A stretch of 64,000 bases of DNA from Candidatus Dormiibacterota bacterium (GTDB lineage: Bacteria > Chloroflexota > Dormibacteria > Aeolococcales > Aeolococcaceae): contig DASZGL010000006.1 in NCBI GenBank assembly GCA_035938875.1, forward strand, positions 3,978 to 67,977, given 5' to 3'. Shown here in pieces: positions 1 through 64,000 of the stretch. The position numbers and the translations under genes are program-made. The notes beneath the pieces were generated by a model. It did not search any database. It saw only the letters and a list, made by a program, of their open reading frames with translations, and was not told the DNA's origin. Every line of letters begins with the position of its first letter. Within the stretch, counting starts at the first letter, position 1.

Positions 1-1451
<1,451 letters not shown>

Positions 1452-1624
1452 GCGCAGCGTTTGACCGATTTCCACTGGGTTTTCCACAGAGTCCACACAG
1501 CGCCGCTGTCATAAAACCATGACCGAGGGGCAGTAAACCCCACCCTGGTGTGGATTGTCGATCGATCGCCGATCCCGCTCCGGCGTCCTGTCGCAGGACA
1601 CCTGGTGCCATCATCCATATCGAC

Positions 1625-1810
1625 ATGAAGGCCCCGGTGCTCTGCCTCGACTGCCACGAGGAGTACATGGACCTCGACCTCGCCATGGACCACCAACACC
1701 TGGTGTGCCCCGGCTGCGAGCGTGTCTGGTGCGCCGTGTGCATCGCTCGCATCGAGGTGCCGATCTCGGCGGAGTGGCGGCGCCGTCAGCGGGTGGCCCA
1801 CCTCAACTAA
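1625..1810 (+). CDS. Small Cys-rich (three CxxC) putative zinc-ribbon protein, 61 aa
   Basis: Internal ATG of ORF 1550..1810 gives 'MKAPVLCLDCHEEY...VCPGCERVWCAVCIA'. It lies in the 440-nt acs/odhA spacer. No family recognised, so coding status is uncertain. Confidence 0.3.
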   Translation: MKAPVLCLDCHEEYMDLDLAMDHQHLVCPGCERVWCAVCIARIEVPISAEWRRRQRVAHLN

Positions 1811-1891
1811 CCGGGTGTTCAGCGCCCTGCTCAACGCGCCGGGACCGCCGTCTGGACGCGCAGGCGTGAGCGGTGGTGCGACCATAGATGC

Positions 1892-4800
1892 GTGCCAGAT
1901 TCCGTTCAGATCACCCTGCCCGCGATGGGGGAGTCCGTCACCGAGGGTACCGTCGTCGAATGGCGCAAGCGGGAGGGCGACCCGGTCACTGAGGGTGAGG
2001 TGGTCGCCGACGTCACCACCGACAAGGTCGATGTTGAGGTGCCGGCGCCGGCTGGCGGTGTGCTGCGGCGCATCATCGTCGGCGCCGGTGAGTCCGCCGC
2101 CGTGGGCGCGGCGATCGCCGAGATCGAGGTCGGTGCGAAAGCGACAGCCGCACCAACGTCGGCGCCGGCCACGCGGGTCAGCGCCGAGGGCGACGGTGCG
2201 GCCGCGGCGGAGCCCGCCGCCGCGCCGTCGGCGCCGGCGTCGACCGGCACAGCCGGGCAACCGGCGGTCGCCGAGCGACCAGCGGCGGCCGAGCAACCAG
2301 CGGCCGTGGTGCAACCGGCTGTGGCGCCGCCGGTCGTCGATCATCCCGAGGTGGCGGCATCGCCCCTGGCCCGCCGCGCGGCTGCCCTGGCGGGCGTCGA
2401 TCTGAGCACCGTGCACGGCAGCGGACCGGGCGGGCTGATCCGCGGTGGCGACGTCGGCGCCGCGGCCAACGGCCCGGCTCCGTCCGCGGTCACGCCGGTG
2501 GCGAAGTCGGCAGGAGCTCCGTCGCCGCCCAGCGGACCCCCGCCCGAGGGCGCAACCCAGCTTCGCGGACCCGCGGCGGCGCTGGCCGCGTACATGGAGC
2601 AGTCGCGGGAGATCCCCACGGCGACGTCGTTCCGCAGCCTCGAGGTCGACGCGCTGGAGGCGCGCCGTCGCGAGCTCAACGCGGCGATCACCGCCGCCGG
2701 CCGCCCCGAGAAGGTCAGCTTCACCCATCTCATCGGTTACGCCATCGTCCGCGCGACCCTCGACGTGCCCAGCATGACCGCGCACTTCGAGCGTCACGGG
2801 GAAAAGCCGCTGCGGGTGCAACCGGGCACGCACCTCGGTCTCGCCGTGGACGTGACCCGCAAGGACGGCAGCCGGTCCCTGGTCGTGCCCGTCATCCGCG
2901 ACGCCACCGATCGCGACTTCGCCTCCTTCCGCGACGAGTACGAGCGAGTTGTGGCCAAAGCGCGCACCAACACCCTCACCGTCGATGAGCTGCGTGGCGC
3001 GAGCATCACCCTGACCAACCCCGGCGGCATCGGCACCGTGGCGTCGGTACCGCGGCTGATGCCTCTGCAGGGGACCATCATCGCCACCGGCTCCATCGAT
3101 TTCCCCGCGGGTGTGCGCAACGTGGGCGAGGCGCGCCTACGCGACCTTGGGGTCACCAAGGTGATGACCATGACCAGCACCTACGACCACCGCGTCATCC
3201 AGGGCGCGGAGTCGGGGGAGTTCCTGCGCCGCATCGAGGAGCTGCTCAACGGCGCCGACGGCTTCTACACGGCGGTGTTCCGCAGCCTGGGGTTGCCGGC
3301 GCCGGCCAGCCAGCCGCCGATGCCCGAGCTCAGCGCCGAAGCCGCTGCGCGGGTGCAGCAGGTGGGCGGTGACGGCCGGCTGAGCAACGAGATCCTCAGC
3401 GCTGTGAGTGCGGGGATGTCGCTGGTCAAGGCGCATCGCACCCACGGTCACCTCGGCGCCCGGCTCGACCCCTTGGGCACCGATCCGTTGGGCGATCCCT
3501 CGATGGACCCGGCCACCGTCGGTCTCACTCCGGCGCTGATGGCCGCCGTACCCGCAGCGGTGCTGCGCACCTATGTGCGCGGTGCCACGCTCGCCGACAT
3601 CCTGCCAAAGTTGCGCGAAACGTACTGCGGCACCATCGCCTACGAGATCGAGCACATCAGCAGTCACGAGCAACGCGTCTGGCTGCGTGAGCACATCGAG
3701 TCGGGAGCGCATCGCATGCCCCTGTCGCCGGAGCGCAAGCTGCAGCTGCTCCAGCGGCTTACCAAAGTCGACGCCATGGAGCGCTATCTGCGCCGCACGT
3801 TCATCGGCCAGAAGACGTTCAGCATCGAGGGTCTCGACGCTATGGTGCCCATGCTCGAGGAGCTGCTCACCATGGTCGCCGACGACGGCATCGGGCAGGT
3901 GGTCATGGGCATGGCCCACCGGGGCCGGCTGGCCACCATCGCTCACGTCGTCAACCGCCCCTACGAATCGATCCTCGTCGCCTTCGAGCAGGGAGAGCAG
4001 CGCCGTCGCGTCGGCGAGAGCCCCACCGATCCGACGGGCGACGTCAAGTACCACCTCGGCGCCATCGGCACGTATCTCACCGAGTCGGGCAGGGCCATCA
4101 CCGTGCGACTGCTGCCCAATCCCTCCCACCTCGAAGCCGTCGACCCGGTCGTCGAGGGCTGGACGCGGGCCGAGCAGACGCGACGCAGCGCCTCCACGCT
4201 GCACGTCGATCCCACCGCAGCGCTGCCCCTGCTGATCCACGGCGACGCCGCTTTCCCGGCGCAGGGTGTGGTCGCCGAGGTGCTCAACCTGCAGTCCTTG
4301 CAGGGGTATGGCACCGGCGGCACGGTGCACGTCATCGCCAACAACCAGGTGGGCTTCACCACCGATCCCAGTGAGGCGCGCTCCACTCGCTACGCCTCGG
4401 ACCTGGCCAAGGGCTTCGACATCCCCATCATCCACATCAACGCCGACGATCTCGAGGCGAGCATCCAGGGGATGCGGCTGGCCTACGAGTTTCGCCGCAC
4501 CTTCCACCGCGACGTGGTGCTCGACCTCATCGGCTACCGCCGTTTTGGTCACAACGAGACCGACGAGCCGGCGTACACGCAGCCGAAGATGTACGACCGC
4601 ATCCGCTCACACGCGACGGTGCGCGAGATCTTCGCCCAGCAGCTCATCGACGAGGGCCTGATCACCAAGGACGACGCCGAGGCGCGGGCCCAGGCGGCCT
4701 ATGACCGCGTCCAGCAGGCGCACCACAAGGTGAAGGCGACGACCGCCACGGTGGTCAGTGACGACGGCGCCGAGCCGCAGCAGAGCAACGGCAGCCAGGA

Positions 4801-6031
4801 GCGCGACATCCACACCGGCGTGCCCGTCGCCGAGCTGCTCGGACTCAACGAGCAGCTGCTCAGCTTCCCCGAGCGGTTCACCGTGAATCCCAAGCTGGTC
4901 AAGCAGATCGAGCGCCGCCGCGCCGAGGTTCGCGACGAGCACATCGTCGACTGGCCGACAGCGGAGTCGCTGGCGTTTGCCTCGCTGCTGCTGCAGGGCC
5001 GCCCCATCAGGCTCACCGGGCAGGACACCGAGCGCGGCACCTTCAGCCAGCGTCACCTCGTGTTCCACGACGTCCGTACCGGCGGCGAATGGACACCGAT
5101 GCAGCAACTCGTCGGCGCCACGTCGACCTTCGAGCTGCACAACAGTCCACTGAGCGAGGAGGGCGCGCTGGGCTTCGAGTACGGCTACAGCGCATCGGCG
5201 CCGGACACGCTGGTGCTCTGGGAGGCTCAGTTCGGCGACTTCGTCAACGGCGCCCAGGTGATCGTCGACCAGTTCATCTCGTCGGGATACGCCAAGTGGG
5301 GGCAGCAGTCCCGGCTGACGCTGCTCCTGCCGCACGGCTACGAGGGCCAGGGACCTGACCACTCCAGTGCGCGACTGGAGCGTTTCCTTCAGCTCGCCGT
5401 CAACGGCAACATCGGCGTTGCCAACTGCTCGACCGCGGCCCAGTACTTCCACCTGCTGCGGCTGCAGTCGCTCTCTCCGCGGCCGCGTCCGCTGGTGGTG
5501 ATGACCCCCAAGTCGCTGCTGCGCAGCCGTGAGGCGGCGTCCGCGCTCGACCAACTGGCACGGGGTCGCTTCATGCCGGTCATCGACGATCCGCTCATGG
5601 CCGAGCGTCATGCCGAGGTGCGCACCCTGCTGCTCTGCAGCGGGAAGATCTACTGGGACATGACGCTCAGTCCGCTGCGCGCCAACGCCCAGCGCACCGC
5701 GATCGCGCGCGTCGAGATGCTCGATCCCTTGCCTGTGGCAGAGATCCTCGCGCTGATCGGCAGCTATCCGAAGCTCGAGCAGCTGATGTGGGTGCAGGAG
5801 GAGCCACGCAACAAGGGCGCCTGGCTGCACATCGCCCGGCCCATCGGGCGCAACCGGCCGTACGACATCCGCTGGGACTACATCGGCAGGCCACCGCGGG
5901 CCAGCGCGAGCGAGGGATACCACGGCGCCCACCTGCTCGAACAGGAGCGGATCATCACCGAGGCGCTGACCGTCGAGCAGACGCCGTCGGAGCAGGCCCT
6001 GGCACTGGCGCGAAGCGGATCCTCGTCGTGA
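1892..6031 (+). CDS. odhA: Fused 2-oxoglutarate dehydrogenase: lipoyl domain + E3-binding domain + E2o acyltransferase core + E1o (OdhA/Kgd-like), 1379 aa
   Basis: Domains in order: N-terminal lipoyl domain 'GESVTEGTVVEW...VTTDKVDVEV' (lipoyl Lys codon 2024-2026); Ala/Pro linker; PSBD-like 'SPLARRAAALAGVDLSTVHGSGPGGLIRGGDV'; acyltransferase core ending 'TSTYDHRVIQGAESGEFLRRIEELL'; then a long E1o region ('HRTHGHLGARLDPLG', 'MGMAHRGRLATIAHV', 'GDAAFPAQGVVAE', 'LLLPHGYEGQGPDHSSARLERFLQ'). Confidence 0.93.
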   Translation: MPDSVQITLPAMGESVTEGTVVEWRKREGDPVTEGEVVADVTTDKVDVEVPAPAGGVLRRIIVGAGESAAVGAAIAEIEVGAKATAAPTSAPATRVSAEGDGAAAAEPAAAPSAPASTGTAGQPAVAERPAAAEQPAAVVQPAVAPPVVDHPEVAASPLARRAAALAGVDLSTVHGSGPGGLIRGGDVGAAANGPAPSAVTPVAKSAGAPSPPSGPPPEGATQLRGPAAALAAYMEQSREIPTATSFRSLEVDALEARRRELNAAITAAGRPEKVSFTHLIGYAIVRATLDVPSMTAHFERHGEKPLRVQPGTHLGLAVDVTRKDGSRSLVVPVIRDATDRDFASFRDEYERVVAKARTNTLTVDELRGASITLTNPGGIGTVASVPRLMPLQGTIIATGSIDFPAGVRNVGEARLRDLGVTKVMTMTSTYDHRVIQGAESGEFLRRIEELLNGADGFYTAVFRSLGLPAPASQPPMPELSAEAAARVQQVGGDGRLSNEILSAVSAGMSLVKAHRTHGHLGARLDPLGTDPLGDPSMDPATVGLTPALMAAVPAAVLRTYVRGATLADILPKLRETYCGTIAYEIEHISSHEQRVWLREHIESGAHRMPLSPERKLQLLQRLTKVDAMERYLRRTFIGQKTFSIEGLDAMVPMLEELLTMVADDGIGQVVMGMAHRGRLATIAHVVNRPYESILVAFEQGEQRRRVGESPTDPTGDVKYHLGAIGTYLTESGRAITVRLLPNPSHLEAVDPVVEGWTRAEQTRRSASTLHVDPTAALPLLIHGDAAFPAQGVVAEVLNLQSLQGYGTGGTVHVIANNQVGFTTDPSEARSTRYASDLAKGFDIPIIHINADDLEASIQGMRLAYEFRRTFHRDVVLDLIGYRRFGHNETDEPAYTQPKMYDRIRSHATVREIFAQQLIDEGLITKDDAEARAQAAYDRVQQAHHKVKATTATVVSDDGAEPQQSNGSQERDIHTGVPVAELLGLNEQLLSFPERFTVNPKLVKQIERRRAEVRDEHIVDWPTAESLAFASLLLQGRPIRLTGQDTERGTFSQRHLVFHDVRTGGEWTPMQQLVGATSTFELHNSPLSEEGALGFEYGYSASAPDTLVLWEAQFGDFVNGAQVIVDQFISSGYAKWGQQSRLTLLLPHGYEGQGPDHSSARLERFLQLAVNGNIGVANCSTAAQYFHLLRLQSLSPRPRPLVVMTPKSLLRSREAASALDQLARGRFMPVIDDPLMAERHAEVRTLLLCSGKIYWDMTLSPLRANAQRTAIARVEMLDPLPVAEILALIGSYPKLEQLMWVQEEPRNKGAWLHIARPIGRNRPYDIRWDYIGRPPRASASEGYHGAHLLEQERIITEALTVEQTPSEQALALARSGSSS

Positions 6032-7428
6032 CCGAATCCGGAGCGGGGGCGGGGTTGCCGCGCGCCAAGGTGGTCGTCCTCGGCGGCGGACCGGCCGGCG
6101 ACGTCGCCGCGCTGCGCGGCGCCCAGCTTGGTGCCGAGGTCACGCTCATCGAGCGCGCTGAGCTCGGCGGCACCTGTCTCAACTGGGGATGCATCCCCAC
6201 CAAAGCGCTGCTGGCCTCAGCCGACCTGCTGCGCAAGATCCGGCGTGCCGCCGACTTCGGCATCGAGGTCGGTGACGTCCGCGTCGACTTCTCACGCATG
6301 ATGGAGCGCAAGGAGGAGGTGGTCCTGCGCATGCGCGGCGGCGTCGAAGCGGCGTGCAAGCGCAAGAAGGTGCGCGTGGTCAAGGAGCATGGCGTGATCG
6401 ATGACTCCGCGGTCATTGCCGCCGGCGAGCGCATCGAGTACGACCAGCTCATCGTCTGCGTCGGCACCGAACCGTACGGACTGCCCGGCGTCGACATGGA
6501 GCATCCGTCGGTGGTCACCTCCAACGGCGTGCTTCGCCTCGAGCGCATCCCCGAGCGACTACTGATCGTCGGCGGCGGCGTCATCGGTTGCGAGTTCGCC
6601 AGCTTCTTCGCGCCTCTGGGCACAGAGATCACCGTGGTCGAGATGCTGCCCCAGATCCTCGCCGGCGTCGAGGCACGCATCGTCACCCAGTTCCGCAAGC
6701 TCATGGAACAGCAGGGAGTCACGTTCCTCACCGGGCGCAAGCTCGACAAGGTCGTCGAGTACCGCGCCGACGAGCTCACCGTGCAGCTCGACGACGGATC
6801 GAAGCTTGACTGCGACGTCATGCTCATCGGTATCGGCCGGCGTCCGGAGACGCGGGACATCGGCCTCGAGAAGGCCGGCGTCAGGCTCACCGACCAGGGA
6901 CACATCGAGGTCGACGAGCGCCTGCAAACCGCCAACCCCAGGATCTGGGCAGCAGGAGACTGCATCGGCGGCTTGCAGCTGGCGCACCTCGCCAGCAAGG
7001 AGGCGGAGCGCGCCGTGGAGAACGCGCTCGGTCACCACCCCAGGGCGATCGATCGCACGGTGGTGCCCTCGTGCATCTACACCCATCCCGAAATTGCCAC
7101 GGTCGGCCTCAACTCGGAGGCCGCGAAGGCCGCCGGTCATGAGGTGAAGCTTGGCCAGGCGCGCTTTCTCGGCAACGGCAAGGCGCTCGGCGAGGGCGAG
7201 CCCGACGGAGTGGCGATCGTGGTCTGTGACGCCGGCACCGACCTGCTCCTGGGCGCCACGGTCATGGGGGTGCACAGCGTGGAGATCATCAGCGAGGTCG
7301 GCGTGGCCATGAGCGACGGCCTGAGCCTCAGCGAGCTCGCCGACATCATCCACGCCCATCCCACGGTGAGCGAGGTGGTGATGGATTCGGCGCAGCAGGC
7401 CGAGGGAGTCGCGCCCTACCTGTCCTAG
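6028..7428 (+). CDS. lpd: Dihydrolipoyl dehydrogenase (E3)
   Basis: 'VVVLGGGPAGDVAALRGAQLG' FAD fold, redox disulfide 'GGTCLNWGCIPTKALL', C-terminal 'HAHPTVSEVV'. The GTG at 6028 overlaps the odhA TGA (GTGA), so the upstream part of track ORF 5788.. is read-through in another gene. Confidence 0.93.
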   Translation: MTESGAGAGLPRAKVVVLGGGPAGDVAALRGAQLGAEVTLIERAELGGTCLNWGCIPTKALLASADLLRKIRRAADFGIEVGDVRVDFSRMMERKEEVVLRMRGGVEAACKRKKVRVVKEHGVIDDSAVIAAGERIEYDQLIVCVGTEPYGLPGVDMEHPSVVTSNGVLRLERIPERLLIVGGGVIGCEFASFFAPLGTEITVVEMLPQILAGVEARIVTQFRKLMEQQGVTFLTGRKLDKVVEYRADELTVQLDDGSKLDCDVMLIGIGRRPETRDIGLEKAGVRLTDQGHIEVDERLQTANPRIWAAGDCIGGLQLAHLASKEAERAVENALGHHPRAIDRTVVPSCIYTHPEIATVGLNSEAAKAAGHEVKLGQARFLGNGKALGEGEPDGVAIVVCDAGTDLLLGATVMGVHSVEIISEVGVAMSDGLSLSELADIIHAHPTVSEVVMDSAQQAEGVAPYLS

Positions 7429-7473
7429 CGGGCGCCGATCCTTACGGTCCTGCCCTCTCCGCTCTGACCGTCG

Positions 7474-8004
7474 TCAGGCGCCGATGCGGCGAAGGTCCTC
7501 GGCGTGACGGCGCCGGCGCTGGGCGACACGCAGGTGCCACACCGTGCGCAGCTCGCGCAGCGCCACGAGCAAGGCGATTCCCGCCAGGACCAGCAGGCTG
7601 ACGCCGAGCCAGCGGGGCCCGAGCGAGGTCGCGGTCGTCCCCGCGGTGGTCAGCACCGCGGCGGCGCTGAGGAGGATGGCCAGGGTCAGCGCATGGGCGG
7701 CGATTCGTGCGGTCTCGACGAGGGTCCGGCGCAGCTGCAGGGCGCGGGCGCGTACCCCGGCGGCGGCGTCGACGGGATCGCGAGGAGGTGCCCCGGTCCC
7801 TGGAGTTCGCCAGGGGGGCGGTGTCGCCCGGCCGCCCGCGGTTGCCGTTCGCCGGCGAACGGCGCCCAGCAGCCACAGAGTCAGCAGTCGGGTGAGAAAC
7901 CTGGCGAGAACCGGCACGCTTCCATCATCCCCCTTTGCCGCGTCCGCCACACCGGGGAATTCACCCGCTGACAAGCTGGCAATGAGCCTGTCTGCCGCGT
8001 ACAC
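7474..8004 (-). CDS. Hypothetical membrane protein (about 3 predicted TM helices)
   Basis: Hydrophobic stretches 'FLTRLLTLWLLGAV', 'AAHALTLAILLSAAAVLTTAG', 'WLGVSLLVLAGIALLVAL'. The competing + strand ORFs are Arg/Ser/Ala-rich and not protein-like. No family recognised. Confidence 0.35.
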   Translation of the reverse strand: MYAADRLIASLSAGEFPGVADAAKGDDGSVPVLARFLTRLLTLWLLGAVRRRTATAGGRATPPPWRTPGTGAPPRDPVDAAAGVRARALQLRRTLVETARIAAHALTLAILLSAAAVLTTAGTTATSLGPRWLGVSLLVLAGIALLVALRELRTVWHLRVAQRRRRHAEDLRRIGA

Positions 8005-8089
8005 TGCGGGAACGGAGGTCGCCCGGTGACGGGTGTACGATACGCGGGCAGCCCAGGCGCCAATTTCTTGAGCACTTCACCCCTTCCTG

Positions 8090-8121
8090 GCGGGCGGGCC
8101 GGAAACGGACCGCCCGCTTTT
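8090..8121 (+). terminator. Intrinsic-terminator-like hairpin with T-tract (orphan on + strand)
   Basis: GCGGGCGG(8090-8097)...CCGCCCGC(8110-8117) stem plus 3 inner bp, GAAA loop, followed by TTTT (8118-8121). No + strand CDS ends nearby. Confidence 0.35.
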
Positions 8122-8240
8122 AGTTGAGGGGGGATGCTCCCCCTATGACGCTGCCGACCGGGCTACCTGGGGATCGACAGGGGTCGGTGATACAGTCGGG
8201 TGCTGTCGGCGGGTTGCAGCGGTGGCGAGGAGGAAAGGCG

Positions 8241-8471
8241 ATGGTGCGGGCCTACGTGATGATCAGCGCGTCGCCGGGCAAGGCGATCGACGTCGCCACC
8301 CGCCTCGTGGGGCAGGAGGGCATCATTCAGGCTGACGCGATCACCGGGGAGTACGACGTCATCGCCCAGGTGCAGGCCGACGATGTCGCCGGTGTGGGCA
8401 GCCTCATCGTCGAGAAGATCCAGCGAGTCGACGGCGTCTTCAAGACGGTCACCTGTCTGGCTGTCCAGTAG
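8241..8471 (+). CDS. Stand-alone Lrp/AsnC-type ligand-binding (RAM) domain protein, 76 aa
   Basis: 'MVRAYVMISASPGKAIDVATRLVGQEGIIQADAITGEYDVIAQVQADD...' is typical of the AsnC_trans_reg fold without an HTH. ATG 8241 is preceded by GGAGGA. Confidence 0.75.
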   Translation: MVRAYVMISASPGKAIDVATRLVGQEGIIQADAITGEYDVIAQVQADDVAGVGSLIVEKIQRVDGVFKTVTCLAVQ

Positions 8472-8479
8472 ACGGCGCG

Positions 8480-9382
8480 GTGGGGGAGACCCGGTCCGGC
8501 GGGGACACGGGAGGCCCCGCCCTCGTCGAGGGTCGCGCCGGACTTCGCGGTCTTCTCCAGCTCTACGCCGAGTCCCTCGTCCGGCTCCGCGGCGGCCGCC
8601 ACCTGCGGTGCTCCCTGGTGTTCTGGACCGGCCTCGGTCTGGTGCTCATCGAGGCCTTCGCCGTGGGTGTCGCGCAGATGGACTCGAGGCGCAGCGCGGT
8701 CGTCGCCGCGGGGATCGCCGCGTTGTGGTGGCTGCTCATCAGCAGCGTTCTCGTCGGCGGCATCTCGCTGCTGCGCACCCCCGACGGAGCCCGCATCGAC
8801 TACATCGGCGTGCCCAACGGCCTCACCGCGCTGCGCGCCTGGTCCTGCTATCCCCTGCTGCTCTGCGCAACGCTGACGCTTCCCGGGCAGGTGGGTCTCA
8901 TCCTCTGGTGCTCGATCGGCGCGCCCGCAGGACTTCTCGACATGGTTGACGGATACATCGCTCGCCGCGTGGGACCTCTGACCGAGCTGGGGCGTGCCCT
9001 CGACCCCGCCGGCGACGCCCTGTTCTTCTCCATGGCCGCGCTGGGCAACTTCGCCCTGGGGATCGTGCCCGGCTGGCTCGGCGGGCTCATGTTGGTGCGC
9101 TACGTGGGACCGTTGGTGGCCACACCGGTTGTCTTTCTGGCGCGCCGCCGGCCCGAGCTCGTCTACACGGAATGGGGTCGGAGGAACACCCTGGCCACCG
9201 GTGTGGTCCTCTTCGTGTGCATGTGGGTGCGCATCTTCAGCGGCCCGGTGTCGCTCGTCGCCCTGCTCGTCGGCGCACCCCTGCTGGGGACGACGACGAT
9301 CCTCCACTTCGCCGCCCTGGCACGGCGCGCCTACCTGGCTCCCGTGGTGCGCGAAGGGCGGCGCGAGCGTCGCGCGACTTGA
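8480..9382 (+). CDS. CDP-alcohol phosphatidyltransferase family membrane protein
   Basis: Signature 'DMVDGYIARRVGPLTELGRALDPAGDALFF' (DGx2ARx8Gx3Dx3D) and multiple TM helices. Confidence 0.8.
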   Translation: MGETRSGGDTGGPALVEGRAGLRGLLQLYAESLVRLRGGRHLRCSLVFWTGLGLVLIEAFAVGVAQMDSRRSAVVAAGIAALWWLLISSVLVGGISLLRTPDGARIDYIGVPNGLTALRAWSCYPLLLCATLTLPGQVGLILWCSIGAPAGLLDMVDGYIARRVGPLTELGRALDPAGDALFFSMAALGNFALGIVPGWLGGLMLVRYVGPLVATPVVFLARRRPELVYTEWGRRNTLATGVVLFVCMWVRIFSGPVSLVALLVGAPLLGTTTILHFAALARRAYLAPVVREGRRERRAT

Positions 9383-9388
9383 CCGCGC

Positions 9389-10303
9389 TCAGCGGCGCTG
9401 CTGCTGTTGCTGTTGTTGCCAGCCCAGCGCGGACCCTCGTGCGGCGACCTCGGCGATGCGCGGCTCGATGATGTTCACCCGCACCGTCACCTCCGGTTGG
9501 TCGGCAACAGCGGCTCCGAAGAACAGCCCGCGATGCGGCGCGACGTCGCTGTAGTCGCGACCGACGGCCAGCCGCAGGTGCTCCACCGAGATGAGCCCCC
9601 CGTGTGTCGGGTCGATGCCGGTCCAGCGACCGTCGGCGCCGCAGACCTCCGCCCAGGCGTGTGACACGCCCTCGACCGACGTCTCCTCACCGGCAGGTCC
9701 CAGGTAGCCGCTGACGTAGCGCGTCGGCCAGCCAGCCCTGCGCGCCATGGCGATGAAGAGGTGGGTGAAGTCCTGACACACGCCGGCGCCACCGCTGAGC
9801 AGCTCGTCTATCCCGCTGTCGACGGTGGTCGCCCCAGTCACGTATCGGAACTCGCGCTGGATCGCGGCGGCGACCTCGAGGAGCGCGTCCATGGAGCGGT
9901 CGTCGCCGCACCAGCGCTGCCACAGCGCCGCGGCCGCCGAGATCGCGGGTACCCTCGGGCTGGGGAGCGCGTACTCCAGACGGGGGTCTCGCTCCAGCAC
10001 GCCGGGGTCCCAGGGCAGCGCCCTGCGACGGCGCACCATGCCGTTCTCGACGACCGCCTCGACGGCGAAGACCAGCGTTGTGTGCGGCGTGCCGACATCG
10101 ATGCGGTGCACGTAGTTGGCGAAGTAGTCGACCCTTGTCCGGGGCACCGCCGGCGGCGAGGTCATCAGCGCGAAGGCGAGGGTACGCTGCGTTCCCCGGT
10201 CACGGGGGCGCATGCGCACCTCGTTGTACGAGGGCGCGACCGGCTCGGAGTAGCGCAGTGTGGTGCGATGGGAGACGGCGTAGGTTACGAGGTCAGCACC
10301 CAC
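9389..10303 (-). CDS. Transglutaminase-like cysteine protease family protein (Bact_transglu_N + core)
   Basis: Catalytic Cys 'GVCQDFTHLFIAMARRAGWPTRYVSGYL', His 'SHAWAEV', Asp 'GIDPTHG'. Ends in a poly-Q tail 'WQQQQQQQRR'. Confidence 0.85.
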   Translation of the reverse strand: MGADLVTYAVSHRTTLRYSEPVAPSYNEVRMRPRDRGTQRTLAFALMTSPPAVPRTRVDYFANYVHRIDVGTPHTTLVFAVEAVVENGMVRRRRALPWDPGVLERDPRLEYALPSPRVPAISAAAALWQRWCGDDRSMDALLEVAAAIQREFRYVTGATTVDSGIDELLSGGAGVCQDFTHLFIAMARRAGWPTRYVSGYLGPAGEETSVEGVSHAWAEVCGADGRWTGIDPTHGGLISVEHLRLAVGRDYSDVAPHRGLFFGAAVADQPEVTVRVNIIEPRIAEVAARGSALGWQQQQQQQRR

Positions 10304-11715
10304 GTGTCCTTGCTCCCTCCACCCTGCGACGAGTTGACGACAAGTGTGTCGGAATCAGCGGCGACCCGGGTGAGCCCTCCGGGCACCGTCCAAGGCGTCT
10401 CGTCCAGGAGCACGAAGGGGCGCAGGTCGACGCAGCGTGCTTCGAGACTGCCGTCGGACGCAACGCAAACGGCCCGCGACAACGCCACCTCCTCCTGCGC
10501 CAGCCAGGCGCGAGGCTGCTCCTCGACTTGCGCCGCCAGCTCCGACCGTTCGGCGGCGGACAACAGCTTGCCGAAACGTATGCCGTAGCCGCCGCTGGCG
10601 TCGACGGGCTTGAGCACCATGCGGTCCAGGTTGGCGATCACGTAGCTCCGTTGCACCGGCTCACCGACGTCGAACGTGGGCACGTTGTCGAGCAGCGCGT
10701 CCTGGTCCAGGTAGTAGCGCACCATTGCCGGGACGTAGGGGTACACGGCCTTGTCGTCGGCCACGCCGGTGCCCGGCGCGTTGGCGATGGCGACGTTGCC
10801 GCGCCGCCAGGCCTCGATGATGCCCGGCGCACCCAGCATCGAGTCGGGACGGAACACCAGTGGGTCGATCCACTCCGCGTTGACGCGCGAGTAGATGACA
10901 TCGACGCGTTCCAGCCCCGCGTCGGTGCGGCGGAAGACCTCCTCCTCGTGGACCACGAGGTCGTTGCCGTGCACCAGTGCGCCTCCGATCGCCTCGGCGA
11001 GCAACCGGTGCTCGTAAAAGGCGGCGTTGTAGGAGCCCGGGGTGAGCACAGCGATCGACGCTTCCCAGGGGCGCGGGGCGATGCGCTGCAGGCTGCGCCG
11101 CAAACGCCCCGCGTACCCGTCGATGGAACGCACGCCGCTGGAATGGAGCCAGTCGGGAGCGATCTCGCGCATCGCCTGCCGGCTCATCAATGCGTAGGCG
11201 ATTCCCGAGGGAACACGGACGTTGTCCTCGAGAACCATGAAGGTGCCGCCGATCCGCACCACGTCGATGCCGGCGACGTGGCAGTAGCACGACCGCGGAG
11301 CACGCACGCCGACCAGGTCGCGGAGGTAGCCCGCGCTGCTGTAGACGAGGCGAGCCGGCACGACGCCGTCGCGCAGCGCCCGTTGGGCGCCGTAGCAGTC
11401 GGCGACGAAGGCGTCGAGCGCCATGGCCCGCTGCGCCAGGGCACGGTCGAGGTCTCGCCACTCGTGGGCGTCGAGCACCCGCGGGATGGGATCGAAAGGA
11501 AAGATCGGCGCGCTTCCATCATCCGGGGCTCCGAAGGTGATGCCGTGGGCGTCGAACCACTCCGATGCGTTGTGTTTGACCTCGGCGAGACGCCCCGGCT
11601 GCTCGGTGATCATGGGGAGGATGCGCTGATAGGGCGCTCGCGGCGCGCCTGAGCCGTCGACGCACTCGTCGGCGCGTGTCGGGAATGCCGCCGCTGCGAC
11701 CGGCATCTCGACCAT
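10285..11715 (-). CDS. Circularly permuted type-2 ATP-grasp protein (DUF404/DUF407-like)
   Basis: 476 aa with the layout typical of the CP ATP-grasp amidoligases ('GITFG...','VVRIGGTFMVLEDNVRVPSGIAYA','IANAPGTGVADDKAVYPYVP','LVLKPVDASGGYGI'). Its 3' end overlaps the downstream transglutaminase gene by 19 nt. Confidence 0.8.
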   Translation of the reverse strand: MVEMPVAAAAFPTRADECVDGSGAPRAPYQRILPMITEQPGRLAEVKHNASEWFDAHGITFGAPDDGSAPIFPFDPIPRVLDAHEWRDLDRALAQRAMALDAFVADCYGAQRALRDGVVPARLVYSSAGYLRDLVGVRAPRSCYCHVAGIDVVRIGGTFMVLEDNVRVPSGIAYALMSRQAMREIAPDWLHSSGVRSIDGYAGRLRRSLQRIAPRPWEASIAVLTPGSYNAAFYEHRLLAEAIGGALVHGNDLVVHEEEVFRRTDAGLERVDVIYSRVNAEWIDPLVFRPDSMLGAPGIIEAWRRGNVAIANAPGTGVADDKAVYPYVPAMVRYYLDQDALLDNVPTFDVGEPVQRSYVIANLDRMVLKPVDASGGYGIRFGKLLSAAERSELAAQVEEQPRAWLAQEEVALSRAVCVASDGSLEARCVDLRPFVLLDETPWTVPGGLTRVAADSDTLVVNSSQGGGSKDTWVLTS

Positions 11716-11843
11716 CGATGCAGCGTACCTCCACCCCAGTGGCGTCGGCTTGGGCGCGGCGCACTGCTCGGCAGGGCGCGCAATTGGGCCCGCCGACGCA
11801 ACGGTTCGGGCTCCCTGTCGGGGCGGCGCGCATAATCGCCGCC

Positions 11844-12869
11844 GTGCGAGCCGTCCTCAAGTCCGTCGCCGGTGCCGGCTTCACCATCGCCGACGTTCCC
11901 GAGCCGGAGCCGGGGCCGCAGGAGGTGATCGTCAAGGTGGAGGCGGCATCGGTGTGCGGCACCGACGTCCATCTCTACGACTGGAACGCGTGGGCGGCGT
12001 CACGGGTCCACCCGCCGAGGATCATGGGACACGAGGTTGGCGGCGAGGTGGTAGCCGTCGGCTCGGCCGTCGAGGGGGTGCGCACCGGCAGCCGCTACGC
12101 CGTCGAGACCCACATCGTCTGCGGACACTGTCCCGAGTGCCTGCGCGGCGACTTCCACGTCTGCGCCAACACGCGCATCCTCGGCGTCGACGTCGACGGC
12201 GTCTTTGCGGCATACGTCGCCGTGCCGGCGCACAACCTCTGGCCCGCGGTGCCCGGCCAGCCGCCCGAGGTAGCGGCGCTGATGGAGCCGTTCGGCAACG
12301 CGGTGCACGCCTGCTCGTACGGACGGCTGCGCGGACAGGTGGTCGCGGTCTTCGGCTGCGGCCCCATCGGCTGCGCCTGTGTTGCCATCGCCCGTGCTGA
12401 GAACGCGGCGCGGATCGTCGCCGTCGACCGCAACCTCTACCGCCTCGACCTCGCCGAGCGGATGGGCGCCGACGCCGTGGTCAACGCCGACACGGGCGAT
12501 CTCGAGGTGTCGATCACCAACGCCGCCGAGGGCCCCGTCGACTGCGCCCTGGAGATGAGCGGGGCGCCGAGTGCGGTGGTCGCGGCGACGCATGTCGTCC
12601 GTCCCGGTGGCTGGATCAGCCTACTGGGCATCGGCGACAGCCCGACAACGCTCGACCTCAGCCGCGACGTGGTGATGAAGGGTCTGGCCCTCTACGGTGT
12701 AACCGGGCGGCGGATGTTCAGCACCTGGGAGCAGACGACCGCCTACATCAGCGGGGGACTGATCGACGCCCGCGGGCTGCTCACCCACCACATGGCCATG
12801 GAGGACATCGACGCGGCCATAGGCTTGATGAAGTCGGGACAGTGCGGCAAGGTGGTGCTGACACCATAG
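11844..12869 (+). CDS. tdh: L-threonine 3-dehydrogenase (Zn-dependent MDR family)
   Basis: 'ASVCGTDVHLYDWNAWA', 'GHEVGGEVVAVGS', structural Zn 'CGHCPECLRGDFHVC'. Followed directly by kbl. GTG at 11844 chosen because the N-terminus then matches the family ('VRAVLKS...'). Confidence 0.92.
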   Translation: MRAVLKSVAGAGFTIADVPEPEPGPQEVIVKVEAASVCGTDVHLYDWNAWAASRVHPPRIMGHEVGGEVVAVGSAVEGVRTGSRYAVETHIVCGHCPECLRGDFHVCANTRILGVDVDGVFAAYVAVPAHNLWPAVPGQPPEVAALMEPFGNAVHACSYGRLRGQVVAVFGCGPIGCACVAIARAENAARIVAVDRNLYRLDLAERMGADAVVNADTGDLEVSITNAAEGPVDCALEMSGAPSAVVAATHVVRPGGWISLLGIGDSPTTLDLSRDVVMKGLALYGVTGRRMFSTWEQTTAYISGGLIDARGLLTHHMAMEDIDAAIGLMKSGQCGKVVLTP

Positions 12870-12879
12870 TGGCCACTAG

Positions 12880-14100
<1,221 letters not shown>

Positions 14101-14109
14101 CAGCGCACC

Positions 14110-15555
14110 TCATCCACGGCTGAGGTACAGCACGCGGCCGTCGCCGAAGTCGTGCACGTCGGGAAAGCGCGTCGCCGCCCATTCACGCAGACCGGCGAGA
14201 TGCTGCAACCGTCCGGTGGCGAAGAAGACGCCACGTGCGTGAGCGGCGATCGCAGCGTCCTCGACCGCCTGGGTGGTCAGCGGTTCCGAGACGATGCGCA
14301 CCACCGAGGTGTCGACGAGCGGGGGCGGAACGTCGCGATCGGCTGATGCCAGCGCGTACTGGTCATCGGTGACCAGAACGTCTCCCGCTGCCGTCGCCGA
14401 CGCCAGGACAGCGACGACGGCGTCGGGTGCGGTCTGTTGCGGGGGCATGCGCAGCAGGCGGGCCTCGACGCCGAGGGCGACGAGGACTCCGGCAACGGCC
14501 AGCGCTCCGCCGGCGGCCGCCACGCGCCGCGGTGCGCCGGCGACGGCGTCAAGGGCGGCGCCACCGGCGATGACCAGCGGTGGCACCGCGGCGCTGAGGT
14601 GATGGGGCCACAGCGGGTGCACCAGGGCCAGCGTCGCCAGCGCCACCACGAGCCAGGCTGCCAGCGCGGCGGTCACCAGCGGAGCGCGTCGCAGCAGAAC
14701 GGCGGCACCGGCGACGGCGAGCAGCGCCAGCGGCGTCTCGCGGGCTGCGGTCTGGAACATGTCGACGGTCCAGCCGCCCTCGTCGAGGGCGTGCGACGCA
14801 AGGTGGAGGCCCACGCTCTGGTCCAGCACGGCGCGCCACCGGTCGGCGAGGGGGAGAAGCACCGCGGCGCTGGCGAGCAGAGCTCCGATGGCGGCGACTG
14901 CGCAGCGCCGCAGCGGCGCCGACCGGACCGCCGGGGCCGGCGCGACGAGCAGCACCGCCACCGGCGCCGCGACGGCGACGTCGAGAATCTTGGTCAGCAC
15001 CCCCAGCGCCAGGGCCACCCCGGCCACCAGCACATACGCGTCACCCTCACGCCCGCCCCGGATGCGCGCTTTGGCCGCGCATCCCACGGCGATGAGCCCG
15101 AGGGTGATCGCCGGCCCCTCCGCCTGGATCACCACCGACTGCCGCAGCACGATGGGATCGACGGCGAGCAGCACCGCGGCGAACAGCCCGGTGCGCGTGC
15201 CCGACAGCGCCCGCCCGGCGAAGAAGGCGGCGACGATCGCCAGCGTGCTCCACAGCAGCATGACCATGCGGACCGCCAGGAATGAGTGCCCGAGCAGCGA
15301 GTACCCGGCGAAGAGGCCGGCGAGAAACGCCGGCGGCTGGGAGCTGTAGACCTCGGTGTAGAGCCCGTGGCCCGCCGACATCGCCCGCAGCGATTGCCAG
15401 TAGACCCCCTCGTCGTAGTCGATGAGCCCACCGAGGACGAACGGCAGGCGAATCGCGACGGCGGCGACGATGATGGCGGCCAGCCAGTTGAGTGGCGACA
15501 ATCTCGGCCATGAGCGGCCCGGTCGCCACCCCGTGCGCGGTACGTAACCCGACAT
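14110..15555 (-). CDS. Polytopic glycosyltransferase, GT39/ArnT/PMT_2-like
   Basis: About 12 TM helices, first loop 'LIDYDEGVYWQS' (DE motif of GT-C enzymes), soluble C-terminal domain. Confidence 0.7.
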   Translation of the reverse strand: MSGYVPRTGWRPGRSWPRLSPLNWLAAIIVAAVAIRLPFVLGGLIDYDEGVYWQSLRAMSAGHGLYTEVYSSQPPAFLAGLFAGYSLLGHSFLAVRMVMLLWSTLAIVAAFFAGRALSGTRTGLFAAVLLAVDPIVLRQSVVIQAEGPAITLGLIAVGCAAKARIRGGREGDAYVLVAGVALALGVLTKILDVAVAAPVAVLLVAPAPAVRSAPLRRCAVAAIGALLASAAVLLPLADRWRAVLDQSVGLHLASHALDEGGWTVDMFQTAARETPLALLAVAGAAVLLRRAPLVTAALAAWLVVALATLALVHPLWPHHLSAAVPPLVIAGGAALDAVAGAPRRVAAAGGALAVAGVLVALGVEARLLRMPPQQTAPDAVVAVLASATAAGDVLVTDDQYALASADRDVPPPLVDTSVVRIVSEPLTTQAVEDAAIAAHARGVFFATGRLQHLAGLREWAATRFPDVHDFGDGRVLYLSRG

Positions 15556-15604
15556 CAGGGACGGGATTCTGGCGGTTGGAACGCGCCCGGGCCGTGGCCG
15601 GCTG

Positions 15605-16219
15605 ATGGCCCACAGGACCGAGGCCGAACTCGAGGCCGAGCGCGAGCTGATCCTGGCCGCGCAACGCGACCGGGCGGCGTTCGCGCCGCTCTATGAGCGC
15701 TACGTCGACCAGATCTTCGCCTACGCGCTCAGCCTGACCGGCAACCGGGAGCTCGCCGAGGACGTGACCGCCGCCACCTTCGCCAGGGCGATGGAAGAGC
15801 TGCCTCGCTTCGAATGGAGAGGGGTGCCCTACTCGGCGTGGCTGTATCGCGTCGCCGCCAACCTGGTGGCGCGGAACAAGCGCCGGCCAGGCTGGATAGA
15901 GCTCCAGCCGCACCTGCCCAGCGAGATGCGCGGCCCCGACGAGGAGGCGGAGCGCAGCGACCGCGCCGCCGAGGTCCGCGCTGCCGTCGCCGCGCTGCCC
16001 GCCGACCAGCGTCAGGCGGTGATGCTGCGATTCGGCGGCGAGCTGCGCAACCGGGAGATCGCCGAGATCATGGGTCGGAGTGAGGGCGCGGTGAAGCTGC
16101 TCACCTTCAGGGCTCTGACCACGATGCGGCACCGGCTCGGCGCGCCGCTGCCCGCCCAGAGAGCGGCCAGGCCGGCGCCATCGCCACTTCGCACGGCATC
16201 CGGGGGAGGCGAGGTGTGA
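15605..16219 (+). CDS. ECF-type RNA polymerase sigma-70 factor
   Basis: Region 2 'FAPLYERYVDQIFAYALSLTGNRELAEDVTAATFARA...YSAWLYRVAANL' and region 4 'LPADQRQAVMLRFGGELRNREIAEIMGRSEGAVKLLTFRAL'. Confidence 0.88.
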   Translation: MAHRTEAELEAERELILAAQRDRAAFAPLYERYVDQIFAYALSLTGNRELAEDVTAATFARAMEELPRFEWRGVPYSAWLYRVAANLVARNKRRPGWIELQPHLPSEMRGPDEEAERSDRAAEVRAAVAALPADQRQAVMLRFGGELRNREIAEIMGRSEGAVKLLTFRALTTMRHRLGAPLPAQRAARPAPSPLRTASGGGEV

Positions 16220-16584
16220 ACGAGCACGACGTCGACGCGCTCGATCGGGCCCTCGACCTGGCTGCCGACGGTGGCCACGCCCACCTGGTCCCGTCGCGAA
16301 TCGTCGAGCTGGTGACCCTGGCCACCGAGGTCGCCGAGGCGATCACCGCACCGAGCCTCTCGGCCTCGGACCGCGCCCGCCTTCTCGCCCGCGTCGAGCG
16401 GCTCGCCCCGTCGAGGGGCGCTCGACCGTCCCGGCCATTGGGCGTGCTCGTGGAGCTCCGCCGTCACCCGGTGGTCGCCGGCGCGGGCGGTGCCGTCCTC
16501 ACACTGGCGGCGGCCGTGGCCGTCAGCCTGCTCCGTGAGCGCGGTGAACGCAAGTCCGACGGGACGGCCGCCCAGGCAGCTTGA
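16216..16584 (+). CDS. Putative anti-sigma factor (single C-terminal TM helix)
   Basis: GTGA overlap with the sigma-factor stop. 122 aa with TM 'VVAGAGGAVLTLAAAVAVSLL'. Assigned by position only. Confidence 0.4.
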   Translation: MNEHDVDALDRALDLAADGGHAHLVPSRIVELVTLATEVAEAITAPSLSASDRARLLARVERLAPSRGARPSRPLGVLVELRRHPVVAGAGGAVLTLAAAVAVSLLRERGERKSDGTAAQAA

Positions 16585-16667
16585 CGTCGCCGGCTCGTTG
16601 TTTAGTGAGCGACGAGCGCGACAGCAGGGAGAAAACCGCTCCGAACACGATTACACTATTGGGAGCC

Positions 16668-16853
16668 ATGGCAGCTCCTGACAACGGCGATTCGCTGGAG
16701 CGTCTCTCCGCTCGCGAGGCCGCGCGGGTTCGCGCCCGTGATCGCAAGCGGCGGACGCCGATGGTGGTGGACAACGCCGGGGTCCGCCGCCTGCTGCTTC
16801 AGCGCGCCGCCAAGAGTTCACCCGCGCGAACCACGGAGGCGGAGAAGGCGTGA
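16668..16853 (+). CDS. Small basic hypothetical protein, 61 aa
   Basis: ATG 16668 preceded by GGGAG. Its stop overlaps the GTG (16850) of the HTH-TPR gene (GTGA), suggesting translational coupling. No family recognised. Confidence 0.3.
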   Translation: MAAPDNGDSLERLSAREAARVRARDRKRRTPMVVDNAGVRRLLLQRAAKSSPARTTEAEKA

Positions 16854-18193
16854 GCCGCCGATCCGTGACGGTGGCCACCGCCGAGGCGCCGCCGGCTCAG
16901 GCAATCGTGCTCGAGCCGCAGACCGGCGCCGCTATTCCCCAGGTCGGCGAGCGCATCCGGCGCCTGCGCCTGCAAAGGGGCATGTCACAGAGCGAGCTGG
17001 CCGGTGGCCGGCTCACCAAGGGCTTCATCTCCCAGGTCGAGTCGGGTCGCAGTCATCCCTCGGCCGACTCGCTGCGCTTCATCGCCTCGCGGCTGGCCGT
17101 GCCCCTGACGGCGCTGATGCCCGGCGTGGAGTTGAGCCAGCAGCAGGCGTTCCTGCTTCGCGCCGCCGAGTCAGAGCTCGGTCTGGGCAACGCCTCCGCC
17201 GCGCAGACGCACCTCGACGAGGTTGAGCCCCTGCTCACCTCACCGCGCGAACGCTCCTGGCACCTGCGCATGCGCGGCGAGGCACGCCTGCTCCAGAGCC
17301 GCGCCGACGAAGCCGTCGAAGACGGCCTGCTCGCCTTCGACCTCGTCGCCACTGCTGACGCGCCCGAGGAGGCCACGCGAGCCTGCAACCTCCTGGGCAA
17401 GGCGCACCACGTCGCCGGACGCCTGCCCGCGGCCCTGCTCTACTTCGACCGCGCCGCGGCGTTTGCCGAGCACCGCTCGGTCGGCCCCGTGCTGCGGGCG
17501 ATGATCCACAGCAACCGGGGCACCACGCACATGCGCCTTGGCGACCTGGCCCACGCGCTCGAGGCGTACGACGCCGCCCGGGCCAGCGCCGAGGACGCTG
17601 AGGACCTCAAGCAGCTGGCCATCGCCCACATGGGTCTGGGTGAGGCCGCGCGCCAGCGCGGCGACCTGCCCTCGGCGATCGCCTCCGCGGAGCGTGCCGT
17701 CACCCTGCTCGAGCGCATCGAGCTTCGCCAGCTGCAGACGCAGATCCTCCACAACATCGGCGACGCCTACGCCGACCTTGGCGACCGCGAGCAGGCGCGC
17801 GCCCACCAAGAGCGTGCTCTGCGTGCCGGGCGGGCGATGAAGGACCCGTACACGGTGGCCCACATCCTCGACCGCCTGGCTGTTCTCGACATCTCTGACG
17901 GTAACCTCGAGGCGGCGAGGAGCGAGGTGACCGAGTCGATTGCGCTGGCCCGCGAGCTGCACATCGCCGATCTTCTCTGCCGTGCCCTGACCACAGCGGC
18001 CGAGGCGGCCGAGGCGTCCGGCGACCGCAGGGACGCGGACCGGCTGTTCGCTGAGGCGCACACCGCCGGCGACAGCGCCGGCCCCAACGAGCGCCGTCAG
18101 ATGATGCTTCGCGAAGGCACCGTGCGACGTGCTCGAGGTGAGCTGGCCGAGGCGCTTGCCTGCTTCGAGGCTGCTGCCCGCCTCGCCATCTAG
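16850..18193 (+). CDS. XRE-family HTH + TPR-repeat transcriptional regulator
   Basis: HTH 'IGERIRRLRLQRGMSQSELAGGRLTKGFISQVESGRSHPSADSLRFIASRL' followed by about 330 aa of TPR-like helical repeats ('LGKAHHVAGRLPAALLYFDRA', 'LGEAARQRGDLPSAIASAERA', 'IGDAYADLGDREQARAHQERAL'). Confidence 0.8.
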   Translation: MSRRSVTVATAEAPPAQAIVLEPQTGAAIPQVGERIRRLRLQRGMSQSELAGGRLTKGFISQVESGRSHPSADSLRFIASRLAVPLTALMPGVELSQQQAFLLRAAESELGLGNASAAQTHLDEVEPLLTSPRERSWHLRMRGEARLLQSRADEAVEDGLLAFDLVATADAPEEATRACNLLGKAHHVAGRLPAALLYFDRAAAFAEHRSVGPVLRAMIHSNRGTTHMRLGDLAHALEAYDAARASAEDAEDLKQLAIAHMGLGEAARQRGDLPSAIASAERAVTLLERIELRQLQTQILHNIGDAYADLGDREQARAHQERALRAGRAMKDPYTVAHILDRLAVLDISDGNLEAARSEVTESIALARELHIADLLCRALTTAAEAAEASGDRRDADRLFAEAHTAGDSAGPNERRQMMLREGTVRRARGELAEALACFEAAARLAI

Positions 18194-18232
18194 TTCGGCG
18201 GCGTCAGCGCCCGGCTCGCCGCGACTGCGCGC

Positions 18233-18565
18233 TCAGGCGTGCGGCTGGGAGCGGTGCAGCTTGTGGAGGAAGACCTCGTGGCGCAGGTCGAGGGCTTCCC
18301 GACGCCGCCGGATCGGGGGCATGGCGTGGAGGTAGGGTTCCTGGCGGTCCCATACCTCCTGGATGAGCTGCGACGGCGCGCTGGTCGCGGTGCAGGCGAT
18401 GCCCTCGGCGCGCAGCGCCGCGACAAGGGTGTCGGGCAGCTCGTCGAGGCCGCGCTCATTGACCCATTCGAGACGGTCGAGCAGGCCGTCGAGCTTGCGC
18501 AGCCGCTGACGGCGCTCGGCGTCGTTGGTATCGGGGGTGGGACTGAGGAGACTCATTGCGCCCAA
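18233..18565 (-). CDS. Hypothetical protein
   Basis: The translation is protein-like ('RKLDGLLDRLEWVNERGLDELPDTLVAALRAEG'). The + strand alternative (18239..18730) is Gly/Arg/Val-rich. No family recognised. Confidence 0.35.
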   Translation of the reverse strand: MGAMSLLSPTPDTNDAERRQRLRKLDGLLDRLEWVNERGLDELPDTLVAALRAEGIACTATSAPSQLIQEVWDRQEPYLHAMPPIRRRREALDLRHEVFLHKLHRSQPHA

Positions 18566-18683
18566 CGTAAGACTGCTCAGCAGCCGGGAGTGTGGCGGTC
18601 ATCGGCCGCGGACCCGAACCGGACCCGGCCGCGACTGCTCGTGACCGGTTGGTCTCAGCCGTTACCTCGCCGAGTAGCGCCGT

Positions 18684-19820
18684 CTACGCTGAAGCGGTCA
18701 GGCTGCCGTGGCGGATGCCGCCGTGGGTGAAGGTCGGCGCGGTGCCGGGATTGAGGCGATTCGCGGTCAGCTCGCTCGACGGCATGTACTGGAGGAAGCG
18801 CGTGTCGCGGGCGCTGCGGTCGACGATCGCCTTCTCCTTGACCAGCGAGTTGTACTGCTGCGCCGTGGCCTCGATAGTGTTGGCGTTGAGCACCACCTCC
18901 TGGCCCCACGTCTCGCTGAACCGGCGAAGGCCCGGGATGCGGCTGTGCTCCGGCGTCAGGCACTCGGCGGCCACGGCGTTCTCGCTGCTCGCCCATATGC
19001 CGCTCTGTGTGTTCAGCACAAGCGAGTGATTGCCGATGGTGTGCCCCGGAGTTGCCAGCAGCGCCACACCGGGACCGAGCTGGATGTCGCCGTCGATCGC
19101 CATGATGGCGTCGCTGCGCAGGTCGGTGTAGGTGTCGGGCTGGTACCAGGGACGCTGCAGCGGGTGCAGGTCCTTGAGCGCCTCCAGCTCTGACCGTTGG
19201 ACGATCAGCTTGGCCTTGGCGAAGACCGGGTCGAGCGGCCGCGCTGGCGATATGTCCGCCGCCGGACTGTTGGTGCCGATCCAGCGACGCACGTCCTGGG
19301 TGTGGAGGTGGTCGAAGGTCAGGTAGTCGACGTCCTCGGGCCCAATGCCGAGCATGCGCAGGTGATCGCCCACGGTGCCCGCGTAACGGACCAGCATCCC
19401 CTGGATGCGCTGAGGAAGTCGCTCCGTGTTCTTCGCCATGCGCGCGAAGTACGGGGTGTTGGCGCCGAGCTCGACGTCGCTCGGCTCGAAGAGCAGGGTG
19501 CGTGGCTTGCCGTCTGGATCACGCCAGCGGATGACGACGAGTCGGTTGGTGATGGTGATGTACGGCGCCGGCGAGAGATGCGCGCGGAAGAGTCCGAAAC
19601 GCGTCGGATAGGGAAGGCTGACCAGGTCGAATGTGCCGACGTAGTCAGGGGTTCCCGTGCTCGCGAACCATTCACGAAAACGCGGCGCCGCCTCGTTGAT
19701 CAGCCGCAGCTGAGTGCCCGGTTGGCGCTCCGCGTCCGCGTTGGCGAAATGGTCGATGCGTCGAAATCCGTCAGCTAGAGCGCCACCCGAATGACGGGGC
19801 GCATCGGTCAGAGTGGTCAT
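18684..19820 (-). CDS. Metallo-beta-lactamase-fold protein (divergent metal motif)
   Basis: 'YLTFDHLHTQD' (HxHxxD in place of HxHxDH), later 'LLATPGHTIGNHSLVL'. Start moved to ATG 19820 ('MTTLTDAP', preceded by GGAG). Confidence 0.6.
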   Translation of the reverse strand: MTTLTDAPRHSGGALADGFRRIDHFANADAERQPGTQLRLINEAAPRFREWFASTGTPDYVGTFDLVSLPYPTRFGLFRAHLSPAPYITITNRLVVIRWRDPDGKPRTLLFEPSDVELGANTPYFARMAKNTERLPQRIQGMLVRYAGTVGDHLRMLGIGPEDVDYLTFDHLHTQDVRRWIGTNSPAADISPARPLDPVFAKAKLIVQRSELEALKDLHPLQRPWYQPDTYTDLRSDAIMAIDGDIQLGPGVALLATPGHTIGNHSLVLNTQSGIWASSENAVAAECLTPEHSRIPGLRRFSETWGQEVVLNANTIEATAQQYNSLVKEKAIVDRSARDTRFLQYMPSSELTANRLNPGTAPTFTHGGIRHGSLTASA

Positions 19821-19875
19821 GCGGATCTCCTGGGGGGACTGCGCCGGGATGCGCGAGTGCACAATGTAGCGCTGT

Positions 19876-21177
19876 ATGCAGACCGGGGATATGCCGCCCC
19901 CGCAGCCACCTGACAGCGCGGGCGGTGAGGCCTCGGATCGTGCCGACGGCGGTGGCGGGGCACCCCAGCCCGGCGCCACTCCCGCGCCCCCGCAACAGGG
20001 CTACCCACCGCCGCCCGCCGGCTACCCACCGCCGCCCGCCGGCTATCCGCCACCGCCGCCCGGATACCCACCACCGCCCCCCGGATACCCGCCGCCGCCG
20101 CCCGGATACCCGCCGCCCGGTGGATGGAACCCCTACCCGCCACCACCGGGCGGATGGAACCCCTGGCATCCCTACCCGCCACCGCCGGGCGGATGGAACC
20201 CCTACCCGCCGCCGCCGGGCTGGGCGCCCTACGGTCCCCATCCCGGCTGGGCCGCAGGCGGTCAGGGCGCCGTCGGGCACGGTCGCTACCGGGCGCGCGG
20301 CGTCGCCGAGCTGATCGATGCCGCCTTCAGTCTCTACCGGCGCAACTTTTTGCTCGTCGCCTCCATCGTTGCCGTCGCCCAGGTTCCCTATGCCGTGCTC
20401 CATTTCATCGGCGCCCGCGTCGCCGGGATCCCCACGCTGCTGACCTCGTTCTCGGCGCTGTTCAACAGCTCGCAGCACGCAGCGACCGTCGACAATCGCA
20501 CTGAGGTTCAGCTCGCTTCGGCGTTGCTCTCCGCGGTCAACACGGTGATCGTCGGCCCCATCGTCCTCGCTGCCGTCGCCGTCGCGGTGAGCAACATCTA
20601 CCGCGACCGCACCTCCGATCTCTCGGGCAGTTACCGCAGCATCGTGCCCCGGCTCCTCGCCCTGCTCACCGTCGGGATCGCCCTCGGTGTGATCGCGGCT
20701 CCCGAGCTGATCGCCTCGGTGACCCTGGATCCGACGACGCCGGCCAATCCGACGCCGGAACAGACCGCCTCGGCCGGTTCGGCCGCGCTGATCATCGGCC
20801 TCTTCCTGCTTCTCTCCGGTGTTGGTCAGGTGTGTCTCGCCCTGGCTGTTCCGGCGATCGTCTATGAAGGTGCATCCGGCATTCGCGGTATCGCCCGAAG
20901 CTGGCAGCTGATCAAAGGCGCCTTCTGGCGCACCGTCGGCGTCGTCGTGCTCCTCGCCATCCTCGTCGCCATCGTCACCCTGGTCAGCTATCTCGTCCTC
21001 GACCTGCCGAGCAACGCGTTGCGCGGTGACGTCGCGCTTGCCTATGACGTCGTCGCGCAGGCGGTCTCGACGATCATCGCCACACCGATCTCGTTGATCA
21101 CCATCACGCTGCTCTACTTCGATCGCCGTATCCGCCGCGAGGCATTCGACCTCGAGATGCTCACCGCCACGCTGTGA
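19876..21177 (+). CDS. Membrane protein with N-terminal proline-rich tandem repeats
   Basis: N-terminus has (GYPPPP[A/P])x6 then (GGWNPYPPPP)x3. The C-terminal 290 aa have about 6 TM helices. First gene of a 5-gene overlapping operon. Confidence 0.7.
   Translation: MQTGDMPPPQPPDSAGGEASDRADGGGGAPQPGATPAPPQQGYPPPPAGYPPPPAGYPPPPPGYPPPPPGYPPPPPGYPPPGGWNPYPPPPGGWNPWHPYPPPPGGWNPYPPPPGWAPYGPHPGWAAGGQGAVGHGRYRARGVAELIDAAFSLYRRNFLLVASIVAVAQVPYAVLHFIGARVAGIPTLLTSFSALFNSSQHAATVDNRTEVQLASALLSAVNTVIVGPIVLAAVAVAVSNIYRDRTSDLSGSYRSIVPRLLALLTVGIALGVIAAPELIASVTLDPTTPANPTPEQTASAGSAALIIGLFLLLSGVGQVCLALAVPAIVYEGASGIRGIARSWQLIKGAFWRTVGVVVLLAILVAIVTLVSYLVLDLPSNALRGDVALAYDVVAQAVSTIIATPISLITITLLYFDRRIRREAFDLEMLTATL
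19999..20235 (+). repeat. In-frame tandem repeats (21-nt GYPPPPA/P units, then about 30-nt GGWNPYPPPP units)
   Basis: Seen directly: GGCTACCCACCGCCGCCCGCC x2, then GGATACCC[AG]CC[AG]CCGCC variants, then GGTGGATGGAACCCCTACCCGCCACCACCGGGC-type units. Confidence 0.9.
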
Positions 21178-21917
21178 CAGAGCGTCGTCCCGGACGCCTC
21201 CGCACAGCAGTGGTCGCGGTCATCGCCCTGGGGTTCAGCGGCGCGGCGACAACCGCGGTGGTTGCGTCGGAGCTCACTTCGTCACCACCCGCCGTCCAGA
21301 GCCAGACCGCGGCTGACGACAGCCGTGCTCGCCAGCTCCTCCACGACGTCTACCAGCGGCCTGAATTCCGCGATCTTGACCAGAACGGTGACAACGTCAT
21401 CGCCTCGTCGCTGCGCCGGTTCGCCGGCTGGCTGGTGGACAACACCGTCAACCGACTTGGCCGGACGCTCAGCCTGCTGCTGGGATCGGTGGTGCTGCTG
21501 CTGGTCCTGCTGCTGGCCATGCGACGGCTCGCCGCTTCGTCGGCGAGACGCGAGGTGCACGCCATCGACGGTGGCGGCGCGGGCGGCGACGACCCCGACG
21601 CCGAGTGGTCGCTGGCCGAGGCCGCCGCGGCCCGCGGCGATCACCGTGAGGCGGTGCGCCGGGCCTTTCGCAGCGCGCTGCTCACCGTGGCGTTGCGTGG
21701 AAGGATGACGGTCAACCCCGCCTGGACCACACGCGAGCTGCTCGCCCGCGCCGCTGGTGACGCCGATCTCGTCGCCGCGCTCGCTCCGGCGGCGGCGCTG
21801 TTCGACCGCGCCTGGTACTCGAAGCATGAACCCGGCGAAGCGGAGTGGGTGACGATGCGCGAGCGCTGCCAGACCATCAGGCGGCTCGCCGGCCGAGGCG
21901 TCGAGGCTGCGGCATGA
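21174..21917 (+). CDS. DUF4129-like protein (N-terminal TM, central TM, C-terminal helical domain)
   Basis: ATGA-type overlap with the upstream gene. The C-terminal region 'GDHREAVRRAFRSALLTVALRG...TTRELLARA...LFDRAWYS' resembles DUF4129 as found next to MoxR/DUF58. Confidence 0.6.
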   Translation: MTERRPGRLRTAVVAVIALGFSGAATTAVVASELTSSPPAVQSQTAADDSRARQLLHDVYQRPEFRDLDQNGDNVIASSLRRFAGWLVDNTVNRLGRTLSLLLGSVVLLLVLLLAMRRLAASSARREVHAIDGGGAGGDDPDAEWSLAEAAAARGDHREAVRRAFRSALLTVALRGRMTVNPAWTTRELLARAAGDADLVAALAPAAALFDRAWYSKHEPGEAEWVTMRERCQTIRRLAGRGVEAAA

Positions 21918-23089
21918 GACGCGTGTCCGCGCCGGTCCTGGCGTTGACGGTGTCGCTGCTGGTCCTCGCCGTCCTCGCCGTGCTCGGCGGCGCTCCGGGA
22001 TCCAACCGCGATGATCCCTCGTCGCGCAACGCCGGACGCGGAGGAACTCTGGCGATGTACCTCTGGCTGGGCGGTGACACCGGCCTTGGCTTCGACGTCC
22101 ATCGCGTCAGCGGATCCTTCGACCTGAACGGCAGCGACGTGCTGATCATCGACCAGCCCACCGTCGACCTCAGTGACGCCGACGTTGACGCCGTGCTCGC
22201 CTTCGTCCGCGACGGCGGTGAGCTCATCATCGCCGGCGATGCCACGAGCAGCAATCGCACGTTCGATCTGTTCACGCGTCTGGGTGCCATCCCCGAGGTG
22301 GCCATCGCCGGGGGAACTGCGCACCCCGTTCAGCAGATCGATCCTGCCGGTCGCGTGCACGACATCCCGCTGGCCGACAACACCATCGCCTTTCGTCCCT
22401 CGACGGAGTCCACCGCGCTGCTCGCCTCCAACGGCTCGACGGTGATGACGTCGACGCAGATGGGCAGCGGCAGCGCCTACGTCCTGGGCAGCCCGTATCC
22501 ATTCAGCAACCTCGGGCTCCGCGCCGACTCAGCGGTGCGCAGCGACGCCTACGCGCTGGTGTTGACGCTTCTCGAACGCGCCCGCGGTGGTCGCATCGCC
22601 TTCGACGAGTTCCATCACGGCGAGGGCAGTTCGAGCACCGGGGCCGCGGCGATCTTCTACGGATCGGTGGGCCTCGCCTGCTTGCTGGCGGCGCTGGTCG
22701 TCTTCGTCTACATCGCGCTCAGCGGCAGGCGGCTCGGCCGGTCTGTGCCCGCGGGCGATGCCACCCGAGTGCCCAGCGCCGGCGAGTTCGTCGAGGCGAT
22801 GGCGCATCTCTATGAGCGCTCGCGATTGCGCGGACCTGTCGCCGAGCGCTACGCGGCAGAGCTCAAAGAACGCGTCGCTGCGGTCAGTGGCGTCGATCAT
22901 CACCTCGACGATGCGGCCTTCGTCGCCGCCCTCGCCGGATACGGAGACGAACGCGTCGTCGCGGTCCGCGACGCGCTGGCGTATGCGCGCGCCATGGCCC
23001 AATCACAACCGCGTGACGCCGATCTGCTCAGCCTGGCGCGGCACGTCGACGCCGTCGAGCAGCAGTGGACCGCCGGCGCTGCACGGTGA
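21914..23089 (+). CDS. DUF4350-like protein
   Basis: ATG 21914 overlaps the upstream TGA. Signal/TM 'VSAPVLALTVSLLVLAVLAVLGG', 'IAFDEFHHGEG' motif, second TM near aa 290. Position between DUF4129 and MoxR is typical. Confidence 0.6.
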   Translation: MRRVSAPVLALTVSLLVLAVLAVLGGAPGSNRDDPSSRNAGRGGTLAMYLWLGGDTGLGFDVHRVSGSFDLNGSDVLIIDQPTVDLSDADVDAVLAFVRDGGELIIAGDATSSNRTFDLFTRLGAIPEVAIAGGTAHPVQQIDPAGRVHDIPLADNTIAFRPSTESTALLASNGSTVMTSTQMGSGSAYVLGSPYPFSNLGLRADSAVRSDAYALVLTLLERARGGRIAFDEFHHGEGSSSTGAAAIFYGSVGLACLLAALVVFVYIALSGRRLGRSVPAGDATRVPSAGEFVEAMAHLYERSRLRGPVAERYAAELKERVAAVSGVDHHLDDAAFVAALAGYGDERVVAVRDALAYARAMAQSQPRDADLLSLARHVDAVEQQWTAGAAR

Positions 23090-24075
23090 CGGAGCCGAGC
23101 CCACCCGGCCTACCATCGCCCGCAATGACCAGGGCCGAGGACCTTCGCGCCGCGCTGCACGGCTCGGTGAGCCGGGCGATCGTCGGCCAGAGCCAGGTCC
23201 TCGATGGGCTGATGCTGGCTCAGCTGGTGGGCGGCCACGTTCTCCTCGAGGGTGTGCCCGGCACCGCCAAGACGCTGATGGCGCGCTGCATCGCGGCGGC
23301 GACCGAGGCCCGTTTCAAGCGGGTGCAGTTCACCCCCGACCTGCTGCCGTCGGACATCATCGGCACCAGCGTCTATCGCGCCGACTCGGCGACCTTCGAG
23401 TTCCGTCAGGGACCGATCTTCACCGACATCCTGCTGGCGGACGAGATCAACCGGGCGCCGGCGAAGACCCAGGCCGCCCTGCTGGAGGCGATGGAGGAGC
23501 GGCAGGTGACCGCCGACGGCGTGCGCATGCCCCTGGGTGACCGCTTCATGGTGATCGCCACGCAGAACCCGGTGGAATTCGAGGGAACCTATCCCCTTCC
23601 CGAGGCGCAGCTCGACCGCTTCTTCGTCAAGCTCGAGGTCGCCGTCCCCGATGGCGAGGCCGAGGCTGAGCTGCTGCGTCGCGTCGATCAAGGCTTCGAT
23701 CCCCTCGATCTTCCCGGCGCCGGGGTTTCCGTCGTGGTTGACGAGAACAGCCTGGTCGCGGCGCGAGCCGAGATCGATGCGGTGACCGTCAGTGACAGCA
23801 TGATCGGGTACGTGTCGGCGCTCTGCCAGGCGACGCGGACATCGCCGGACCTGAGCCTTGGTGCCAGCCCCCGAGGCGCCATCTTCCTGCTGCTCGGCGC
23901 CAAGGCGCTGGCCGCGTGCAGCGGCCGCGACTATGTCGTCCCCGAGGACGTCAAGGACCTGAGCATCCCCGTGCTCCGCCATCGCCTGGTGCGACGCCAC
24001 GAGGCCGAGATGCAGGGGGTCAGCGAGGTCGCCGCGGTGGAACGCGCCGTCAACCGGGTCGCGGTGCCGCGATGA
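23086..24075 (+). CDS. MoxR-family AAA+ ATPase (copy 1)
   Basis: Walker A 'LLEGVPGTAKT', 'VQFTPDLLPSDIIG', Walker B 'LLADEINRAPAKTQAALLEAMEERQVT'. GTG 23086 overlaps the upstream stop; ATG 23125 is an alternative start. Confidence 0.92.
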   Translation: MTEPSPPGLPSPAMTRAEDLRAALHGSVSRAIVGQSQVLDGLMLAQLVGGHVLLEGVPGTAKTLMARCIAAATEARFKRVQFTPDLLPSDIIGTSVYRADSATFEFRQGPIFTDILLADEINRAPAKTQAALLEAMEERQVTADGVRMPLGDRFMVIATQNPVEFEGTYPLPEAQLDRFFVKLEVAVPDGEAEAELLRRVDQGFDPLDLPGAGVSVVVDENSLVAARAEIDAVTVSDSMIGYVSALCQATRTSPDLSLGASPRGAIFLLLGAKALAACSGRDYVVPEDVKDLSIPVLRHRLVRRHEAEMQGVSEVAAVERAVNRVAVPR

Positions 24076-25361
24076 CTCGCCGCGGTGCGGGGCTGTTGCT
24101 CGCACCGCTGGTGCTGGTGCTGCTTGGCGCCTCGCGCAGCGAGTTGCTCGGCGTCGGGCTGGCTTTGTTCGCGCTGGCCGCGGTGGCGGTGATCGTCGAC
24201 GGCAGGCGGGCGCCCGGCCGCGACCGGCTGCGCGTCACCCGTGAGCACGACGCCATCTTCTCTGTGGGACGGCCCAACGTGGTCCGCCTGCACATCGAGG
24301 TCAGCGGCGTCAGCGCACCGGCCATCGTCCGTGACGAGCATCCGCCACAGATGCCGGCGTCGGTCGAGACGATCCACACCAAAGTACCCGCCGAGGTGGA
24401 ATACGTGATCACCCCGCCGGCGCGCGGAATTCGCGAGTTCGGCCACACCGTCGTTCGCGTCACCGGCCCGTGGGGCCTTGGTCAGCGTCAGCTTCGCCTC
24501 GGCGAGCCCGGTCCGGCGCGGGTCGACCCCGACCTCAGCGCGGTGCAGGAGTACGAGGCGCTGGCGCGGCGGGGACAGCTCGCCGAAATGGGAGTCCGCC
24601 ACGTTCGACGGCCCGGTGAGGGCACAGAGTTCGAACGTGTCCGTGACGCGAACCCCGACGACCCGCTGCGCGCCATCAACTGGAAGGCCACGGCGCGGAC
24701 CGGCAGGCTCATGGTCTCGGAGCTGATCCCCGAGCGATCCCAGCCGGTGATCATCGCGCTCGACCACGGCCGCCTGATGGGGGTGGGCGCCGGTGCGCTG
24801 ACCAAGCTCGACCACTCGATCAACGCCGCGCTGCTCCTGGTCAACGTCGCGCTCCGATTCGGCGATCGAGCGGGATTGCTCAGCTTCGACGACCACGTCA
24901 CGGCGACGCTCGTGCCTCGCGCCGGGCGCAGTCAGCTGCGCGCCTTCCTCGATGTGGTGCAGCCGCTTCGTGCCGGCTCGACGGAAGCGGACTACGACGA
25001 GGCCTTTGCGTTTCTCAGTGGTTGGCAGCAACGCCGCGCCCTCGTGGCGATCTTCACCGACGTTCTCGACCCCGACCAGGGAGCGGCTCTGCTGCGTCAG
25101 TGCGCCCGTCTGCGCCGGCGCCACCTGCCGCTGGTGATCACAGTTCGTGACCCCGCGCTCGATGACGCCGTCCGCCAGCGGCCGGCAGACGCCACCGGCG
25201 TGTACGCGCGCGCTGTCGCCGGCTCAGTGCTCGACGACCGCGCCGCGACGCTGCGCATGTTGCAGCTCAGCGGTATCGACACCCTCGACGCCGACGCCCG
25301 CAGCCTGTCACCGCGACTGGTCAATCGCTACCTGGAGCTGAAGGCCCGCGCGCGCTTGTGA
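24072..25361 (+). CDS. DUF58 domain protein (vWA-like fold, copy 1)
   Basis: ATGA overlap with moxR. Two N-terminal TM helices. 'FERVRDANPDDPLRAINWKATARTGRLMVSEL' is the DUF58 signature. Confidence 0.85.
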   Translation: MTRRGAGLLLAPLVLVLLGASRSELLGVGLALFALAAVAVIVDGRRAPGRDRLRVTREHDAIFSVGRPNVVRLHIEVSGVSAPAIVRDEHPPQMPASVETIHTKVPAEVEYVITPPARGIREFGHTVVRVTGPWGLGQRQLRLGEPGPARVDPDLSAVQEYEALARRGQLAEMGVRHVRRPGEGTEFERVRDANPDDPLRAINWKATARTGRLMVSELIPERSQPVIIALDHGRLMGVGAGALTKLDHSINAALLLVNVALRFGDRAGLLSFDDHVTATLVPRAGRSQLRAFLDVVQPLRAGSTEADYDEAFAFLSGWQQRRALVAIFTDVLDPDQGAALLRQCARLRRRHLPLVITVRDPALDDAVRQRPADATGVYARAVAGSVLDDRAATLRMLQLSGIDTLDADARSLSPRLVNRYLELKARARL

Positions 25362-25382
25362 CGCCCGCCGGCGCCGGGGCGG

Positions 25383-25835
25383 TCAGTTCTTGAGCTGGAA
25401 CGGCGGGTACTGGTCGGTGAGGCCGAACATCCAGGCGAGCAAGCGCGTGTTCCAGCGGATGTAGCCACCGACGAACGCATAGCCCCACTTCGGGTAGTGA
25501 CCGGTGAGCAGCACGATCAGCCACAGGAACAGCTGGGTCAGGAGCACCAGGATCTGGAGCACGTAGACCACGATGATGTGGGGGATGATCATGATCAGCC
25601 GAGCAAGGATGCCCAGCAGCGGGATGGCGAACAATCGCTTGTTGTGCACCGGTCGCAGGAAGAGCACGCTCACCGGGTAGGTGGGTGCGCCGCCCATCCA
25701 CTCGGGAGCAGCCGTTGGCGCGGGTGGCGGTGCTGGCGGAGGCGCTGCGTAGGTCTGCGGCGGTGGTGGTGCACTCGGGGTCGGCGGAGGCGGCGAGGCC
25801 CCCTCAGGCGGCTCTGGCGGCATCGACGACACCAT
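25383..25835 (-). CDS. DUF4389-like membrane protein with Pro-rich N-terminus
   Basis: 'LFAIPLLGILARLIMIIPHIIVVYVLQILVLLTQLFLWLIVLLTGHYPKWGYAFVGGYIRWNTRLLAWMFGLTDQYPPF', preceded by a 45-aa Pro/Ala-rich tail. Confidence 0.65.
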   Translation of the reverse strand: MVSSMPPEPPEGASPPPPTPSAPPPPQTYAAPPPAPPPAPTAAPEWMGGAPTYPVSVLFLRPVHNKRLFAIPLLGILARLIMIIPHIIVVYVLQILVLLTQLFLWLIVLLTGHYPKWGYAFVGGYIRWNTRLLAWMFGLTDQYPPFQLKN

Positions 25836-25914
25836 CGTCCTCCCATGGCACGCAAAGGCGGTGCGGCGCGAGTGTACGGCCGCCGGACGGTGCGCGGGCG
25901 GGTTTGCCCGTTGC

Positions 25915-26808
25915 TTAGTTCGCGGCCGCCGGAGCTTGATCCGGCATCGCCTCCAGGGCGGCGATCACTGCGCGCGTCAACTGTGTCGGCGTCGACGCTC
26001 CGGCGGTGACGCCGACGCGACGCATCCCGGCGAACCACGCGGGATCGAGCTCCGAGGCGTTGTCGACGAGGTGGGCTGGTCGCCCGGCCCGCTCCTCGAC
26101 GACCTGAACGAGTCGCCGGCTGTTGCTGCTTCGCCGGCTGCCGACGACGACGACGCAGTCGACATCGCGGGCCGCCGCCACCGCAGCCTCCTGGCGCTCC
26201 TGCGTCGCCAGGCAGATCTCGTTGTGGACGTCGATGTCGGGGAAGCGTTCGGCGAGGCGGTCGATGATCGCCTTGGTGTCCCACACCGACAGCGTGGTCT
26301 GGCAGGTCACCGCGAGCTTCGTCCCCGCCGGGTAATCCAGCTCGTCGACCTCCTCGATCCTCTCGATGAGGCGCGTGTGCGCAGGAGCGACGCCGAGCAC
26401 GCCCTCCGGCTCGGGATGGCCGCGTTTGCCGATGTAGATCACCTCGTTGCCTTCGTCAACGAGGCGTCGCACCAGGGCGTGTGTCCTGGTGACGTCACTG
26501 CAGGTCGCGTCGACGGTGTGAAAACCGCGCCGCTTGGCTTCGTCGACGACCGCAGGCGAGACACCGTGCGCGGTGAAGATCACGGTGCCGCCATCGGCGA
26601 CGCGTTGCAGTCCCTCGAGTCGGTCGGGAGCGTCGATGAGACGGACGCCGTGCTCCTCGAGCTCGCGGGTGACATGCTCGTTGTGCACCAGCAGTCCGAT
26701 CATGGTGATCGGCTCTCCAGCGCGCTCGGCGCCGGCGCGTTTGGCCATGCGAATCGCCTCGACGACACCGTGGCAGTAGCCGCGCGGCGAGATGCGGATG
26801 ACCTCCAT
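25915..26808 (-). CDS. ispH: 4-hydroxy-3-methylbut-2-enyl diphosphate reductase
   Basis: 'SPRGYCHGVVEAIRMAK', 'HNEHVTREL', 'FTAHGVSP', 'ATCSDVTRTH', 'SSNSRRL'. Full-length LytB pattern. Confidence 0.93.
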   Translation of the reverse strand: MEVIRISPRGYCHGVVEAIRMAKRAGAERAGEPITMIGLLVHNEHVTRELEEHGVRLIDAPDRLEGLQRVADGGTVIFTAHGVSPAVVDEAKRRGFHTVDATCSDVTRTHALVRRLVDEGNEVIYIGKRGHPEPEGVLGVAPAHTRLIERIEEVDELDYPAGTKLAVTCQTTLSVWDTKAIIDRLAERFPDIDVHNEICLATQERQEAAVAAARDVDCVVVVGSRRSSNSRRLVQVVEERAGRPAHLVDNASELDPAWFAGMRRVGVTAGASTPTQLTRAVIAALEAMPDQAPAAAN

Positions 26809-26823
26809 GTCACCCAGTGTACG

Positions 26824-27813
26824 TCAGGCGGGCGTGACCCTCTCCAGCGACATTTGTGGCCTGCTGCGCTGTGGCCTGCCAGCGAGCAGCAGCCAGGAGT
26901 ACAGCAGGATGGCGCTGGCAACGCCGATGAAGTACTTGGCAGCCTCAGGCAGTCCGCTCGGCGAGATGTACCCCTCGATGATGCCGGCTATGACCAGCAG
27001 GGACGCGGCGCCGACAGCGAGTCCGACCGCGCGCCCCGAGACTCGCGACAGCGAGTCGGCTCGGCTGAGCAGTCCCGGGCGGAGCACGGCATCACCGAGC
27101 ATCAGTCCGGTGGCCCCGGCGAAGATGATGACGCTGAGCTCGATGACGCCGTGGGGCACGATGAAAGACCAGAAGGGAAGGTCGAATCCGTCGCGATGCA
27201 CCGCCGCGGCCAGCGTGCCCAGCGTCCAGCCGTTGAGCAGCAGGACGTACACCGTCGGCAGTCCCAGGAGCGCGCCGCCGGCGAAGCACAGCAGCGCGAC
27301 CCGTATGTTGTTCTGGATGATGAATCCCGCGGTGAAGCCGGCGTTGTCGAGCCCGCCGGTGGGGACCTCGCCCCGGGCCATCTGGTCGAACAGCGAATGG
27401 GGGATCAGCGTCGCCGCCAGGTCAGGACGTAGTGCGACCGCCAACCAGCCCGCCAGCACGCCCGCCAAGCTGAGGACAAGGCTGGCAACAACGTATATCT
27501 TGGCGGCGCGAAAGGCGCGCGGCAGACCGGTGGCGTAGAAGGACGGCAGCGAGCCCAGGCGCAACGGCGACCCGCGGTAGAGCAGGGGATGGGCGCGGGC
27601 GCACAGCCCGTTGAGGTACTCGGTGATGTCCTCGTCGGGAAAGTCACGACGAGCGATGGCGAGGTCGCTGACCGACCGCCGGTAGAGGATGCCGAAACGC
27701 TCGAGGTCTTTCGCCGAGACGTCGCGGAGGGCGCCGCCGCGGGCGGTGGCGATGCAGCGCTCCAGCTCCTGCCATCCCTGCTGACGCCGCAGCACGAAGG
27801 TGTCGATGGTCAT
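26824..27813 (-). CDS. SpoIIM-like (DUF95) integral membrane protein
   Basis: 'FIIQNNIRVALLCFAGGALLGLPTVYVLLLNGWTLG', 'IVPHGVIELSVIIFAGATG'. ATG 27813 overlaps the RDD gene stop (ATGA). Confidence 0.75.
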   Translation of the reverse strand: MTIDTFVLRRQQGWQELERCIATARGGALRDVSAKDLERFGILYRRSVSDLAIARRDFPDEDITEYLNGLCARAHPLLYRGSPLRLGSLPSFYATGLPRAFRAAKIYVVASLVLSLAGVLAGWLAVALRPDLAATLIPHSLFDQMARGEVPTGGLDNAGFTAGFIIQNNIRVALLCFAGGALLGLPTVYVLLLNGWTLGTLAAAVHRDGFDLPFWSFIVPHGVIELSVIIFAGATGLMLGDAVLRPGLLSRADSLSRVSGRAVGLAVGAASLLVIAGIIEGYISPSGLPEAAKYFIGVASAILLYSWLLLAGRPQRSRPQMSLERVTPA

Positions 27814-28559
27814 GGCGCAGCCTGCAGGCGGCCGGCGAGCTGGAGGTAGAGACGTTCGAGAAACAGCTCCGCCGGCCACTGGCGCTCCGGCGCCGAGGCG
27901 GGCAGCTGGAGGCGTTCATGCAGCCGTTTGGCCATCTCGACAGCGAGATGCTGGCGCTGCTGAGGTGTCAGGCCGTAGCGGCTGAGGAAGGTGCGCAGCG
28001 CCGAGTACTCCGTCAACCCCAACCGTTCCACGCCCTCGATCTGCGGGCCGGCGTCGGGGGTGCGCAGCAGCACGGGCGGCATTGCCGGCGGTGCGCTGTA
28101 GGCGGTCTTCTCACGGACCACCAGGGTCCCCGCGGCGAGGTCACCAAGCCGCCGCGACTGGCTGTTGATGAACATGGCGACGACACCGAGCGGCATGTCC
28201 AGGGTGCGGATGATGTTGCGCACCAGCGCCTCGGTCAGCTGCGGCGCGCTGCCATCGACGCGGATCACGCGGATGCCCACAGCACGCTTTCCCGGTGTCC
28301 GCCCCGAGGTGGCGGTCTCGAGGACCACGAAGTATCCCGTCGAGACGATGAAGGGCACCAGGATGAAGAGCAGCAGCGCGACCGTCGTGCTGCTGGCGTC
28401 CGGTGCCGCGGCCTGGACGACGATGAAGACGAAGAAGATGATCGCCGCCTGGATGACGTAGTCGAGCATCACTGCGAGAAAGCGGCTGGCGATTCCCGCA
28501 GGCTCGTAGCCGATGCCGACATTGTCCGCGGTGCGGATCTGCAGTGTGTCGCGCTGCAT
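27810..28559 (-). CDS. RDD-family membrane protein
   Basis: 'ASRFLAVMLDYVIQ', TM helices, 'GRTPGKRAVGIRVIRVDG' (RDD-domain features), C-terminal soluble extension. Confidence 0.7.
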   Translation of the reverse strand: MQRDTLQIRTADNVGIGYEPAGIASRFLAVMLDYVIQAAIIFFVFIVVQAAAPDASSTTVALLLFILVPFIVSTGYFVVLETATSGRTPGKRAVGIRVIRVDGSAPQLTEALVRNIIRTLDMPLGVVAMFINSQSRRLGDLAAGTLVVREKTAYSAPPAMPPVLLRTPDAGPQIEGVERLGLTEYSALRTFLSRYGLTPQQRQHLAVEMAKRLHERLQLPASAPERQWPAELFLERLYLQLAGRLQAAP

Positions 28560-28673
28560 CGCGCTCAGCTGCGCGGTCGGCGCCTTCGCAGTGTCACCCG
28601 AAGAGAGTACCCAGAACCGCGGCTCGACGCGTCACCGATCGATGACGGCTCTGGACGCCGCTGCGGGCGCCGC

Positions 28674-28886
28674 CTACTCGACCACCGCCACGATCTGGCC
28701 TTCCTGGACCACCTCCCCCTCGGTGACCAGGATCTCCTTGATCGTCCCGGCGACAGGCGTGGTGATGGGGATCTCCATCTTCATCGACTCGAGGATCATC
28801 AGCGTGTCGTCCTCCTCGACGCGCTGGCCGACCTCGGTGACGATCTTCCAGAGGTTGCCGACCAGCTCCGCCCTGACCTCGGTCAT
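28674..28886 (-). CDS. Biotin carboxyl carrier protein (biotinyl domain only, 70 aa)
   Basis: Biotinylation motif 'ILESMKMEIPI' inside a 70-aa barrel-sandwich-hybrid-like sequence. Confidence 0.85.
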   Translation of the reverse strand: MTEVRAELVGNLWKIVTEVGQRVEEDDTLMILESMKMEIPITTPVAGTIKEILVTEGEVVQEGQIVAVVE

Positions 28887-28923
28887 CGCCGTCCTCCCAC
28901 TCTGTCGACCGGCTCGGATCCGC

Positions 28924-30573
28924 TCACACCGGGGGCACGCCGTGCTTGCGCCATGGGCGCTCCAGCTTCTTGGTCGCCGCGGCGTCGAAGGCGTCGACGA
29001 TCACCTTGCGGGTGTCAGCCGGGTCGATGACGTCGTCGATCATCGCCCATGAGGCGGCGACATAGGGGTCGATCGTCTGGCGGACCATCTCCACGTACTG
29101 CGCCCGGGCTGCCACGGGATCTGTGGCAGCGGCGATCTGCTTGTTGAAGATGATGTTGACCGCGCCCTCGGGCCCCATGACCGAGATCTCGGCGGTGGGC
29201 CAGGCCACCAGACGGTCGGGCTGGTAGCCGCGCCCGCACATCACGTAGTAGCCGGCGCCGTATGCCTTGCGCAGCACCACGGTCACCTTGGGGACCGTCG
29301 CCTCGCTCACCGCGTAGAGCATCTTGGCGCCGTGGCGGATGATGCCCTGCTTCTCCACCTCGGTGCCAACGATGAAACCAGGGACGTCCTGGAGGAAGAG
29401 CAGGGGGATGTTGAAAGCGTCGCAGAAGGTGATGAAGCGCGCCGCCTTGTCGGCGGAGTCGACGTCGAGGGCACCGCCCTTGACCATCGGCTGGCTGGCG
29501 ACGATGCCGACGCTGCGCCCGCCGAAGCGGCCGAAGCCGGTGATCAGGTTCTTCGCCCAGGTCGGCTTGATCTCCATCCAGTGGCCGCCGTCGACGATGC
29601 GCTTGATGACCTTGCGCATGTCATATGCCGCGCGGGGGTTGGCGGGGACGATCTTGCCGATGTCCTCGATGCGACGGTCCTTGGGGTCGTCGCTGGGGTG
29701 GTACGGAGCCTCCTCGCCGTTGTTGAGCGGGATGTAGGAGAGGAACTCCTTGACCGCGGCGATGCAGGCGTCGTCGTCGTCCACCTCGACGTCGCCGACC
29801 CCGCTCTGGTAACAGTGGATGTGGCTGCCGCCCATCTCGTGGTCGGTGGTCTTCTCTCCGGTGGCTGCCTCGACGAGCCGCGCGCCGCCCAGCGACATGC
29901 TGCTGGTGCCCTTGACCATGGGCACGAAGTCGGCCAGGCCGGGGATGTACGCGGTTCCTGCCGCACATGGCCCCAACATCGCGGCGATCTGGGGGACCAC
30001 GCCGCTCATCAACACCTGCTCGTAGAACAGGGCGCCGCTACCGGCGAACGTGCTCCCGGCGGCCTCCTGGATACGCGCTCCCGCGGAGTCGAGCAACCAG
30101 ATCATGGGCAGCCGGTTGAGCAGCGCTCGGTGGCGCAGGCGGGCGACCTTCTGCTCGCCGATCATGCCCATCGATCCCGCCATCACGGTGAAGTCGTAGG
30201 CCGCGCAGTAGACCCGGCGCCCGTCGACGAGGCCCTCTCCGGTGACCACGCCGTCCGCGGGCGTGCGGTCGGGCTGCGTCTCGGCGACGTGCATCGAGTG
30301 CTGGTGGGCAAGCAGGCCGACCTCCTCGAAGGTCCCGGGATCGAATAGCCGCGCGATGCGTTCGCGAGCGCTGAGCTTGCCCCGTGAGTGCTGCTTGGCG
30401 ATCTGCTCCTCGCCGCCCATGCCCAGGTACTTGTCGCGGCGCCGCACAAGCTCGGCGGTGAGCTCCTCCAGACTGGTGGTCGTCGACGCCGGTGGCGGCC
30501 CCGCCGCCTGGGTCCCCGCTGAGTACGTCGGCGCCGGCGTCGCCGCGGGATCGGTGGTGCCGTCGTCAGGCAT
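28924..30573 (-). CDS. Acyl-CoA carboxylase carboxyltransferase (beta) subunit
   Basis: Full two-lobe CT: 'HSRGKLSARERI', 'VYCAAYDFTVMAGSMG', 'LLDSAGARIQE', 'VASQPMVKGGALDVDSADKAARFI..CDAFNIPLLFLQDVPGF'. About 35-aa Pro/Ala/Thr-rich N-terminal extension. Confidence 0.92.
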   Translation of the reverse strand: MPDDGTTDPAATPAPTYSAGTQAAGPPPASTTTSLEELTAELVRRRDKYLGMGGEEQIAKQHSRGKLSARERIARLFDPGTFEEVGLLAHQHSMHVAETQPDRTPADGVVTGEGLVDGRRVYCAAYDFTVMAGSMGMIGEQKVARLRHRALLNRLPMIWLLDSAGARIQEAAGSTFAGSGALFYEQVLMSGVVPQIAAMLGPCAAGTAYIPGLADFVPMVKGTSSMSLGGARLVEAATGEKTTDHEMGGSHIHCYQSGVGDVEVDDDDACIAAVKEFLSYIPLNNGEEAPYHPSDDPKDRRIEDIGKIVPANPRAAYDMRKVIKRIVDGGHWMEIKPTWAKNLITGFGRFGGRSVGIVASQPMVKGGALDVDSADKAARFITFCDAFNIPLLFLQDVPGFIVGTEVEKQGIIRHGAKMLYAVSEATVPKVTVVLRKAYGAGYYVMCGRGYQPDRLVAWPTAEISVMGPEGAVNIIFNKQIAAATDPVAARAQYVEMVRQTIDPYVAASWAMIDDVIDPADTRKVIVDAFDAAATKKLERPWRKHGVPPV

Positions 30574-30576
30574 GTC

Positions 30577-31368
30577 TCAGCGTCCCTTGAAGTCCGGCTC
30601 GCGCTTCTGCAGAAAGGCGACGACACCCTCCTTGGCGTCGTCGCTGAGAGTCACCACGGTGAGCTGCGACTGCAGGTAGCGCAGTGACTCCTCGTAGTCG
30701 AGCCCGTCGATGGCGTAGAGGGCGTCACGTCCGAGGCCCATGATCAGCGGGCTCTTCTTGGTCAGCTGCACCGCCAGTGTGTGCGCCGCCTGCCGCACCT
30801 CGGCAGCGGGCGCGATGCGATTGACCAGGCCCCACTGCAAAGCCCGCTGCGCGTCGATGCGCTCGCCGGTCATGTACAGCTCGGTGGCTCGCTTGCGCGG
30901 CAGGTTGCGGTTGATGATGGCCATGATCATCATCGGCCAGAGACCCACGTTGATCTCCGGTGTGCCGAACGTGGCGGTGTCGGCGGCGACCACCAGGTCG
31001 CAGCTCATGGCAAGTCCGAATCCGCCAGCCAGGGCATGGCCGTTGATGCAGCCGATGAGCGGTTTGCCGAGGCGTTCGATGGTCAGGAACATCTCGACGA
31101 AGCCGGTGCGCTCAAGGTGCTTCTCCACCTCGGTGGCGTCGGCGCTGAGGCCACCGAGATCGGCGCCGGCGCAGAATGCCTTGTCCCCGGCGCCGGTCAG
31201 AACCACGGCACGGACCTCGGTGTCGTTCTTGGCGTTGCCCAGCGCGGCGACGATGTCGCGCATCATCTGGGTGCTCAGGGGATTGCGCTGCTCCGGCCGG
31301 TTGAGCATGATCGTGGCAACGCGGTCGGCGACCTCGTAGGTGACGTGGGTCAGCTGCACGTGTCCCAT
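30577..31368 (-). CDS. Enoyl-CoA hydratase/isomerase (crotonase) family protein
   Basis: 'VATIMLNRPEQRNPLS', 'VVLTGAGDKAFCAGADLGG', 'INGHALAGGFGLAMSCDL'. Start ATG 31368; the upstream part of track ORF 30577..32055 overlaps the BC gene and is rejected. Confidence 0.9.
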   Translation of the reverse strand: MGHVQLTHVTYEVADRVATIMLNRPEQRNPLSTQMMRDIVAALGNAKNDTEVRAVVLTGAGDKAFCAGADLGGLSADATEVEKHLERTGFVEMFLTIERLGKPLIGCINGHALAGGFGLAMSCDLVVAADTATFGTPEINVGLWPMMIMAIINRNLPRKRATELYMTGERIDAQRALQWGLVNRIAPAAEVRQAAHTLAVQLTKKSPLIMGLGRDALYAIDGLDYEESLRYLQSQLTVVTLSDDAKEGVVAFLQKREPDFKGR

Positions 31369-31370
31369 CC

Positions 31371-32741
31371 CTAGAGCGGCGTCATCGCGGTTGCGATTGG
31401 CAGCGGGCCGAGCAGGTCGAGGATTCCCGTGGTGTAGTCGCCGCTGCGAAATACCGGCGAGGTGAGCACGTGGCGATGCACCGCGAGGTTGGTCTTGACG
31501 CCCTCGATGACGAAGGCGTCGACAGCCGCCAGGGCGCGGTCGATGGCGGCGTCGCGGTCGGCCGCATGGACAACCAACTTGGCGAGCAGGGGATCGTAGA
31601 GGTGGGTGACGACGGTGCCGGCGCGTACCCCGCTGTCGACGCGCACGCCGTCGCCGCTGGGCTCCTGGTATGCGGTGATCGTGCCCGGGCTGGGCAGCAT
31701 GCGCTGTGGATCCTCCGCGTACACCCGCATCTCGATGGCATGGCCGGTGGCATGGACGTCGCCCTGAGCGGCACGCAGCGGTTCGCCCGCGGCAATGCGC
31801 AGCTGTTCGCGGACGATGTCGATGCCGGTACACATCTCGGTGATGGGATGCTCCACCTGCAGGCGCGTGTTCATCTCCAGGAAGTAGAAGTTGCGCTGGG
31901 CGTCGACGAGGAATTCGACGGTTCCCGCGTTGATGTAGCCGATCGATCGCGAGGCGAGCACGGCGGCTGCGGTGATTCGTCTGCGCAGGGCGTCGGTGAG
32001 CGCGCACGATGGCGTCTCCTCGATCACCTTCTGGTGGCGGCGCTGCACGCTGCACTCGCGCTCGCCGAGATGGATGGTCGCGCCCGCACCGTCGGCAAGC
32101 ACCTGGACCTCGACGTGTCTGGGGCCCTCGACGAAGCGCTCGAGGTACACGTCGCCGTCGGCGAATGCCGCCGCGGCGCGCTGCCTGGCGGTGGCCACAG
32201 CGGCGTCCAGCGCCGCCGGTGAGTCGACCCGCTGCATGCCGATACCACCACCGCCGGCGCTTGCCTTGACCATCACCGGGTAGCCGATGGCCGCCGCGGT
32301 GGTGGCGGCATCGCCGTCGTCGCCGAGCGCGGCGTCGCTGCCCGGGGCCACCGGAAGGCCGGCCTCGCTCATGATCCGGCGCGCGGCGAGCTTGTTGCCC
32401 ATCGCCGCCACGACGTCAGCGGGTGGGCCGATCCAGGTCAGGCCGGCGTCCTCGACCGCGCGGGCGAATGCCGCGTTCTCGGAGAGGAATCCGTAGCCGG
32501 GGTGGACCGCGTCCGCTCCGCTGGAGCGCGCCGCCCCGAGCACCGCCTCGACGTTGAGGTACGACTGCGCCGCCGGCCCGGGACCGATGAGAACCGCGCT
32601 GTCGGCCTCGGCGACAAAGGGGGCATCGGCGTCGACGTCGGAGTGCACGGCAACCGCCTCGATGCCCTCCTCGTGGCAGGCGCGGATCACGCGCCTGGCA
32701 ATCTCGCCACGGTTGGCCACCAGGACGCGGCGCAGCCCCAC
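31371..32741 (-). CDS. Biotin carboxylase subunit (no fused BCCP)
   Basis: 'RVLVANRGEIARRVIRACHEEGIEAVAVHSD', 'HPGYGFLSENAAFA', 'YPVMVKASAGGGGIGM', 'ERECSVQRRHQKVIEE', 'NTRLQVEHPITE'. GTG 32741 is preceded by GGAGGG. Confidence 0.93.
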   Translation of the reverse strand: MGLRRVLVANRGEIARRVIRACHEEGIEAVAVHSDVDADAPFVAEADSAVLIGPGPAAQSYLNVEAVLGAARSSGADAVHPGYGFLSENAAFARAVEDAGLTWIGPPADVVAAMGNKLAARRIMSEAGLPVAPGSDAALGDDGDAATTAAAIGYPVMVKASAGGGGIGMQRVDSPAALDAAVATARQRAAAAFADGDVYLERFVEGPRHVEVQVLADGAGATIHLGERECSVQRRHQKVIEETPSCALTDALRRRITAAAVLASRSIGYINAGTVEFLVDAQRNFYFLEMNTRLQVEHPITEMCTGIDIVREQLRIAAGEPLRAAQGDVHATGHAIEMRVYAEDPQRMLPSPGTITAYQEPSGDGVRVDSGVRAGTVVTHLYDPLLAKLVVHAADRDAAIDRALAAVDAFVIEGVKTNLAVHRHVLTSPVFRSGDYTTGILDLLGPLPIATAMTPL

Positions 32742-32906
32742 TGAAACCCTCCATTTCCGCCCGGGACACGCTGCCGTGCCCTGGTCGCAGGGCAGGCGGC
32801 GGCGGCCGCACCTTGCTCGGCGTCCCAAGTCTAGCCACCGGTCACCAGCCTCCCGATGCGCTGACGCGGCGTGCGGCGACCGTGCGCGATCGCCTCATCT
32901 GAGGCC

Positions 32907-33323
32907 TCACTTCTGCGGCGCTGTTCCAGCCACCGCGAGCTCGGGCTCGGCTTCGGCGGTGTCCGCCTCGGCGTCGTCGGCTGCATCGGTCGACGACGGC
33001 TCGCGCCGGTCGAGCCAGCGGACCGACTCGGCGACGATCTCCGTGGTATGGCGCCGTAGCCCGTCGCTGCCGTCGTAGTCGCGCGTGCGCAGGCGCCCCT
33101 CGATGTAGACGCGGCGGCCGCGCACGCCGTACTCGGCGCAGACCTCGGCAGTCCGCCCGAAGGCGACTACGGAGTGATACTCGGCCGTCTCCTGGCGATT
33201 GCCCTCGGCGTCACGCCACACGGTGTTGGTGGCCAGGCGCAGGCGGGTGAAGGCGGTGCGAGCGCCGGCGACTGACTCGGCGTCACGGGTGAGGTTGCCG
33301 ATGAGGATGACGCGGTTGATCAC
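32907..33323 (-). CDS. ssb: Single-stranded DNA-binding protein (OB fold) with non-canonical C-terminus
   Basis: 'VINRVILIGNLTRDAE...TNTVWRDAEGNRQETAEYHSVVAFGRTAEVCAEYGVRGRRVYIEGRLRTRDY'. GTG 33323 is preceded by AAGGAG. The tail ends '...EAEPELAVAGTAPQK'. Confidence 0.88.
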   Translation of the reverse strand: MINRVILIGNLTRDAESVAGARTAFTRLRLATNTVWRDAEGNRQETAEYHSVVAFGRTAEVCAEYGVRGRRVYIEGRLRTRDYDGSDGLRRHTTEIVAESVRWLDRREPSSTDAADDAEADTAEAEPELAVAGTAPQK

Positions 33324-33358
33324 GGCGGTGCTCCTTGTTGGGGGTTGAGACGTTGCGG

Positions 33359-33901
33359 TCAGGGAAGCGCGACATAGTCCTGGGGATCGACGGCGACGCC
33401 ATCGCGACGAACCTCGAAGTGCAGGTGCGGACCCGTTGAGTTGCCCGACGAGCCGACGGTCCCGAGCTGCTGACCGAGAGCGACGGCGGCGCCGTCGTCG
33501 ACCACCACCGACGAGAGGTGCGCATAGATGGTGGTGATCCCGTCGCCGCAGTCGACGATGACGTGGAGTCCGTACCCGGTCAGCGAGCGGACCACGTGCA
33601 CCGTGCCGTCGAGCGCGGCGATGACGGGGGTCCCCGAGACGGCGCCGAGGTCGATGCCGTTGTGACGAAAGCCGCCGGGACACGTCGGGTCGGGCATCTC
33701 CAGCGCCAGCGTGGTGCAGCCGAAGGGCAGCGACACCGTGGCCCCGACGACGGGACGGGTCATCGCCGGGGCGGTGTCGAGGCCCCCGCCAGCCTGGGTG
33801 GCGATGACCACGGTCGCGCCGGCGGCGACGACTAGAAATGTGAACACGCAGCCGAAGGGGAGCACCACCACCGCGCCGAGAGCGAGGATGATCCGCTTCA
33901 C
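33359..33901 (-). CDS. Membrane-anchored M23 (LytM-type) metallopeptidase
   Basis: TM 'IILALGAVVVLPFGCVFTFLVVAAG', then 'HNGIDLGA' (HxxxD), 'IYAHLS', 'GNSTGPHLHFEV' (HxH). GTG 33901 overlaps the upstream TGA (GTGA). Confidence 0.88.
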   Translation of the reverse strand: MKRIILALGAVVVLPFGCVFTFLVVAAGATVVIATQAGGGLDTAPAMTRPVVGATVSLPFGCTTLALEMPDPTCPGGFRHNGIDLGAVSGTPVIAALDGTVHVVRSLTGYGLHVIVDCGDGITTIYAHLSSVVVDDGAAVALGQQLGTVGSSGNSTGPHLHFEVRRDGVAVDPQDYVALP

Positions 33902-34857
33902 GCCGAGGAGCTCGAGTGCGACGTGTGCGTGGTGTGGTGCCCGTGATGCACGGCGCGGCGAAGCGAACGCTCCACGTGATGACCCAGCGTCTCCGCCTTG
34001 GTCTCCAGGTGTGATGCGGTGTTCATCGCGCCAGGAACCTTGAGCAGCAGGAACAGCGTCGCCAGCGCGTAGAGCGTCTGCACCAGCCCGCTCTCCGCGT
34101 CGAAGGCAAGGGCCGTGGCCACCCGCAGCACGATCAGCTGCACCGGCTGCATGAACACCGCCACCAGGAAGATGCGCATCCACGTCCGGGCGTAGCCGCG
34201 CGTCTCCGGCAGTGTCGTGCAGAGACCGGCGAGCGGCGCGATGACGATGAGGACGCCGAGCAGTGCGTGACGGACAACGTAGGCGAGCACCAGGATGATC
34301 ACCGCCACCACCAGGATCACGGCGAAGACCGCGTGGAACAGATCCTGGGTGACCGCGAGGTGGTGCACGGTCTCATGGCTCAGCGGCGGCGACCAGGGCA
34401 GTTGGTCGACATTGATGTTGTCGCCGAGTGACAGCGCCATCTGCGACATGGCGTTGTCGAGGTCGACAGCCATCTGCATCAGCGGTAGCGAGAACTGCAC
34501 CAGGACGATGGCGAGCATGAGGCGGGGAAGCATCACCTTGAGGCTGTACCTCGCCCTGAAGGAGCGCTCGAAGAGGCTGCGCAGGCAGGCGAAGGTGAGC
34601 ACCAGGGCCATCAACGCGTCGGCGGCCACGGCGACGCCAAGGTTGAGGCGGCTCAGCGAGGGATTGGCGGTGATCGGCCGGTTGCCCGGGACCGATGTGT
34701 CGATCGTGCTGAACAGGTGGCGCTGAAGCACCCGATCGATGTCGCTGCGCGCGCCGTCCACGAAGGTCAGCAACGCCCCCGTGAGCATGTCGATGAAGGA
34801 GCTGACCGGGTGTCGTAGCTCGCTGAGCAGTGCGGGGACCAACGCGTGTACCGACAT
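33898..34857 (-). CDS. Six-TM membrane protein, TrbL/VirB6-like (tentative), His-rich C-tail
   Basis: About 6 TM helices. The segment 'ALLGVLIVIAPLAGLCTTLPETRGYARTWMRIFLVAVF' matches, from memory, the conserved APxA...TRGW...W core of actinobacterial/Gram-positive TrbL/VirB6 proteins. C-terminus 'HHGHHTTHTSHSSSSA'. Not verified by search. Confidence 0.5.
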   Translation of the reverse strand: MSVHALVPALLSELRHPVSSFIDMLTGALLTFVDGARSDIDRVLQRHLFSTIDTSVPGNRPITANPSLSRLNLGVAVAADALMALVLTFACLRSLFERSFRARYSLKVMLPRLMLAIVLVQFSLPLMQMAVDLDNAMSQMALSLGDNINVDQLPWSPPLSHETVHHLAVTQDLFHAVFAVILVVAVIILVLAYVVRHALLGVLIVIAPLAGLCTTLPETRGYARTWMRIFLVAVFMQPVQLIVLRVATALAFDAESGLVQTLYALATLFLLLKVPGAMNTASHLETKAETLGHHVERSLRRAVHHGHHTTHTSHSSSSA

Positions 34858-34870
34858 CGCCGCGCGGGAG

Positions 34871-35110
34871 TCAGTGGAGGTTGCTGGGGATGGTGGAGAT
34901 CAGCGCATGGGTCAAGGTGCCGGCAACCTCGACACCGATGGTGCCGAAGACGATCCGGCCGATCCAGCGCTTCGCCTCCATGACGCTGCGCGGCTCGACG
35001 GCGATGATCTTGTACATGAAGGCGATGAGGAAGGCGAGCGCGCCGATGCTGCCGATCAAGCCCTGCGCCAGGAGGATCCAGTTGTCGATCAGCTGCTTCA
35101 GCGATTCCAC
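34871..35110 (-). CDS. Small two-TM protein, VirB2/TrbC-pilin-like topology (tentative), 79 aa
   Basis: GTG 35110 lies 1 nt after the upstream TGA (35112-35114). 'LIDNWILLAQGLIGSIGALAFLIAFMY-KIIAVEPRSVMEAKR-WIGRIVFGTIGVEVAGTLTHALI' is hydrophobic / charged loop / hydrophobic. Topology-based call only. Confidence 0.35.
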   Translation of the reverse strand: MESLKQLIDNWILLAQGLIGSIGALAFLIAFMYKIIAVEPRSVMEAKRWIGRIVFGTIGVEVAGTLTHALISTIPSNLH

Positions 35111-35111
35111 G

Positions 35112-35474
35112 TCAGCGGCCCCTGCTGGAGCTGGCGAGGATCTGCATGATCTGGTCAGCGATGACCGATTCGAGGCGGAGTAACAGGGCGTACTCACCGG
35201 TCGCCGTGCTCGCCGTGTCGCGGTTGAACCGGCGCAGCAGGTCGGGCGAGAATACGGCGCCGGCGGCGCCCGGGGGTTGGGCTGTCGCGGTGCGAGCCGG
35301 GACCGGAATCGCCGGCCATGACGGCGGTGGTGGCGGGCTGGAGTGCGCCCAGTGCATCACCGCCGCGGCGGTCTCGCGGACACCCCCGCTGACCATGCGC
35401 ACGGCGACGAAGCCGAGGGCCACCGCGGCGGCGAGCTGGAGCGCGACGAGCAGGCGGAACCAGCGTGGGACCAT
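35112..35474 (-). CDS. Hypothetical N-terminally TM-anchored protein, 120 aa
   Basis: 'WFRLLVALQLAAAVALGFVAV' TM, Pro-rich spacer, C-terminal 'EYALLLRLESVIADQIMQIL'. First gene of the coupled cassette. No family recognised. Confidence 0.35.
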   Translation of the reverse strand: MVPRWFRLLVALQLAAAVALGFVAVRMVSGGVRETAAAVMHWAHSSPPPPPSWPAIPVPARTATAQPPGAAGAVFSPDLLRRFNRDTASTATGEYALLLRLESVIADQIMQILASSSRGR

Positions 35475-35592
35475 GGGGCGGCCTCCAGTGGTGGTCGACG
35501 GCCGCCCCTCCGGCCTGCAGCACGGTCAGGCTGCGGCGCGGAGCATACACATGTTTGTAGTAGGCGTCAACGCCCGCCAGCCCGGGTCCACG

Positions 35593-36243
35593 TCAGTTGG
35601 GGGAGATGCGCCCCATGGGTACGTCGCGCCGACTGAGCATCTGCCCGAGGAGCACCGACTCGCGGCGCAGCAGCGAGAGGCAACGCCGCAGCCGCGACGC
35701 CGCCGAGTTCAGCTCCAGCAGCTCCTGCTTGCGGGGGATCTCGATCTGCAGCGTCGCTGACACCAGGTAGCTGAGCAGCTCGGGATCGTCCGGCAGGTCC
35801 AGTTCTGCGTGGCGGCGATCGCTGAGCTCGGCGATGTGATCGGCGTACTGGCGAAACGCCGTGGTCACCTGTCCCGCCAGCCGCTGCACCGCGGCGGGGT
35901 CACCTACCTCATCCTCGAGATACTCGACTTCGCCGACAAGGTAGGGACGCTTGGTCGACGTGCTCGCGATGCGAAATCGCGAGGCGCCGACACAGAGCAG
36001 GTTGTAGCGGCCGTCCTCCAGCTTTTCGACTTCGCGGAGCTGGGCGAGCGTGCCCACCGGGTGCGGCGTCGCTGCGCCGTGGGCCTCGACTCCCGCGCGA
36101 ATGGCGACGACGCCGAAGGTCACGCCCTCCTCTTCGCAGTCACGCATCATCACGCGGTAGCGGTCCTCGAAGATGTGCAGCGGCAGAGGCATGTGCGGAA
36201 AGAGCACGGTCGAGAGCGGAAACAGTGGGATCTCCACGCCCAT
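35593..36243 (-). CDS. Stand-alone Lon N-terminal (LON substrate-binding) domain protein
   Basis: 'IPLFPLSTVLFPHMPLPLHIFEDRYRVMMRDC', 'VGTLAQLREVEKLEDGRYNLLCVGASRFRI'. No AAA+ or protease domain. Start ATG 36243. Confidence 0.8.
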   Translation of the reverse strand: MGVEIPLFPLSTVLFPHMPLPLHIFEDRYRVMMRDCEEEGVTFGVVAIRAGVEAHGAATPHPVGTLAQLREVEKLEDGRYNLLCVGASRFRIASTSTKRPYLVGEVEYLEDEVGDPAAVQRLAGQVTTAFRQYADHIAELSDRRHAELDLPDDPELLSYLVSATLQIEIPRKQELLELNSAASRLRRCLSLLRRESVLLGQMLSRRDVPMGRISPN

Positions 36244-36295
36244 GTCCCGCAGTGTATCGCTCGCCTCGATCAGGGACCGAGACGGGTGGCACGCT

Positions 36296-37585
<1,290 letters not shown>

Positions 37586-37646
37586 GTCTCGTCGTCGCCG
37601 CGTTACGACGGTGTTGCCGCCCCTACCGCGGACGGCTTCGGGGCTG

Positions 37647-37670
37647 GCGTCCTGTCTCAGAACAGGACGC
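37647..37670 (-). terminator. 9-bp GC-rich hairpin abutting the stop codon of the small C2HC gene (no U-tract)
   Basis: GCGTCCTGT(37647-37655) / ACAGGACGC(37662-37670), 6-nt loop. Confidence 0.3.
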
Positions 37671-37870
37671 TAGGCAGCCTTGCCGCAGTTCTTGGCGTGC
37701 TTGATGATCCGCTCGCGCTTCGGCTCGCCCGGCTTTCGCGTGTGTCGGAAGGCGATCTCCACGCTGATCTCGTTCTGGCGCATCAGCTGGTTGCAGATCG
37801 GGCAGCGCACGCCGGTGATGATGTCCTTCTGGGAGGTGATCCCCTTGGATTCCTTGATTGTGTTGGCCAT
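37670..37870 (-). CDS. Small conserved-looking protein with CxxC...HxxxC (putative zinc-binding), 66 aa
   Basis: 'MANTIKESKGITSQKDIITGVRCPICNQLMRQNEISVEIAFRHTRKPGEPKRERIIKHAKNCGKAA'. ATG 37870 has AGGAG 7 nt upstream. Lys-rich and locally lower GC than its neighbours. The rest of track ORF 37670..38956 is antisense to tetR and rejected. Confidence 0.5.
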   Translation of the reverse strand: MANTIKESKGITSQKDIITGVRCPICNQLMRQNEISVEIAFRHTRKPGEPKRERIIKHAKNCGKAA

Positions 37871-37897
37871 TGCGGCTCCTGAGGTGAGTGCCTGAAA

Positions 37898-37909
37898 GGT
37901 GGCGCCACC
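37898..37909. promoter_or_regulatory. Perfect 12-bp palindrome GGTGGCGCCACC in the divergent spacer (candidate TetR operator)
   Basis: Read directly. It lies between the small C2HC gene (start 37870, -) and the TetR gene (start 37988, +). Confidence 0.4.
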
Positions 37910-37987
37910 GCGCGGCGCCACACGATTGTACGGTGGCTGCGGGCGACCGACGGCGGCAGGCCGGACGGTCGCGGTTAGACTGGCTGC

Positions 37988-38602
37988 GTGGCTCAGCAGG
38001 TGCCATCGGTGCGGCCGGTGCGCCGTGAGCGCAGTGACGCCCGGGCAAACCGCAAGCGGCTGCTCGACGCCGCCCGGGCGGCGTTCGCCGAGCACGGCGA
38101 CCGCATCTCCGTGAACGAGGTCGCCCGCGCGGCGGGCGTGGGCGTCGGCACCCTGTACCGCCGCTACCCCACCAAGGCGGACCTGCTCGTCGCCCTGCTG
38201 ATGGAGCTGCACGAGGAGCTGACCGGCGAGATCAAGGCGCACACGGCGGGGACCGACGGTGATCCCGAGGCAGAGCTGCTCGGCCTCGTCGAGGCCCACC
38301 TGGTGGTCCTGGGCAGGGTGGGTCCGCTGGAGGCCTTGCTCCGTCGCGAGGCACCGGCCGCTGTGCAGCGCGTCGGGCAGGGGCAGCTCGCCGACCGCTT
38401 CGTCAGACCGCTGCGAGCCGTCCTGGAGCGGGGCGTGTCGCAAGGCGTCTTCCGCCGTGACCTCGACCTCGACCTCGTCGGCCGCGCCTTCTTCGGCATG
38501 CTCGACTCCAGCATCCTGGTGCCGCGCGTCGAGCGGGACGGGGTCGAGTCTGTCGCCCGCCAGTGCACCGCCGTGCTGCTCTCGGGCATCGCCGCTGTAT
38601 GA
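37988..38602 (+). CDS. TetR/AcrR-family transcriptional regulator
   Basis: HTH 'RKRLLDAARAAFAEHGDRISVNEVARAAGVGVGTLYRRYPTKADLL'. Confidence 0.88.
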   Translation: MAQQVPSVRPVRRERSDARANRKRLLDAARAAFAEHGDRISVNEVARAAGVGVGTLYRRYPTKADLLVALLMELHEELTGEIKAHTAGTDGDPEAELLGLVEAHLVVLGRVGPLEALLRREAPAAVQRVGQGQLADRFVRPLRAVLERGVSQGVFRRDLDLDLVGRAFFGMLDSSILVPRVERDGVESVARQCTAVLLSGIAAV

Positions 38603-38759
38603 GGGCGCTGCCTGCTGCCGCCGGGGTGTACCATCGCGCGGGTTGGAGCATCCGCGAGCAGGTGACCTCCCGGCGTCTCCTGCGCGCTGATCGCATGCAT
38701 GTCCGGGTCGTATCGCGCCCGTGGGGGGAGCGGCGAACCCACTATCTGGGAGTCCGCAG

Positions 38760-39233
38760 ATGACAAGAACCGCGATGTGGGCTGGACTGGCGGGGCTGGC
38801 CGCGTTGCTCGCCGCCTGCGGCAGCAGCACCACCAGCTCGAGCTCGTCGTCGACAACGAGCTCGACGACCAGCACCACGACATCGGCCGCGGCGTCGACG
38901 GCGCACACACCCGTTGTCGTGCTGACGCCGAACCACGGCAAGGTCGGCGACACCATTCACGCCGTTGGCTCCGGCTACTCGCCGAACGTCCAGGTTACGG
39001 GCACCATCTGCGCGCTCGACGCGACCGGCCCGACGGTGACCAATCCGCTCACCCAGTGCGATGTCGTCAACACCCTCGCCGTGACAACGGATGCCAACGG
39101 CGCGTTCGTCGCCGACTTCGTCATCAAGAAGTTCCCACCGCTGCCCGCAGGCAGTCTCGGCTTGACGCTGGGCTTCGGTGTCCAGGGTGATGCGAGTAAC
39201 TCCGGCGGCGGCGCGCTGACCATGGACAAGTAG
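38760..39233 (+). CDS. Secreted lipoprotein, Ser/Thr-rich linker + beta-rich (Ig-like?) domain
   Basis: Lipobox 'LAALLAAC', poly-S/T linker, then 'VVLTPNHGKVGDTIHAVGSGYSPNVQVTGTICA'. Confidence 0.55.
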   Translation: MTRTAMWAGLAGLAALLAACGSSTTSSSSSSTTSSTTSTTTSAAASTAHTPVVVLTPNHGKVGDTIHAVGSGYSPNVQVTGTICALDATGPTVTNPLTQCDVVNTLAVTTDANGAFVADFVIKKFPPLPAGSLGLTLGFGVQGDASNSGGGALTMDK

Positions 39234-39244
39234 CCGAGAACAAC

Positions 39245-39844
39245 GTGGTGGCGCGAGGAGCGGCCACCGCCGGATACCATCCGGCGCCGATGCCGACTCC
39301 TCGCGCCGCAGTCCTTGCCCGGTTGCCGCAGGGCGCGATCGCGCTCGCAGCCTTCGGCTTGCTCGGCGCAGCGATGGTCGCCTGCGGGGACAGCACCAAC
39401 ACCAGCAGCGACACGTCGTCGGCCGGCACACACGCTCCGGCGGCGGCCTGCGCCTTGCAACCTCAACCGGCGACGACCGACAGCCTCGCCACCCCGGTGA
39501 CGCTGATCACCGCGTCAGACGGGCTGAAATCAGGTGACATCAAGGTCGGCACCGGGGCGGTGGCCGGCACCGGCAGCTCGGTCACGGTGCAGTACACCGG
39601 GTGGACCGCCGACGGCTGCATCTTCGACACGTCGCGCAAGGCCGGCACGCCACCCTTTGTCTTTGCGCTGGGTGCGGGCAGGGTGATCGTCGGATGGGAG
39701 GAGGGGGTGCGCGGCATGCACGCCGGCGGCATCCGCCGCCTCGTGATCCCCCCGGCGCTGGCCTATGGCGACGCCGGGTTCGCCCCGGTGATCCCCGCCA
39801 ACGCCACCCTCACCTTCGACATCGAGCTGCTCGCCGTCAGCTGA
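39245..39844 (+). CDS. FKBP-type peptidyl-prolyl cis-trans isomerase (lipoprotein)
   Basis: Lipobox 'GAAMVAC'. FKBP core 'VTVQYTGWTADGCIFDTS...FALGAGRVIVGWEEGVRGMHAGGIRRLVIPPALAYG'. ATG 39290 is an alternative start. Confidence 0.9.
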   Translation: MVARGAATAGYHPAPMPTPRAAVLARLPQGAIALAAFGLLGAAMVACGDSTNTSSDTSSAGTHAPAAACALQPQPATTDSLATPVTLITASDGLKSGDIKVGTGAVAGTGSSVTVQYTGWTADGCIFDTSRKAGTPPFVFALGAGRVIVGWEEGVRGMHAGGIRRLVIPPALAYGDAGFAPVIPANATLTFDIELLAVS

Positions 39845-41021
39845 CCGCGGCGCGGAGAAAGCGTGACGCCAGGCGCGGATGAGCGACGGCGAGCCTGGCG
39901 AAGTGGCGCGGTCGGAAGTCGGTGCGCAACGCTGCGACGACAAACCATCGCGGCGCTGATGCCAGCGCGCCCACGCTGCGGTCCCAGCGGGCGTCGTCAA
40001 ACGAGGCCAGGGCGCGGTTGATCCGGAAGGCGACGCGGAAATCGCGGTGATGCCGGTCGCGCCAGCTTCGCTCGAAGTGGCGCAGCGGAGCGTCGTCGCC
40101 GGTGCGCACCGCCTCGCCGAGCGCAGCGCCGCAGGCCTCGCCGGCGGCGATGGCATAACGGATTCCCTCGCCGACGAGAGTCGAGGCGTGGGATGCGGCA
40201 TCACCGATGATCACCACCCGGTCGCGCACGATGCTGGTGCGCAAGGGCTCGACGGGGATGAGACCGGCGTGGACCTCGAGAGGCTGAGCACCCTCGAGCG
40301 CCTCACCCAGCGCGGGAAGCCGGCGGACGCGGTCGAGCAGCTCGCGCGGATCGGCGTCGCTGTCGGGGCGCATGACACCGACGCCGAGACGGACGCGTCC
40401 CTGGCGATAGGGAAACGCCCACGCGTACCCCGCCGGGGCGATCTGCTCACCGACGATGAGCCAGCACGTGGACGTCGGGAACGCCGGCGCCGACATGTCG
40501 ACCTCGGCGCCAACCGCGCGGCGGGCGAACGGCGGATGCATGCCCATCGCGGTGGCGACGACTGCCGCAGTACCGGTGGCGTCGACCGCGTAGCGGCCCG
40601 CCGTACGCCACTCGCCGCCGGGGCCGCGGACGCCGACGGCCACGCCGTCGCCAGCCGACGCGGCGCGCATCACCGTCGCCCTGAGGTGGAGGTCGACGCC
40701 GGCGCTCGCCGCCCGCTCGGCGAGCCACTGGTAGAGGGCGCGGACGTCGAGGATGCAGACCTCGGGATGGCTGAAGGGAATCACCGCCTCGCGCTCGGGT
40801 CCAAGGAAGCGCACCTCGGTGATCGGGTTGTAGAGGTGCTCGGGGATCCCCAGCCTGCGAAGGTCGGCGATGAAGCTCCCGCCACTGGTGCGGGTGGGGA
40901 TGCCGAAGGCGCTGTCCCGCTCCAGCAGCACAACCCTGGCGCCTGCTTCCGCCGCGGCCCTCGCCGCGCTCAGTCCGGCCGGTCCACCACCGGCGACGAC
41001 GACGTCGTACATCGCGACCAT
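39837..41021 (-). CDS. FAD-dependent oxidoreductase, geranylgeranyl-reductase family
   Basis: 'YDVVVAGGGPAGLSAARAAAEAGARVVLLERD', 'GEQIAPAGYAWAFP', 'VVIIGDAASHASTLVGEGIRYA'. Start ATG 41021. Confidence 0.8.
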   Translation of the reverse strand: MVAMYDVVVAGGGPAGLSAARAAAEAGARVVLLERDSAFGIPTRTSGGSFIADLRRLGIPEHLYNPITEVRFLGPEREAVIPFSHPEVCILDVRALYQWLAERAASAGVDLHLRATVMRAASAGDGVAVGVRGPGGEWRTAGRYAVDATGTAAVVATAMGMHPPFARRAVGAEVDMSAPAFPTSTCWLIVGEQIAPAGYAWAFPYRQGRVRLGVGVMRPDSDADPRELLDRVRRLPALGEALEGAQPLEVHAGLIPVEPLRTSIVRDRVVIIGDAASHASTLVGEGIRYAIAAGEACGAALGEAVRTGDDAPLRHFERSWRDRHHRDFRVAFRINRALASFDDARWDRSVGALASAPRWFVVAALRTDFRPRHFARLAVAHPRLASRFLRAAVS

Positions 41022-41047
41022 GATGGCGTCAGCAACCGGGTTACGGT

Positions 41048-41308
41048 TTGGCCGGGGCGTTTGGCTACTCTCCTGGCGTGGCCGGCTACCCCGCACCCGT
41101 CGACGAGAAGCACCGACGCCTGGTCTACAAGCTCGAGGACAACATCCTCCAGGGCTATGCCTACGAGGACCAGCAATGCGACGGCTGCAAGTTCTACATC
41201 GGCATCGGCGACATCGCCTACTGCAATCACATGATGGTGCGCATGCCCGTCGGCGCCACGTGGTGGTGCCAGTGGTGGGAGAGCCCCGACGAGGAGCCGC
41301 TGACATGA
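41048..41308 (+). CDS. HiPIP-like [4Fe-4S] protein, no signal peptide (paralog A)
   Basis: 'QQCDGCKFYIGIGDIAYCNHMMVRMPVGATWWCQWWE' has Cx2Cx11Cx14C with an aromatic box around the last Cys, like the HiPIP 'CxxCxF...C...GWCxxW'. Start uncertain (TTG 41048 or GTG 41078). Confidence 0.6.
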   Translation: MAGAFGYSPGVAGYPAPVDEKHRRLVYKLEDNILQGYAYEDQQCDGCKFYIGIGDIAYCNHMMVRMPVGATWWCQWWESPDEEPLT

Positions 41309-41538
41309 GGGAGGCAAAGGTCTCGCGCGAGGAGCAGATGGAGCGCGAGAACGAGGCGTTCCTTGCCATTCAGCGCGAGGCCAAGCTGCGCGGGACTCCG
41401 TCAGGCGAGCAGCGATGCGACAACTGCAAGTACTACGTCGGCGAGTGGAAGAAGATCGCCTACTGCAATCACCCCAAGCTGCAGCTGCTGGTCGGAGCCC
41501 AGTGGTGGTGCCAGTGGTGGGAGGCCAAGGAGGGCTGA
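41305..41538 (+). CDS. HiPIP-like [4Fe-4S] protein, no signal peptide (paralog B)
   Basis: ATGA overlap with paralog A. 'QRCDNCKYYVGEWKKIAYCNHPKLQLLVGAQWWCQWWE'. Confidence 0.65.
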   Translation: MREAKVSREEQMERENEAFLAIQREAKLRGTPSGEQRCDNCKYYVGEWKKIAYCNHPKLQLLVGAQWWCQWWEAKEG

Positions 41539-41559
41539 CACAACATCGCCGCCGAGGAT

Positions 41560-42012
41560 TCAGGTGAAGTCCTTGACGTGCCGCCGCATGTCGACCTGGG
41601 GACGGTAACCGGCGGCGATCCAGAATGCCGTCGCCCGGGGATCGGCGGCGACGACCACCGCGCCGATACGCCTCGCCCCCCTGTCGCGGAGGCGCTGCTC
41701 ACCCTCACGCACGAGGGCGAGCGCGATGCCCTGGCGGCGGTGGGCGGGATGCACCGCCATCCGGTACATGTGCCCGCGCCAACCGTCCCAGCCGATGATC
41801 AGCGAGCCCACGACATCGCCGGATTCGTCGACGGCAACAAGCACCGGCTGGTCGTCGCGTCCCACAAGCCCGGACAGAGTGGGGAGATCTTCGCCGATGG
41901 TCGCCACCGTGCCGGCGTCGCGCCACAGCCGCACCAGAGCGGAGACCTCTCCGGGTGTGCAGGGGCGGATCAACATGGCGTCGCCGATGATCGCCTCTTT
42001 CGGTCCGGTCAT
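41560..42012 (-). CDS. GNAT-family N-acetyltransferase
   Basis: 'VVGSLIIGWDGWRGHMYRMAVHPAHRRQGIALALV' (R/QxxGxA acetyl-CoA loop). ATG 42012 overlaps the upstream TGA. Confidence 0.85.
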   Translation of the reverse strand: MTGPKEAIIGDAMLIRPCTPGEVSALVRLWRDAGTVATIGEDLPTLSGLVGRDDQPVLVAVDESGDVVGSLIIGWDGWRGHMYRMAVHPAHRRQGIALALVREGEQRLRDRGARRIGAVVVAADPRATAFWIAAGYRPQVDMRRHVKDFT

Positions 42013-43343
42013 GCCTCCAGCAGGTCGGCGACGAGTCGGGCGATGGCCAGCGACGCCGTCGCCGCCGGTGACGGGGCGTTGCGAACGCAGATCACCGCGC
42101 CGTCGCGCCAGGTGGCGAAGTCGTCGAGCAACCGACCTCGAGCATCGACGGCCTGGGCGCGAATGCCGCAGGGGCCCGGCGTCAGGTCGTCGCTGCGCAG
42201 CTCGGGGATGTAGCGCTGCGCTGCGCGAACGAGGAGTCGCCGGCTGCGATCGCGGACCAGCTCGGTCACGCCACTCCGCCAGTGGCGGGCAAGCATTCGC
42301 CATACCGCGGCATCGCCGGCCAGGTCGGCGATATCCGAGCGGCTGCGCGCACCGCGACGGTATCCCTCGCGGCTCAGCGCGAGCACGGCGCTCGGACCCA
42401 GCCACACGGTGCCGTCGATCCGCCTGGTGGCGTGGACGCCAAGGAAAGGCACGCGAGGATCGGGAACGGGATAGACCAAACCGCGCACCAGCTCGGTGCG
42501 TTGTGGACGAAGTTGCCAGAAATCGCCGCGGAAGGGGACGATGCGAGGATGCCGCGGCGCACCTGCTGAGACCGCGAGTCGATCAGACCAGAGCCCGGCA
42601 CAGACGATCACCGCCGTCGCCGTGAACGCCTCTGCGGCGGTGATGACCTCGGCGCCGCCTTCGCGATTGTGGATTGCGTCCACGGCGACGCCACAGCGCA
42701 CATCGCCACCGCGCTGTTGCACGTCGGCGGCGAGCGCGTCGGTCACCTGCGAGTAGTCGACGACGGCGGCGCCGGGGATGCGCAGGGCGCGCAGCCCGCG
42801 CACGTGCGGCTCGACCTGCGTGATGGCGTCGCCGTCGATCAGCTCGAGCCCTCGTACTCCGTTGGCGACACCGCGGGCGTGCAGGTCGTCGAGCCGGCCC
42901 AGCTCGCCGCGCTCGACGGCGACGATCAGCTTGCCGCGGTGCTCGAGGGCGACGCCGTGCGTGTCGCAGAAGTCCTCCATCAGGCGGGCACCCTCGACAC
43001 AGGTGCGCGCGCGAAGGCCGCCCGGCGTGTAATACACACCGGAGTGCAGCACCCCGCTGTTGTGGCTGCTCTGATGCGCGCCGACACGCCCTTCCTTCTC
43101 GAGCACCGTCACCGGTGCGGAGGGGCGGCGCAGCAGCAGCTCGCGCGCAGTTGCCAGGCCGACGATCCCGCCCCCGACGACGACGGTGGGCGTGCTGGTC
43201 AGGTGCGGAAGATGCGCCCCAGCGCCTTGAACAGGACGACCGAGATCACCCCCGAGACGGCCATGCAGATCACCGGCACGCCGAACGCATAAAACAGGTT
43301 GGGTGGCGAAACCAAGTCGACGAGCATGGGCGCGATCTCCCAA
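42009..43343 (-). CDS. lhgO: L-2-hydroxyglutarate oxidase-like FAD oxidoreductase
   Basis: 'VVVGGGIVGLATARELL', 'HQSSHNSGVLHSGVYYTPGGLRA'. The only ATG/GTG/TTG start upstream of the GxGxxG is TTG 43343, which gives a 47-aa extension, so the start is uncertain. Confidence 0.82.
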   Translation of the reverse strand: MGDRAHARRLGFATQPVLCVRRAGDLHGRLGGDLGRPVQGAGAHLPHLTSTPTVVVGGGIVGLATARELLLRRPSAPVTVLEKEGRVGAHQSSHNSGVLHSGVYYTPGGLRARTCVEGARLMEDFCDTHGVALEHRGKLIVAVERGELGRLDDLHARGVANGVRGLELIDGDAITQVEPHVRGLRALRIPGAAVVDYSQVTDALAADVQQRGGDVRCGVAVDAIHNREGGAEVITAAEAFTATAVIVCAGLWSDRLAVSAGAPRHPRIVPFRGDFWQLRPQRTELVRGLVYPVPDPRVPFLGVHATRRIDGTVWLGPSAVLALSREGYRRGARSRSDIADLAGDAAVWRMLARHWRSGVTELVRDRSRRLLVRAAQRYIPELRSDDLTPGPCGIRAQAVDARGRLLDDFATWRDGAVICVRNAPSPAATASLAIARLVADLLEA

Positions 43344-43408
43344 GGGCGGGCTGTGCGCTACCGCATATGTAGCAGGTCGTCAGCCCCCCTGGACACCACC
43401 GCGCGCGC

Positions 43409-43485
43409 TGGTACCCCGTATCGGATTCGAACCGATGATCTCCGCCTTGAGAGGGCGGTGTCCTGGGCCACTAGACGAACGGGGC
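43409..43485 (-). tRNA. tRNA-Glu (anticodon CUC), CCA encoded
   Basis: Minus-strand read: GCCCCGTTCGTCTAGTGGCCCAGGACACCGCCCTCTCAAGGCGGAGATCATCGGTTCGAATCCGATACGGGGTACCA. It has a 7-bp acceptor stem (G1-U72), anticodon stem CGCC/GGCG with loop CT-CTC-AA, and T-loop GGTTCGAATCC. Confidence 0.9.
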
Positions 43486-43548
43486 ACGCACGCGGTCCAT
43501 CGCCCGCCGCGCCACAACGGAGCGGAGCCGAATTATACGATCCGGCCT

Positions 43549-43827
43549 TCAGAGCTTCTCGAAGGCGCGGGCGGCAAGCGAATCGACGATGTCGTTGAGC
43601 CGCTGGACGGAGGCGAGCAGCTCACGGGCCATCTCTGCACGAGTGTGGGCGTCGAACTCCTCGCCCGCCTCGGCGAGAAGCTCGGCGTGACTCATCGCCA
43701 CCGTCAGCGGCGTGCGCAGGTCGTGGACGATCATCCGGGCGAAGCCGCGCGCGTCGCTGAAGTCCCTGGCACTCTCGGTCACGCAGCCAAGTGTCGCATC
43801 AGGCCCGGCACTGCGCGCGCCGGGCAT
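43549..43827 (-). CDS. Stand-alone HisKA/DHp-like mini-protein (H-box only), up to 92 aa
   Basis: 'FARMIVHDLRTPLTVAMSHAELLAE...RLNDIVDSLAARAFEKL' is an H-box plus second helix with no sensor or HATPase domain. It could be a gene remnant. Confidence 0.45.
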   Translation of the reverse strand: MPGARSAGPDATLGCVTESARDFSDARGFARMIVHDLRTPLTVAMSHAELLAEAGEEFDAHTRAEMARELLASVQRLNDIVDSLAARAFEKL

Positions 43828-43892
43828 CCACCACCGGCGCCCGATCGGGGCGGCTGCGCTCCAACGGCACCAGCGGCGACAATGCGCCGCCG

Positions 43893-44756
43893 ATGGACCT
43901 GCGCCACTGCGTCATCCCTGCCGCGGGTTTGGGGACGCGCTTCCTGCCGGCCACCAAGGCGCTGCCCAAGGAGCTCCTTCCCATTCTCGACCGTCCCATC
44001 CTGCAGTGGGGGGTGGAGGAAGCGGTGGCTGCCGGGTGCGACACCATGGTGGTGGTGACCAGCCGGGGCAAGGAGCTGATCGCGGCGCACTTCGACAGTT
44101 CCCCCGACCTCGAGCGTGTCCTGGAGGCTCGGGGCCGGCACACCGACCTCGCCATGCTGCGCTCTCTGGCCCGGCTGGCCAGCTTTGCCTACGTCTATCA
44201 GCCCGAGCCGCTTGGGCTGGGCCACGCGGTGCTCTGCGCCAGCCCCCTCGTCGGCGACCGTCCCTTCGCCTGCCTGCTCCCTGACGACCTCTCCTACGGC
44301 GGGCCCCCGGTGCTCGCTCAGCTTGTTGCCGCCTATCGCGAGCTGGCCACACCGGTCCTCGCGCTGCGGCGCGTCCCGCGTGAGGGCATCTCGCGCTACG
44401 GCGTCGCCACCGTCGCCGAGTCGCGGGGACGGCTCCACCGGATCACTTCGGTGGTTGAGAAGCCATCCGCCGAGGAGGCGGCGAGCGATCTGGCCATCAT
44501 GGGCAGATACGTGCTGACACCGGCGGTCGTCGCCGCGCTCGCCAGGACGCAGCCCGGCGCCGGTGGAGAGATCCAGCTGACCGACGGCATCGCCGGCGTG
44601 CTGAGCGACGGCGAGGTCTGGGGTCTTGAATTCGAGGGTGAGCTGCTCGACGCGGGCACACCCGAGGGCTGGTTGCAGACCCTGATCCGCACCGCGCGCG
44701 ACCATCCGGTCTTCGGCCCCGCGATCCGTGACGCCCTGGCCGCGGTGTCGGCGTGA
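43893..44756 (+). CDS. galU: UTP--glucose-1-phosphate uridylyltransferase
   Basis: 'VIPAAGLGTRFLPATKALPKELLPILDRPILQW', 'YVYQPEPLGLGHAVL', 'VEKP', 'GRYVLTP'. Confidence 0.92.
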   Translation: MDLRHCVIPAAGLGTRFLPATKALPKELLPILDRPILQWGVEEAVAAGCDTMVVVTSRGKELIAAHFDSSPDLERVLEARGRHTDLAMLRSLARLASFAYVYQPEPLGLGHAVLCASPLVGDRPFACLLPDDLSYGGPPVLAQLVAAYRELATPVLALRRVPREGISRYGVATVAESRGRLHRITSVVEKPSAEEAASDLAIMGRYVLTPAVVAALARTQPGAGGEIQLTDGIAGVLSDGEVWGLEFEGELLDAGTPEGWLQTLIRTARDHPVFGPAIRDALAAVSA

Positions 44757-45316
44757 GCCGCATCCTGCGCCACGAGTGGGGGGCGATCACCTTCGTGGTC
44801 ACCGTCATCGTGGGTGCCATCGCGGTGGCGGTCTCGCTGCTGATCAACGGTGCCGGCGCGACGACACCGCCACCCCTGCCACCATGCCCGTCGTTTGCGG
44901 CGGTGACCACGCCGACATCCGCGGCCACGCCGACGGCGAGCGGGTCGCCGGGTGCCTCGCCGGCCGCCAGCGCAGCGCCGACTCCGACCCCGACCCCGAC
45001 GCCAACACCCACGCCCACGCCGTCGCCAACTCCTTCGGGATCGCCGACGCCGTCGCTGCCCTTCAATCCCGCCCTGATCGGCTGTCCCACCGCGCCGGCG
45101 ACGCCACCACCGGCGACGCCGACCCCGTCGCCGTCGGCCACGGGAAGTCCCAACCCGTCGAGCAGCGCCTCATCCACGACGTCGCCGGCGCCGTCGCCGA
45201 CCCCGGCGGGCACACCGACGCCATTCCCCACCCCGTGCCCGACGCCTCCAGGACCCTGTTCCTCGGGACCGACGCCGTCACCTTCACCATCAGCCTCGCC
45301 GACGCCCGCGCATTGA
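44753..45316 (+). CDS. TM-anchored Pro/Thr/Ser/Ala low-complexity protein
   Basis: GTG overlaps the galU stop. TM 'ITFVVTVIVGAIAVAVSLLI', then about 150 aa of (TP)n / PS-rich sequence. Coding status moderately uncertain. Confidence 0.45.
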   Translation: MSRILRHEWGAITFVVTVIVGAIAVAVSLLINGAGATTPPPLPPCPSFAAVTTPTSAATPTASGSPGASPAASAAPTPTPTPTPTPTPTPSPTPSGSPTPSLPFNPALIGCPTAPATPPPATPTPSPSATGSPNPSSSASSTTSPAPSPTPAGTPTPFPTPCPTPPGPCSSGPTPSPSPSASPTPAH

Positions 45317-45343
45317 CAGTCCGGCGAGCGCGGGCGCTGCGGT

Positions 45344-45853
45344 TCAGGAGATCAGCAGCAGAGTCCCGTTCTCCGGCGTGATGGCGTCGCGAGCCAGCTC
45401 GAGGTCGATGGTCGGCGGCCGGCCGGCGTCGAGGACGACGGCGATGCGATCGCTGAGACGCAGCTCGCCGATGCGGACGCAGTCGCGCAGGAAGGTGAAG
45501 GCGAGAGGTCGGACGAGGTTCCACAGGTAGCCGCGCAGCACCGCGGCGTCCGTTGACGGTGCCGCATCGCTGCGGTCGCGGAACGCCATGACGCAGACCT
45601 CGTCGGTGAGCTGGATGGGCGTGGTCCAGGTGTACGCCTCCTGCTCGGGCTCACCGTCGATGAAGTGCTCCTTCTCGGCGAAGAGCACAAGTCGCTCGAC
45701 CAACCGTCGCATCGGCCGTGCCGGTCCTTCGACGAAGACGGGGATGTCGCGCAGCGGCTCTCCCGCCTCCTGGGCCGGATAGCGCGCGCTGAAGCCGACG
45801 TCGTCCACACCGCTGAAGGGCGCCGGCACCTTGATGGTCAGCTCGCTGATCAC
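45344..45853 (-). CDS. Hypothetical protein co-transcribed with PolX, 169 aa
   Basis: GTGA overlap with the PolX stop. Protein-like composition ('LVERLVLFAEKEHFIDGEPEQEAYTWTTPIQLTDEVCVMAF'). No family recognised. Confidence 0.4.
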   Translation of the reverse strand: MISELTIKVPAPFSGVDDVGFSARYPAQEAGEPLRDIPVFVEGPARPMRRLVERLVLFAEKEHFIDGEPEQEAYTWTTPIQLTDEVCVMAFRDRSDAAPSTDAAVLRGYLWNLVRPLAFTFLRDCVRIGELRLSDRIAVVLDAGRPPTIDLELARDAITPENGTLLLIS

Positions 45854-46869
45854 GCCGTGGCCTCCACCGGCTCGGCGGCGGCGATCCGCGCCGCGTCGAT
45901 CTCGCCGCGGTCCTCGCGCTCATCAGGGGCGATCCAGCGCAACCCGAGCACGCCGTAGACCTCCTCCTCGGTGGCGCCGGCGATGCGCTCCCCGTCATCG
46001 ACGCGGAAAACGCCGTACTCGTTGAGCGTCAGTCCCTTGCGCAGGGCGATGCCGCGCAGGCGGATGTTGTGCGCCTGCGACCCGGTGAAGTACTGCCAGG
46101 CGGCGCCGAACTCATCGGGGGCGACAGCGCGGCAGTCGACCTGGAGCCCGCCGGTGGTGATGGAACACTTGGTCTGTCCACGGAGCAGGACGCTCTCCAC
46201 CTGGGGCAGCGCCGCGAACGCGGTGAGCACCGCCACCGGCTCGGCGGTCGCGGCGAGGAGGTCGAGGTCGCCGATGGTCGGCCGCCCGCGTCGGTACGAG
46301 CCGGCGATCTCGGCGCGATCCACCGACGGCACGGTGCGCAGTGTTGCGGCGAGCGTCTCGGCCAGCTCGGCGATCTCGTCGCGCGGCCTTCTGCGCTTCT
46401 CGCCCTCGGCGCGCCGCTTCTCGACGGCGGCGAGGACGTTGGCGACGGTCTTCGCGCCCATGCGGGGCAGGCGGCCGAGTCCGCCGCCACGAGCCGCGGC
46501 TTCGAGCTCGTCCAGGGTCGTGATCCCCGCCTCCTGCCACAGCGTGGCGGCCGTCCGCGGGCCGATGCCGGCGATCGTGCAGATCTCCAGGAGCGAGGGC
46601 GGGATCTCCGCCTCCAGTGCCTCGAGGTAGGCGAGCCGGCCGCCGCTCACCAGCTCACCGACCTTCTGGGCGATCGCCGGACCGAACCCGGTGATCTCCC
46701 GGAGGTCGTCACCCGAGGCAACGATCTCGGCAAGCTGGCGCGAGAGGTTCTCGACCTGCACCGCCGCCTGCCGGTAGGCCCGTGCCTTGAAGGCGTTGTC
46801 GCCCCCCTTGATCTCGAGCAGACCCGCGATCCGCTCCAGGGTTCGAACGACATCCTCGTTGCTGACCAT
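45850..46869 (-). CDS. Family X DNA polymerase core (Pol beta-like), no PHP domain
   Basis: 'FKARAYRQAA', HhH 'ITGFGPAIAQKV' and 'IAGIGPRTAATL', nucleotidyltransferase 'GSYRRGRPTIGDLDLL', 'TGSQAHNIRLR'. ATG 46869 preferred; 46899 is possible. Confidence 0.85.
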   Translation of the reverse strand: MVSNEDVVRTLERIAGLLEIKGGDNAFKARAYRQAAVQVENLSRQLAEIVASGDDLREITGFGPAIAQKVGELVSGGRLAYLEALEAEIPPSLLEICTIAGIGPRTAATLWQEAGITTLDELEAAARGGGLGRLPRMGAKTVANVLAAVEKRRAEGEKRRRPRDEIAELAETLAATLRTVPSVDRAEIAGSYRRGRPTIGDLDLLAATAEPVAVLTAFAALPQVESVLLRGQTKCSITTGGLQVDCRAVAPDEFGAAWQYFTGSQAHNIRLRGIALRKGLTLNEYGVFRVDDGERIAGATEEEVYGVLGLRWIAPDEREDRGEIDAARIAAAEPVEATA

Positions 46870-46987
46870 GGTGACGGTCGGTCCATCGTAGCTCAGCACT
46901 CCCCGCGGCGAGCACTTGTTCTGTCAACAGGGTCGTGACGGGGCCGGGCCGGCCGCCTCTTTGGGCGACGCTACACTCCGGCGGGTC

Positions 46988-48154
46988 ATGCCACTCTCGG
47001 GACTGCGTGTGCTCGACCTCAGCCGCCTGCTCCCGGGTCCCTTCTGCACCATGCTCCTCGCCGACCTCGGCGCCGACGTCATCAAGGTGGAGGACCTCGT
47101 CGGCGGGGACTACATCCGCTGGACCCCGCCGCTGCACGGCGAATACTCGGCGGCGTACTACGGGCTGAATCGCAACAAGCGATCGATGAAGCTGAACCTC
47201 AAGAGTGCGGGCGGTCGCCAGGCCTTCCTCCGCCTCGTCGACACCGCCGACGTGGTCGTCGAGTCCTTTCGCCCCGGGGTCATGGACCGTCTCGGCGTCG
47301 GCTACGCTGCGCTTCACTCGCGCAACCCGCGGTTGATCTTCTGCAGCATCAGCGGTTATGGCCAGGACGGGCCATATCGCGACCGCGCCGGCCATGACAT
47401 CAACTACATCTCCATCGGTGGCATCGCCGGCTTCACCGGCACCGCCGACGGCACTCTGGCCATCCCCGGAGTGCAGATCGGCGACATCGGCGGCGGGGGC
47501 ATGAGCGCCGCCATCGCCATCCTCGCCGCGCTGCAGGCGCGGCAGCGCACCAACGAGGGTCAGCACTGCGACGTCTCCATGCTCGACGGCGTCGTCTCCT
47601 GGCTGTCGGTGCATGCCGGCCGGTACTTCAGCGAGGGAGTCAATCCGCGCCCGGCGACGGTGCATCTCAACGGCCGCCACCCCTGCTACAACCTCTACCG
47701 CTGCGCCGACGGGGTGATGAGCGTCGGCGCCCTGGAGCCGAAGTTCTGGAAGGAGCTGGTCGAGGCGCTCGGCGCTCCCCATCTCGCCGACGAGGCCTTC
47801 GCCGAGGGCGAGGCCGGCGGCCGAGTCCACGCCCAGCTCGAGGCCATATTCCTCACCCGGACCAGGGCCGAGTGGGCCACCCATCTCGCCGGCCGGGACG
47901 TCTGCTGTGAGCCGGTGCTGAGCTTCGACGAGGTGTTCGCCAACGAGCAGGTGCGGCACCGCCGTTTGCGCATCGCCGAGGGCGTCGGCGGGCCCACCGC
48001 GCAGCTGGGATTCCCCTTCACCCTGAGCGCCACGCCGCCGTCGGTGCGCCACCCCGCCCCCGGGTACGGCGAGCACACCCGCGAGCTGCTCGGTGAGCTC
48101 GGCTACGACTCCGCAGCGGTGGATGCACTCATCGCCGAAGGAGCCACCGCGTGA
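46988..48154 (+). CDS. Family III CoA-transferase (CaiB/BaiF; alpha-methylacyl-CoA racemase-like)
   Basis: 'LSGLRVLDLSRLLPGPFCTMLLADLGADVIKVE', 'LNRNKRS', 'ISGYGQDGPYRDRAGHDINY'. Confidence 0.9.
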   Translation: MPLSGLRVLDLSRLLPGPFCTMLLADLGADVIKVEDLVGGDYIRWTPPLHGEYSAAYYGLNRNKRSMKLNLKSAGGRQAFLRLVDTADVVVESFRPGVMDRLGVGYAALHSRNPRLIFCSISGYGQDGPYRDRAGHDINYISIGGIAGFTGTADGTLAIPGVQIGDIGGGGMSAAIAILAALQARQRTNEGQHCDVSMLDGVVSWLSVHAGRYFSEGVNPRPATVHLNGRHPCYNLYRCADGVMSVGALEPKFWKELVEALGAPHLADEAFAEGEAGGRVHAQLEAIFLTRTRAEWATHLAGRDVCCEPVLSFDEVFANEQVRHRRLRIAEGVGGPTAQLGFPFTLSATPPSVRHPAPGYGEHTRELLGELGYDSAAVDALIAEGATA

Positions 48155-48795
48155 GCACCGCCGGAGCGGCGCACGCGGGCGACGGCCCGGCCCGCCGGAC
48201 GCGGCGCAGCGAGGAAACCCGCGAGCGCATCCTCGCCGCGGCCATCGAGGTCTTTGCCCGGCGCGGCCTCCACGGGGCCAGGGTCGCCGACATCGCCGAG
48301 GCCGCCGGCATCGCCTACGGCCTCGTCTACCACCACTTCCGCAACAAGGAGGAGATCCTCGCCGCGATTTACAGCGAACGCTGGGCGATGTACGTCGACT
48401 ACCTCCACGAGCTCGGCGCCACGCCCTCGCCGTTCCGCGACCGCCTGGCCAAGCTGGTCCACTTCTGGGTGGAGACCTTCCGCAACGATCCGCAGCTGAT
48501 CACGGTGATGATCAACGAGATCTCGCGCTCCTACGAATTCCTCGAGTCGCACGATCTCGCCACAGTTCTGGTCGCCTTTGACGCTATCGAGAGGCTCTTG
48601 GTCGATGCCCGTGCTGCCGGCGAGGTACGCTCCGACCTCGACCCGCGCCTGGTCACCTATGCGATCGTCGGCATTGCCGAGATGGTGTTGACTGGCTATG
48701 TCATCGGCAGCCTGTCGCGCGGCTCACGCGACGAGTACGCGCGCGACGAGCGCGAGCTGGTCTCTTTGTTGCTCGACGGTGTGAGCATCGCGTAG
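48151..48795 (+). CDS. TetR/AcrR-family transcriptional regulator
   Basis: GTGA overlap with the upstream gene. HTH 'RERILAAAIEVFARRGLHGARVADIAEAAGIAYGLVYHHFRNKEEIL'. Confidence 0.88.
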   Translation: MSTAGAAHAGDGPARRTRRSEETRERILAAAIEVFARRGLHGARVADIAEAAGIAYGLVYHHFRNKEEILAAIYSERWAMYVDYLHELGATPSPFRDRLAKLVHFWVETFRNDPQLITVMINEISRSYEFLESHDLATVLVAFDAIERLLVDARAAGEVRSDLDPRLVTYAIVGIAEMVLTGYVIGSLSRGSRDEYARDERELVSLLLDGVSIA

Positions 48796-48813
48796 GGCGG
48801 CCGGCCGGCACTG

Positions 48814-49419
48814 TCAGCCACCCACCGGTGCCACGTTGTCGCTCCACCATTCGTCGACTTGGCGGCGGGTGTCATCGACGCTGGCACCGTTGTCGATCAC
48901 CCAGGTCGCCATGCGGCGCTTCTCGTCGACCGCCATCTGCGCGGCGATGCGGCGGCGTGCCTCCTCCTCGGAGAAGCCGTCACGCTCCCGCATTCGTCGC
49001 ACCTGGGTCGAGGTGTCCGCGTAGACGAGCATGACGCCCTCCATCCAGCTGTCGCGACGGTTCTCGAAGAGCAGGGGGATGTCGACGACCACCAGCGGCG
49101 CGTAGCTCTGCAGGGCGGCGGCGATGCGTTGCTGCATCAGCGCGATGATGCGAGGGTGGGTGATCGCCTCGAGGCGCCGGCGACGCTGGGGATCGGCGAA
49201 GACGACTTCGCCGAGCGCGGCGCGGTCGAGGCGACCGCCGGAATCGAGCACGCCACGGCCGAACTCGGCGGCGATCTCCTCCAGCGCGGGCTCGCCGGGC
49301 TCGACCACCTCCCTGGCGAGCAGGTCGGCATCGATGACGACCGCGCCTCGGTCGACGAGCATCCGGGCAACGGTGCTCTTGCCGGTGGCGATCCCGCCGG
49401 TCAGTCCGATCAGGCGCAT
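48814..49419 (-). CDS. coaE: Dephospho-CoA kinase
   Basis: 'MRLIGLTGGIATGKSTVARML', 'VIDADLLAREV', 'VVDIPLLFE'. Confidence 0.9.
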   Translation of the reverse strand: MRLIGLTGGIATGKSTVARMLVDRGAVVIDADLLAREVVEPGEPALEEIAAEFGRGVLDSGGRLDRAALGEVVFADPQRRRRLEAITHPRIIALMQQRIAAALQSYAPLVVVDIPLLFENRRDSWMEGVMLVYADTSTQVRRMRERDGFSEEEARRRIAAQMAVDEKRRMATWVIDNGASVDDTRRQVDEWWSDNVAPVGG

Positions 49420-49474
49420 CGAAGCCGAACAGTACACGGCCCGTATACAGCGAGCTTGCTACAGTCCTGCACCC

Positions 49475-50143
49475 GTGACCGGAGCTCGATATCGTCGTCT
49501 GCTCGCCATGGCGACCCTGCTGGCGGGCAGCCTGGTCTCCTGCAGCAGCGGCGACAACGTCACCGACAACGACACCTGCTCGTACAGCAACAGCAACACC
49601 GGGCCCTACTCGCCCGACCCGCCCGACACCAACGGTGCTGTGGTGGGCCAGGTGATCTCCGAGATGCCCCACGACCATGTGGCCGAGGGAACCAAGGTCA
49701 CCTACGAGCACAATCCGCCGACCAGCGGGTGTCATTACAACCTGGGGGTCGGAAAAGCGCCGCTGAGCCACGGTGCCTACAGCTCTGAGATCGCGCCCGA
49801 ATACTGGGTGCACAACCTTGAGCACGGCTACATCGTGGTGCTCTACAACTGTCCGTCCGGGTGCGACAGCGATTTTCAAAAGCTGCGCACCTGGTTGCAG
49901 ACGGTGCCGCCCGACCAGGCGCTGCTCAACGCGGCACGGGCGCAACCGGGTGCGACCCAGGCGTTCATCAACCAGTACACGTATCCCAAGGTGGTGATCG
50001 TGCCCGACACCAAGATGGACAAGAAATTCGCCGCCGTCTCGTGGGATTACTACGATCCCATGGACACGCTCGACATCAACGAGGTTCAGCGCTTCTACGA
50101 CAACCACGTCGGTCACTCACCGGAGTCTCCGTCGGCGCCGTAG
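49475..50143 (+). CDS. DUF3105-like lipoprotein
   Basis: Lipobox 'LLAGSLVSC'; 'YEHNPPTSGCHY', 'WVHNLEHGYIVVLYNCP'. GTG 49475. Confidence 0.75.
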   Translation: MTGARYRRLLAMATLLAGSLVSCSSGDNVTDNDTCSYSNSNTGPYSPDPPDTNGAVVGQVISEMPHDHVAEGTKVTYEHNPPTSGCHYNLGVGKAPLSHGAYSSEIAPEYWVHNLEHGYIVVLYNCPSGCDSDFQKLRTWLQTVPPDQALLNAARAQPGATQAFINQYTYPKVVIVPDTKMDKKFAAVSWDYYDPMDTLDINEVQRFYDNHVGHSPESPSAP

Positions 50144-50188
50144 CGCTGCTGGCGGCCGCCACGGCGTCGCCGCCTATACTCGGGCTCG

Positions 50189-50758
50189 ATGTCTCGGGCC
50201 AACCGCCGTCGCGCCGCCACCAGCACCGCATCGGCATCGGGCGGAGCGACGGTCGCAACCGTTGCGCCTGAGCACAGCGTCAAGCCGGCGCGCCCAACGC
50301 CACGCCCGACAAGCGGTGCTCCGGGCGCCGCCGACGCCGGCGGTCACATCTCCTGGCGGCACTGCCTCATCGGCTGGGTCGTGGGCGAGGCACTGTTGCT
50401 GCTCATCGCCAACGTCGGCCTCGACCTCGCCAACGCCGCGTTCGGCGGCACCGATCGCGCCGACGGCGGCATCGTCGGCGTGGCGTCGTTCGTCGCGGTC
50501 ATCGTCGGCGGCTTTGTCGCCGCGCGGCTCGCTGGTCAGTGGGGCATGTACCAGGGGGTGGTCGTGGCCATCGGCTTCATCGCCACCGGTGCGCTGTACC
50601 AGTTCGCCGTCGAGGCCTCGTTGGTGCACACGGCACTGACCACGGGATCGCACAACCTCGTCGACCTGGGACCGATGCGCATCGACAACGTGGTCAGCGG
50701 CGACCTGCTCGCCCTCTTCGGCGGCAGCGTGGGGGGATTGCTCGCCCGCCGTCGCTGA
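50189..50758 (+). CDS. Hypothetical membrane protein (4 TM)
   Basis: 'LIGWVVGEALLLLIANVGL', 'GIVGVASFVAVIVGGFVAARL', 'GVVVAIGFIATGALYQFAV', 'LLALFGGSVGGLLA'. No family recognised. Confidence 0.4.
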   Translation: MSRANRRRAATSTASASGGATVATVAPEHSVKPARPTPRPTSGAPGAADAGGHISWRHCLIGWVVGEALLLLIANVGLDLANAAFGGTDRADGGIVGVASFVAVIVGGFVAARLAGQWGMYQGVVVAIGFIATGALYQFAVEASLVHTALTTGSHNLVDLGPMRIDNVVSGDLLALFGGSVGGLLARRR

Positions 50759-50854
50759 TCCGGCGGCGCGTCTACGACAAAACGCGTCAACCTGTGACGC
50801 GGTGGTCAGCGGACGGTCATCTCGACGGCGCGGTGGCGCCCCGACAATCCTGGG

Positions 50855-51211
50855 GTGCAGTCCATGGTCGCGCCTCGCCGGCAACCGTTCAGCGTCGCCG
50901 TGGCGCTCCAGGACGGGGCTCTACGGCTGCCCATCACCTACTTCATCTGCGCCCAGCTGCTCGACGGTCTGACGACGATCGTCGGACTGGTCAGCGGGCT
51001 GAGCGAGGTCAACCCGCTCACCGCAGGCGTGATCCATGCCTTCGGCGACTGGGGACTGCTCCTGGCCAAGATCCCAGTCATCGTCGTGGTGCTGCTCAGC
51101 GCAGCGCTGCTACCCCGCCGGCTCGCGGCGGCGGCGGTGTGGACCTGCGCCGGGGTCATGGCCCTCGTGGTCGCCTCCAACGCCGCCCTGGTGCTCTCGC
51201 TCCACCCCTAG
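50855..51211 (+). CDS. Small membrane protein, DUF5658-like
   Basis: 'CAQLLDGLTTIVGLVSGLSEVNPLT' followed by two more TM helices. Confidence 0.5.
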   Translation: MQSMVAPRRQPFSVAVALQDGALRLPITYFICAQLLDGLTTIVGLVSGLSEVNPLTAGVIHAFGDWGLLLAKIPVIVVVLLSAALLPRRLAAAAVWTCAGVMALVVASNAALVLSLHP

Positions 51212-51239
51212 GGGAACGCAGGGCGGCCCGGCGACGGCC

Positions 51240-51527
51240 TCAGAGCCGGGCGAGCGACCGTGCCTCGAGGGCTCCGGCAGGCGCTTCCGCCGGGTCCTCG
51301 GCTTGGTCAGCGCCATCGTCGGCGTAGGGACGGCCGACGAGGTCGACGCGACCCAGGGCTCGGGCGAAGTCCATGCACGCGCCCCTGGTGAAGCGGAGGT
51401 GCTTGCCCGGGGTGTGCCAGGCGACGAGCTGGCCGTGGGCCACGGCTCGCCGCAGGGTCGATCGGGACACCCCGCAGAGGGCGGCTGCCTCGCCGGTGGT
51501 CAGGATCTCCTGTGGCCTGTCCTGCAT
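51240..51527 (-). CDS. Excisionase-family/MerR-like HTH DNA-binding protein
   Basis: 'ILTTGEAAALCGVSRSTLRRAVAHGQLVAWHTPGKHLRFTRGACMDFA'. Divergent from the second moxR operon. Confidence 0.7.
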   Translation of the reverse strand: MQDRPQEILTTGEAAALCGVSRSTLRRAVAHGQLVAWHTPGKHLRFTRGACMDFARALGRVDLVGRPYADDGADQAEDPAEAPAGALEARSLARL

Positions 51528-51698
51528 ATCTGAATTCCCTTCCGTCGCAACTCTCCCCAGGACCTCCGCAGACACGATGGCGACCGTCGCGTGGCCTGCA
51601 AATATCTGTATACACCGTCGTACGCCCTCCGTGTACCCCTTGCTCCCTTTGGTTCGCTACGGGCGTCGCGCCGAAGCGGGCATATACTCAGATCCCGG

Positions 51699-52703
51699 AT
51701 GCGCGGGCCCAGGCATCCGCATGGACTCGGTGGAGGACTGGCAGCGTTGTCGGCCGTGGTTCGCGGGACGGTGCGCCGGCTCGTGGAGAGCGTGGGCACG
51801 GTGATCGTCGGCAAGGACGCCGAGATCGAGCTCTGTGTCATCGCTCTGCTCTGCCGCGGCCACGTGCTCATCGAGGACGTCCCCGGGGTGGGCAAGACGA
51901 TGCTCGCCAAGGCGCTGGCCCGGTCGCTCGGCTGCCAGTTCGACCGGGTCCAGTTCACCCCAGACCTGCTTCCCGGTGACGTCACCGGGGTCAACGTCTT
52001 CAATCCCAAGACGACGTCGTTCGAGTTCCGCCCGGGGCCGATCTTCGCCCAGGTGCTGCTCGCCGACGAGATCAACCGGGCGACGCCCAAGACCCAGTCA
52101 GCGCTCCTCGAGGCGATGGAGGAGCATCAGGTGACCGTCGACGGGACCACTCACCCCCTCCCCGATCCCTTCATCGTCCTGGCGACGGAGAACCCCATCG
52201 AGCTGGGCGGCACCTACCCGCTGCCCGAGGCCCAGGTCGACCGCTTCCTCCTCAAGGTGCACCTCGGCTACCTCCCCCTCGACCAGGAGGTGGCGATGCT
52301 CGACCGCTTCCAGACGGCGACGCCGCTGGAGGCCGTCATCCCGGTGACCACACCCGCTGAGCTCATCGCCTGCCAGGCGGCGATCTCCGCGACCTGGTGC
52401 GACCCGGCGCTCAAGGACTACGCGGTGCGCGTCGTCCAGCGCACCCGCAGTCACGCCGACGTGGCCCTCGGGGCCTCGCCGCGGGGCAGCCTCGGCCTGC
52501 TCCGCGCGGCCCAGGCGCGGGCCGCGGCCGGCGGCCGGGACTACGTGCTCGCCGACGACATGAAGGAGCTTGCCCCAGCGGTGCTGGCCCATCGCATCGT
52601 CGTCAAGCCCAACGCCGAGCTGCGCGGTGTCACCCCTGACAGCGTCCTCGCCGAGGTGCTCGACACCGAGTCCGTGCCTGTCGCGGGACGCCGGTTCGCG
52701 TGA
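51699..52703 (+). CDS. MoxR-family AAA+ ATPase (copy 2)
   Basis: 'LIEDVPGVGKT', 'VQFTPDLLPGDVTG', 'LLADEINRATPKTQSALLEAMEEHQVT'. Confidence 0.92.
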   Translation: MRGPRHPHGLGGGLAALSAVVRGTVRRLVESVGTVIVGKDAEIELCVIALLCRGHVLIEDVPGVGKTMLAKALARSLGCQFDRVQFTPDLLPGDVTGVNVFNPKTTSFEFRPGPIFAQVLLADEINRATPKTQSALLEAMEEHQVTVDGTTHPLPDPFIVLATENPIELGGTYPLPEAQVDRFLLKVHLGYLPLDQEVAMLDRFQTATPLEAVIPVTTPAELIACQAAISATWCDPALKDYAVRVVQRTRSHADVALGASPRGSLGLLRAAQARAAAGGRDYVLADDMKELAPAVLAHRIVVKPNAELRGVTPDSVLAEVLDTESVPVAGRRFA

Positions 52704-53896
52704 GCACCCGCGCGCCGCTGATCGCGTGCATCGCGGTGCTCAGCTTCTTCGCCGGCATCACCGGGGTGCGCCTCGCCTACACCCTTGCCTACGTGCTCGT
52801 CTTCCTGCTGGCGCTGGCCTTCGTGTGGTCGCGGGCCATCGCCCGGCGCCTCGAGGTGAGCCGGGAGTCACCGGAGGGCTCGTTCATGGTCGGCGAGCCG
52901 TTCACCGAGCGATTCACCGTGGTCAACCGCGGGATCCTGCCCGTGGCCTACTGCGAGCTGCACGACGGCACGCGGATTCCCGGCTATGTTCCCGGCCGGG
53001 CCTTCTCGCTCGCCGGAGGCGGCAGCGTCACCTGGGCGACCCGTGGCGTTTTCCTTCGCCGTGGCCTGTACAGCTTCGGCCCCATCGAGGCGCGCCTCGG
53101 CGATCCCTTCGGACTGTTTCCCCGCGGCGTCCGAGTGGCTCCTCGCACCACCGTGCTCGTCTACCCGGCGGTGCACGCTGTCGGTGAGCTGGGAGTGCTG
53201 ACCTCGGGCAGCTCCGTCGGCGACGCGCCCCGAGGACGCCCTCTCGACGTGCCCCCCGACGTCGCCACGGTGCGCGAGTACGACCCGTCCGACGGCATGG
53301 GCAGGATCCACTGGGCGACGACGGCGCGAACCGGGCGGCTGATGAGCCGGGTGCACGACACTCGCCAGAGCGCCGACGTGCTCGTCTTCCTCGACCTGCG
53401 CCGGGGGCTGAGCGCCGGTGATGCCCCGGAGTCGGTGCTCGAGTACGCGGTGACCCTGGCGGCGTCGGTGTGCCACGCGGGGTTGCGCCGCGGCCAGGCC
53501 GTCGGCCTGGTGACCAACGATTCCAGGCACACGGCCATCGGCGCCGGCCGCGGCGAGGCGCAGCGCCTGCGCATCCTCGAGTACCTGGCGACCGCTGAGG
53601 ACGACGGGAGCACGACGCTCGCCGAGACGATCACCCGCTATGGCGAGGGCTGGCGGGGACGCGGGGGGATCATCCTGATCACCGCCGACCGAAACCCGGG
53701 GTGGATCGAGGCCGTGCTCGACGTCGGGGTGCGCGGCCAGCGCCACCTGACGATCTTCGTCGAGCCGACGTCGTTCGGCGCCACCGGCCCGCCGATGCGA
53801 GTCCTCGCCGCCTGGCGTCTGGCCCTCGACTGGTGGCTGGTCCGCCGCGGCGACGACCTGAGCGTCGGTCGCCGGCGTCGCGCCGTCGGCCAGTAG
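52700..53896 (+). CDS. DUF58 domain protein (copy 2)
   Basis: GTGA overlap with moxR. N-terminal TM hairpin. 'VREYDPSDGMGRIHWATTARTGRLMSRVH'. Confidence 0.85.
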   Translation: MSTRAPLIACIAVLSFFAGITGVRLAYTLAYVLVFLLALAFVWSRAIARRLEVSRESPEGSFMVGEPFTERFTVVNRGILPVAYCELHDGTRIPGYVPGRAFSLAGGGSVTWATRGVFLRRGLYSFGPIEARLGDPFGLFPRGVRVAPRTTVLVYPAVHAVGELGVLTSGSSVGDAPRGRPLDVPPDVATVREYDPSDGMGRIHWATTARTGRLMSRVHDTRQSADVLVFLDLRRGLSAGDAPESVLEYAVTLAASVCHAGLRRGQAVGLVTNDSRHTAIGAGRGEAQRLRILEYLATAEDDGSTTLAETITRYGEGWRGRGGIILITADRNPGWIEAVLDVGVRGQRHLTIFVEPTSFGATGPPMRVLAAWRLALDWWLVRRGDDLSVGRRRRAVGQ

Positions 53897-53906
53897 GGCG
53901 GCTGCG

Positions 53907-56282
53907 GTGGTCGCCGCGCGGGTTCGCGCTGGTGGCGCGGTCGACACCCCCGACCGTTTCATCGTCCTGCTGCTGACGGTGGCCATGGTGGCCACCACCA
54001 CCTGGGCGGTCATGGCCGCTGACTGGGCCGACAGCACCGGGAGCGTCCTGCTCACCTCCGTCGTCGCCGTCGTCGAGGCGGCGCTGCTGGCGCGCTCCTG
54101 GGCGGGGCGTCTGGCCGCGGCCGCCGCCGCGCCGCTGCTCGGCATCCTGGTCATCGTGCCGCTGACGCTGGCGGCGATGCCCGCCGACGGCGGCGAGGGG
54201 CTGCGCAACGTCATTGCCCGCTACGCCGTGGCTCTGACCACGGGCCTCTACGACACCGGCAACTGGGGATTCCTCGTCGGCCTCTGCGCCGCCATGTGGC
54301 TGGTGGGTTTCGCCACCGGCTGGCTGGCCCTGCGTGAACGGCGTGGCGTCCTGGCGCTGCTCCCGTGCTACGTCGTTCTTGCCATCAATGTCCTCAACGC
54401 GCCGTCGCCGAGCGATGTCGCGGTGCCCCAGACACTGGCGATCGGCGTCTCGCTCCTGCTGCTCGCGCGCGTCCACCTTGGTGCCCTGGAGCAGACCTGG
54501 CGGCGGCGCCGTCTCATCGCCCTACCGGGCACTGACCGGCGCTACAGCCGCGCCGCATCGGGAGCGGCTGTGGTCCTGGTGCTGCTGGCGATCGTCGTGC
54601 CTCCGGCGACCAGCCGGGACGTGTCCGGTTTTCTCTCCCACATCTTCGGCGCCAACGGCTCGTCGGGGGCGCGCGCCGGCAACCTGGGAAGCAAATCGCC
54701 CAGCGCCAACGCCATCGGCTTCTCGTCGGTCACCCGTCCCGGCGGGGCGCTGGTCAACGACCCCCGACCGGTGCTCAGCTACACCCTGGCGAGCTCCGAC
54801 ACCGTCTACCTGCGCCAGGTCAACGACACCATATTCGACCAGGGCAACTGGTACCCCGCCGACGTCGGGGGAATACCGAACGCGGTGAACGCCGCCCCCG
54901 GCTCCATCCCCCGCGATCGCGATCCCAGCCACGGAGGGGTGGCGGCGACCTCGCTGGCGCGCCAGGTCCAGGCGCGCATCAACTTCAGCGCGTCACCCGG
55001 CGACGGCCCGCGACAAGCGGTCTTCCCCGGCGAGCCCGACCAGAGCTCAATCGCGTCGCGGGTGTTCGGGCTCGACGGCGGCGCTCTCGGCGGCGACACC
55101 GGCCCGCTGCTCACCGTCGACCACGTCGACCTGCGCAGTTTCAGCAACAACCTGGTCACCGTCGGCCTTGTCTCCACGGCAACCGAGGACCAGCTGCGCC
55201 AGGCGGGCGCCACCGCCTATCCCGACTGGGTGACGCCGCGCTATGTCGCGCTGCCCGCCGGGGGCACGGCGATCGGCTCGCGAGAGATCGCGCTGATCAA
55301 CGACCTCGCCCGCCAGTGGACCTCCGGCGCCACCAACAACTACGACCGGGCGAAGATGATCGAGGGCCACCTGCGCTCCAGCGAGTTCACCTACACGCTC
55401 ACCCCACCGCAGGTGCCCGGCGGCCAGTGGCCGATCGCCTACTTCCTGCAGACGTCGCATACCGGCTACTGCCAGTACTTCGCCTCGTCGATGGGGGCCC
55501 TGCTTCGAGCGCTGCAGATCCCCACTCGGCTGGTGTCGGGCTACGGGCCGGGGACGCAGGACGACAGCTCGAGCGGGGTCAAGTCTTTCCTCCACACGGT
55601 CACCAGCAGCGACGCCCACGTCTGGGTCGAGGCCTACTTCCCCGGCTACGGCTGGATCCCCTTCGAGCCCACCCCGTCGAGCCCCTACGGCGTCTACGAC
55701 CCCATCGCGCGGGGCGGCCAGACCGCGGTGCCGTCGACTCCCGCAGCCACCCCGCAACCGTCGAGCAGCCCGTCGCCGTCACACACACCGACCCCCGACC
55801 AGCAGAACGGCGGTGGCGGCTTCGCGGGCCAGGGACCGCCCCGGATCCTCGTCGGCTCCGTCGGTGGGTTGGTGCTGTTGTTCGTGCTCACCACGGCCGC
55901 CACACTCTGGCTCTTCCGCCCTCGCGGAGTCCGAGCCGTGTGGCGACGGGTCAACCTGCTCGGCCGTCTCTTCGGCGCGCGCCAGCGTCCCGCAGAGACC
56001 TTCGCCGCCTACGCGAAACGGCTCGCCAACGCCCTGCCGCCCGACACCACGACGGTGTTCCACCGCGACGGCTCGGCTCCGCCGGTCACCCGCCGGGTGC
56101 GCGGCCGCGCCAGCGACGCGCTGGCGCTGATCGCCGAGTACGAGGGCAAGGCCGGCTTCTCTCGCGACGGGCTCACCGACCAGGAGACGGTTCGCTGGCG
56201 GCGCGCCTGGCGGCGGATCTGCCGCGCCGTGCCGCTGCTGCTCTGGCGCCGGCTGCTCAGCCGGACGGCGCGCCCGACGTAG
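53907..56282 (+). CDS. Polytopic membrane transglutaminase (TgpA-like, DUF3488 + transglutaminase core)
   Basis: About 6 N-terminal TMs. Core 'GYCQYFASSMGALLRALQIPTRLVSGY', 'DAHVWVEAYFPGYGWIPFEPT'. One further TM after a Pro/Ser linker. Confidence 0.85.
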   Translation: MVAARVRAGGAVDTPDRFIVLLLTVAMVATTTWAVMAADWADSTGSVLLTSVVAVVEAALLARSWAGRLAAAAAAPLLGILVIVPLTLAAMPADGGEGLRNVIARYAVALTTGLYDTGNWGFLVGLCAAMWLVGFATGWLALRERRGVLALLPCYVVLAINVLNAPSPSDVAVPQTLAIGVSLLLLARVHLGALEQTWRRRRLIALPGTDRRYSRAASGAAVVLVLLAIVVPPATSRDVSGFLSHIFGANGSSGARAGNLGSKSPSANAIGFSSVTRPGGALVNDPRPVLSYTLASSDTVYLRQVNDTIFDQGNWYPADVGGIPNAVNAAPGSIPRDRDPSHGGVAATSLARQVQARINFSASPGDGPRQAVFPGEPDQSSIASRVFGLDGGALGGDTGPLLTVDHVDLRSFSNNLVTVGLVSTATEDQLRQAGATAYPDWVTPRYVALPAGGTAIGSREIALINDLARQWTSGATNNYDRAKMIEGHLRSSEFTYTLTPPQVPGGQWPIAYFLQTSHTGYCQYFASSMGALLRALQIPTRLVSGYGPGTQDDSSSGVKSFLHTVTSSDAHVWVEAYFPGYGWIPFEPTPSSPYGVYDPIARGGQTAVPSTPAATPQPSSSPSPSHTPTPDQQNGGGGFAGQGPPRILVGSVGGLVLLFVLTTAATLWLFRPRGVRAVWRRVNLLGRLFGARQRPAETFAAYAKRLANALPPDTTTVFHRDGSAPPVTRRVRGRASDALALIAEYEGKAGFSRDGLTDQETVRWRRAWRRICRAVPLLLWRRLLSRTARPT

Positions 56283-57045
56283 CCCTGGCCATCGCCTCCG
56301 GCGGCTGGGGTGGGGCCGTGCCCGGAGGGTTGACGTCGAGGCTCAGCAGGTCGTGGGCTATCAGCGCGCCGTCGAGGCTGCGACGTTCGCTGAGGTGGCT
56401 GAGCAGGAACGTGGTGCTCGGGTGCTCGTCGATCAGCGTCTCGATTTCGCCCCGCCACAGGTGGGAACCCACCGGTGCGTCGAAGTCGGTGCATTCGCAG
56501 ACCATCAGCTGCGACGCCGCCGCGGTGCGGCGGAGTCCGGCGCACAGGGTGCTGTCACCGCTGAAGCCGACGGTGGCGCCGTCAGGTCCGGTGATCGCAT
56601 AGCTCAAAGATGGCCCGGTGCTGTGCACCACGGCGTTGGCGCGAACTCGGTGGTCGCCGATGCTGACATCGCTGCCGTCCTGGAGGATGGTGGTCTGAAG
56701 CCCGAGGTTGTGGATCACGAGATCGTGCAAGAGCTGGCCGTAACCTGTGCGCAGCACGCGCAGGACGTATTCGCGAGTCCCTGGCGGCCCGGCCAGCTGC
56801 AGCGGTCGCGGCGTCCTGTCACCCAGTCCGCGACCGCCGAGGAACAACGGCAGCATGAAGGTGTGGTCGGCGTGAAAGTGCGTGAGCAGCACCACGTCGA
56901 TGTCTTGGACGTTGATCCCCGCCCTGGGCAGCAGCAGGTGGGCAGGCGATCCGCAGTCGATGAGGATGCGGCCGTCGAGGCAGTAACAGGCGTTGCCGCC
57001 CACGGTGCTCCACGCAGATCCGCTGCCAAGCACGGTAAGCCTCAC
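56257..57045 (-). CDS. MBL-fold metallo-hydrolase (RNase Z / PhnP-like size)
   Basis: 'VRLTVLGSGSAWS', 'ILIDCG', 'VVLLTHFHADHTFMLP'. GTG 57045; the upstream 900 nt of track ORF 56257..57945 is antisense to selD. The 3' end overlaps the TgpA-like gene by 26 nt (convergent). Confidence 0.8.
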   Translation of the reverse strand: MRLTVLGSGSAWSTVGGNACYCLDGRILIDCGSPAHLLLPRAGINVQDIDVVLLTHFHADHTFMLPLFLGGRGLGDRTPRPLQLAGPPGTREYVLRVLRTGYGQLLHDLVIHNLGLQTTILQDGSDVSIGDHRVRANAVVHSTGPSLSYAITGPDGATVGFSGDSTLCAGLRRTAAASQLMVCECTDFDAPVGSHLWRGEIETLIDEHPSTTFLLSHLSERRSLDGALIAHDLLSLDVNPPGTAPPQPPEAMARATSGAPSG

Positions 57046-57102
57046 AGTGACCCAGGGTAGCCGCGAACACGGTGCCGCGTCAGCGCCGTGTACGCTGCGG
57101 CG

Positions 57103-58155
57103 ATGATCGATGAGCGGGTGCGCCTCACCGCGTACGCCACCGGCGGCGGCTGTGCCACCAAGATCCCGCAGGCGGAGCTCGCCGGCATTCTCAGCGGGCT
57201 GCCACTCAACGTCGATGACCCTGCGCTGCTCGTCGGTGCGGCGAGCGCCGACGATGCCGCCGTCTATCGCCTCAGCGACGACCTCGCCCTGGTGGTCACC
57301 ACCGACTTCTTCGCTCCCGTCGTCGACGACCCTGACGACTACGGCGCCATCGCCGCCGCCAACGCACTCAGCGACGTCTACGCCATGGGCGGCACGCCGC
57401 TGCTGGCGCTGAACATCGTCGCCTGGCCGGGAGAGGACGTGCTCCCCGCGGCGGTGCTCGCCCAGGTTCTCGCCGCCGGTGAGGCGAAGGTCCGCGAGGC
57501 GGGAGCGGTGCTCGCCGGCGGGCACTCGGTGCGCGACGCCGAACCGAAGTACGGCCTCGCGGTGGTCGGCACGGTCCATCCTCAGCGGGTCACCAGCAAC
57601 GCTGCTGGGTGCGCCGACGACGTGCTGGTGCTGACCAAGCGTCTGGGCACGGGAGTGGTGAGCAACGCCACCAAGCTCGGTGAGGCGCCGGACGAGGTCA
57701 GTCGCGCCGCGGTGGCGAGCATGCGCCTGCTCAACCGCGACGCCGCGGCGGCTGCAGCTGCTGTCGGAGTGCGCTGCGTCACCGACGTCACCGGCTTTGG
57801 CCTGCTCGGCCATGCCCGCAACATCGCGGTGGGCAGCGGCTGTGGCGTCGAGGTCGATGCCTCCGCACTCCCCGCCCTGCCCGGGGTGGCCGAGCTGGTC
57901 GCTGCCGGGCTGGTCCCGGGCGGCAGCCGGCGCAACCTTGCCCATGCCGAGACCTGGACGCTGTGGGACGCGGCGGCGACGCCGCTGCAGCGCACCCTGG
58001 CCACCGACGCTCAGACGTCCGGCGGGCTGCTCATCGCCGTGTCCGCAGATCGCGCCGACCAGCTCTGTGCTCTGATCGAAGCGGGCGGGGGTCTCGCCGC
58101 GCGTGTCGGCCGGCTGTTCGCCGCGCCCGCGGGCACGGTTCGGGTGCGCGCCTAG
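57103..58155 (+). CDS. selD: Selenide, water dikinase (selenophosphate synthetase), Cys-type
   Basis: 'RLTAYATGGGCATKIP' (the Cys and Lys align with the E. coli GAGCGCK positions as I recall them), 'VVTTDFFAPVVDDPDDYGAIAAANALSDVYAMGG', 'GGHS'. ATG 57103 preferred over GTG 57088. Confidence 0.92.
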   Translation: MIDERVRLTAYATGGGCATKIPQAELAGILSGLPLNVDDPALLVGAASADDAAVYRLSDDLALVVTTDFFAPVVDDPDDYGAIAAANALSDVYAMGGTPLLALNIVAWPGEDVLPAAVLAQVLAAGEAKVREAGAVLAGGHSVRDAEPKYGLAVVGTVHPQRVTSNAAGCADDVLVLTKRLGTGVVSNATKLGEAPDEVSRAAVASMRLLNRDAAAAAAAVGVRCVTDVTGFGLLGHARNIAVGSGCGVEVDASALPALPGVAELVAAGLVPGGSRRNLAHAETWTLWDAAATPLQRTLATDAQTSGGLLIAVSADRADQLCALIEAGGGLAARVGRLFAAPAGTVRVRA

Positions 58156-58176
58156 CCGGGCGAGGCGCGGCTCCGC

Positions 58177-58455
58177 CTAGGCGGCATCGCTGATCGCCAG
58201 GTCGACGATGCCCTGACCGCCGCGGCCGACCAGTCTCGGCTCGCTGACCTCCACGGTGGCCAGCGGCGCCGAGAACTCATCGCCGCAGCCAAGACAGCGG
58301 GCGATGAGGAGGCCGCCGTGTTCGCTGAGGGCGCGACCCTGGCCCGAGCAGCGCGGGCATCCAACGAGGCGAAGGAAGCCGGTGGTCGCGTGGGCGCGCC
58401 CACCGACCTCGACCGTTGGAGCCTTCTGTGGCACAAACACTCGCATCGCAGGCAT
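58177..58455 (-). CDS. Small zinc-ribbon-like hypothetical protein (CxxC...CxxC)
   Basis: 'GCPRCSGQG...ARCLGCGDEF'. No family recognised. Confidence 0.35.
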   Translation of the reverse strand: MPAMRVFVPQKAPTVEVGGRAHATTGFLRLVGCPRCSGQGRALSEHGGLLIARCLGCGDEFSAPLATVEVSEPRLVGRGGQGIVDLAISDAA

Positions 58456-58581
58456 GGCGTGGTCCTCGGCAGTTCGGGAGTGGGGGATGCTGTCACTCTG
58501 CCGCAGAGTCGCCGCGCCGGCCAGGGACGCGATGAACCATATCCGTGGCGGGCAGTTTGTGCGGCGCGCCGCAGAGCGCGG

Positions 58582-59706
58582 TTACGGCGCGGCTGGGGAG
58601 CGGGGGAACCGCGAGGCGTCGAATGCCTCCCAGCCCCGAGGTACAGCGTCGTCGAGCGCCATCGAGGCGACGCCGGCCGCGGTGGCTGGGGCGAGCAGCA
58701 CCCCGTTGCGGTAATGGCCTGTGGCGACCAGAACTCGCGGTCCGGAGCCCACGTCGAGGCTGCCGAGCAGGGGCAGTCCGTCGGGCGTCGCCGGTCGCAG
58801 CCCGGTCCACACCGTGGGGGTGGCGACGGCGCCCGGGTCACGCAGGAGACGGCGCGCCACCCCGGTCAGCGACTCGGTCACCGCGTCCCTGACCGCGGTG
58901 TCGAAGCCGGTGTCGTCCTCAGAGGCACCGACGATGACCTCGCCGTCACGTCGGGTCAGCGCGTAGCCGCACGCGCCCGCGTAGAGCACGTGCTCCGGTG
59001 GATGAGCCACACCGCGGATGCCGATGAGCTGGCCGAGCACGGGGCGAATCGCCGCAGGTGAGATGCCCAATGCGGCGAGCACCCCACCCGTCCATGGCCC
59101 GGCGCACAGCGCCACGGTCGCGGCGCTGACCACGGCCCCGTCGCCCAGCCGGACACCGGCGCCGTCCACGGCGACGACGGCTGCGCCGCAGCGCAGCGCG
59201 ACGCCGTGTTGCGCTGCCGCAGCCACGATGGCCGCGACGGCGCGGGCGCTGTTGACCTGCCCCTCGCTCGCGTACCAGGCGGCGCCTGCGGTTGTCGACA
59301 GCGCCGGCTCGAACGACGTCAGCGCATCGGCGTCGACCCACTGCACGGCGACTCCGGCGTCTCGCTGCCAGGCGATTCGCTGCTGTACCACCGCGGCGTC
59401 GGCCTCGTCGAGAGCGACGCGGAGCACGCCGTCGATGACCAGCTCGCAGTCGACACCGCTCTCCTCGGTGACGCGCGCGGCGAAACCCGGCCACCGTGCC
59501 AGGCTGTCAAGCCCGAGAGTAAGGAACGGCCCCGGCTCGGCCGTCTCGCTGCACGGTGCGAGCATGCCGGCGGCCATCCCCGAGGCGCCCGAGCCCGGTG
59601 TTTGTCGCTCGAGCAGGACCACGCGCGCGCCACGCACGGCGCACTCGAAGGCGACCGACGACCCGATGATCCCCGCGCCGACGACGGCGACGTCGAACGA
59701 TTCCAT
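58582..59706 (-). CDS. thiO: Glycine oxidase ThiO-like FAD-dependent oxidoreductase (DAO family)
   Basis: 'FDVAVVGAGIIGSSVAFECAVRGARVVLLER', C-terminal 'ATGHYRNGVLLAP'. Start ATG 59706. Confidence 0.78.
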   Translation of the reverse strand: MESFDVAVVGAGIIGSSVAFECAVRGARVVLLERQTPGSGASGMAAGMLAPCSETAEPGPFLTLGLDSLARWPGFAARVTEESGVDCELVIDGVLRVALDEADAAVVQQRIAWQRDAGVAVQWVDADALTSFEPALSTTAGAAWYASEGQVNSARAVAAIVAAAAQHGVALRCGAAVVAVDGAGVRLGDGAVVSAATVALCAGPWTGGVLAALGISPAAIRPVLGQLIGIRGVAHPPEHVLYAGACGYALTRRDGEVIVGASEDDTGFDTAVRDAVTESLTGVARRLLRDPGAVATPTVWTGLRPATPDGLPLLGSLDVGSGPRVLVATGHYRNGVLLAPATAAGVASMALDDAVPRGWEAFDASRFPRSPAAP

Positions 59707-59740
59707 GCCGGCCAGCCTAGTTGCACTGGCCGGGGCGGGA

Positions 59741-61078
59741 TCAGGCCTCGGTGGGGATGGTGAGGTTGAAGGTGTTGCCCCGTGCGCGCCTGTTGTCGAT
59801 CCAGATGCGACCGCCCATGCGCTCGACCAGCTGTCGCGCCAGGTAAAGGCCAACTCCGGCGCCGCCGCGCTGCCGGGTCAGCGGCGACTCCAGCTGATAG
59901 AAGGAGGCGAAGACGCGCTCCACTTTGTCGTCGGGGATGCGCCGGCCATTGTCCTGCACCTCGATGCGCACGTCGCAGTCGTGACGCGTCGCGGTGATGC
60001 GCACCAGCTCGGTCTCGGGAGAGAACTTCAGCGCGTTGTCGACGAGGCAGGCGAGTACCAGGCAGAGCCGCTCGTGGTCGGCGAGCACCACCTGGGCATC
60101 GGCGGCGACGGCGAACTCGAAGCGATGACGGTCGGCGCTCTCGACGAAGCGCGACACCACCTGCTCGAGCACGGAGCGCAGGTCGACGGGACCGGTCTTG
60201 AGGCGGATCTCGCCGGCCTCGAGCTGGGCGATGCAGAGAAGGTTGTCGGTGAGCCGGGCCAGGTGCTCGGACTCGCTGCGCAGCACCTCGATGCCCTCCC
60301 TCTGGGCGCTGGGTGGCAGACGGTCGCCGGCGTCCTGCATCAGCGCGAGCCAGCCCTTGATCTTGGCCAGCGGGGTGCGCAGCTCGTGCGAGGCCAGCAT
60401 GATGAACTCCGCCTTGAGCCGGTCGACCTCGCGAAGCTCGAAGAAGGCGGCGTGCTCGAGCTGGAAGGTGTGGGTCAGCTGCCGGGCGCGGGTGTTGATC
60501 AGCTCCCGGCTCAGCAGGCCGCTGGTCAGCGCGATGAGCAGGTAGAGGAAGAGGCGCGAAACGTAGAGGTTGAGCGCCGCGTGGTCGAGGTTGCCATTGA
60601 CCGCGTAGCCGACGAGCAGGTCGAGGACGCCGACGGCGCCGGCGCACAGCAGGCTGCCGCGCAGCCCGTAGCGCAGGCTGCTGGCGACCACGATGGCGTA
60701 GAAGGTCAGCCCGAAGGCCGAGTGGAGTCCGCCGGTCAGATAGACCAGTGCGGTGGCCACGGAGATGTCGAGGGCGGTCATCGCCCAGCGGGTTTGGCGT
60801 CCCGGCACATGGCGAGCGATGAGGCTCAGGGTGACGGCGAGGTTGAAGAAGGCCCAGCCGCTGAGCAGGACGTTGACGCTCTGCACATTGGCCGTCGGCG
60901 TCGGGAAGTTGGCGGCGACCGCGGCGAAGATGAGGATCAGCCAGCGGCCGAGCTCGATGATCCTCTCGGTCCCAGCGCGGCGATCGCGCTCGACGGCGTT
61001 GGGCAGATCAGGAACCGCGGCTCGCAGCGAGCCTTCGATGCGGACTGGTGCCTCGGGCACACGGACAGCCGCGAGCAA
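59741..61078 (-). CDS. Membrane sensor histidine kinase (5-6 TM sensor, HisKA + HATPase_c)
   Basis: H-box 'LASHELRTPLAKIKGW', N-box 'LVDNALKFS', G-boxes 'VQDNGRRIP', 'GGAGVGLYLARQLV'. No adjacent response regulator. Confidence 0.9.
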   Translation of the reverse strand: MLAAVRVPEAPVRIEGSLRAAVPDLPNAVERDRRAGTERIIELGRWLILIFAAVAANFPTPTANVQSVNVLLSGWAFFNLAVTLSLIARHVPGRQTRWAMTALDISVATALVYLTGGLHSAFGLTFYAIVVASSLRYGLRGSLLCAGAVGVLDLLVGYAVNGNLDHAALNLYVSRLFLYLLIALTSGLLSRELINTRARQLTHTFQLEHAAFFELREVDRLKAEFIMLASHELRTPLAKIKGWLALMQDAGDRLPPSAQREGIEVLRSESEHLARLTDNLLCIAQLEAGEIRLKTGPVDLRSVLEQVVSRFVESADRHRFEFAVAADAQVVLADHERLCLVLACLVDNALKFSPETELVRITATRHDCDVRIEVQDNGRRIPDDKVERVFASFYQLESPLTRQRGGAGVGLYLARQLVERMGGRIWIDNRRARGNTFNLTIPTEA

Positions 61079-61239
61079 ACGCGCAACCTCCCAGAGATGG
61101 GCTTGCCGCAGTTATACGTCCGTGCGCCGCGGCGCCCGACGACGCGCCTGCAACGGAGGGGTGACTTCGTGGTTCAGCGTGCGACGGGATGGTGCGCTTC
61201 GGGGCGGTGACCGCCGGGGCCATCCCTATACTCGGGCCA

Positions 61240-63231
61240 ATGCCACGTGCCCTGACCCTCGGCAACGGCAGACTGCTCGTCAACCTCGATGACGCCTGGC
61301 GGCTGCGCGACATCTACTACCCGTCAGTGGGCGCCGAGCACCACGCCGGTGGGCCCTGCCGATTGGGATTCTGGGTGGATGGCGCGTTTGCCTGGAGCGA
61401 CGACCTGCAGCGCACCGTCGCCTACGAGGGCGACACGCTGGTGACCAGTCTGCGCGGCGAATCGCCGTCGCTGGCGCTCGCCGTGCACGTGCGCGATGCC
61501 GTCGACTTCGAGTGCGACATCTTCGTCCGCGAGATCGAGCTGCAGGACCTCAGCGGGCGCGATCGCGAGGTGCGCGTCTTCCTCCACCACGACCTCAACA
61601 TCAGCGGCACCGACGTCGGTGACACCGCGTTCTACGAACCTGAGTTGCGCGCCGTGCTGCACTACAAGGGCAGCCGCTACTTCCTGGTCAACGGCCGCGT
61701 CGGCAGTGACGCGGGGGTGCACATGTTCACTGCGGGCCGGGCGTCGTTCCAGGGATTCGCTGGGTCGTGGGCGGACGCCGAGGACGGCGAGCTGAGCGGA
61801 CACGCCATCGAACAGGGCGCTGTCGACTCCTGTGTCGGTTTCGTCGTTCCCGTACCTGCGCACGGGATCGCAACCATGCACGCCTGGCTCTGCGTCGCCA
61901 CCGCATATCGCCAGGTGGTGGAGCTCGATCGCGTGGTTCGGAATGCCGGCGCGCAGAAGCTCATCGACCGCACCCGCCGCTACTGGCGGTCGTGGGTGGC
62001 CCCCGCCGCAGCCCTCGTCGAGGAGTTGCCGGAGGAGCTGCAGCACCTGTACGCGCGGAGCCTGCTCATCGCCCGCAGCCTGTGCGACGACGGCGGCGGA
62101 GTCATCGCCTCCACCGACCGGGACATCCTCGAGCACGCGCGCGACACCTACTGCTATGTCTGGCCGCGCGACGGCGCCCTGGTCACCGACGCCCTGGACA
62201 GGGCCGGGTTCTCCCGGCCGATGCGTGGTTTCCTGCACTTCTGTGCCAACCGGTTCGGTGGCGGTCGCGGATACCTGCTGCACAAGTTCCTTCCCGACGG
62301 GGCCCTGGGCTCGTCGTGGCACCCCTGGTTCGGCGAGGGCGGTCTCCAGATTCCCATCCAGCAGGACGAGACCGCGCTCGTCGTCTGGGCGCTCGGCGAG
62401 CACCATCTCCGCTCTCAGGACCGGGAGTTCGTCAAGCCGCTCTACCGGCGGGTCGTCGAGGTCGCCGGCGACTTCATGGCCACCTGGCGCGACCCAGGGA
62501 CCGGGCTGCCGCACCCCAGCTGGGACCTGTGGGAGGAGCGCCGCGGGGTCCACGCCTTCACCATCGGCGCGGTGCACGGCGGGCTGGCAGCGGCGGCCAG
62601 GCTCGCCGAGGAGTTCGGCGAGACGGACAAGGCGACCCACTACCTCGCCGCGGCCGACGGCATCCGCCGCGGCGCCGACGAGCACCTGTGGGACGAAGGG
62701 GCCGGCCGCTTCGCCCGGCAGCTGGTGCCGTGCGGGCACGAGTCCGGCTACCAGCGCGACCTGACCGTCGACGCCAGCCTCTACGGACTCTTTGCCTTCG
62801 GCATGTATGCGCCCGACGATCCCCGCGTGGCCGCCACTATGCAGGCGGTCCGTGACCACCTCTGGGTACGCGGCGGTGTCGGTGGCGTCGCCCGCTATCA
62901 GCACGACTACTACCAGTGCGTCGAGCTGTCCGACGAGATCCCCGGCAATCCGTGGATCATCTGCACGCTCTGGGTGGCCGACTGGCTGGCGCAGACAGCG
63001 CGCAGCCCCGCCGAGCTGGACAGCAGCGTCCTGCCGCTGCTCGAGTGGGTGGCGCGCCACGCATCGGCCGCGGGCGTGCTTCCCGAGCAGGTGCATCCCT
63101 TCCACGGAACTCCGCTCTCGGTGGCGCCGCTCAGCTGGAGCCACGCCGCCTTCGTCTCCTCGTGCCTGAACTACACGCAAGCGCGTGCGGCACTGCAGCG
63201 AGGCGATCGCGTGCCGGCACGATCGGCCTGA
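61240..63231 (+). CDS. Glycoside hydrolase family 15 (glucoamylase/trehalase-like), N-domain + (alpha/alpha)6 barrel
   Basis: 'ALTLGNGRLLVNLD', 'YCYVWPRDGALV', 'HPSWDLWEERRGVHAFT', 'GVARYQHDYY', 'NPWIICTLW', 'PEQV'. Confidence 0.88.
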   Translation: MPRALTLGNGRLLVNLDDAWRLRDIYYPSVGAEHHAGGPCRLGFWVDGAFAWSDDLQRTVAYEGDTLVTSLRGESPSLALAVHVRDAVDFECDIFVREIELQDLSGRDREVRVFLHHDLNISGTDVGDTAFYEPELRAVLHYKGSRYFLVNGRVGSDAGVHMFTAGRASFQGFAGSWADAEDGELSGHAIEQGAVDSCVGFVVPVPAHGIATMHAWLCVATAYRQVVELDRVVRNAGAQKLIDRTRRYWRSWVAPAAALVEELPEELQHLYARSLLIARSLCDDGGGVIASTDRDILEHARDTYCYVWPRDGALVTDALDRAGFSRPMRGFLHFCANRFGGGRGYLLHKFLPDGALGSSWHPWFGEGGLQIPIQQDETALVVWALGEHHLRSQDREFVKPLYRRVVEVAGDFMATWRDPGTGLPHPSWDLWEERRGVHAFTIGAVHGGLAAAARLAEEFGETDKATHYLAAADGIRRGADEHLWDEGAGRFARQLVPCGHESGYQRDLTVDASLYGLFAFGMYAPDDPRVAATMQAVRDHLWVRGGVGGVARYQHDYYQCVELSDEIPGNPWIICTLWVADWLAQTARSPAELDSSVLPLLEWVARHASAAGVLPEQVHPFHGTPLSVAPLSWSHAAFVSSCLNYTQARAALQRGDRVPARSA

Positions 63232-64000
63232 TGGTCGAGCCGCACGGCGGCGTGCTCGTCGATCGCGTGCTCGATGCAGACAGCGCTCGGCGCCGGCTCG
63301 CCGCGGCGGGTGATGAAGCGCGCATCCGTCTCGACGCGCGCCAGACGAGCGACGCGCACTGCATCGCCATCGGCGCGTTCAGCCCGCTGCGCGGCTTCAT
63401 GGGCAGCGATGACCACGCATCGGTGTGTCGCGACATGCGGCTCGGCGACGGCACCGTCTGGTCGCTGCCGGTGCTGCTCGCTCTCGATGAGCGGCGGGCC
63501 TCAGAACGCCGGCCAGGCGAGACCGTGGTGCTCGACGATCCTGACGGTGAGCCGCTGGCGCTGCTCGCCGTCTCAGAGGTGTACGAGGTCGACGTCGAAG
63601 CCGAGGTCGAGGCCTGCTTCGGCACCGGCGATCCGGCTCACCCGGGCGTCGCTGCGCGCCGCGAGCAGGGCAGTCACTGCATCGCCGGCGAGATCGAGGC
63701 CCTGCGGGTACCCCGCAGCCCGTTTCCCGAGCACGACCTCACCCCGGCGCAGAGCCGGGCGCGCTTCGACGAGCTCGGCTGGCGCACCGTCGTCGCCTTC
63801 CAGACGCGCAACCCGGTGCACCGCGCTCACGAGTACCTGCAGAAGGTCGCGCTGGAGATCGTCGACGGGCTCTTCCTGCAACCGCTGGTCGGCGAGACCA
63901 AGGGCGACGACATCCCCGCCGCGGTCCGCATGCGCTGCTACGAGACGCTGCTGGCCGGGTACTACCCGGTGGAGCGCGTCGTCCTCGGCACCTTCCCCGC
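63231..64000 (+). CDS. sat: Sulfate adenylyltransferase (ATP sulfurylase), 3'-truncated by window edge
   Basis: Frame open from ATG 63231 to the window end: 'MVEPHGGVLVDRV', 'GAFSPLRGFM', 'VVAFQTRNPVHRAHEYL', 'LQPLVGETKGDDIP'. Not in the ORF track because there is no stop in the window. Confidence 0.92.
   Translation, partial: MVEPHGGVLVDRVLDADSARRRLAAAGDEARIRLDARQTSDAHCIAIGAFSPLRGFMGSDDHASVCRDMRLGDGTVWSLPVLLALDERRASERRPGETVVLDDPDGEPLALLAVSEVYEVDVEAEVEACFGTGDPAHPGVAARREQGSHCIAGEIEALRVPRSPFPEHDLTPAQSRARFDELGWRTVVAFQTRNPVHRAHEYLQKVALEIVDGLFLQPLVGETKGDDIPAAVRMRCYETLLAGYYPVERVVLGTFP

What the first reader, a model, noticed from the sequence alone, without database searches (positions are those of the whole stretch)
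33359..35474. ATPase-less VirB2-like / VirB6-like / M23 hydrolase cassette, translationally coupled, in a core-gene context
Four minus-strand ORFs are packed with 1-4 nt junctions. TGA 35112-35114 is followed by GTG 35110, and GTGA sits at 33898-33901.

The four ORFs, in order:
1. A 120-aa N-terminally anchored protein.
2. A 79-aa protein that is essentially two hydrophobic helices joined by a charged loop. This is the VirB2/TrbC pilin layout.
3. A 319-aa six-TM protein. Its 'ALLGVLIVIAPLAGLCTTLPETRGYARTWMRIFLVAVF' segment resembles the conserved core I remember from actinobacterial/Gram-positive TrbL/VirB6 proteins. It also has a His-rich tail.
4. A TM-anchored M23 peptidase with intact HxxxD and HxH metal ligands.

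These are the channel, pilin and cell-wall-hydrolase parts of a conjugative T4SS. I find no VirB4, VirD4/FtsK-type coupling ATPase, relaxase, VirB8-like protein, integrase or replication gene anywhere in the 64 kb. The composition is not visibly different from the flanks.

Either this is a domesticated remnant of an ICE, or it is a compact envelope-spanning module with another function (surface filament, DNA or protein conduit, cell-wall remodelling) that has not been described.
Basis: partly seen in the sequence, partly recalled or inferred. Interest (0 to 1): 0.72.

Follow-up and report, generated by a model that had tools for sequence, protein, structure and literature searches.

The report
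Chromosomal type IV secretion remnant, Dormibacterota
A five-gene operon built from conjugation-machine parts (pilin-like protein, VirB6-like channel, cell-wall hydrolase, DNA-binding SSB) sits in the core chromosome across the uncultured soil phylum Dormibacterota, apparently without its motor ATPase in this lineage, and looks like a bacterial counterpart of the domesticated DNA-transfer systems of archaea.

Summary
It needs one addition: a fifth gene, a non-canonical SSB, belongs to the cassette.

**Operon (minus strand, 35474-32907).** It encodes a 120-aa anchored protein, a 79-aa two-helix protein, a 319-aa six-TM TrbL/VirB6 protein, a catalytically intact M23 peptidase and a 138-aa SSB without the usual acidic C-terminal tip.
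- TrbL membership is solid: Pfam above threshold, and hhalign 99% to the TrbL of a complete T4SS.
- The pilin assignment is sub-threshold. It rests mainly on the pilin-TrbL gene pair seen in complete T4SS.

**Not a decaying ICE.**
- The pilin-like/TrbL pair is present in all 83 distinct Dormibacterota genome loci examined.
- All five genes occur in deep lineages.
- The setting is core genes, with synteny conserved among the window's closest relatives.
- The 79-aa protein evolves about as slowly as core enzymes.

**"ATPase-less" is only partly true.**
- The 64 kb holds no VirB4, coupling protein, relaxase or integrase.
- A VirB4-family ATPase is encoded at an unlinked Tad-pilus locus in about 144 other Dormibacterota species, and in 7 of 7 cassette-bearing genomes outside the window's clade.
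- None of the 73 species of the window's clade appears among those carriers.

**Best reading.** A domesticated T4SS translocon for single-stranded DNA, analogous to archaeal Ced/Ted. The function is inferred, not shown.

The parts
35542..35570 (-). Sigma-70-like promoter, TTGACG-17 nt-TATGCT, in the 118-bp gap upstream of the 120-aa gene
   Evidence: It is the only promoter-like site in 32600-35800; shuffles give 0.1 expected. No intrinsic terminator was found inside the cassette.
35112..35474 (-). p120: N-terminal TM anchor, Pro/Ala-rich linker and a C-terminal helical segment of about 45 aa with motif L-x-R-L-N-R-D-T...G-E-Y; conserved accessory protein of unknown fold
   Evidence: No Pfam, NCBIfam, PHROG, PADLOC or PDB match. 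A custom HMM finds a homologue on the same strand upstream of the pilin-like gene in the window and 56 loci. It is adjacent in the window's subclade and in deep lineages, and 0.4-9 kb away elsewhere.
34871..35110 (-). p79: 79-aa two-helix membrane protein, VirB2/T4SS_pilin-like, without a signal peptide
   Evidence: GTG start 1 nt after the p120 stop. AlphaFold gives a helical hairpin, H2-36 and H41-71, pLDDT 76. Pfam T4SS_pilin E=0.02-0.03; 6 of 11 orthologues match with E up to 1, best 0.004, all below the gathering score. It holds the position that bona fide T4SS_pilin genes hold immediately upstream of TrbL_3 in L089 and L090. It is 72-92% identical across the clade, and the motif EAKRWIGRIVFGTIGVE-AGTL is nearly invariant.
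33898..34857 (-). TrbL/VirB6-family polytopic membrane protein, 319 aa, about six TM helices, with a His/Arg-rich cytoplasmic tail
   Evidence: Pfam TrbL_4 E=2.3e-8, above the cut-off. Homologues carry TrbL_3/TrbL_4. hhalign against the TrbL_3 of a complete T4SS gives probability 99.1%, E=1e-18, over 244 columns. The top three Foldseek PDB hits are TrwI/VirB6 of R388, but the model is weak: pLDDT 62, TM 0.35-0.41.
33359..33901 (-). Membrane-anchored M23 (LytM-type) peptidoglycan endopeptidase, 180 aa
   Evidence: GTGA start/stop overlap with TrbL. Pfam Peptidase_M23 E=2e-31. The H-x-x-x-D, Y-A-H and H-L-H-F motifs are present here and in 70 of 72 orthologues. The gene is absent from the locus in one subclade of 15 species.
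32907..33323 (-). Non-canonical SSB, 138 aa: OB fold plus acidic linker, but no C-terminal D-D-x-P-F tip; last gene of the unit
   Evidence: Pfam SSB E=5e-26 and TIGR00621 E=1e-31. AAGGAG ribosome-binding site, 35 nt after the M23 stop. All cassette SSBs that could be read to their stop end in a small, hydrophobic Ala/Gly-rich tail instead of the acidic tip. It follows M23 or TrbL in 40 of 83 loci, including all deep lineages.

Best explanation
**Shown**
- The window comes from a Dormibacterota genome.
- Positions 35474-32907 (minus strand) form one tightly packed operon: p120, p79 (VirB2-like), TrbL/VirB6, an M23 endopeptidase and a tip-less SSB.
- The operon derives from a monoderm-type conjugative T4SS. 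In complete elements that T4SS reads pilin, TrbL, PrgI, VirB4, coupling protein, relaxase, hydrolase.
- The cassette is fixed in the chromosome, inherited vertically through the phylum, and kept under purifying selection. The p79-TrbL pair is its invariant core.

**Inferred mechanism**
- TrbL, with p79 as its small partner, forms the cytoplasmic-membrane translocon. p79 may act as a membrane stalk or a short filament.
- The anchored M23 enzyme opens the peptidoglycan locally.
- The SSB coats single-stranded DNA at the cytoplasmic face.
- There is no relaxase and no coupling protein to select and export a substrate. The SSB lacks the partner-binding tip, like competence-specific SsbB. I therefore favour DNA import, or relaxase-independent chromosomal DNA exchange, as in the archaeal Ced/Ted systems, over classical conjugative export.

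**Energy source**
- In most of the phylum the likely motor is an unlinked VirB4-family ATPase encoded beside Tad-pilus genes.
- In the window's own clade that ATPase was not detected. There the module either uses another motor or works without one.
For: **Identity**
- Family assignments.
- Archetype complete T4SS with an overlapping pilin-TrbL pair.

**Conservation**
- 74 loci found with the TrbL profile, all Dormibacterota.
- The five-gene set occurs in deep or divergent lineages in different chromosomal contexts.
- Architecture counts over 83 loci.
- Synteny with biotin-carboxylase genes.
- p79 dN 0.08-0.18, against 0.14-0.22 for neighbouring core enzymes.
- M23 catalytic residues retained.

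**Not mobile**
- No integrase, relaxase or ATPase in the window.
- No relatives in PLSDB plasmids by tblastn or in IMG/VR.
- No compositional deviation.

**DNA link**
- SSB is the terminal gene and lacks the acidic tip.

**Motor**
- The VirB4-like family matches VirB4 4AG5 (E=6e-52) and TrwK (E=8e-10).
- 208 loci in genome representatives.
- It lies at Tad loci.
- It co-occurs with the cassette in S3_bin.41, CTOTU41361, SMAG_U6551, BP_627, S3_bin.8, CF_12 and WH2.bin132.

**Precedent**
- Ced/Ted are domesticated VirB2/VirB6/VirB4 systems, with the ATPase sometimes separated by several genes and with unprocessed pilins (PMC9905601).
- Patescibacteria carry a relaxase-less chromosomal T4SS (PMC12102498).
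Against: - No experiment and no expression data. The phylum is uncultured.
- The pilin assignment is sub-threshold, and fold and sequence searches against PDB give nothing.
- Neither M23 nor SSB is universal at the locus. 41 loci lack SSB and 15 lack M23. Only p79-TrbL is obligatory in cis, and that pair says nothing direct about DNA.
- I could not test whether these genomes have a separate canonical SSB. The cassette SSB might therefore be the housekeeping one.
- In the window's clade, none of 73 species appears among about 144 VirB4-bearing species. A VirB4-driven mechanism may not apply to this window.
- No T4SS is known to translocate DNA without a VirB4-type ATPase.
Confidence: 0.42

Rival explanations
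1. An envelope or cell-wall module with no DNA role. The p79-TrbL membrane complex has been co-opted as a scaffold or regulator that positions the M23 hydrolase for wall remodelling, division or another envelope process. This would resemble FtsEX-EnvC or SpoIIIA-SpoIIQ. The SSB is merely a co-transcribed, possibly housekeeping, gene.
For: - M23 is translationally coupled to TrbL by a GTGA overlap and is catalytically intact.
- p79 is as conserved as core enzymes, which is unusual for a pilin.
- The window's clade seems to lack the VirB4 motor.
- SSB is missing from the locus in 41 of 83 genomes.
Against: - M23 itself is missing from the locus in 15 genomes while p79-TrbL-SSB remains.
- The SSB lacks the tip expected of a replicative SSB.
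- The SSB sits at the end of the cassette in all deep lineages, in unrelated chromosomal contexts.
- Outside the window's clade the cassette co-occurs with a VirB4 ATPase.
Confidence: 0.2
2. A T4SS-derived surface filament or protein-secretion device. p79 polymerises on a TrbL platform into a pilus used for adhesion or contact, possibly together with the Tad pilus locus where the VirB4-like gene sits. Alternatively the channel exports proteins.
For: - p79 has the VirB2-like hairpin layout and the pilin gene position.
- The VirB4-like gene is embedded in a Tad/Flp cluster.
- The Patescibacterial chromosomal T4SS with VirB2-like pilins is thought to serve non-conjugative functions (PMC12102498).
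Against: - Exposed pilins normally diversify, yet p79 is nearly invariant.
- Pilus extraction from the membrane needs VirB4 (established for R388-type systems; my knowledge). VirB4 was not found in this clade.
- The SSB linkage is left unexplained.
Confidence: 0.13
3. A decaying, non-functional fragment of an integrated conjugative element.
For: - The ATPases, relaxase and coupling protein are missing locally.
- M23 or SSB has been lost from the locus in some subclades.
Against: - ORFs are intact in 80 or more species, with one probable frameshift (L055).
- The position is syntenic among the window's close relatives.
- dN is at or below that of core enzymes for p79.
- Catalytic residues are retained.
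- There is no integrase, no element-flanking tRNA site and no GC deviation.
- There are no plasmid or viral relatives.
Confidence: 0.03

Closest known systems
Monoderm (actinobacterial-type, MPF-FATA-like) conjugative T4SS with T4SS_pilin (PF18895) and TrbL_3/TrbL_4, e.g. locus L089 (GCA_042754105.1)
   Same: - The same gene pair in the same order: a small two-helix pilin-type gene immediately upstream of, and overlapping or abutting, a TrbL-family gene.
- The TrbL cores align over 244 columns (hhalign 99.1%).
- A cell-wall hydrolase is part of the set.
   Different: - The complete system continues with PrgI/VirB3, VirB4 (728 aa), a coupling protein (794 aa) and a Replic_Relax relaxase. None is in the window.
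- Its pilin has a long signal peptide; p79 has none.
- Its TrbL is 730 aa with large N- and C-terminal extensions; here only the 319-aa core remains.
- Its hydrolase is SLT/NlpC_P60, not M23.
- It has no SSB in the cluster.
- It is carried on a mobile element, not fixed in a core context.
Archaeal Ced and Ted systems (CedA/TedA VirB6-like, CedA1/TedC VirB2-like, CedB/TedB VirB4-like), Beltran et al. 2023, PMC9905601
   Same: - Chromosomal, vertically inherited ('domesticated') T4SS derivative without a relaxase.
- A small two-TM pilin-type protein next to a 6-7-TM channel protein.
- Ced pilins are apparently not processed.
- The ATPase can be separated from the pilin/channel genes.
- Proposed substrate is cellular DNA, imported.
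   Different: - No detectable sequence similarity was tested or expected. The origin is independent (bacterial monoderm T4SS).
- Ced/Ted have no M23 hydrolase or SSB in the operon.
- Ced/Ted always have the VirB4-like ATPase. In the window's clade none was found.
- The function of the Dormibacterota system is untested.
Chromosomal T4SS of Patescibacteria (CPR), Microb Genom 2025, PMC12102498
   Same: - Phylum-wide, chromosomal, mostly relaxase-less T4SS derived from monoderm conjugation machinery.
- Includes VirB6 and PF18895-type VirB2-like proteins.
- Patescibacteria are placed as sister to Chloroflexota plus Dormibacterota.
   Different: - In Patescibacteria the components cluster around virB4 with PrgI/VirB3 and TrsD, and the pilins are often in variable multi-copy arrays.
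- Here there is a single, nearly invariant p79, and no VirB4 or PrgI at the locus.
- M23 and SSB are present instead.
- The phylogenetic relationship of the two VirB4 groups was not tested.
Helicobacter pylori ComB T4SS-based competence system (my knowledge; cited as ref. 13 in PMC12102498)
   Same: T4SS parts are used for DNA uptake rather than conjugative export. There is no relaxase.
   Different: ComB is a diderm VirB2-4 and VirB6-10 set with its own ComB4 ATPase. It works with ComEC. There is no SSB or M23 in the operon.

Membership tests
TrbL/VirB6 family (Pfam TrbL_3 PF19590, TrbL_4 PF19597) | Profile match above the curated threshold, and homology to the TrbL of a bona fide T4SS | tested here: met
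   TrbL_4 scores 34.2 bits against a cut-off of 27. Orthologues carry both families. hhalign probability 99.1%, E=1e-18, against the L089 TrbL_3.
TrbL/VirB6 family | VirB6-like fold | tested here: inconclusive
   The top three Foldseek PDB hits are TrwI/VirB6 (probability 0.85-0.98), but E is 0.06-0.15, TM is 0.35-0.41 and model pLDDT is 62.
VirB2 / T4SS_pilin (PF18895, PF04956) | Profile match above the curated threshold | tested here: not met
   PF18895 scores 15 bits against a cut-off of 26.6. 6 of 11 orthologues match with E up to 1, best 0.004. TrbC PF04956 E=0.13 in one member. hhalign against two real pilins gives E=0.019, probability 2%.
VirB2 / T4SS_pilin | Two hydrophobic helices joined by a short charged loop, encoded next to virB6 | tested here: met
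   Hairpin H2-36 and H41-71. The gene sits directly upstream of TrbL in every locus with enough upstream sequence, among 83 loci. Complete T4SS show the same arrangement.
VirB2 / T4SS_pilin | N-terminal signal peptide cleaved to give the mature pilin | tested here: not met
   p79 begins at the position of the mature N-terminus of the L089 and L090 pilins and has no leader. Ced pilins are likewise unprocessed (PMC9905601).
Type IV secretion system (functional MPF unit) | VirB4 ATPase, the only ubiquitous T4SS protein | tested here: not met
   Absent from the 64-kb window and from within 10 kb of 81 of the 83 cassette loci. The two exceptions are L069 and L084, where it lies nearby on the same contig. 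A VirB4 family exists elsewhere in the genome in other Dormibacterota. It was not seen in any of the 73 species of the window's clade. Whole genomes could not be searched.
Conjugative element (ICE or plasmid) | Relaxase and type IV coupling protein | tested here: not met
   No hit in the window or in 1.5 Mb of cassette loci, using the L089 relaxase and coupling protein as queries and Pfam scans.
Conjugative element (ICE or plasmid) | Integrase, an attachment site at a tRNA, compositional deviation, patchy distribution | tested here: not met
   No integrase. The only tRNA is 8 kb away. GC content matches the flanks. The cassette is present throughout the clade at a position syntenic among the window's close relatives. 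No plasmid or viral relatives.
Domesticated T4SS for cellular DNA transfer (Ced/Ted-like) | Chromosomal, vertically inherited VirB2-like, VirB6-like and VirB4-like set without a relaxase | tested here: inconclusive
   Chromosomal and vertical inheritance, the VirB6-like protein and the absence of a relaxase are met. The VirB2-like protein is positional only. The VirB4-like protein is met in 7 of 7 non-clade genomes but was not found in the window's clade.
Domesticated T4SS for cellular DNA transfer (Ced/Ted-like) | Demonstrated DNA import or exchange | not testable with these tools
   The phylum is uncultured, and no expression or genetic data are available here.
Peptidase M23 (LytM-type endopeptidase) | HxxxD and HxH zinc ligands plus the catalytic His | tested here: met
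   HNGID, YAH and HLH are present. They are conserved in 70 of 72 orthologues. Pfam E=2e-31.
Bacterial SSB (TIGR00621) | OB-fold ssDNA-binding domain | tested here: met
   Pfam SSB E=5e-26; TIGR00621 scores 110 bits against a cut-off of 54.
Bacterial SSB (replicative type) | Conserved acidic C-terminal tip (D-D-D-I-P-F type) that recruits replication and repair partners | tested here: not met
   The window SSB ends ...LAVAGTAPQK. All cassette SSBs that could be read to their stop end in Ala/Gly-rich tails without P-F.

The most novel reading that the evidence does not exclude
In the clade to which this window belongs, a T4SS-derived translocon (p79-TrbL with M23 and a dedicated SSB) has been kept for a very long time after loss of the VirB4 ATPase. 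It would be the first VirB4-independent descendant of a type IV secretion system. It could be a DNA conduit driven by another motor or by proton-motive force, or a channel protein moved to a new essential envelope role.
Probability: 0.15. Interest if true: 0.85.

Novelty: new variant of a known kind. Interest (0 to 1): 0.64.

Why it matters
**A bacterial case of a domesticated conjugation machine**
- Domestication of conjugation machinery for cellular DNA transfer has been described in hyperthermophilic archaea.
- In 2023 the authors of that work stated they knew of no other case (PMC9905601).
- A chromosomal T4SS of unknown role has since been described in Patescibacteria.
- This finding adds a third lineage, free-living and found in soil. 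Its parts are split over two loci: the translocon operon with an SSB, and a VirB4 gene at a Tad-pilus locus.

**A natural experiment**
- One large clade appears to keep the translocon without the motor.
- This makes two questions directly testable by comparative genomics and metatranscriptomics in a widespread but uncultured phylum:
  - How do Dormibacterota exchange or scavenge DNA?
  - Can VirB6-type channels work without VirB4?

**A target for structure work**
- The nearly invariant 79-aa protein is an attractive target for structure prediction and heterologous expression.

Tried and rejected
**Searches that gave nothing**
- tblastn of TrbL against PLSDB plasmids: no match.
- TrbL profile against IMG/VR viral contigs: no relative.
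- PADLOC: nothing. PHROGs: only generic M23 and SSB domain hits. Prophage and defence readings were dropped.
- Foldseek of the p79 model against PDB: no hits.
- PDB sequence searches with the p79, p120 and TrbL profiles: nothing meaningful.
- hhalign of p79 against the TrbL profile, testing the proposed VirB2/VirB6 N-terminal relationship: not significant.
- The L069-type VirB4 used as a query: only 7 clusters, none on contigs of the window's clade.

**Technical failures**
- A 30-sequence alignment of divergent TrbL relatives was too diverse for locus finding.
- My first stop-to-stop ORF architecture count was unreliable. A tblastn-based count replaced it.

**Corrected readings**
- A 620-aa ORF between p120 and p79 in the L037 clade looked like a possible ATPase. 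It is BipA/TypA.
- A conserved 167-aa 'ORF' after M23 in that clade is the antisense shadow of a convergent membrane-protein gene resembling a CDP-alcohol phosphatidyltransferase (motif judged by eye, not profile-tested).
- dN/dS ratios are inflated for all genes, because GC3 bias compresses dS. I therefore compared dN only.


Full report
**1. What is in the sequence**

The window is about 70% G+C throughout. Between 35474 and 32907 on the minus strand lie five closely spaced ORFs.

| Gene | Coordinates | Notes |
|---|---|---|
| p120 | 35474-35112 | N-terminal TM helix, Pro-rich linker, short C-terminal helical segment |
| p79 | 35110-34871 | GTG start one base after the p120 stop |
| TrbL-like | 34857-33898 | 319 aa, starts 13 nt after the p79 stop |
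| M23 peptidase | 33901-33359 | 180 aa, GTG start overlaps the TrbL stop (GTGA) |
| SSB | 33323-32907 | 138 aa, 35 nt further on, behind an AAGGAG ribosome-binding site |

- Its '1-4 nt junctions' holds for two of the three junctions.
- The only sigma-70-like promoter in 3.2 kb (TTGACG-17-TATGCT, 35570-35542) lies just upstream of p120. No intrinsic terminator lies inside the unit.

**2. Family assignments**

- **TrbL.** It matches Pfam TrbL_4 above the gathering score (E=2.3e-8).
  - Its relatives carry TrbL_3 and TrbL_4.
  - A profile of it aligns to the TrbL_3 protein of a complete conjugative cluster with hhalign probability 99.1% (E=1e-18, 244 columns).
  - An AlphaFold model from 20 sequences is only moderately confident (pLDDT 62). 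Its three best PDB matches are nevertheless all TrwI/VirB6 of plasmid R388.
- **M23.** The domain match is strong (E=2e-31). The HxxxD, catalytic His and HxH motifs are present here and in 70 of 72 orthologues.
- **SSB.** It is a clear OB-fold SSB. It and every cassette SSB that could be read to its stop lack the acidic D-D-x-P-F tip and end in an Ala/Gly-rich tail.
- **p79.** The model is a helical hairpin.
  - Profile support for T4SS_pilin is below threshold.
  - Fold and PDB sequence searches return nothing.
  - The best argument for a VirB2-type origin is positional. In two T4SS-type clusters, a PF18895 pilin gene sits immediately upstream of, and overlaps, the TrbL_3 gene. One of the two (L089) is complete; the other (L090) is cut off just after the TrbL gene.
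  - p79 aligns by eye with the mature part of those pilins (NW...Y...DP/EP...EKAK/EAK motifs) but has no signal peptide.
- **p120.** It matches no library.

**3. Context in the window**

- Pfam scans of 34 further ORFs across the window, including every candidate of about 390 aa or more, gave only housekeeping functions. Examples:
  - 2-oxoglutarate dehydrogenase;
  - biotin carboxylase, enoyl-CoA hydratase and carboxyltransferase;
  - a Lon N-terminal domain protein and a response regulator.
- Only two ORFs of 150 aa or more carry a Walker A motif, and both are small.
- There is one tRNA-Glu 8 kb away and no integrase.

**4. Distribution**

- The TrbL protein has hundreds of close relatives (54-99% identity), named Candidatus Dormibacteraeota where named at all.
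- A scan of one genome per species found 74 loci. All are Dormibacterota MAGs, a few mislabelled, and they include two complete chromosomes.
- More divergent 290-350-aa relatives found by an exhaustive profile search also come from Dormibacterota where their source could be identified. They carry the same five genes in the same order in quite different chromosomal neighbourhoods.
- Architecture over 83 distinct genome loci:

| Architecture | Loci |
|---|---|
| p79-TrbL-M23-SSB | 23, plus 2 truncated |
| p79-TrbL-M23 | 40, plus 2 truncated |
| p79-TrbL-SSB | 14, plus 1 |
| p79-TrbL alone, with a VirB4 gene 2 kb upstream (L069) | 1 |

- p79 and TrbL are adjacent in every locus with enough upstream sequence.
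- A p120 homologue lies on the same strand upstream in the window and 56 loci. It is adjacent in the window's subclade and in the deep lineages. Elsewhere it is pushed 0.4-9 kb away by inserted genes such as bipA.
- The five-gene order is thus ancestral. Two subclades later lost M23 or SSB from the locus.

**5. Selection**

- Against the window, p79 is 72-92% identical in its clade. TrbL is 47-67% and M23 45-64% identical; SSB is 53-75% identical apart from one 19-residue fragment. Biotin carboxylase is 71-74% identical apart from one 32% hit, and carboxyltransferase 78-83%.
- Non-synonymous divergence:

| Gene | dN against the window |
|---|---|
| p79 | 0.08-0.18 |
| Carboxyltransferase | 0.14-0.15 |
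| Biotin carboxylase | 0.19-0.22 |
| TrbL | 0.26-0.42 |

- A motif of p79, EAKRWIGRIVFGTIGVE-AGTL, is almost invariant even in the deepest lineages.
- The cassette has no relatives in PLSDB plasmids by tblastn or in IMG/VR.
- This rules out a decaying ICE fragment.

**6. The ATPase question**

- A tblastn with the T4SS proteins of the complete cluster L089 against 1.5 Mb of cassette loci found VirB4-like sequence in two places:
  - upstream of p79 in L069;
  - 6 kb from the cassette on the opposite strand in L084.
- Starting from the L084 fragment, a VirB4-family ATPase of about 575 aa emerged (Walker A GHSGAGKT).
- Its profile matches the VirB4 structure 4AG5 at E=6e-52 and TrwK/VirB4 at E=8e-10.
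- It has 208 loci among genome representatives. The 80 best are all Dormibacterota.
- Apart from L084, no cassette gene lies within 10 kb of it.
- Instead it sits at the end of a Tad/Flp pilus cluster: TadB/C, TadE/G-like and RcpC/CpaB upstream, an alpha/beta-hydrolase downstream.
- All seven cassette-bearing genomes outside the window's clade that I could check also have this ATPase: S3_bin.41, CTOTU41361, SMAG_U6551, BP_627, S3_bin.8, CF_12 and WH2.bin132.

By contrast, the two lists together name about 144 distinct VirB4-bearing isolates.
- One list is the similarity-ranked 80. The other is a 120-row scan with a family-specific DNA motif, in an order that looks arbitrary (compiled).
- Apart from the outlier WH2.bin132 (L069), none of the 73 isolates of the window's clade is among them. 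That clade includes two complete chromosomes and many megabase contigs.
- The carriers include Ca. Dormiibacter and Dormibacterales. The window's clade includes Ca. Aeolococcus and Ca. Amunia.
- If the second list is a fair sample, at most a handful of species in the clade could carry a VirB4 with this motif.
- This is indirect evidence. I could not search whole genomes, and a divergent ATPase would have escaped.

**7. Interpretation**

*Shown*
- The cassette is a chromosomally fixed, vertically inherited derivative of a monoderm-type conjugative T4SS.
- It is reduced to the membrane translocon protein, its small partner, a wall hydrolase, an accessory anchored protein and an SSB.

*Inferred*
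- It is a conduit for single-stranded DNA. Three observations support this:
  - the dedicated, tip-less SSB, whose closest functional analogy is competence SsbB (my knowledge);
  - the absence of a relaxase and of a coupling protein;
  - the co-occurrence with an unlinked VirB4 in most of the phylum.
- The closest functional analogues are the archaeal Ced/Ted systems.
  - These are domesticated VirB2/VirB6/VirB4 sets that import cellular DNA.
  - Their pilins can be unprocessed, and their ATPase can lie several genes away (PMC9905601).
- The relaxase-less chromosomal T4SS of Patescibacteria, a sister lineage, is the nearest bacterial precedent (PMC12102498).
- I found no paper describing such a system in Dormibacterota.

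*Against the DNA reading*
- Neither SSB nor M23 is universal at the locus.
- The pilin assignment is weak.
- The motor seems to be missing in this very clade.
- A co-opted envelope role for p79-TrbL therefore remains a serious rival.

**8. Verdict**

- The system is a new variant of a known kind (a domesticated T4SS). It has an unusual split and, in this clade, an apparently motor-less architecture.
- It merits follow-up by whole-genome profiling and metatranscriptomics.

Noticed in passing
L104:5479-11713 and L111:4576-11632 (also L091, L092): In Dormibacterales-type genomes the orphan VirB4-family ATPase lies at the end of a Tad/Flp pilus cluster. TadB/C-like T2SSF proteins, a TadE/G-like protein and RcpC/CpaB lie upstream, and an alpha/beta-hydrolase follows. 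This may reflect functional coupling of a T4SS motor with a type IVc pilus, or only conserved synteny.
   Followed up: partly
L020:7808-7948 and L021:6192-6332: Short 46-aa ORFs reproduce the first 29 residues or so of p79 (MSxLKGLVDNWILLAQGLIGSIGALA...), 1.8-3.5 kb upstream of the real gene. They may be remnants of a partial duplication.
   Followed up: no
L055:9642-9985 (palsa_863): p79 is split over two frames. This is the only apparent frameshift among about 80 orthologues. It may be an assembly error or a pseudogene.
   Followed up: no
L038 and L068 (both MFD04434.bin.2.142): One MAG carries two copies of the p79-TrbL-M23 locus on different contigs. This may be strain heterogeneity or a real duplication.
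   Followed up: no
L084:7959-8972 (minus strand): About the first 45 residues of the VirB4-like ORF at the contig end match TsaE rather than VirB4. Dozens of TsaE proteins hit only this part. It is probably a misjoined contig end or a read-through of adjacent genes.
   Followed up: partly
L087:8253-12336: A more distant TrbL_3/TrbL_4 protein (389 aa), from a source I did not identify, is flanked by a 583-aa PEGA-domain protein and a 387-aa unknown. No ATPase lies within 10 kb. This is another possible ATPase-less use of a TrbL-family protein.
   Followed up: no
L113/L225 (CF_140), L109/L239 (CF_121), L133/L172 (SMAG_U5031): Several MAGs carry two VirB4-like loci on different contigs.
   Followed up: no
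L167:4425-4784: A second kind of short, tail-less SSB-like gene (118 aa, 31% identical to the cassette SSB) lies about 5 kb upstream of the VirB4-like gene in one Dormibacterota MAG.
   Followed up: no
window:1811-6031 (+): A 1406-aa protein fuses lipoyl, E3-binding and E2 acyltransferase domains to a 2-oxoglutarate dehydrogenase E1. This is the OdhA/Kgd-type fusion known from Actinobacteria (my knowledge).
   Followed up: no
window:21830-25361 (+) and 51534-56282 (+): There are two separate clusters of DUF58 and VWA-type proteins. The downstream cluster also holds a transglutaminase (TgpA-like) protein. Each looks like a MoxR-associated module.
   Followed up: no
window:35593-37585 (-): Directly upstream of the cassette lie a stand-alone Lon N-terminal (substrate-binding) domain protein and a 429-aa response regulator with a long low-complexity N-terminal region. 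No matches to them were detected next to the cassette in the other loci, so they are probably not part of it.
   Followed up: partly
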